The position numbers and the translations under genes are program-made. Under the pieces are notes generated by a model, which searched no databases, had not been told where the DNA came from, and saw only the letters and a list, made by a program, of their open reading frames with translations. Below are positions 1 to 64,000 of a stretch of DNA of 64,000 nucleotides, piece after piece. Each line of letters starts with the position of its first letter. The stretch's first letter is position 1. Source of the DNA: the human T2T-CHM13v2.0 reference genome, Homo sapiens; NCBI RefSeq assembly GCF_009914755.1, contig NC_060926.1; one strand, written 5' to 3'.

Positions 1-899
1 CCTGCAGACACGTGTGTGCGGCGCTATGTGGCTCCTCTGGGCCCCGCTGCACCACAGAATCTCTGCTGCTTTCCAAGCCACAGCCTTGCTCCTGTCCTCT
101 GCCTGCCACCCAGTGCTTAACCCCAGCAAGCAAGGTCCCAGGATGGCCCCTTTGGTGGACATTCCCTGTCCCCAAGAAGGATTTCTAGGAGGTAGAAGAG
201 ATCTCTCTTTTATCGGCCCATGCCCGTGAATTTCATGCTCTCCCTAGAGCAGATGCCCTTCCTGCACCACCCCTGCCATTTTAGCATCTTGAAAAACATG
301 GATCTGTTCTCAGCAGACATTGAGACGGTATTCTCCACATTCTCCATATTTTGTGTGGAGAATTGTAGTATTTTTGTTAACAGAAACATTTTTATGAAAA
401 ATAACTACATTTTCCAAAACATAATTAGACAAGTGACTTTGTTTTACATGTTTGCAAATCTTGCCCGTGTCTGGGTTCTCCCATCTGCATTTGCATTCAA
501 TCTCGTGATGGCCCTGTAGCCTCTGGAAAGGGCCACTGTCTACACCTGAGGGAGTGGGAGTGAAAGGGTCAAATGACATCTTAGCATATTAGGACAATAG
601 TTGTGACTTTGTAAACCCTGAAAAGGGTCTCAGAAGTCCCAGACCACAGTGAAAACAGCTGGCCATTTTTAGAATTTTCCACATTGCAATTTTTCACACC
701 AAGGGACCTCTTAGCCTTTGTTTCCCCAGAATGGGTAAATGGAAAGATGAAAAGGGTGAGAAAGAGGTGGAAAGAAAAGAAGGAAGGAGAAGGGAGGGAG
801 GCGTGGGAAGAAGAGGTGAAGGAAAGCAGAGAAGGAAGACGAGGATGAAGGGAAGTAAGAGGAAGGAGAAAGGAGGCAAGGAGAGGACAGGCTGGCTAC

Positions 900-1145
900 C
901 TGCCCAGTGATGGGACATGTTGGAGACGCTGAGGGCAGCCTGGCCGTGGCTGGAAGTCACAGACACCTGTGTCCCTGGCTGCAGGAGGATGGGACTGGGG
1001 CTCCCTGGGTGCCTCAGGAACCAGCTCAGGTTGGTGGCCTCCTGGCTCAGATGGAGAGTCAGGCTCAGCGTGTCACCAGGCATCTGCAGCTGGGAGTTCA
1101 GGTTGAGGATCCCGGGGACTGCAGGGAGGCAGGTGACAGGGGACC
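900..1145 (-). CDS. ADGRF3: ADGRF3 coding exon, Ig-like region (GSPVTCLPAVPGILNLNSQLQMPGDTL...SHHWA); alternative in-frame acceptor at 1118
   Basis: Acceptor TCCAG|GG at 1145 and donor GCAG|GTAGCC at 900; 246 nt, phase 1-1. Translation matches recalled GPR113. The CTGCAG|G at positions 1-7 is probably the next acceptor. Confidence 0.93.
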
Positions 1146-1652
1146 CTGGAGGAGGGACTTATGGCCCTCAGATGCAGCCGAGCAATGGCTTCTCCCCTGA
1201 CTCTGGAGCCCATTCCTCCACACTCCCTCCCTAGCTTTTTAACTTTTTCTTTTTGTCCCTGGGTGGGCACCTGAATGTGGCTGCTGCAATCCAGCCTGGA
1301 AGACTCTATCTGTTATTGGAAACCAAAGAGGGAACCTTTTTGGTCTATGCCTCTCCCTCCCCCAGGTATCCTGGGCTACTGGAGCTGCTTCCTGCCTCCT
1401 AAGGTAAAAAGCAGTCACTCCAGCACTTTCTCTCCTGGTCCTTATGTCTCTGGGGCCTCTCTCATTAGTCTCCCTACTCAGGTTCCAAGCTCAGGGCCTG
1501 TGATCTGCTATGATGGCTGGCTTTTTCTCCCACCCAGAGGAGCAGCTGTGCTTGGACCAGCTGGCCAAACTACAGGTTCAGAGAGGAGAAAACCACTGAG
1601 AACATTTATTTCACTTAAGGCCATTGGTTTCCAAGTTCCCAACCTTCCTCAC

Positions 1653-1826
1653 CAGGTGGCAGCAACTGGCAGTACCCGGGTTCGGGATGGCTGAAGACAA
1701 GGCAGCCACAAGGCTGGTGGTTGTGGAGGCTTTGACAAGGAGGGTAATGGAGGCAGATGCTGGTGTTCCACTGGTAGCCAGAGAGGCAAGCACAATAGAA
1801 ATTCCCCTTGTGGTTGACATTACACT
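1653..1826 (-). CDS. ADGRF3: ADGRF3 Cys-rich exon (ECNVNHKGNFYCACLSGYQWNTSICLHYPPC...GYCQLLPP)
   Basis: Acceptor CTCTGTCAG|AG and donor CCTG|GTGAGG; 174 nt, phase 1-1, open frame. Not in the ORF track in this frame. Confidence 0.95.
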
Positions 1827-2032
1827 CTGACAGAGAGAAGAGAAGAGGGGGTGGGCAGGCTGTCTGAAGAAGCTAGGTGGGCAGGGCAGACACCTGCCTG
1901 ATGCCTGAGAGGCTTTAGGGCTGGGTATCTGGACCAATCCCCAAGCTACAGGTGCCTCAGTCAGGCCCATGCATCAGGACTGCCTCCTCAGTCAGGACTC
2001 GAAGCAGCAGATGTCTCGGGGGCCAGGGAACA

Positions 2033-2218
2033 GGTGAAGGTGGAGGTCTGGGCCCACGTTGTCTGTCCCTTGGGCCATCAGCCAAAGTTAGAAGATAGGG
2101 GGATGTGGCAGGCAAGGAAGGGTCTGTCTGGTAGGGAGGTGAGGAAGGAGCTGGGCCACGGAGACAGAACCAGGCAGCCCTTCCTCCAGGAAATACAGAG
2201 GGGCTCACAGAGTCTCAG
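2033..2218. repeat. Local duplication, copy A (paralog of 3407-3592)
   Basis: About 186 bp ungapped match, roughly 19 mismatches by manual count. Confidence 0.95.
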
Positions 2219-2289
2219 GCAAGCTGGCTGCAGGAGGCCCGGGAGCCTATGTTCATTCACTCTCAGCCCCCTTCCCACGCAAGTGGTAC

Positions 2290-2433
2290 CTGTTGTGAGT
2301 CTGAGGCCAGTGAGAAGAGGCCTTGGGGAAGAGGAAGCTGAGGCAGCAGGGAGAGTCAGTGTCCTGGAGAGTTCAGGGGGCCAGGTCTTATCTGGAAAGT
2401 CCAGATGTACATAGACGGAGACCAGCGCTGATT
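2290..2433 (-). CDS. ADGRF3: ADGRF3 exon (ESALVSVYVHLDFPDKTWPPEL...GLRLTT)
   Basis: Acceptor CCTGTAG|AA and donor ACAG|GTACCA; 144 nt, phase 1-1; inside ORF 2078..2482. Confidence 0.95.
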
Positions 2434-2873
2434 CTACAGGAGCAGAGGGGACAGCTGGAGAGGACAGGCAGCGAGGCCACAAGCCGGTCCCCTCTGGATT
2501 CTCTCACCTAGCTGGCCAGTCCCAGGAATGCAGAGCAGACCCCCTCCCACAGCCTGTCCAGGTGCATATAGACAGGGCTCAGGAAGGGAGCAAGTCCTCC
2601 CCTAGGCACTGTGCCTTCAGATACACGGCTTCATGTCATCCGTCCAGCAACACCTATTTTATGGATGAGGCTTCAAAGACAAATGAGTTCATTTCCAGGC
2701 CTCTCCGCTAGAGAACTGGTCACAGACCTGTCCGACTGTGATCAGAGCCAGTCCTCTCTCTCCGCCACCACTCCCTCGCTGCACCTGCCCTCTCTTTTCT
2801 GGGTCCTGGGTTTCCACCTCATTCCCAGCTCCCATCTCCTCCCCCTCCCTCCTCCTCCTGTCCATACACTCAC

Positions 2874-2940
2874 CCCCTGCTCCATTCTCTTGGTCCAGGA
2901 GCTGCCCAGATCCAGATTCCCCTCCAGCCTGACTCTGTCC
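2874..2940 (-). CDS. ADGRF3: ADGRF3 common exon (GQSQAGGESGSGQLLDQENGAG)
   Basis: Acceptor TGTTCCAG|GGA (phase 0) and donor GGGG|GTGAGT (phase 1); 67 nt. Confidence 0.93.
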
Positions 2941-3388
2941 CTGGAACAGAACACAGAGGGGAGACCTCAAGTCCCTTCCAAAGGCACCCCAGGGGCCAGC
3001 CTGACTAGTCTCAGCCAGCATGACTCAGTCTCAACCAGCTCTTCTTTTTGCCAGGAGTCAAGTGTACACATCAGGAAGGGAAAGCAGGCTTCTGTTAGGG
3101 GGTGCCAGGGATGCAACCCCAGGAACCCTGCTATCCCACCCAAGACCAGGAACCAGGCACGCCCTGGGAAGTCAACATGCTTTGTTTAATTCCTTCCTGC
3201 GTTTACCTGTCCCTGGGCCTCTAGGCTAATTGAAATGGCTTGGTCTGGAGCTCCAGCAGCGGAGCTGGACATTGCTGGCTGGGGCCCAGGCGCTTGGGGA
3301 GTTTATTCCTTCTGTAGGATTTGACAGCAGGGTGAGCAGAAGGCAGCCTCTTTCCTCCGTCTTTGGTTCCTGTACATTATTTCCTCAC

Positions 3389-3501
3389 CAACTCCTCCTC
3401 TGTCAGGGTGAGGGTGGAGGTCTGGGCCCACATTGTCTGGCCCTTGGGCCATCGGCCAAAGCTAGAAGATAGGGGGATGGGGCAGGCAGGGAAGGGTCTG
3501 T
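3389..3501 (-). CDS. ADGRF3: ADGRF3 alternative exon (DRPFPACPIPLSSSFGRWPKGQTMWAQTSTLTLTEEEL)
   Basis: Acceptor CCTACCAG|AC and donor TTG|GTGAGG; 113 nt, phase 1-0. It bridges the long proximal exon 1 to the 2940 exon and matches the recalled long isoform. Confidence 0.8.
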
Positions 3502-3592
3502 CTGGTAGGGAGGTGAGGATGGAGCTGGCCCAAGGAGAGAGAACATGGCAGTCCTTCCTCCAGGAAATATGGAGGGGCTCACTGTGTCACAG
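3407..3592. repeat. Local duplication, copy B (contains the acceptor and most of exon 3389-3501)
   Basis: Offset 1374 bp from copy A. Confidence 0.95.
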
Positions 3593-3689
3593 ACCTGAGC
3601 CCTGTCTATATGCACCTGCGTGTGCGTGTGGATATCTATCCAAAACCAGATATTGATATAGATACGAATATGGATAAGACGTGAGTATA

Positions 3690-3940
3690 AGCTGGTCACA
3701 ATGGCACGTGCCTTTAGTCCCAGTTACTTGGGAGGCTGAGGTGGGAGGATCACTTGAGCCCAGGAGTTCAAGTCCAGCCTGGGCAACATGGTGAGAGCAT
3801 GTCTTAAAAAAGATATAGATATAGATAGATTTAGATACAGATACAGATATATATTTACATAAAGATAGATTTAAATTTAGCAATAGAGATAGATTTAGGC
3901 TTAGTGACATATAGACATAGCCATAGATATAGCTATCTAT
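3690..3940 (+). mobile_element. FLAM Alu monomer followed by an (ATAGAT)n-like low-complexity tail
   Basis: Monomeric Alu sequence at 3690-3812, then degenerate ATAGAT repeats. Confidence 0.8.
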
Positions 3941-4249
3941 TGAGGAGAACACAGATGGAAAGGCACCCTCTAGACTCTGATGTCTTTCCTCAGATTCTCT
4001 CCCATCCTCTAAGCCAATAGTTTCCAAATCTGCAAAATTTTTCTTTTTCTTTTTAAATGGCCAGCTTGACTGAATGAGACTTTATCCAAAGTACAGCAGG
4101 TATCATATGAGTTTACAGGGACTCAAATAAGGAAACAAGAGCTATCCCCCACACCCAGGAAAGTAAAACTGAGTTCTCAGAGATCTCATAACAAAGCATC
4201 CACTTTCCTTACACATTACTTCCTCTCCCCTCAGCCCTTTCCCCACTAC

Positions 4250-4427
4250 CTATCCTTTCATTCCATGCTTTGTCTCTCCCAATCAGGGGTCCCCATTGTC
4301 GCCTCTGCAGACCTTCCCTGGGTCTCACCCCAGTCTCACTTACAGGTTGGGATGCTTGGGCAACTGGTGACCCCAGCAGGGGAAGAGTTGTGGCCAGGAG
4401 CAGCAGTGGGGCAGCCGAACAGACCAT
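4250..4427 (-). CDS. ADGRF3: ADGRF3 proximal first coding exon with signal peptide (MVCSAAPLLLLATTLPLLGSPVAQASQP...); donors at 4344 and 4250
   Basis: GCCATGG Kozak context at 4427 and a hydrophobic signal peptide. Donor CCT|GTAAGT at 4344 (phase 0) and ATAG|GTAGTG at 4250 (phase 1). Confidence 0.92.
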
Positions 4428-4892
4428 GGCTCAGTGAAGCAGTCCCTACAAGCCCACGATGCAAATTTCCGCAAGGAAGAGCTGGCAGGGCAGTGTGCAG
4501 ATGGGATGGGAGGGAAGAGGGGAGGGAGCCAGGGCTGAATTTACAGAGGAAGCGCTACAGCCTGTGACTCTGAGTGAAATGGGAATCCAGGTCACTGTGG
4601 GGGCCACCTGGAGCCCACATGCCCCAGTGAGAATGGTGCCCAGGCTCTTCTTGGGCTCTGGACCAAAAGCTCCGAGAGCAGGAGAGGCTTAGGGGTTCGA
4701 AGTCACAACCAGCAACATGTCTATAAGCCAGGTTCAGTCATGTTCCCAAGGACCTGGGAAATCTGGATTGTTCTGAACTCCTCAAAGGCTGAATCACTGA
4801 TCAAACAGTCAAGGTTACAAATGAAAAATAAAGAAAAGATAAAAATATGAGAGCTGATTTTTACTCTAAAATAATTTCCAGATAGACTAGAA

Positions 4893-5255
4893 TCCTCCCT
4901 CCCTCCCTTCCTTCCTTCCCTTCTTTCTCTCCCTCCCTCCCTCCCTCCCTCCCTCCCTTCCTTCCTTCCTTCCTTCCTTCCTTTCTTTGTTTTTTTCTTT
5001 CTCTTTCCTCACTCTTTCCTTCCTTCCTTTCTCTCTCTCTTTCCTTCTTTCTCTCTCTCTCGCTTGCTCTCACTCTCGTTCTTTTTCTTTCTTTTAGAAA
5101 CAAGGTCTCCCTCTGTTGCCCGGGCTAGAGTGCAGTAGCATGATCAAAGCTCATGATCATAGCTCACAATAGCCTCAAACTCTTGGGCTCAAGCTATCCT
5201 CCCAACTTAGCCTCCCAAGTAGCTGAGATTACACATGTGCACCACTGCACTGGCC
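4893..5255 (-). repeat. (CCCT/CCTT/CT)n pyrimidine microsatellite grown from the tail of an old Alu monomer
   Basis: About 200 bp near-pure pyrimidine tract abutting antisense Alu sequence at about 5085-5255. Confidence 0.85.
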
Positions 5256-5500
5256 TAGAGTCTTAAATGTAAAAAAGAATCTGAGAGAATACTAGAAAAA
5301 ATTATCAAGTTATTTCATAAAATAATTTTAAACTGCGGAAGGTTTTTTAAATTGATAATACTGGTTTTTTATGTATTTAAGTTTTTTAAATACATAAAAC
5401 TGAGAAGCCAAAAAGGAAATAAATTTGACTGTCTAAAAACTTTTAAGTTTGGCCTAAGAAGAATAATTTTCTCAACAAAGGAAGTTTCTTCTAGTTTTCA

Positions 5501-5880
<380 letters not shown>

Positions 5881-7051
5881 AGTAGTTTGATAAACATATA
5901 CAAACCTCCAACTTTACGCATCAGAAATACAAATCAAACAAGAAGATACTATTTCTCACCTGCTAATTATCAAAAGAGAAAATTTTAATTATATTAAGTA
6001 TTAAAAGTATAGTTGTACATGTGTGTAAAAACATGTACATAAGAATATTCAAGGCAGAATTGTTTGTGATAGCAAATGAGTTGATTAAACAATCAAAATG
6101 TCTATTAAAAAGGGAGAGCTTATATAAATCTTGGGATTTCCAAGCAACACATTACTTAAAGTTGTGGGGGAAAAGTGAAGTAGCTTTATTTTGGAGTGAT
6201 CCCCAATATATGTAGTGAAGTTTAAATATATGTTATATATATTATGCTCCCATGTATGTAAACAAAAGGAATCTATTTAAGATGCTTGTACTTTTATATC
6301 CCTAGAATATTTCTGGAAGAATACATCAGAAATTTGACAATAGTTGTTGCTTCTGGAGAAAGGGATTAAGGATCTGGATGGGTCTGTGTGCTGTTTCATA
6401 TATAGTTTTTCTAATCATAGACTTTTTTTTTAATCAAAAAAAGTTGATTTAAACACACACACAAAGTACGAAGTACCTATGGTAGAAACATAGCCCCATT
6501 GCATTTCCACCTCCACCTCCACCTCCAATCCCCCCTTGCCAGTTTTGCTGCTAATGGAAGAGCAGACACACTGGGCAAATACACTCATGGGAGCAATCGC
6601 TCTTGTAAATAGCTGATTTCAGAAAACATGAAAATGGTGGAGAATCTGGTTTGAGAACCAGAGAGAGAAGTGAGAGAGAAAACACAGGTGCTGGAGGTAG
6701 GATGCTATTAGCATGCTGTGTGCTGTCTGTTGCAGCTATAGGCAGTCTCAGATGGGCCAAGGGGATGTGGGACATCAATAGCATCTGCTGCAGTCTCCAA
6801 ATGGAGTCTGTCAAGGCATGAAGTGGTCCTAGACTATGCTCAACAGGGTCTGTTGAGGACCAGGAAATACACAAGCAAGAGGTGGACTGAGACCCAGAAA
6901 AGTGGATGCTTCAGTGCCGAGGGGAGACTGAGCCATGGCAGCCCCCAGTTAGGAGAGGCAAGGACAGCCTCCAGTGGAGGGAAGGCTGTTCATCCATCAG
7001 CATGAACACTGAAGGAAGAAGGAACTCCGAGGACATTAGAAAGCTAATAGA

Positions 7052-7680
<629 letters not shown>

Positions 7681-8210
7681 AGCTGATGGAGCTGGAGCTG
7701 GAGAGGTCCTCCGTATTCCACCCCCAAAACATAATTTTCCCTAATTGATTCCCAGCTCATCTCTCATCTTAACCACTTTGAGTTCATGACTAATAGTGAC
7801 AGTAGAAATGAGAGCAACATATTCCTAGTTCAAATAAAGCTAAGGTGTCCAAGGTGTTCAAAACTATTGATAAAATTGAGATTTATTTTACACTTTTTAG
7901 ACTGTTCCTATGATTTTAGAAAAGCTTGAAACATTTTTGCATGTACAGAGATATCTAGAAAAAGACTGGAGGGAAATGCTACAGGCTCTCCAAAGCACTG
8001 AGTTTACCTCAGTACCCCCCAGTGCCTAGCACCGTGCATTGGAGGCCTTAGGTAATATTTGTATCAAATCAATCAATCAATAAATGGAATACACCAAGAC
8101 ATAAACGGTGATTTTAATTAAATGGTAGATTTGGTATATTTTTCTACTTTTCTGTATGTTTCAATTTTGTATTCTGTAATAGAAAAGATCTTAATAAAAA
8201 TATCATATCT

Positions 8211-9656
<1,446 letters not shown>

Positions 9657-9705
9657 CTACATATTAGTTACCTCTATGAACCAGACATTGAATCTTGGTG
9701 TATTT

Positions 9706-10385
9706 TTTTTTAACTTTTATTTTAGGTTCAGGGGTACAAGTGCAGGTTTGTTACATAGGTAAACTTGAGTCATGGAGGTTTGTTGTACAGATTATTTCAT
9801 CACCCAGGTATTAAGCCTAGTACCCATTAGTTATTTTCCTGACCCACCCTCTGAAAGGCCCCAGTGTGTGTTCCCCTGTATGTGTCCATGTGTTTTCATC
9901 ATTTAGCTCCCACTTATAAGTGAAAATATGTGGTATTTGGTTTTCTGTTCTTGTGTTAGTTTGCTAAGGATAATGGCCTCCAGCTTCATCCATGTCCCTG
10001 CAAAAGACATGATCTCATTCTTTTTTATGGCTGCATAGTATTCCATGGTGTATATGTACCACATTTTCTTTATCCAGTCTATCATTGATGGGCATTTAGG
10101 TTGATTACATGTTTTTGCTACTATGAACAGTGCTGCAATGAACATCCACATGCATATGTCTTTATAAAAGAATGATTTATATACCTTTGGGTATAGACCC
10201 AGTAATGGGATTGCTGGGTAGAATAGTATTTCTGTCTTTAGGTCTTTCAGGAATTGCCACTGTCTTCCACAATGGCTGAACTAATTTACACTCCCGCCAA
10301 CAGTGTGTAAGTGTTCCTTTTTCTTCACAGCCTTGCCAGCATCTGTTAATTTTTGGCTTTTTAGTAACAGCCATTCTGACTGGGG
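9706..10385 (-). mobile_element. 5'-truncated older L1PA (ORF2 C-terminus plus 3'UTR)
   Basis: ORF 9903..10151 encodes the L1 ORF2 C-terminus (WIKKMWYIYTMEYYAAIKKNE). 14-bp TSD ATCTTGGTGTATTT at 9692-9705 and 10386-10399. Confidence 0.95.
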
Positions 10386-12134
10386 ATCTTGGTGTATTTG
10401 CACAAATACAATTTGGGTTCAGAGGTCATGACAGCTGTTATGCGATACAGGATTTCTGCTGGTTGCTACCAAGCTGTGGCCAGTGGCAGTGGCCACATCA
10501 TGGGACATGTGTAGAGAGAAGGGGAAATGCACAGCTGTTCACCCAGCTGCAGCACAATTCCAGTAATGGCAAGTCAGCTAATCCTCGGCTGACACAGAGA
10601 ACTCTAACATAGAAAGAGTCTGTTCAAAATTGTTTGATGCTATAAAATTACTTATCTGTGAAATATTTGACAAGAAGAGGTATTTTAACAAAAAGCTGGA
10701 CACATTATATATGCCTTTATAGGAAAAAAGATATTTCTGACATTAAAATGTTAAAAGAAATGGTGTAAATTTATTCAGAAGGAATAATGACAGCCTTAGA
10801 TCTATAATTTAAGTATCTAAGTCTGGACCCTAGAATGAGATCCTGCATTTGCTGTCTGGGACTGTTCAGAAAACCCTGCTTCAGCGTTTATATTAAAGCT
10901 ATGTACCTCAAGAGCACAACTTAGAGAAGCTGAAGAAACTCATGAAATTTCTGATGCTTTCTTTGATTCTTACAAGATGTGGGGTCTTCACAAAAGTTTC
11001 ATGCTGACCTTATATACAAATAAACCTATGGAGAGACCAGGACATTAGAGTGGAGAAGAACTGTTTCTTCTAAAGATAAAATAATTTCAAATCCTTAAGC
11101 CAGGGTCCTGACTAATTTTAAGGCATAATTCAGGGTTATAATCTTATAAACTTAAGTATCTGTTAGGTACCATTCCCCATTTATTAAAACCCATTAATGA
11201 AAATTATTTTATAATTTTGGAGGTATAGATGACCTACCTAAGTGTGAGACAAAATCCTGAAATCATATAAGAGAAGATGACTAATGTGAGTATAAAAAAT
11301 ATAAGATATACAAATCCTGGACGGCTGCAAGATGGTAGTATTACTCCATGAAAGAAGAACAATTTTCTCTCTGAGTCAACAACTACGTGTTATGGTTTGG
11401 AAAGGGGTCACTAATAGGAAAGCAGACATGAGTCAGCTTCATTAATGGAAAAGCTGAGTGAGAGAAGGTGATTTTGATCTGAGCCAAGTGTACTTCCCAA
11501 TACATCCCCCTCGAACTGAATTCACTAACTCAGTCACTGGCACAGCAAGGCATCTCCAGGTCTACCTGTCTGGGGACGGGGAGCTGAGGACAAGTATGGA
11601 GGACTGGCCACTTCAAAAGATGGGGCACCCAGAGCTCATTCTCCAAGTCTTACCAGAATATATCCTTATCAGAAGGATATATTCTGGTTCTCTGGTCAGA
11701 AATCCCTCTCTGTTCCCCTTACGTCAAAAAGTGATATAAGTCACTTTTTGCTTTGGTGAGAGGGAGAGGGAACAGAAAATATATCCTTCTGGAAGTGGAA
11801 GTTCCTTTCCCTCTGTGGAAATGGGAGAAGTGAGTACGCATTCCCTGCCAAACCATGCAGTAGTGAACTTATTTCAATATTCTAGTGAGCAGGAAAACTG
11901 AAAAACTTCATTTAATGATGAAATATACAAGTAAGTAGATTTTATAAAGTCAATAAACCTAGAAAATATTTTTGAGTAGCCTGTTAGAAGCCCTAGAGAA
12001 ATGTGTGTCAAGGGCAAAAAATAGCAGGTCCTTGTACTGAGAACCTATTGTTCATGAGTATATTCTACTTATTTTCTGACTCATTTCTTAGAAACTGCCC
12101 TCTGCCCATAACCACAGGTTTACCATGGAAGTAG

Positions 12135-12432
<298 letters not shown>

Positions 12433-12861
12433 AAGTAGCTGTTTTACACTTGGTTACACTAATCTCTGATTACAGTACAGTCCACATCTAAAACCAAGTG
12501 GGAACAATTTCTCTCTTCTGGGGTAATTTTGGAACTGGGACCCAGTGAGAGTCTGGGGTTGGGCCTACAACTTGTAAACTCAGCAGCTCTTGGTTTTCTG
12601 TCATGGGGACTGGGAAAATAGTCTGAGCTCCAAGGAAAAGTAAAACTAATGTGGATACAGAAACAGACAAACATGAGGTGAGTTCCTCTTCAAATTCAGT
12701 TTATCCCTGATGTTCATTTGCACTCTTGATCTTTAGTTCCTTCAGAGAACCTGACTTCCTTTCATTATTTCCCTTTGAGCTGGATAGAGCAGCTTTCTGT
12801 TACTTGCAGCTAAAAGAATGTATCAATACATGCTCAGAAAAACCAAGGATGCTGTATCAGT

Positions 12862-13367
12862 ACGTCTGAGTCTGTTCTGTGTTGCAATAACAGAATACCA
12901 CAGACTGGGTAACTTTTTTTTTTTTTAAATAAGGCATTTATTTCTTACAGCTCTGGAGGCTGAGAAGTCCAAGGTTGAGGGGCTCACACCTGGTGAGGGC
13001 CTTCCTGCTCTGTCATCCCATGGCAGAAGATGGAAATTCAAGAGAGCACATGAGAGAGAGAGAGATGGTGGGGTGGGGGCGGGAGAGAGAGAGACAAAGA
13101 CAGAGAGAGAAAGAGGAAAGGGGCCCTAACTTATCCTTTTATTAGGAGCCTACTCCCAGAGGACTCCAGGACTGTAAGAAATAAACGTCTTCTTTTAAAA
13201 AAAAAAAAAATTTTGCCACTCTGTGGTATTCTGTTATTGCAACACAAAACGGACTCAGAGTCCTCACAACCTAATCACCTCTTAAAGGTCTCCACCCCTC
13301 AACACTGTGGCATTAGGGATTAAGTTTCCAACACATGAACTTTGGGGGACACATTCAAACCACAGCA
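12862..13367 (-). mobile_element. MST-type ERVL-MaLR solo LTR with an internal inverted duplication
   Basis: Typical motifs (ataacagaataccacagactgggtaa; gaagtccaaggttgagggg; tttgggggacacattcaaaccacagca). Confidence 0.8.
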
Positions 13368-13559
13368 TGGTAGAAAAGTGGTCATTATATTAGGAATGGG
13401 ATTAATGAGCCTTGTGATTCGAGACAACCACTTCATCTTTCTAGACCTCAGTTTTCACATCAATAAAATGGAGTTAAAATATATGGTCTTTGCAGTATTT
13501 AAAAGTGTTGTTCTGTTTCTTTCTGGCTTTCATGGTTTCTAAAACAAAATCCACAGCCA

Positions 13560-16620
<3,061 letters not shown>

Positions 16621-16636
16621 TAAAAAAGTATGTGTG

Positions 16637-20578
<3,942 letters not shown>

Positions 20579-21484
20579 TCATCAGTAGTGGAATGGATAA
20601 ACAAACTGTAGATAGGCATGCAATCTGCTACCATACAGAAACAGAAATGAATGAACTGGGTCTATATGCATCAATCTCAAAACAATGTTGAGTGTCTTTT
20701 TTTTTTTTTCAGTTGGAAACATTTTAGATATTTTAAGACAAAAAATGAGCATGGACTTTTTTTTTTTTTTTAAACACACATACACATCTAATGGCCAAAG
20801 TGCACTAAGGAAATGAGCTCCTGATCTGTCCTCCGCAGTCCCCATCCTGTGGTTGAAGCTTTTGCAGGCCCTCCCTCTTCCTCTCCAATGCACTAGGAAG
20901 AGACAGTGGCTGCTTTACACCACAGCCATAAGGCGTTTTGACAGACGGAGGGCACTGCTGAAGTTGGGAGTCTTTCTGTAAGATGAAGGAGGGAGACTTC
21001 TCCCCACCAAGTTTAGGTAGATCAGTGTGTTGAAGTTTAAAACAAAAATAAAAATAATTCACATAATCAGCACTTCAAAAAATACTGAATTTCAGATTTC
21101 CCACCAAGACAGCTCAAACAGAGCAGTGACAATCTAGATCTTTCCATTCCTTCTGACAGTAGACTTAGGCCCTAGAAGTATCTGCTGCGACTGCAGCTGC
21201 TGCCTTGGCTCCATTTGTGACCTTTCAGGCTCAAAGGCAACAGGAAGAACCAGGGTCGTAAAGGAAGTGGGCCCAACCTGCAAGGCTGTGTTGGAAAACC
21301 TGTACATTTTTTGACCTATGAAGACGGAGAGGTTAAAAGTGGCTCTGACCAGGGACCAAACCCTCTCCAGGAACATGTCTGTTAGACCCCACAGTCTCTC
21401 CAACAGGGTCTCATCTAGCTCCTGTTGTCAACCTCTTTCAGCTCTTCCTCAGGCTTCTCAGAGGCACCTTTCAGAAGAAAACTT

Positions 21485-22265
21485 GTGTTCTGGGATAAAC
21501 TCTTGTTTTCTATACTCACGCAGAACTTCTGGTGACCAAATGTGTGGGGTTTTCCCACACCAAGCAATCCTCCATTACTTGGTGGACACCGCTGGGTGTC
21601 CTACAATTTAATTCAATACTGATGCTGTCTAGTCGGAGTGTGAGATCTTACAGGTTAAGGGCTCAGTCTCACAGGACTGCCCCCTTGCCACCCAGTTCAG
21701 ACACCAATTTGCAAGTCCAGTACGTCACCTGTGCTTCTGATTGGCCAGCTATAAAACCCACGACTCCCTCCTCAGTTTCAGTAATTGGTTAGAACAGCTC
21801 ATGGAACTCAGAAATAACAGTTTACTTAGTAGATTACTGGTTTGTTATAAAAGGATACAACTCAGGAACAGCCAGACGGGAGGGAGGCACAGGGCAAGGT
21901 ACTCAGGAAGAGGTGCGGAGCTTCCATGCCTGCTCTGGGCACACCATCCTCCCAGCATCTCCACATGTTCACCAGCCTGTAAGCTGTCTGAACTCCTATA
22001 CTCTAGGGAGTTGTTTGGAGGCTTCCTCATGCAGGCATGATTGATTATTAACTCAATCTCCAGCTCCTCTCCCCTCCCAGGAGGGTGGGAAGCAAGGTGG
22101 AAAGTTCCTAGCCTCTAATCACGTGGTTGGTTCCCCTGGCAACCATCCTGAGGTTATCCAGGAGCCCCTAGGTACCAGTCATCTCATTAGCACGCAAAAA
22201 GACCTTACATTTTGAAGACTCCTAAACAGGGCAGAGAACAAATATGTATTTCTTATTATGTCACA
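21485..22265 (-). mobile_element. MER21-like solo LTR
   Basis: Motifs ctgggtgtcctacaattta, acaggttaagggctcagtc, ataaaaggatacaactcaggaacagcc; ends ...ttattatgtcaca. Confidence 0.75.
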
Positions 22266-22480
22266 GGGAGCAATTCCTCCAGGGACAGGAGCACCCCAGT
22301 GTCAGAGCAGCAGTTGTGGCAACCAGTGGTTATGGGGATCCCCAGCCACAGATGCCTTCTCTTAGCAGACAATCACTTATTCTAATACATACCTAGGTTT
22401 TCTAACACAAAAGTTCTTACTTCTAGCATAAAATAAAATTTAAAGGGCTGTACCTGTACAAGAACAGGATTTCATAAAAT

Positions 22481-22972
22481 GTATTTTATTTACTATTTTT
22501 TTTTTAAGACAGAGTCTGGCTGTGTTGCCCAGGCTGGAGTGCAGTGGTGCAATCTCGGCTCACTGCAACCTCCACTTCCCAGGTTCAAGCAATTCTGTCT
22601 CAGCCTCCTGAGTACTGGGATTACAGGCACACGCCACCACGCCCAGCTAGTTTTTTTTTTTTGTATTTTTGGTAGAGATGGGGTTTCACCATATTGGCCA
22701 GGCTGGTCTCGAACTCCTGACCTCAAGTGATCTGCTCGCCTCAGCCTCCTAAAGTGCGTGAGCCACTGTGTCCAACTAAAATTTAAAGGGTTGTACCTGT
22801 ACAAGGATAGGATTTTTAAAAATCACCTTTAGTAGTTAGCCAGGCTCAGCAGCACACAGCTATAGTCCCAGCTACTTGGGAGGCTAAGGCAGGAGGATCA
22901 CTTGAGTCCAAGAGTTCAAGACCAGCTTAGGCAAGACAGCAAGCTATCATCTCAAAAAAAAAAAAAAAAAAG
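22481..22972. mobile_element. AluS(-) ~22481-22776 and FLAM(+) ~22838-22972
   Basis: Alu motifs. The first element is flanked by a 47-bp direct duplication. Confidence 0.9.
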
Positions 22973-23704
22973 TAAATTTAAAAAACCACCCACAATGCTT
23001 TAATCCTAATTTTCCCTGTGGTTTTTGAGCTATTTTCTTATTTGCAAGCCTTACCCCTTTGTAGCAATTTAGACTTTAGAGTACCTCTTAATGCCTTCAT
23101 TCTTTATTTCAAATTCCTCTAGAAAAGCTGTTAATTCACATCCTCCTGATTACTTTCTCCTGATTGCTTTCAAGAGAAAACTAGCTGGTGGCTACCTCAA
23201 GGGCTTGCTTCTCAAAACACCCCTTTAGCATTTTGCATTCCTATTCTCATGCCAAAACCAGGAAGATAAATCTTATATGGGTAATTTGTTGATGTTCACA
23301 TTGAGTCCCTTTGATCATCTCCCCGCCATTAAAACACAGGTTATCCTAACAAGCATTCTATTAACGCAATGACTTGTCCTCTCCTACTTCATATTATAAA
23401 ACCATAGAACCTATAGTTACCTTATCATGTAGGACTTTATAGGTCTACATTTTAGCTTTGCATAATTTGCAATAATGTTCTGGTAGATATGCCTGTAAAA
23501 GTACTAAATTTTAAGCAACTTTATCTACAATGATAAAATGCCCACAAATTAAAAACACCGAATTCATGACATCCTCTGTCTTTTTCCCTGGTTATCAATA
23601 AATACATTTTTAGTTGTAACAGGTATGCATATGTTATTTTGTGCTTTGCTTTTTTCCTCCCTCACGATGTGCTTTTCTTTTTAATATAACATTAATAATC
23701 AATT

Positions 23705-24325
23705 TCCCCTTTTTAAAAATTGAGATAAAATTCACCCTTTTAAAGAGTACATTTCAATGGTGTTTAGTATATTCACAATTTTGTGCAATCTTCATCACTA
23801 CCTAATTCCAGAACATTTTCATTATCCCTAAAAGAAATCTCACACTTATTAGTTATTCCCAATCCTTCCCTGCCCCATCCCCTAATCTGCTTTCTGTTTC
23901 TATGGATTTGCCATAGAGCAAAGCAAAGCACATTTCCTATAAATGGAACCATACACTATATGGCCATTTGTGTCTGGCTTCTTTCACTTCGCATAATGTT
24001 TTCAAGTTCGTGCTGTAGCATATATCATTACTTCATTCCTTTTTGTGGCTGAACAGTTGCATGGACACACACATTTTATTTATCCATTCAGCAGCTGGGC
24101 ATTTGGCTTCTTTCCATTTTTTGGCTATTATGAATAGCTACTACGGACATTCATGTACAAGTTTTTGGAGTAGAATGACTGGGTCAGGTAACTATATGTT
24201 TAACTTTTTGAGGAACTATCAAGCATTTTTCCACAGGAGCTGTACCATTTTACATTTCCACCAGCATTGCATGAGGCTTCCAATTTGTCCACATCCTTGC
24301 CAACGCTGTTTTTTTTTCCCATTTT
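23705..24325 (-). mobile_element. L1MB-like 3' end fragment
   Basis: Motifs ttgagataaaattcac, ttccagaacattttc, ggctattatgaata, tgtaccattttacatttccaccagc. Confidence 0.8.
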
Positions 24326-24977
24326 TTTACATTCACTTATTTCTCTTTCTAATAATGATGTATCTTACGACATTAATTTACTATAGTTTACAGTTTAAGT
24401 TCTTATATAATTGGGCATTTGATTGCCTGCTTTCCCCTCTGCAGTTACAAAATATGGCTCCTTATAGGTCTTTGCAACAAGATTTTTTTCTTGCAGATCA
24501 TTTCCTGGAAGTATATTCTTTCAAAGTGGGATTACTAGGTTAATAAGTAGGAAGAGTTTTATGTTAATAGCACTTGTTGCTGCCAGTGCCATATATGTCC
24601 TTATTCCTTCACAGTACAACTTAATTCAATGCTTACTGAGGTCTTGCTGGGTATGAGGCATTATCTTACAGACTCAGAGGTATACAGATTTGGTCTTTAC
24701 CTTCAAGGCACTTAGAGTCCAGTAAGACAGAAAAGAATAGATAATTTCCTAACATAAACATAAAGGTATGCACAGGATGCTGTGGGAACACAGTGTGGGG
24801 AGCTGGAAGTAGGTTGCCAACTGGGACAAAAAAGGCTTCTTGGGAGAAATGAAACTTAAGATGAATCTTGAAGATTGAGAGGGAGTTAACCAGTCACGAA
24901 CAAAGGAACAGAAGCTTTGTATATGCAACCTGAAATGTTTGGCGATTTATGAATAATCCTGCATTCTGGGGAGATCA

Positions 24978-24980
<3 letters not shown>

Positions 24981-25017
<37 letters not shown>

Positions 25018-25058
25018 TGTGTGTTTGTATGTATGTGTGTGTGCGTGTGTATGTGTGT
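24981..25058. repeat. (GT)n microsatellite
   Basis: About 17 perfect GT units followed by degenerate units. Confidence 0.97.
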
Positions 25059-25122
25059 CTGTTGGAAGGAAGGGTCGGAGAGAATGACGACAAGAGTAAT
25101 TAAATTCAAAGCAATCAAGGGA

Positions 25123-28790
<3,668 letters not shown>

Positions 28791-29727
28791 TTACATATTG
28801 TTTCCTATTTGTATATCTTGTTTTCTAGACTTATAGACAACAGTGTCTGATTTAAAAAAAAATAGAGCCAGCTTCCATTAGAGTTCTGGTCAAACAGGCC
28901 ACATAGCCTTAGTTATACATGTCAAGGAAAAAGTGAAAGTCTTAGGTAGTAGAGCTCTATGTTGGCCACTGTTGCCTTAACCCCAGTATTTCCAGAATTC
29001 CTATAGGAAAAATGAATTATATGAATTATAACAATGTTCTTTACTCTCTTGTTCCACTTAGGATTTTTTTTTTCTCCTAGTGACTTTCTCTTTCACCAAA
29101 ACCGAATGACCATTGATCCAATAATCTCAAAGTTTCATGAAGGTGAAAATAATCCTCATTCAAAAATGAAGGCCCTTGCACAGCTGTGTGTTCAAACTGA
29201 AATTAAAAAAGAACAGTGGTTACATTTGGTTGCATCTGCATACCTGACATTAGATGAGATTAACATTGCCAAACAAAAATAAAGAGAAAGGATCGCAGAG
29301 GTGATGCCCCTACGGCTACTCATCTGAATGATTTGTTCTCTCTTTACCTACAGTTCTGCTTCCGTTTTAGTGGAGTAATAAAGGGGAGGAGGATGTGTGT
29401 GTGGGAGAGGTATTAATTCTTCCTCCATTCATAGAATACAGATGCTGGTTCACTACCAGAACTTCAAGAATGATGAAAATAAGACTTTGCCCAGTGTAAA
29501 ACTTTGCCTGCAATCAGTTTTTAAAATAATGCTTCTTTTATTTAACAGACATGCTCATGAGTAATGGTTATAACAAAGAAACAATCACTTGCCTTCAAAA
29601 AAAAAAGAATGGCAAATATGTAGATGGTCTAAATTACTAGACCTGTGATTTTACTCTTGCCTCATATCACACTGGGTCCCTCTGAATGTTTAAACTGTCT
29701 CTAGACTTCGAATGACTACTGACACTA

Positions 29728-30835
<1,108 letters not shown>

Positions 30836-31618
30836 TCAACTAAAAGTCTGATGACCTGTGTTCCTCTTTCCTGGGTGACTTTTGGTAAGATATATTACTA
30901 TTCTATTGTTCCACTCTATACAATTGGAACAGCCATCAGGCCCATGGCTCAGGATTGTTAGTCATGTGAAACTGCTTTGAGAACCAGAGTTTATGTGTAT
31001 AAGGCATTCATTTTTATTTTAAAATGAGAACTAAATCAATACCTTTTTACAAACTTCTTTGGAAGACCCTGCCCATTTTTATGGCTTCAGTAACTTATAT
31101 TGGAGTTATTAACTACATTAGTCCTTAATTAACCTCCAATATTTTTTGGCTGTCTCCATTTATCTGATACACTCTTATTCAGACTAAATAAAACAGGCAC
31201 TCCAGGAACTTAAAACACTTTATTTTGGTTATATTATAAAAATAAAAATATTGTTTCTAGCACGAATTGATATTTTCTATGATTATTATTCTGGAAGGCA
31301 AAATGCCTGATCTTGAGTGTACAAGATGTAGAAGAAATAAACTTCAATGGATGAAGAGGCAGACATGGGAAACAAAGCAATAATAAACTACACTCAGGAA
31401 TGTGGCGTGTAGAGCACAGATGGGAATAACAAGGCCAATCTAAAGCAGTCCGGGGCAGCTGGGCTGCCTTAGGGAAAAATGCCTCCTGGAATAAAATTTG
31501 GGAACGAGGAAACAGAAAGGTGACTTAGTTCCAAAGGCAAATTTGTTTCCATGACATTTTTCTCTTCCCACGTGACCATGCCTGCCGGGTTTAGGATTCA
31601 CAGAATTCTGCGAAAATA

Positions 31619-31921
31619 CAGTCATGCATCACTTAATGACAGGATATGCTCTGATAGTAAATACAAAAGCCAGTAAGACAGTTAGTTATTATCAAGTATT
31701 CAGTAGTGTACATAATTATATGTGCTATACTTTTAGATGACTGGCAGCGCGGTAGGTTTGTTTACACTAGCATTACCACGAACGTGAGTAATGCCTTGTG
31801 TTACAACATTTTGACAGCTAGGATGTCACTAGATGACAGAAATTTTTCAGCTCCACTATAATCTTAAGGGACCACATGTGGTCCCTCATTGACGGAAACA
31901 TGGTTATATGGAGCATGACTA
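31619..31921. mobile_element. Tigger3-type (TcMar) internally deleted DNA transposon
   Basis: Terminal inverted repeats CAGTCATGC...GCATGACT with a TA on the left flank. Confidence 0.8.
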
Positions 31922-32098
31922 ATATCTTAAATTTGTATGAATTTAATTGAACAGACTGGGGCCATATCATTGTAGGTAAGACAAGATTTCCCAGATGAGA
32001 TGACTTAATCTCAGAGAAGTTATATGATATACAGTTTCACTGAATTTCAGAGATGAATAGGATCGTAGTACCTAATAGGTTCTAATGGATCGAATTAG

Positions 32099-33510
<1,412 letters not shown>

Positions 33511-34800
33511 GGCGGGGAGAAGCTTATTATCTACCATATACCAGGTATAAGATTATCTATTACTTTCTAAGAATCATGCTTTAGGAGGGGAGATTAGACA
33601 TGTAGTAATAATACTGTGTTTGGCATATCTCGGGTCCCCAATAAATAGTTGTTAAACGAATGAACATAAAAGTATCTCAAAATAATCGCCCTTATTTCAG
33701 AGACCCAGAGAGACTGAAAGGCTCCCTGAAGTAGTGGTTTCCCATAACACAGAACTCATTTCATGTTGGGTCGATCATTTCCGAGCTTCGTAACTAAGTG
33801 ACTCTGGGCAGGCTGCCTAATCTGAAAAAGGGGATAATGCCTTTCACTTCAGTGTTGTTATGGGGTTGATAATGTATGTGAAGTTCTCCCCACAGAAGGC
33901 GCTCAATAAAAAGCAGCAACTATTATAAAATTTTATTAGTAGATACTCACTAGCCATTGATCTAGTGTTTTTTGTTTGTTTGTTTGTTTTACAATTAACT
34001 GGGCTCCAGTTATGTAAAACACCTCTTGCAAACGCATTTAAGGACTCGTCGAGACTGAGAGATCACTGCTTTTATCTGGTCGGGAGACACCAGCAATCTT
34101 AATTTGGAACGGTTTGATAGAGCGGAGTGCGATGAGGCGGTCCAAGGTTCCTAAGCAACATAGACCTGAGGGGCTTGTCTCCAATGTCCTTTCACCTGTC
34201 TTTCAAGTCCCTCTGCTGACCGCACAAAGACTCCCGTGGCCCCGGCAGCAGCTCGGCCTTCTCTACATCTAACCACGTTTACTAAATTTCTACGGCACGC
34301 AGCGCACCGCACCAGGAGCTGGGAGCGGCTCGCGGTACAGACCTCCTTCCTCTTTTACTTCGCTGCAGCGGGAGAACTAAGTCCTCTTACCTGAGGCACT
34401 GCTGAACTGGTTCGCAAGCAGTCACTCTACCCCCAAGACTAAAACGGTATACCCCAGATCACCACGCAAGTGCGGATACCACAGAAATCCCACCTTCCCC
34501 CGGGACCGGGAGCAAAGCCCGCTGGGAAATTGACCTTTCACCCCCTCTCTTGCCTTACCTCAGCTCACCAATTTTGACGCTAGCAAATGAAGCGACGAAG
34601 AGAGCTGGAAGGCGGGACTTAGTGTTGCCTGATCCACGCCGATTGGACAACAGCAGTGTCGGGGGACGGGCCGCTCGAGCGGGCTAGCAACCCCCCCTCG
34701 ATGGGCGGGGAGAAGCGTGGGCTGCGCTTGCGCACTGAGAGGCGGCCGAAGGGGCCGAGGCGGCTACGCGTGCGCGGTGGGCGGAGCGCGGCTCTCCTAC

Positions 34801-34914
34801 CTTCTCGGGCAGCCCAGTCTTTGCCATCCTTGCCCAGCCGGTGTGGTGCTTGTGTGTCACAGCCTTGTAGCCGGGAGTCGCTGCCGAGTGGGCGCTCAGT
34901 TTTCGGGTCGTCAT
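34801..34914 (-). CDS. ADGRF3: ADGRF3 distal alternative first coding exon (MTTRKLSAHSAATPGYKAVTHKHHTGWARMAKTGLPEK)
   Basis: GCCAGCC-ATG start, 38 codons, then donor AAG|GTAGGA in phase 0, compatible with the phase-0 acceptor at 2940. Matches my recollection of a GPR113 isoform N-terminus. Confidence 0.8.
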
Positions 34915-34969
34915 GGCTGGCTACGAATACGTGAGCCCGGAGCAGCTGGCTGGCTTTGATAAGTACAAG
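34913..34969 (+). CDS. SELENOI: SELENOI (EPT1) coding exon 1 (MAGYEYVSPEQLAGFDKYK)
   Basis: gtcATGG start, 57 nt, donor AAG|GTACCG; matches the recalled N-terminus. Confidence 0.97.
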
Positions 34970-37607
34970 GTACCGCGGGCCGGCGGATGCCCCTCTCCCT
35001 GCTCCCGGCCTCGCCCAGGCGGCTGAGGGGCCCGCGCGGCGCGGTCCGTGTCACCTTGTGCCGCGTGGCTCCGGGCGGGCTGGCGGGCGTTCCTCCGGAG
35101 GTCCTGCGGGTCCTGGGGATTGGGGGTCGGGGAGCGTGGGAGCATCCTAAGCCCGCCGCCCGTAGTCGGCACCCCCCGGGAGATTTCCTTTTCCTTAGGA
35201 GAGCGCTCAGTGATCATGGAGCGAGGGAATTCCCTTCCTATTTTTTTTAAACTTATTATTTTCGTAAGCCCCCGAAAGGATGGAGTTCCTTCTGTTGTGT
35301 CAATCGCCTTCATTTTAGTGAAGTTTCCACTCGCCTGTCATGCATACAACTTCGGAGGAGGAGATGATCGTTTGGCAGATGAGGCCCGGGAGGGGAGCGA
35401 CTTGCCGATGCCATCCTGCTGATGTCTCCACTTCTGCTCCCGGCAGGGACTTCCTAAGCGGCAGCTTGTGGCGCTAGGGCCACCAGATGAAAGGGAGGTG
35501 CACAGGAAGGAGCTGTGGAGTGGAAAGAGCGCGGGCTTTCGAGCACATACAAACCTGATTACAAAAGTCAGATTTCTTTATTTCGTCTTGGGCACGTCAT
35601 TTTAACCCCGCTCAGCCTCTCTTTTGTGTATGAAACTGAAAGTAATAGCTTCTGCTGTGCAAAATGATTAGAGGAATTTGTGAAGCGCTTGGCAACATAC
35701 TAGGACCCCAGTAAATAAATGCGGGTGGTTAACTTTCCTCCAAATCTGGTTCCCATCCGCAGTTCCTTTACCAATGAATGACTCTAACCATCCAGTCGAC
35801 CAAGCCTGAAATATGGGCTTTAACCCTTCATCCTTGTTGTTACCCGTTCATCTTCACATCTTAGCTTAAATATTGCTTCCTCAAAGAAGCCCTCCCTACG
35901 TGCCCCTTTCCCCCTTAAATGTGCGCTCTGTTCGTTTATGGAATTGCTGCTTTAGCGTGTCTCGCCATTAGAATATAATGCCCAACTCATTAGAGTTTTC
36001 TTGTGGACCATCATGGCTTAAGCACAGTGCTATGTGCATACTAGGCACCCAGTAAGCATTTGTGGAATGAATGAATAACTGAAAAAGTCATAATGGATTT
36101 TGTTTAACTCGAGTTAAAAAAAAAAAAAGCAAGGGTCCTTAGAAGGTCACATAGCATGTTTCTCTGCTTTCAAGCCGTATTGTGCCATACCATTCTGAAC
36201 CGAGGTGATGACTTGTCTTAACATTTTAAGTGGAAAGAGGGTCCAGAGCCTTCTTGGTAACTCGGGCCAGTGCTTTTCAACTTTCATTTTAGAAGGCTGT
36301 TAACCCAGATACCTCCTGTTTTGCCTTAAGCTCTACTCCCCTTTTGTTGTCTGTTCTGCAGGGTAAATATTGACATATAAAACATTTTCTTCCTTACTAG
36401 GGTCTGACTTTCTAAGTGCCAATAAAATAGCTATTTCAATGGGAGCAGTGTTTATAATAGGAAATCTCCTTTTTCTTATAAAGAATCTTCCCTAGATTTA
36501 TATTTTCAACTAAATAAGTGTCTTAATTTACTAGAAGTTTCGTGTAATTTTCTGTTCTGATCTTTCCCCCTTTTTTATTATATAAGTTCCTGTATCTGAC
36601 AGCAGATGACTTCCTATCATCCTGGAAAACAAAGGTCGATTTAGCAAGCGTCCAATGTTCACTAAAATAGTTTGTTGATATCATTTTAGTTATAATGAGG
36701 CTTCCTTGGGGAAAAAAAAGCACACATTTATAACCTAAATATTCTTCTATTGCAATTACTCAATACTGCATTTATATTAAAATTATGAATCCAGTGGTAT
36801 CCAAAGGAAAAATCCATGGGATCAGTTTTGCTTGAACACAAATCTCACAGATCTTTTTTTCTTATCGTTGCGTTCCCCTTATGTTGTCTTCAGATAGTAA
36901 GCGCTTTATAAATGCTTATTTTAAAAAGTCTTTTTTCCCCATAAATGGGTAAAGATTGAAAACACTCAAAAGATATTTTGTATTCCCTCATGTGATGCTT
37001 TATAAGAGGGATGTAAAGAAGAACTGACACTACAAAAGCAGTTGGTGGAAAAATTACTTTTGAAGTAGTTTAATTTATCTTCCCTAGAGGTATATCTGAG
37101 AGCTACAGTTGGAAACCTGGCAGATATACAGAATAACTGCTGAAAGGGGTGCACACGGGGAGTGGAAATTAGGTTTCTGAAGCAGGAAACTATAAGACAA
37201 TTGATTTTTGGTATGGAAGAGCGTGGGATGGATTCTGTGTTATGTATTGACACTTGCATTCGCTATTGTGTTACTTAACGCAATTGTATTAAACAGTTAG
37301 TTGACTATTAGTTGAATGTCTACTTTCTCTTTTAGGACGTGAGCTTTAAGAGGGCAGGCCCTATGGCTGACTTTTTTTTTTTTTTCTTTAATAACATGAC
37401 TGAGGTCTAGCACAGTACCATGAACAGAGTAAGTGCTAAACAAATATTGAAGGAATGAGAATGTAAAAGAATCAACCATTTTGGAAGTATGGTTAAAAAA
37501 AAAAAAGGAGCTCTATGTCTGGATATTGAAAGGGTGCTTTTGTATTTTAAATGTGAAGATATCAGGTTTAACTGCCATTGTTCTCTGTTGCTTATTAACT
37601 AAGGTAA

Positions 37608-39183
<1,576 letters not shown>

Positions 39184-39518
39184 ATCATACAGTTTGATTT
39201 TGTTTATTCAACAAGCATTTATTGAGGGTCTACTCAGTGTCAGGCATAACATTTGGGCTGCAAAATTAAGCTAAGTTGAAATTCTTGTCTTCAAATAACT
39301 CAGTTTGGTGGCATGTGAACATGTAAATGAACAGTTATAAAAAGTTAATAAGTCCAGTTAGGCAAGTGCTGGCTGCTATGGAAGAGGAGAGGAGGCAGCT
39401 TCCAGGGAGTGGGAGCTAGAGTTGAGAAAGCCTTCAGGGGATGGAGGTGAAGGCAAAGCTCAGTCTAGAAAGATGAATATGTATATTTATATTATATAGA
39501 GAGAAGGAGAGAGAGAGA

Positions 39519-40181
<663 letters not shown>

Positions 40182-40524
40182 CTACCAGGTTAAGAGGGGA
40201 GAAAGGCATTATGGAACAAGAGAGCAATGGAGTGTAAAGTGATGAAGGCCTCGGTATTTTCTGGGAACCACAAGAAGTTAGATAAGGTCTTTAGACATAA
40301 TGGTGGAGTGGCAGGAGATGAGACTGGAGAGGGAGGTGGGGTGCTGTCAGAGGGGAATGATTTGATGTAAAGGACTTCTGGATTTGATCCTGTAGATCAC
40401 TGTGTGGTTCAAGGACTGTTGGCATCAGAATCACTTCGGGAGGGTCTTTAGCAAATTCCTGGCTCTCTTTGGGAGATACAGATTGGATAGATTGCGGTTA
40501 TTTCCATCTTTAACAAATACCTCA

Positions 40525-44990
<4,466 letters not shown>

Positions 44991-46084
44991 AGATAGTAGA
45001 GCATTACTTGGGGCAGTGGACTCAGTGTGATTACTAAGTTGTCCAGAGCTCAGTATTTAGTGCAAAGATGTGTCAGTTCAGTTTTCTTATTGGTACATAG
45101 AAGGGATTTAAATACATGTATAAAGGACATACTTTTAGGTCCAAGAAGGTGTTTTCATAGTTTTCCTTATGTTAGAGCCAATTTCCTTCTTAAATTAAGG
45201 GGGACTCATTTCTAATCTTCTCAAAAATGGACACTTCACAGCATATTTAGAAAGTATTTTACAAGTCATTGTACTGCTCCTAGACTAAACCCATAATTGT
45301 CACTTGCCTGATAAACTATAATAGTTTCTAACTGGTCTCTAGTTTGTACTTTACCCCCTTCAAGTCCATTTTCTACATCATGTTCAGAATGGTCCTCTTA
45401 AGGACCATTTTTTGTTCTTAGAATAAAATCCAACTCCCTGTGGTCCTGCCAGGTGATGTCTGCCCACCTTTCCAGTCTCATTTTATATCACCCTTCTTTA
45501 TGATGCTGGAGCTCCATTGGCCTTCCTTCAGCATTTCTGATACTTCTGTTGGTGGTCTTTGTACATGTTATTGTTCTCCTGCCTTGAAGGTGTTTCTTGG
45601 CATGTATTACATCCCTACCTCCACACACACACACACGTGAGTCATACAGTCTTTCGTTTTCTCTCTCTTTTCCTTTTTAGGTAAAAATTACATATAAATA
45701 CTGTAATACATTAAGATCTTAAGTGTATAATTTACTGCTTTATTACATGTGTATATACCCATGTAACCACCACCCAGCTCAAGATACAGAATTATTTCTA
45801 GTGCCTCAGAAGGTCCCCATCAGTCCCTCTCACCAAACTACTGTTAGGACTTCTTTTGCCATAAATCAATTCTGTTTTTGAACTTCATATAAGTGGAATC
45901 TATGAAAGCACATTGTCTTTAGCCTTCCACTCACTACTGTGTCTCATACATTCTTTACCTGACTGCCTTCTCATCTAGGACTCAGCTTAAATGTCGCCTT
46001 CTAGAAGCTGCCTCTGACCACTCTGACTAGGCACACTTCCTGCTCCACTTGTTCTCTTCTTTTTTGGGAGCTGGTTACCATCTT

Positions 46085-47190
46085 TACTAGCCTCCTAAGG
46101 CTGCCATAAAAATTACCACACACTGAGTGGCTTTAAACAACAGAATTTTAATTCTCTCATAGTTACGGAGGCTAGAAGTGTAGAAAAACAAGGTATTGGC
46201 AGAGCCACACACCCTCCAAAAGCTCTAGGCGAGAATCCTTCCTTGCCTCTATTTCAGCTTCCAGTAGCTCCTGGCCTGCCTGGGCCTGTGGCAGCGTAAC
46301 TCCAAGCTTGCCCTCCCTCTTCATATGGCCTTCTTCCCTGTGTTTCTGTCCCCTTGTCCTCTTCTTACATAATACTCGGATAATTCCCTTTGTAGTATTT
46401 ATCACAAATTGTGTACATGTGGTTATTTTTTAAGGGGTGTGGGGAGCAGTGTCTTGCTTTGTTGCTGATATGCTTTGGCTGTGCCCCCACCCAAATCTCA
46501 CCTTGAATTGTAGCTCCCATAATTCCCACGAATTGTGGGAGGGACCCGTTCGGAGAAATTGAACCATGGGGGCGGTTTCCTCCATACTGTTTTTGTGGTA
46601 GTAAATAAGTCTCATGAGATCTGATGGTTTTATAAGAGGAAACCCCTTTTGCTTGGCTCTCATTCTCTTTGCCTGTCGCCAAGTAAGACATGCCTTTCGC
46701 CTTCCACTATGATTGTGAGGCCTCCTCAGCCACATGGAACTGTGAGTCCATTAAACCTGTTTTTCTTTATAAATTACCCAGTCTCAGTGGGGCGCAGTGG
46801 CTCACGCCTGCAATTCCAGCACTTTGAGAGCCCAAGACGGGAGGATCTCTTGAGGTCAGGAGTTCAAGACAAGCCTGGCCAACATGGTGAAACCCCATCT
46901 CTACTAAAAATACAAAATTTAGCCAGGCTATGGGGTGCACATCTGTGAGGCTGAGGCAGGAGAATCGCTTGAACCTGGGAGGCGGAGGTTGCAGTGAGCC
47001 GAGATCGCTGCCACTGTACTCCAGCCTGGTGACAGAGTGAGACTCCGTCTCAAAAGAAGACAAAAACAAAACAAAAAAAACCTTTTATAGCCCAGGCTGG
47101 TCTCAAACTCCTGGGCTCAAGTGATTCCCCCACCCCACCTCAGCCTCCCAAGGCACTGGGATTACAAGCATGAGCCACAATGCCCGGTCC
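46085..47190. mobile_element. MLT1 fragment (~46085-46380), THE1 LTR (46466-46787,+), Alu (46789-47080,+), Alu fragment (47090-47190,-)
   Basis: THE1 motifs ccacccaaatctcaccttgaattgtagctcccataattccc and cattaaacc...taaattacccagtctc. Confidence 0.85.
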
Positions 47191-47678
47191 ATAATAGCAG
47201 TCTTGAGGGAAATATTTAGAAGGTCTACGTTGATTGGCATTTTTACAGAGACTTAAGTGAAAGCATTATTAGCATGACCAGATTTATATGCTGAGAGTTT
47301 TGGTAGGAATAGCTATTTCCTTGGATAACCAAGCCAGGATCAGAAGAAATCTGGAGAGGGCAGAAATGAGTTGACTTTAGCAAGATGAAATGTTAAAACT
47401 TTAGATGCAGTATCACACCTGCATTCCAGTAGTCAAGCTCATATTAGCATAGAGAAAGATGGCTTTGCAGTCCACGTGAGAAAGGCCTGAGGGGGTTCAG
47501 GTGACTGCAGTATGATTTAGTTGTCCCGGGAATTAATAATATCTTGAGCAGCATAAGTTATCAAGGAAGAGGGGCTTATAGTCATGTTCTGCTTCCTATT
47601 CATATACCACTTGAAATGCTCCTTTTGCCCTAGACCACATGTTTGTGTTGATTTAACAACAAATTGGATTGTCTGAAG

Positions 47679-47883
47679 CAGGGGTTGTCAAACTGAAGCC
47701 CCCAGTCTGCCTGTTTTAGTGAATACAGTTTTATTAGAACACCGCCAGCCCCATTTGCTTACATATTTTCTGTGACTGCTTTCCTGTTCCAAGTGTTATG
47801 TATTTGTTGCAAAGACCATATGGCCTGCAAAGCCTCAAATATTTACTATATAGACCTTTACAGAAAAAGCTCTCCAACCCCTG
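47679..47883. mobile_element. MER58-type hAT-Charlie MITE
   Basis: TIRs CAGGGGTTG...CAACCCCTG and internal motif tatggcctgcaaagcc. A second copy lies at about 56075-56295. Confidence 0.85.
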
Positions 47884-48025
47884 GTGTATTAAACTAGACC
47901 TAGATAACGAAGGAGACTGAAACCATGGCAAAAAGGAGTATAGGAACAGATGATGAAAAGATTTAGGTGTGACAGGGAGCGCTGTCTTCAAATATTTGAA
48001 AGACTGTAGTTTAGAAGAAAAATTA

Positions 48026-48541
<516 letters not shown>

Positions 48542-49598
48542 TCAGATATACAATGGTGTATAAGGTTAGGCATCTCTGAGCTCTGAGGTTTTTCATGGAA
48601 CGAGTCTATCAAACCCAGCCTGTGGTCCTCAAGCAGTTTTGAGGGCTCTAGCTTACCCTAGCCTGATAGATTGTAGAGCCAAGCAAGTCATGCCAGGTCT
48701 TAACTGGATTATCTACCTGGTTCAGGTTTCCTGGTGTTTGCCAAAATGTCACTCCAGTGGAAAATAATACCTTTAACAAACATTAACAAACCCAAATCTA
48801 GTCTAGCACCTTTAAAAGTCTGCATTTTATCTTTTTCATGAACATGGAAGGTTCAAGTCATTCTTCTTCTTGTGGGTTCTTAAGACAGTTTAGAGTTTGT
48901 TTATTGTGAGTGGTATGTGACCTTGAAAAATACTCAGGTGTGTAAGGCGAGAGCACAGAGTTTTGCTGCCTTCTATAATCTATTAATCTTTCTTCCTGTT
49001 TGAACTCATCAGCTGTTATTGAATGTCAAATAATTGAAATCCAATTAGGTAAACTGGCCTCCTTGTGTCAAACTTCTGATCTCCTGAAGTCGAAATTTCA
49101 TGTTAAAGCTTCAGAATTTTAAAAGCGGAGCTTTTCAAGTCAAAATACCATTCCTTAAAGACGTTCTTTTAGATTAAAGTTAAATTATGGAAAGCTGCTG
49201 AATGAAAATGAGCAAACAGTTGAATTAAGAACATTGCACAGTTACTTTGTGCACTATATTAGGTATTCATGTGATATCTTAAACGGTTTTCTTCTGATCT
49301 GACCTTACAACTTCTGTGCTTTAAGATGGATGGTGGACTTGAAAGGAGTGATTTTTCATTTTATTTGCCCCGCTGGCTATATTTCGTGGTTCTGGGTGCA
49401 GACTTTTGTGAAGTAAAGGAGTGTAGGGCCCTCCTATCTTGTCATTGGCAGCCTGTAGGGGTTCATATTGGTTCCTGGTCCTCAGGTCTGAAGACTTAAA
49501 TTCAGGCAGTCCTGTCAGTTCAGAACTCTTTCATTCTGCACAGGCTCCAATGGAGTGATATCTATTATGGAAAGGCTTTGTAAACTGTAGACCATCCT

Positions 49599-50227
49599 GG
49601 CCGGCACGGTGGCTCACGCCTGTAATCCCAGCACTTTGGGAGGCCAAGGTGGGTGGGTCACGAGGTCAGGAGATCGAGACCATCCTGGCTAACACGGTGA
49701 AACTCCGTCTCTACTAAAAATACAAAAAATTAGCTGGGCGTGGTGGTGGGCGCCTATAGTCCTAGCTACTCAGGAGGCTGAAGCAGGAGAATGGCATGAA
49801 CCTGGGAGGCGGAGCTTGCAGTGAGCCAAGATCGCGCCACTGCACTCCAGCCTGGGAGACAGAGTGAGACTCCGTCTCAAAAAGTATATGGGAGGATGTG
49901 TGTAGGTTATAGACAAATACTGTGCCATTTTATATAAGGGAGTTGAACATCCACAGAGAGTCCTGGGGCCAATTCCCCAAAGATACCGAGGGGCGACTGT
50001 ATATACTATTTTTTCCTATACATACACACCTGTGATAAAGTTTAGGCACAGTGAGTGATTAACAACAACAACTAAGAATAAAACAACTATAACAATGTAC
50101 TGTTATTACATTTATGTGAATTTGGTCTCTCTCTCTCAAAACGTCTGTGTGTACTGTACTTACCTATTTTCCGACCCTGGTTGGCTATGGTTAAAATGAA
50201 ACCTTGGTTAAGTAGGTGACTGCTGTA
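49599..50227 (+). mobile_element. Tail-less AluY-like element (49599-49883) fused to the right end of a MER2 (to ~50001) nested in the right end of a MER44/Tigger7 (to ~50227)
   Basis: MER2 end gataccgaggggcgactgta; MER44 motifs aggcacagtgag..attaacaaca and ttatgtgaatttggtctctctctctcaaaa. Confidence 0.75.
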
Positions 50228-50321
50228 CTAATATAAGTGGGCTCCTGCTGAGAGGCTGGATGCAGCTTTAGAGTTTCTACCTCTGGCCATTAGAAGCAAA
50301 CCACATTGTCCATCATCATTT

Positions 50322-52880
<2,559 letters not shown>

Positions 52881-52966
52881 TTACTATTATTTTCACCTAA
52901 GAAATGTTATTCTGTCTACTAGTAGGCAAGGATTTACTCTGAATATTTTCTTTCATTTCTTAACAG

Positions 52967-53035
52967 TACAGTGCTGTGGATACCAATCCACTTTCTCTGT
53001 ATGTCATGCATCCATTCTGGAACACTATAGTAAAG
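52967..53035 (+). CDS. SELENOI: SELENOI exon 2 (YSAVDTNPLSLYVMHPFWNTIVK)
   Basis: ttaacag|TAC ... AAG|gtaaga; 69 nt, phase 0-0. Confidence 0.97.
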
Positions 53036-53496
53036 GTAAGATAATTAATATGTATGTACTTTTTGTTTTAGTAAGTTTTAAAGATTTTAACCTATTTTAT
53101 GGAGTATTATAAATGCAACTCTCAGTTTCATAAGATATTTAGAGAAACCACCCTTCCCCAATCACAATACCCCAAATCACATACCTTTTGATTTATCTTA
53201 CTGTTGAAGTTTATACCCTGGGATTTGTCACTTTTGTAAAATCCCTTTTAAAATTTTTCTAAAATAGACTTAATGTTATGATTATAGAAGTTTGCTGATT
53301 ACAGAGTTAGTTAAAAAATAGAGGATGGAAGAAAGAATGCTGATGGAGATTATCGTTTACGTGTTAATGTCTATAACTTCTCCATATGATCTTTCAAATG
53401 TATAGCTTTTATTATGACTTCAGTTTGCATGTTGTAGTATACATTGGACAGAGATTCCTCTACTTTAATTATTTTATAATTATTTTGCAAAAATAG

Positions 53497-53605
53497 GTAT
53501 TTCCTACTTGGCTGGCGCCCAATCTGATAACTTTTTCTGGCTTTCTGCTGGTCGTATTCAATTTTCTGCTAATGGCATACTTTGATCCTGACTTTTATGC
53601 CTCAG
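53497..53605 (+). CDS. SELENOI: SELENOI exon 3 ([16 protein letters not shown]...DPDFYAS)
   Basis: aaatag|GTA ... CAG|gtaaga; 109 nt. Contains the APNLIT motif typical of CEPT/CHPT/EPT enzymes. Confidence 0.97.
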
Positions 53606-54459
53606 GTAAGAATATTACTTTATTATAAAATTTAACTGAGTAGAAAAAAATGAAATGTGGATGCTTATTTTCTGGTTTTGTTAAAATGTTCATATTTCTA
53701 AAAAATTTTGAATATTATAATGGCATCACCTTGCCTATTGAATTAGATATGTTGTCTAAAAAGCAATGAGGTTTTGGCAGATAAAGAATAATTGGGTTTA
53801 CATGAAGATGGAAAATTAAGACTCAAAACTTTGCCTAAAAATGAATACAAACAGGGCTCAGTTTACCTGTCAGCTCTAGGAATATCCCTTCTCCTTTTCT
53901 AGTCATGAAAGAAAAATCCCCTTTCTTCTGAAGGACATGTGATTGTCTTTCCTTCTTCCCAGCATCCCTACTTGACTTGAATGACTCCTAGTTTCCTCTG
54001 AAAATGATACTTAGACCTTAAGTATTTATTGCTAAGTCTGGACCCTTATTGAGGAAGAGAGGAAGGAGGCACTTTTGGAGCCAGTGGTCAGCCTGCTCCT
54101 GCCCTCTGCTCCAACATCTTCTCTCTCACTCATTTTATCTTCACTCTGTTTCACACCCAGCTTCTGCCCCAGGCCAAAGAATTGGGATGACGAGGGAATA
54201 GTTGGAGACAAGTTTTGTTTTTATTGTTCAGTCAGTTGATTGCATTGAGAGGAATAGAAAGTTGGAGATAGATGGGCATTTTTTGCATTCTAAGAGAATT
54301 TTCCAACAGTAATACTTAGAAATGATGTAGTCAGGAGTGTTAGTGTTATAATTCATCTGTGTATGAGTTCAGCAGACTTTTCTGGACTGACCTGGAGAAA
54401 CTGAGTACCACTGACAACATTGTTTTAGTAGAAAAATTTGGAGTTTCAAACACTTAAGA

Positions 54460-54770
<311 letters not shown>

Positions 54771-55799
54771 TAGAAATTCCAAATATTGAAAGTATACATA
54801 TGCTGAACTTTACTGAAACTTTTAGCCATAGCTTCTGTACATGTAATAAAATGGTAATTGAAGTTGGAAATGCCAACTCTGAAGCATGAGAAGATCATAA
54901 AGTACACATGAATAAAGAGTAAGATTAAATTTTGTTAAGCATTGTTTGGGTATTGTGGGTTTTTAAAAATTTATTTATTTATTTATTTATTTTTGTATTT
55001 TAATCCTCAGGACACCCTAAAGAATGTATCTTTGTAACTAGAAATACTATTTTCTTTGACAACTCTAAATAAGATTATTTACTTAGCTATTAACAGCATC
55101 AAACATATGTAAATGTTATATATATCTCCCCAAATCATATAAGTTCAAGGACCAGATAAACCATCTGTTCCCAAAATATTTGGAAAATACAAGATGGGAG
55201 AGATTAAATGATACATTCAAGGTTACACTGCTGGTTGATTACAAAGCCAGGACTAGACCCTAGACTTTCTGATTCTCAGTTGTTTTGTCTTAGGGGAAAA
55301 AGTGAGCTCTAGATATTTCAGAATGATTCTGATGCCCAAATCATTCAGTTGAGGTGATCTATCTATACCCAAATCAAAAGGTCTTTTGTTTAGCTAATTA
55401 ATAGTATAGGAAAGGATAAGGTGAAGGCTCAATACAAGTTTGTAATACAGTCATAAACAAGAATTAGATTAAATGCAATTAATTTCTAAATTCCAAAAAT
55501 ATATTATTTTTCATTGTAGGCGCATGAAAATTATTTATTTTCAAGTAAAGGTGAACACTCAGTCTTGAGTTACGATAAAAGCTCAAAATAACTGCTTACT
55601 GTTTGTGACAGGCTGGGATGTTGCTTTTTTGGTTTTATCAGTTTCCTGGTATTATTTACGTAATTCTGGATTCAAAATATATTGTAAAGTACTTTAACTT
55701 CTAATGAACAAATAGCGACACTTCTCACTGTCAGTATATGCTATGGTAAGAACTACTGTACTTAAACTGTATTAAAATCTTAGTTGCTTTCCTTTTCAG

Positions 55800-55874
55800 C
55801 ACCAGGTCACAAGCACGTGCCTGACTGGGTTTGGATTGTAGTGGGCATCCTCAACTTCGTAGCCTACACGCTAG
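55800..55874 (+). CDS. SELENOI: SELENOI exon 4 ([25 protein letters not shown])
   Basis: ttttcag|CA ... TAG|gtaagg; 75 nt, phase 1-1. Confidence 0.97.
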
Positions 55875-58525
55875 GTAAGGAATTGGTAAATACTTACTAT
55901 AGTTAGTGACTGGTGAATCAGCAAGGATAGCCACGTATTAAAATAACATTTTCTCCTGTGCTTAATTCATTTTAACTAGAGTTTATTAGTATCCTGTTCA
56001 AATTGATAAATATGTTTTTGAGTTTCTTTACAAAAAATTTTGTCATTCATTGCCAGGGATTCACAGAATAAGATAAGAGTTGGTAAACTACTACTTGTGG
56101 GCCAAATTTGGTGTGTAGCCTATTTTTGTTAGTAGAGTTTTACTGGCACACATCTATGCTTATTCCTTTATATATTGTCTATGGCTGTTTTCCTGCTATA
56201 AAGACACAGTTGAATAGTTGCAACAAAGACTGTATGGCCTGCAAAGCCTAAAATATTTATCATGCGGCCTTTAAAAAATATTTACCAACCTCTGGAATAA
56301 GACATCATTTTTATTAAGTTTGGGAAGCAATACTGTCATATGTAATAATTAAAAAATAGTATGATAGAACACAGTGGGAAAACAAATAAGGAAGTGATCA
56401 ATTCTTTTTTGGTACAGGGAGCGGTCAGGGAGTGGGCAGGGAGGCCTACTGTGCTAGACCATGCTGTCTGTCCTGCCAAGAATGCTTTTCATTAGGATTA
56501 TCCACATGGCTTGTCCTGCATTCTTCTCTCCTTCCCTGCTTTATTTTTCTCCATAGCACTTAAAACCATGTAACATGTTATCTATTTACTTGCCTGCTTG
56601 TTTGTTATCTCTCTTTTCTAACTAAAACGTTAAGTTTTGTGAAAGTGAGTACTGCGTTGTTCACTACTGTATCCCCAGTATCGTAGACACTCGGTACATA
56701 GTTTTTAAATACATGTAAAATAGCAGACCCTGACTTCAAGTTGCTTAGATCTCTTCAGATAAAAGTGACTTGTTCTCATAAAACCAGCATAACCTGCTAC
56801 ATGATTAAATGCTGATATGGTAGATGTCATGCTGACCAGAGCTGCAAGAGTTTGGAGAAGGAAGAAATCAGTGACGTCTAGAAGAATTAAGGGAAAGCTT
56901 AGTTAAAAGCTACATATTTAGGCAGAGGTTTTTGCACATTTGTTATTAAAGATGAGCAGGTCTTTAAGTGCTGCTGAAGGATTTGGTTGCCAAGGACTGC
57001 TGAGAGGAATAGGGAAAAGTTGAGAGTGGCTGTGAGCTCTGACTTTTGACAACACGCCGTAAGATCCTTTTGATGTACCATCTACTTGTTCTAGGCCCAC
57101 AGTTTTCTGGCAAAAACCCTGGTCTGACATGAACTATTTGTTGCAAACCAGTCTTGAACGAACATGAAGCAGTTTATAATCTTTATTCTACCTAGTGTGA
57201 CTATTCATGACATTTTGCTGCAGAAATACTAAGATGTTTGATCACAGGATGCTGCTCTATGTCCTACTGGGGAGTCTCTGATAATATATGATATATGCCC
57301 TGAATTACCTTTTTAAGAAAAAAAAATTCTAAAGCATATCTGGACCTCAGACTTGTGGAGATGGAATGGGTGTAGTGAGAAAATGTATAAAACCTAATTA
57401 ATACATAGTTATGAATTTAGTATTGTAATAACTGTATAGGAGTTACATTGAAAATGGGAAATTGTTAAGCCAGTAAATAATGAGAAAAGACTTTCTGGGA
57501 ATATTTTAGCTACTTCAGGGCAAAAACTTTCCCAACCCTGTATAACAGAAATCTGTAGTATTTGGATAGGGAGTTTGGGATTCATCTTTTCATATAGTCT
57601 TCAACAATATATTATGCCACAGACTGATCTAGGCACTGGGGAATGTACTTTGGTGAGCAAGATTAACCGTAATTATAGGAGTTAATTCCTTAATCTGAAT
57701 TTTTTCAGTTAGCCTAATTCTAATGCACTAGTTAACAAAACTGTTTCTTTTGGGGGAAAAATTGTACAGTTCAGTGAGACAGGCTGTCTCTAACAGGCTC
57801 TTCTGTTTCTGCCTGTAAAATGAAGGTATTCTACTGTGCTTTATCCTAAACTCTGGCTTTCTCCTCATTCCCTTGGTAATGGTGATTCTCACTCTACAGT
57901 CTTAGTTAAGATTCTCATGTTTATATCTAGCCCTGATCTGTGTTCTGAGTTCCTAATAAGTACCCTTGGATTGAGTTCCTTGACATTACCATGTGGATAT
58001 CTCACTAACATTTCAATTTCAGTATCTAAAATTGTACTCTGCATCTTGTCTGTCACTCTTGCTGCTTATTCTGACTTCTTTTTTTCTATTAACACTACCA
58101 CTATCTTCGTTACCCAGAATAGAAACTGGAGATTCTCTTCTTGTCCTTAGGCCTTATCCCTCATCTTTTGCGGCATTTTATCATTTTTATTTCCTCCATC
58201 TCACCTACCACCAGTTTCTCATTCCTACTGCATTTCATCTCAGGCCTACTAATTAGTGTCCCTCTCTCCAGCCTGTCATTCATACCGTCATGTGCCTCTT
58301 CCTGAAGCATTGCTTTCATGCTTGTGATTTCTCTATTCAGATACCTTTAGTAACTCCCCATATTCCCTACAACTTTTAAACTGGCTCAAACCTCCTTTTT
58401 GACCTTTTTATATACTTCACTCTTAACATGCTAGTCTCTAGTCAAACTAAGGTTCTTGGCATTTTCTGAACATGCATTGTGCTTTTCCACCCTGGTGTGT
58501 TTTGCTGATAGCATTCCCTCCTCTT

Positions 58526-60520
58526 TTTTTTATTGATCATTCTTGGGTGTTTCTCACAGAGGGGGATTTGGCAGGGTCATAGGACAATAGTGGAGGGAAG
58601 GTCAGCAGATAAACAAGTGAACAAAGGTCTCTGGTTTTCCTAGGCAGAGGACCCTGTGGCCTTCCGCAGCGTTTGTGTCCCTGGGTACTTGAGATTAGGG
58701 AGTGGTGATGACTCTTAATGAGCATGCTGCCTTCAAGCATCTGTTTAACAAAGCACATCTTGCACCGCCCTTAATCCATTTAACTCTGAGTGGACACAGC
58801 ACATGTTTCAGAGAGCACAGGGTTGGGGGTAAGGTCACAGATCAACAGGATCCCAAGGCAGAAGAATTTTTCTAAGTACAGAACAAAATGAAAAGTCTCC
58901 CATGTCTACCTCTTTCTACACAGACACGGCAACCATCCGATTTCTCAATCTTTTCCCCACCTTTCCCCCCTTTCTATTCCACAAAGCCGCCATTGTCATC
59001 CTGGCCCGTTCTCAATGAGCTGTTGGGCACACCTCCCAGACGGGGTGGTGGCCGGGCAGAGGGGCTCCTCACTTCCCAGTAGGGGCGGCTGGGCAGAGGC
59101 ACCCCTCACCTCCCGGACGGGGCAGCTGGCTGGGCGGGGGGCTGACCCCCCCACCTCCCTCCCAGACGGGGCGGCTGGCCGGGCAGAGGGGCTCCTCACG
59201 TCCCAGTAGGGGCCACCGGGCAGAGGCGCCCCTCACCTCCCGGACGGGGCGGCTGGCTGGGCGGGGGGCTGACCCCCCCACCTCCCTCCCAGACGGGGCG
59301 GCTGGCTGGGCAGAGGGGCTCCTCACGTCCCAGTAGGGGCCACCGGGCAGAGGCGCCCCTCACCTCCCGGACGGGGCGGCTGGCCGGGCGGGGGGCTGAC
59401 CCCCCCACCTCCCTCCCGGACGGGGCGGCTGGCCGGGCAGAGGGGCTCCTCACCTCCCGGACGGGGCGGCTGGCCGGGCGGGGGGCTGACACCCCCACCT
59501 CCCTCCCGGACGGGGCGGCTGGCCAGGCGGGGGGCTGACACCCCCACCTCCCTCCCGGACGGGGCGGCTGGCCGGGCGGGGGGCTGACCCCCCCACCTCC
59601 CTCCCGGACAGGGCGGCTGGCCAGGCAGAGGGGCTCCTCACTTCCCAGTAGGGGCGGCCGGGCAGAGGCGCCCCTCACCTCCCGGACGGGGCGGCTGGCC
59701 GGGCCAGGGGCTGACCCCCCCACCTCCCTCCCGGACGGGGCGGCTGGCCTGGCGGGGGGCTGACCCCTCCCACCTCCCTCCCGGACGGGGTGGCTGCCGG
59801 GCGGAGATGCTCCTCACTTCCCAGACGGGGTGGCTGCCAGGCGGAGAGGCTCCTCACTTCTCAGACGGGGTGGCCGGGCAGAGACGCTCCTCACCTCCCA
59901 GACGGGGTGGCGGCCGGGCAGAGGCGCTCCTCACATCCCAGACGGGGCGGCGGGGCAGAGGCGCTCCCCACATCCCAGACGATGGGCAGCCGGGCAGAGA
60001 CGCTCCTCACTTCCTAGATGTGATGGCGGCCGGGAAGAGGCGCTCCTCACTTCCCAGATGGGGTGGCGGCCGGGCAGAGGCTGCAATCTTGGCACTTTGG
60101 GAGGCCAAGGCAGGCGGCTGGGAGGTGGAGGTTGTAGCGAGCCGAGATCACGCCACTGCACTCCAGCCTGGGCGCCATTGAGCACTGAGTGAACCAGACT
60201 CCGTCTGCAATCCCGGCACCTCGGGAGGCCGAGGCTGGCGGATCACTCGCGGTTAGGAGCTGGAGACCAGCCCGGCCAACACAGCGAAACCCCGTCTCCA
60301 CCAAAAAAATACGAAAACCAGTCAGGCGTGGCGGCGTGCGCCTGCAATTGCAGGCACTCCGCAGGCTGAGGCAGGAGAATCAGGCAGGGAGATTGCAGTG
60401 AGCCGAGATGGCAGCAGTATAGTCCAGCTTCGGCTCGGCATGAGAGGGAGACCATGGGGAGAGGGAAACCATGGGGAGAGGGAGACCATGGGGAGAGGGA
60501 GAGGGAGAGGGAGAGGGAGC
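58526..60520 (-). mobile_element. Full-length SVA retrotransposon, antisense in SELENOI intron 4
   Basis: SINE-R ~58526-59025, GC-rich VNTR ~59026-60075, Alu-like domain ~60076-60440, CCCTCT hexamers ~60490-60519. Perfect 15-bp TSD GCATTCCCTCCTCTT at 58511-58525 and 60521-60535. Confidence 0.98.
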
Positions 60521-60724
60521 GCATTCCCTCCTCTTGAAATGACATACTTCTTTATCTCTTATCAGCTGAAATCCAACTCATTCTTTATGTCCTCTACTCA
60601 GATTTCACTTGCCTGAAAAGCCATTCTAGATTATCTTAGCCTAAAGAGAACCTTTCCCTTATCTGTACTCTTTTATGGTTTGTGATATACCATACCTTTA
60701 TTATCATGTTTTGTTCCTTTCTCT

Positions 60725-63554
<2,830 letters not shown>

Positions 63555-63645
63555 TGACTTGACTTAATGCTGCATAAAGCATGGTGACTCCTGATCTTTC
63601 TAGCGTTAATGCTTCTGTATGCTTTTGTCTGCATTTTCCTTCCAG

Positions 63646-63754
63646 ACTATTTCTTTTGTCTACATAGTGACTGCAGTTGTGGGAGTTGAGGCCTGGTATG
63701 AACCTTTCCTGTTTAATTTCTTATATAGAGACCTATTCACTGCAATGATTATTG
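63646..63754 (+). CDS. SELENOI: SELENOI exon 6 ([36 protein letters not shown])
   Basis: ttccag|ACT ... TTG|gtaaga; 109 nt. The gene continues beyond the window. Confidence 0.97.
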
Positions 63755-64000
63755 GTAAGAAGCTCCATGTTGAAGCCTGTTTTAACCATCACTTTGTTAT
63801 CAAAAGAGCCGGTATTTGACTATAACAAGCAACAACACCCTTTGCCTCACAAAACCTCCAGGAAGCAGAACAACCCTACAACCTTGTAGGATTTCAGCCT
63901 AACCATTAAGAAAAATAAGGTTTCCCTGTTTTTGGGGTTTTTTTGTTCAGCATCAGCTATTTCTAATCAGAGGGAAATACCAAAATAGATCACATAAGCC

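What the first reader, a model, noticed from the sequence alone, without database searches (positions are those of the whole stretch)
34905..34921. Two genes start from one CATG palindrome, each supplying the other's Kozak context
Seen: the SELENOI ATG (+, 34913-34915) and the distal ADGRF3 ATG (-, 34914-34912) share the central AT of one CATG. On the plus strand the context is gtcgtcATGG (G at -3 and +4), whose upstream bases are the antisense of ADGRF3 codons 1-3. On the minus strand it is GCCAGCCATGA (G at -3), formed by the antisense of SELENOI codons 1-3. Each gene's 5'UTR is therefore antisense to the other's first coding exon. Inference: conservation of the SELENOI N-terminus created a ready-made antisense start that ADGRF3 captured, and a single start-loss variant in the shared AT would hit both genes. 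The exon may already be annotated, but I know of no description of this interlock.
Basis: partly seen in the sequence, partly recalled or inferred. Interest (0 to 1): 0.85.

Follow-up and report, generated by a model that had tools for sequence, protein, structure and literature searches.

The report
Shared CATG start of SELENOI and ADGRF3
Two human genes on opposite strands are annotated as starting translation from the same four bases, but this looks like a by-product of antisense transcription at the SELENOI promoter and of the rule used to call coding starts, not a designed interlock.

Summary
CATG at 34912-34915 holds the SELENOI ATG (+, 34913-34915) and the ATG of the distal ADGRF3 first exon (-, 34914-34912). 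The two coding regions overlap by 2 nt. Both contexts score as efficient in a published table of initiation sites (118 and 106; reference 100).

The functional reading is not supported.
- Geometry is cheap. About 29% of all ATGs in the window sit in a CATG. The antisense -1, -2 and -3 bases are fixed by the sense G of ATG, +4 and +5. The 38-codon frame stays open in 42% of shuffles.
- The annotated ADGRF3 leader is 555 nt with six upstream ATGs. The first scores 128. An in-frame 130-codon upstream ORF stops 6 nt before the ATG.
- The 38-residue N-terminus has no hydrophobic core. It replaces the signal-peptide exon (4344-4480) of a receptor with about 700 extracellular residues.
- NM_001321971.2 reaches at most 0.17 TPM across 48 tissue groups.
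- Proteins with this N-terminus were found only in apes. In the siamang model a change that is silent in SELENOI removes the upstream stop, and the predicted start moves 77 codons upstream.

Best reading: a low-level antisense transcript from the SELENOI CpG island, spliced into ADGRF3, with a start assigned by rule. It is already in RefSeq and ordinary.

The parts
34912..34915 (.). CATG palindrome that holds both annotated start codons. The coding overlap is 34913-34914.
34823..34912 (+). SELENOI 5'UTR, 90 nt with no upstream ATG. It is antisense to the ADGRF3 distal coding segment.
   Evidence: hub table; (0 ATG in 90 nt)
34913..34969 (+). SELENOI exon 1 coding part, 19 codons, followed by donor GTACCG. 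Initiation-site score 118.
   Evidence: gene identity supported by a CDP-OH_P_transf match in exon 5
34801..34914 (-). ADGRF3 distal first-exon coding segment of 38 codons. It has no hydrophobic core and no Pfam match. Initiation-site score 106.
34915..35469 (-). Annotated 555-nt leader of the ADGRF3 distal exon. It has six upstream ATGs at 35414, 35345, 35341, 35313, 35217 and 35145.
   Evidence: scores 128, 23, 59, 90, 55, 87
34921..34923 (-). In-frame TAG that closes the upstream ORFs 6 nt before the ATG and so fixes the annotated start. Base 34921 is the wobble base of SELENOI Gly3.
34825..34827 (-). Second in-frame ATG (Met30 of the distal segment). Initiation-site score 107.
34795..34800 (-). 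Donor GTAGGA of the distal exon. If it is not used, the frame stops at 34686-34684 after 76 codons.
2874..2940 (-). ADGRF3 exon that receives the distal exon. Acceptor TTCCAG; the frame is continuous.
4344..4480 (-). Proximal ADGRF3 exon encoding MVCSAAPLLLLATTLPLLGSPVAQASQP, a signal-peptide-like start. The distal exon replaces it.
   Evidence: highest 9-residue Kyte-Doolittle hydropathy 2.14 against 0.23
34500..35100 (.). CpG island around the SELENOI start (GC 0.60-0.74, CpG observed/expected 0.75-1.01).

Best explanation
The SELENOI CpG-island promoter is transcribed at a low level on the opposite strand. Some of these antisense transcripts start inside SELENOI intron 1 (annotated 5' end 35469) and run back through SELENOI exon 1. 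They use a donor at 34800 and splice about 32 kb downstream into ADGRF3 exon 2874-2940, skipping the proximal exon that encodes the receptor's signal peptide. Annotation then places the coding start at the first ATG of the longest open frame. That frame is bounded upstream by a TAG at 34923-34921, so the first ATG is the antisense reading of SELENOI's own C-ATG. The good context on both strands follows from base-pairing. The antisense -1 base is the complement of the sense G of ATG, the -2 base of the sense +4 G, and the -3 base of the sense +5 C. The shared start is therefore real in the annotation but is most likely not a working ADGRF3 initiation site. Shown here: the geometry, upstream ATGs, hydropathy, transcript levels and the shift of the start in the siamang model. 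Inferred: the promoter-antisense origin and the lack of translation.
For: 1) The leader is 555 nt with six upstream ATGs. Their published initiation-site scores are 128, 23, 59, 90, 55 and 87, against 106 for the annotated ATG (scale). The in-frame upstream ORFs from 35313, 35217 and 35145 end 6 nt before the ATG. SELENOI's 90-nt leader has none.
2) The distal N-terminus has a highest 9-residue Kyte-Doolittle (KD) hydropathy of 0.23, against 2.14 for the proximal exon's start. In the orangutan protein with the distal N-terminus, the ADGRF3_N, Ig, HRM, GAIN and GPS domains occupy residues 110-693, ahead of 7tm_2 at 705-951. About 700 residues would therefore have to cross the membrane without a signal peptide.
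3) In PMC11039983, supplement sheet ADGRF3 (24 transcript rows, 48 tissue groups), NM_001321971.2 has a highest mean of 0.169 TPM (kidney) and is 0 in 26 of 48 groups. NM_153835.4 never exceeds 0.002 TPM. In kidney, where the gene total is highest (8.32 TPM), the multi-exon transcripts from the distal start sum to 3.2%. The most abundant product of the distal start is a 2-exon transcript (up to 1.62 TPM).
4) Only 5 proteins carry this N-terminus (5 of 5 candidates), all from apes. The siamang model starts 77 codons upstream because the human TAG is Tyr there. The change falls on the wobble base of SELENOI Gly3, so it is silent in SELENOI.
5) Human and siamang differ at 6 of 38 residues in the distal segment, 6 of 58 in the antisense-of-intron reading and 4 of 70 in the next ADGRF3 exons.
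6) Chance is ample: 284 of 996 ATGs lie in a CATG, and 8355 of 20000 shuffles keep the frame open. The region is a CpG island.
Against: The context of the minus ATG is efficient (106, above the 100 reference). The donor and frame into exon 2874-2940 are intact. Six of 24 assembled ADGRF3 transcripts start at the distal site. One of them, XM_017003506.2 (14 exons, same ends), is detected in 46 of 48 tissue groups at up to 0.60 TPM and is the largest ADGRF3 fraction in many low-expressing tissues, for example 83.5% in esophagus. Its internal exons were not visible to me, so it may use the same ATG. Real 5' ends may lie closer to 34914 than the annotated 35469, which would remove some or all of the upstream ATGs. 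PMC11039983 notes that a missing signal peptide does not always prevent membrane insertion (mouse ADGRD1). The rate comparisons are not significant (Fisher p = 0.16, 0.53 and 0.44). The first 16 residues are identical in human, orangutan and siamang. The absence of non-ape hits is weak evidence, as the tool itself states.
Confidence: 0.75

Rival explanations
1. One reading: the distal ATG is a working start. ADGRF3 makes an isoform with a 38-residue alternative N-terminus from the same CATG as SELENOI, so the two genes are coupled at their start codons.
For: RefSeq annotates it (hub table). The context scores 106. The splice donor and frame are intact. Transcripts from the distal start are found in most tissues. 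The same N-terminus is predicted in orangutan and siamang, with the first 16 residues identical.
Against: There are six upstream ATGs, including one scoring 128 and an in-frame 130-codon ORF ending 6 nt upstream. There is no signal peptide ahead of about 700 extracellular residues. The named transcript reaches at most 0.17 TPM. The start call shifts in the siamang model. Divergence in the 38 residues is no lower than in the antisense-of-intron reading (not significant).
Confidence: 0.12
2. The antisense transcript matters as RNA or through the act of transcription, and its coding potential is irrelevant. Transcription through SELENOI exon 1, or a 147-nt duplex covering the SELENOI 5'UTR and start codon, tunes SELENOI output.
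For: All of SELENOI exon 1 (34823-34969) lies inside the ADGRF3 distal exon (34801-35469), per the hub table. Transcriptional interference and RNA duplexes are the mechanisms discussed for head-to-head overlaps in the review PMC9917990 (passages). The main product of the distal start is a 2-exon transcript that does not reach the ADGRF3 body.
Against: Antisense levels are about 0.1-1.6 TPM, low for a stoichiometric effect on a housekeeping mRNA. I tested nothing on SELENOI expression. No paper linking the two genes functionally was found.
Confidence: 0.1

Closest known systems
Head-to-head (divergent) overlapping protein-coding gene pairs in human, e.g. DLG4/VLCAD
   Same: The genes are on opposite strands and overlap at their 5' ends through a distal alternative start site. 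One gene's 5'UTR covers the other's 5'UTR and first coding bases. The review PMC9917990 (passages) cites 473 and 582 such human pairs and notes that DLG4's 5'UTR covers 62 bp of VLCAD coding sequence. Sanna et al. (PMC2335118, passages) count 157 divergent overlaps and 51 pairs with overlapping coding regions.
   Different: Here the two annotated coding regions meet exactly at the start codons, with a 2-nt overlap. I found no description of this for the pair.
Bidirectional or antisense transcription at CpG-island promoters (general knowledge, recalled)
   Same: There is a CpG island. Minus-strand starts lie within 1 kb of the SELENOI start (hub table: exons 34391-34491 and 34801-35469). Abundance is low and broad across tissues.
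   Different: Some of these transcripts are spliced into a neighbouring protein-coding gene 32 kb away and are therefore filed as its mRNA isoforms.
N-terminally variant adhesion GPCR isoforms predicted from the longest ORF
   Same: PMC11039983 (passages) reports many adhesion GPCR variants whose ORFs lack signal peptides. It states that these are predictions from the longest ORF that still need testing.
   Different: That paper lists ADGRF3 with 24 variants and two signal peptides and flags no chimeric transcript. It does not discuss the SELENOI overlap in the passages and sheets I saw.

Membership tests
Head-to-head overlapping protein-coding gene pair | Two protein-coding genes on opposite strands whose transcribed 5' ends overlap | tested here: met
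   Hub table spans. Sequence and splice sites checked. SELENOI exon 1 (34823-34969) lies inside ADGRF3 exon 34801-35469.
Head-to-head overlapping protein-coding gene pair | The overlap depends on use of a distal alternative start site | tested here: met
   Proximal ADGRF3 first exons lie at 3207-4796 (hub table). Only 6 of 24 assembled transcripts use the distal start.
Antisense dual-coding region (two proteins read from both strands of one stretch) | A substantial stretch is translated on both strands | tested here: not met
   The annotated coding regions share only 34913-34914, which is 2 nt.
Promoter-associated antisense transcript of a CpG-island promoter | CpG island at the sense start site | tested here: met
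   GC 0.60-0.74 and CpG observed/expected 0.75-1.01 over about 34500-35100.
Promoter-associated antisense transcript of a CpG-island promoter | Low abundance and tissue breadth that follow the host promoter, not the downstream gene | tested here: inconclusive
   XM_017003506.2 is above zero in 46 of 48 tissue groups but never above 0.60 TPM. The proximal transcripts peak in kidney. SELENOI levels were not examined.
Functional alternative N-terminal isoform of an adhesion GPCR | A signal peptide or other means to export the large N-terminal region | tested here: not met
   Highest 9-residue hydropathy is 0.23, against 2.14 for the proximal exon. About 700 residues of extracellular domains precede 7tm_2. 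No signal-peptide predictor was available.
Functional alternative N-terminal isoform of an adhesion GPCR | A start codon that scanning ribosomes can reach | tested here: not met
   Six upstream ATGs lie in the annotated leader, with scores 128, 23, 59, 90, 55 and 87. This holds for the annotated 5' end only.
Functional alternative N-terminal isoform of an adhesion GPCR | The start and frame are conserved under purifying selection | tested here: inconclusive
   Found only in three ape genera. The siamang start is shifted. Differences of 3 of 38 and 6 of 38 are not significantly different from the flanking comparisons. No genome alignment was available.
Functional alternative N-terminal isoform of an adhesion GPCR | Evidence of translation (initiation-site profiling, peptides) | not testable with these tools
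   No ribosome-profiling or proteomics data can be reached here.

The most novel reading that the evidence does not exclude
The shared CATG is a true double start. In some cell type, shorter minus-strand transcripts that begin just upstream of 34914 are translated into an ADGRF3 form without a signal peptide. Alternatively, the perfectly complementary 5' ends of the two mRNAs mask each other's start codons, so that SELENOI and ADGRF3 outputs are reciprocally coupled. A single variant at 34913 or 34914 would then remove both proteins.
Probability: 0.1. Interest if true: 0.45.

Novelty: already known. Interest (0 to 1): 0.15.

Why it matters
The main value is practical.
- Variant annotation tools will call a change at 34913 or 34914 'start lost' in two genes. 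The evidence here says only the SELENOI consequence should be weighted. SELENOI is a disease gene for spastic paraplegia (recalled, not checked here).
- The case shows how a first-ATG-of-longest-ORF rule, applied to a promoter-antisense transcript, yields a protein isoform that probably does not exist. The siamang model shows the rule moving the start by 77 codons after one change that is silent in SELENOI.
- Any start of the form C-ATG-G-C carries a good antisense start by base-pairing alone. Shared-CATG starts should therefore recur wherever head-to-head transcripts overlap.

Tried and rejected
- Six literature searches found nothing on this interlock. ADGRF3+SELENOI gave 3 papers, all livestock GWAS gene lists. 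GPR113+EPT1 gave 2 unrelated papers. The gene names with 'bidirectional promoter' or 'head-to-head' gave 1 unrelated paper. General searches on head-to-head start-codon overlap (10 papers), on Kozak/palindrome/antisense (91 papers, 15 listed) and on CCATGG/Kozak/opposite strand (13 papers, 12 listed) showed no title on shared start codons. I judged those lists from titles and abstract openings only.
- I looked in the PMC11039983 supplement for exon coordinates of XM_017003506.2 and found none. I cannot say which distal-start transcripts other than NM_001321971.2 use the 34800 donor.
- Evolutionary-rate comparisons between the 38 codons and flanking readings gave no significant difference.
- I considered true antisense dual coding and rejected it, because the coding overlap is 2 nt.
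- I considered mapping GRCh38 coordinates from the supplement onto the window for the 2-exon transcripts. I dropped it because the spacing between the proximal and distal starts differs between the two coordinate sets.

Full report
**What is in the sequence.** The plus strand at 34905-34921 reads GGGTCGTCATGGCTGGC.
- The SELENOI ATG is at 34913-34915, with G at -3 and G at +4. It opens MAGYEYVSPEQLAGFDKYK and is followed by donor GTACCG at 34970.
- On the minus strand the ATG is at 34914-34912, in the context GCCAGCCATGA. It opens 38 codons that end at 34801 and is followed by donor GTAGGA.
- The frame continues without a stop into ADGRF3 exon 2874-2940, behind acceptor TTCCAG.
- Both starts equal the RefSeq coding starts in the hub table. 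The two coding regions share exactly two bases, 34913-34914.
- SELENOI's identity is consistent with a CDP-OH_P_transf match in its fifth exon (E 8.5e-07).

**How much of this needs explaining.** Very little of the geometry does.
- Any ATG preceded by C has an ATG on the other strand shifted by one base. In this window that holds for 284 of 996 plus-strand ATGs and 284 of 977 minus-strand ATGs.
- The antisense context is fixed by base-pairing. Antisense -1 is the complement of the G of the sense ATG. Antisense -2 is the complement of sense +4, and antisense -3 of sense +5.
- A start of the form C-ATG-G-C therefore always gives G-C-C-ATG on the other strand. The 8-mer GCCATGGC is its own reverse complement.
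- From memory, not from any call: C at -1, G at +4 and an alanine GCN second codon are all among the commonest features of human starts.
- The 38-codon open frame is also unremarkable in GC-rich DNA. 8355 of 20000 shuffles of the 37 codons after the ATG have no stop.

**Are the contexts good?** Yes. In Supplementary Table S2 of Noderer et al. 2014 (PMC4299517) the scale sets GCCACCAUGGG to 100 and spans about 12-fold (passages). SELENOI's site scores 118 (110-127) and the ADGRF3 distal site scores 106 (98-116).

**Can a ribosome reach the minus ATG?** The annotated leader runs from 35469 to 34915. It is 555 nt long and holds six upstream ATGs.

| Upstream ATG | ORF | Score |
|---|---|---|
| 35414 | 34 codons | 128 |
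| 35345 | 11 codons | 23 |
| 35341 | 8 codons | 59 |
| 35313 | in frame, 130 codons | 90 |
| 35217 | in frame | 55 |
| 35145 | in frame | 87 |

- The three in-frame ORFs all end at the TAG at 34923-34921, six bases before the annotated ATG.
- A scanning ribosome would mostly initiate earlier. Re-initiation six bases after a long ORF is not expected (established scanning model, inference).
- SELENOI's 90-nt leader has no ATG at all.
- If the 34800 donor is skipped, as in the alternative first exon 34559-35469 of the hub table, the frame from 34914 stops at 34686-34684 after 76 codons.

**What protein would result?**
- The proximal exon 4344-4480 encodes MVCSAAPLLLLATTLPLLGSPVAQASQP. Its highest 9-residue Kyte-Doolittle value is 2.14, which is signal-peptide-like.
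- The distal 38 residues peak at 0.23 and match no Pfam family.
- In the orangutan protein that carries the distal N-terminus (P0004, 1007 aa), the ADGRF3_N, Ig, HRM, GAIN and GPS domains lie at residues 110-693, ahead of 7tm_2 at 705-951. About 700 residues would have to be exported without a signal peptide.
- Against this, PMC11039983 remarks that a missing signal peptide does not always block membrane insertion (passage). No signal-peptide predictor was available to me.

**Transcript levels.** I read the ADGRF3 sheet of the supplement of PMC11039983, parts 35-37. It has 24 transcript rows and 48 tissue groups.
- Six of the 24 rows start at the distal site.
- NM_001321971.2 has a highest mean of 0.169 TPM (kidney, sd 0.393) and is 0 in 26 of 48 groups.
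- NM_153835.4 and NR_135916.2 are almost always 0.
- XM_017003506.2 (14 exons, same ends) is above 0 in 46 of 48 groups, up to 0.604 TPM (trachea). It is the largest share of the gene in many tissues where the gene total is under 1 TPM, for example 83.5% in esophagus.
- The most abundant product of the distal start is a 2-exon transcript, NSTRG.43755.24, at up to 1.62 TPM.
- In kidney the gene total peaks at 8.32 TPM. There the multi-exon distal-start transcripts add up to 3.2%.
- The pattern is a thin, broad background from the distal start with tissue-specific output from the proximal start. That fits a by-product of a housekeeping promoter (inference).
- The sheet gives no exon coordinates. 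I therefore cannot tell whether XM_017003506.2 uses the 34800 donor. This is the main open point against my reading.

**Relatives.** A 40-residue query, made of the 38 codons plus two intronic codons and searched against longer proteins, found 5 of 5 candidates. These were one human partial protein, three from Pongo abelii and one from Symphalangus syndactylus. The tool warns that finding no others is weak evidence.
- Orangutan differs from human at 3 of 38 residues. In the following exons it differs at 10 of 200 aligned residues plus 3 gap columns.
- Siamang differs at 6 of 38. It differs at 4 of 70 in the following exons and at 6 of 58 in the reading that is antisense to SELENOI intron 1.
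- None of these contrasts is significant (p = 0.44, 0.16 and 0.53).
- The first 16 residues are identical in the three species.
- The siamang model does not start at the shared CATG. It starts 77 codons upstream, at the counterpart of human 35145, because the human TAG is a tyrosine codon there.
- The base concerned, 34921, is the third base of SELENOI's Gly3 codon GGC. The change is therefore silent in SELENOI (inference from the protein; I did not see the siamang DNA).
- So one change that is silent in SELENOI moves the predicted ADGRF3 start. This is the behaviour expected of a rule-based start call.

**Setting.** The region 34500-35100 is a CpG island (GC 0.60-0.74, CpG observed/expected 0.75-1.01). 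The hub table also lists a minus-strand first exon at 34391-34491, upstream of the SELENOI start. The promoter thus fires both ways.

**Comparison with what is known.**
- Head-to-head overlaps of protein-coding genes through distal start sites are well described. The review PMC9917990 (passages) cites 473 and 582 human pairs. It also cites DLG4/VLCAD, where one 5'UTR covers 62 bp of the other gene's coding sequence.
- Sanna et al. (PMC2335118, passages) count 157 divergent overlaps and 51 pairs with overlapping coding regions.
- PMC11039983 states that its truncated adhesion-GPCR isoforms are longest-ORF predictions that need testing.
- I found no paper on this particular pair.

**Verdict.**
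- The feature is real as annotated, already in RefSeq, and a member of a known class.
- The 'interlock' is best read as geometry plus an annotation rule (confidence 0.75).
- A truly translated distal start gets about 0.12.
- An RNA-level or transcription-level effect on SELENOI gets about 0.10.
- Interest is low. The practical lesson concerns how to weigh 'start lost' calls at 34913-34914.

Noticed in passing
window 34910: The SNP table of PMC4299517 lists EPT1 NM_033505 with its initiation site changed at -3 (GTCGTC to GTCATC, effect 0.02). On the minus strand that base is the middle of ADGRF3 distal codon 2 (ACG). The variant would turn codon 2 into a second ATG (inference).
   Followed up: no
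window 4796 to 35469: The distance between the proximal and distal ADGRF3 starts is 30,673 bp in this T2T window (hub table). It is 26,935 bp in the GRCh38 coordinates of the PMC11039983 supplement (26319854 to 26346789). Either the intron differs by about 3.7 kb between assemblies or the two proximal starts are not the same site.
   Followed up: no
window 3207-3461, minus strand: This alternative exon holds another in-frame ATG, opening MSSSAAGAPDQAISISLEAQGQ, that reads into exon 2874-2940. It also has no hydrophobic start.
   Followed up: no
P0003 (Pongo abelii, 120 aa): An orangutan 'ADGRF3 isoform 2' carries the same 38-residue start followed by an unrelated 82-residue tail. In that model the distal exon is spliced to something other than the receptor frame.
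   Followed up: no
window 34801-35469, minus strand: The commonest product of the distal start in the PMC11039983 supplement is a 2-exon transcript (NSTRG.43755.24). It reaches 1.62 TPM in prostate and 1.49 TPM in kidney and ends about 7 kb downstream, so it never reaches the ADGRF3 body.
   Followed up: partly
window 34825-34827, minus strand: Met30 of the distal segment has A at -3 and G at +4 and scores 107, the same as the annotated ATG. Even a ribosome that reached this exon would have two near-equal in-frame starts.
   Followed up: partly
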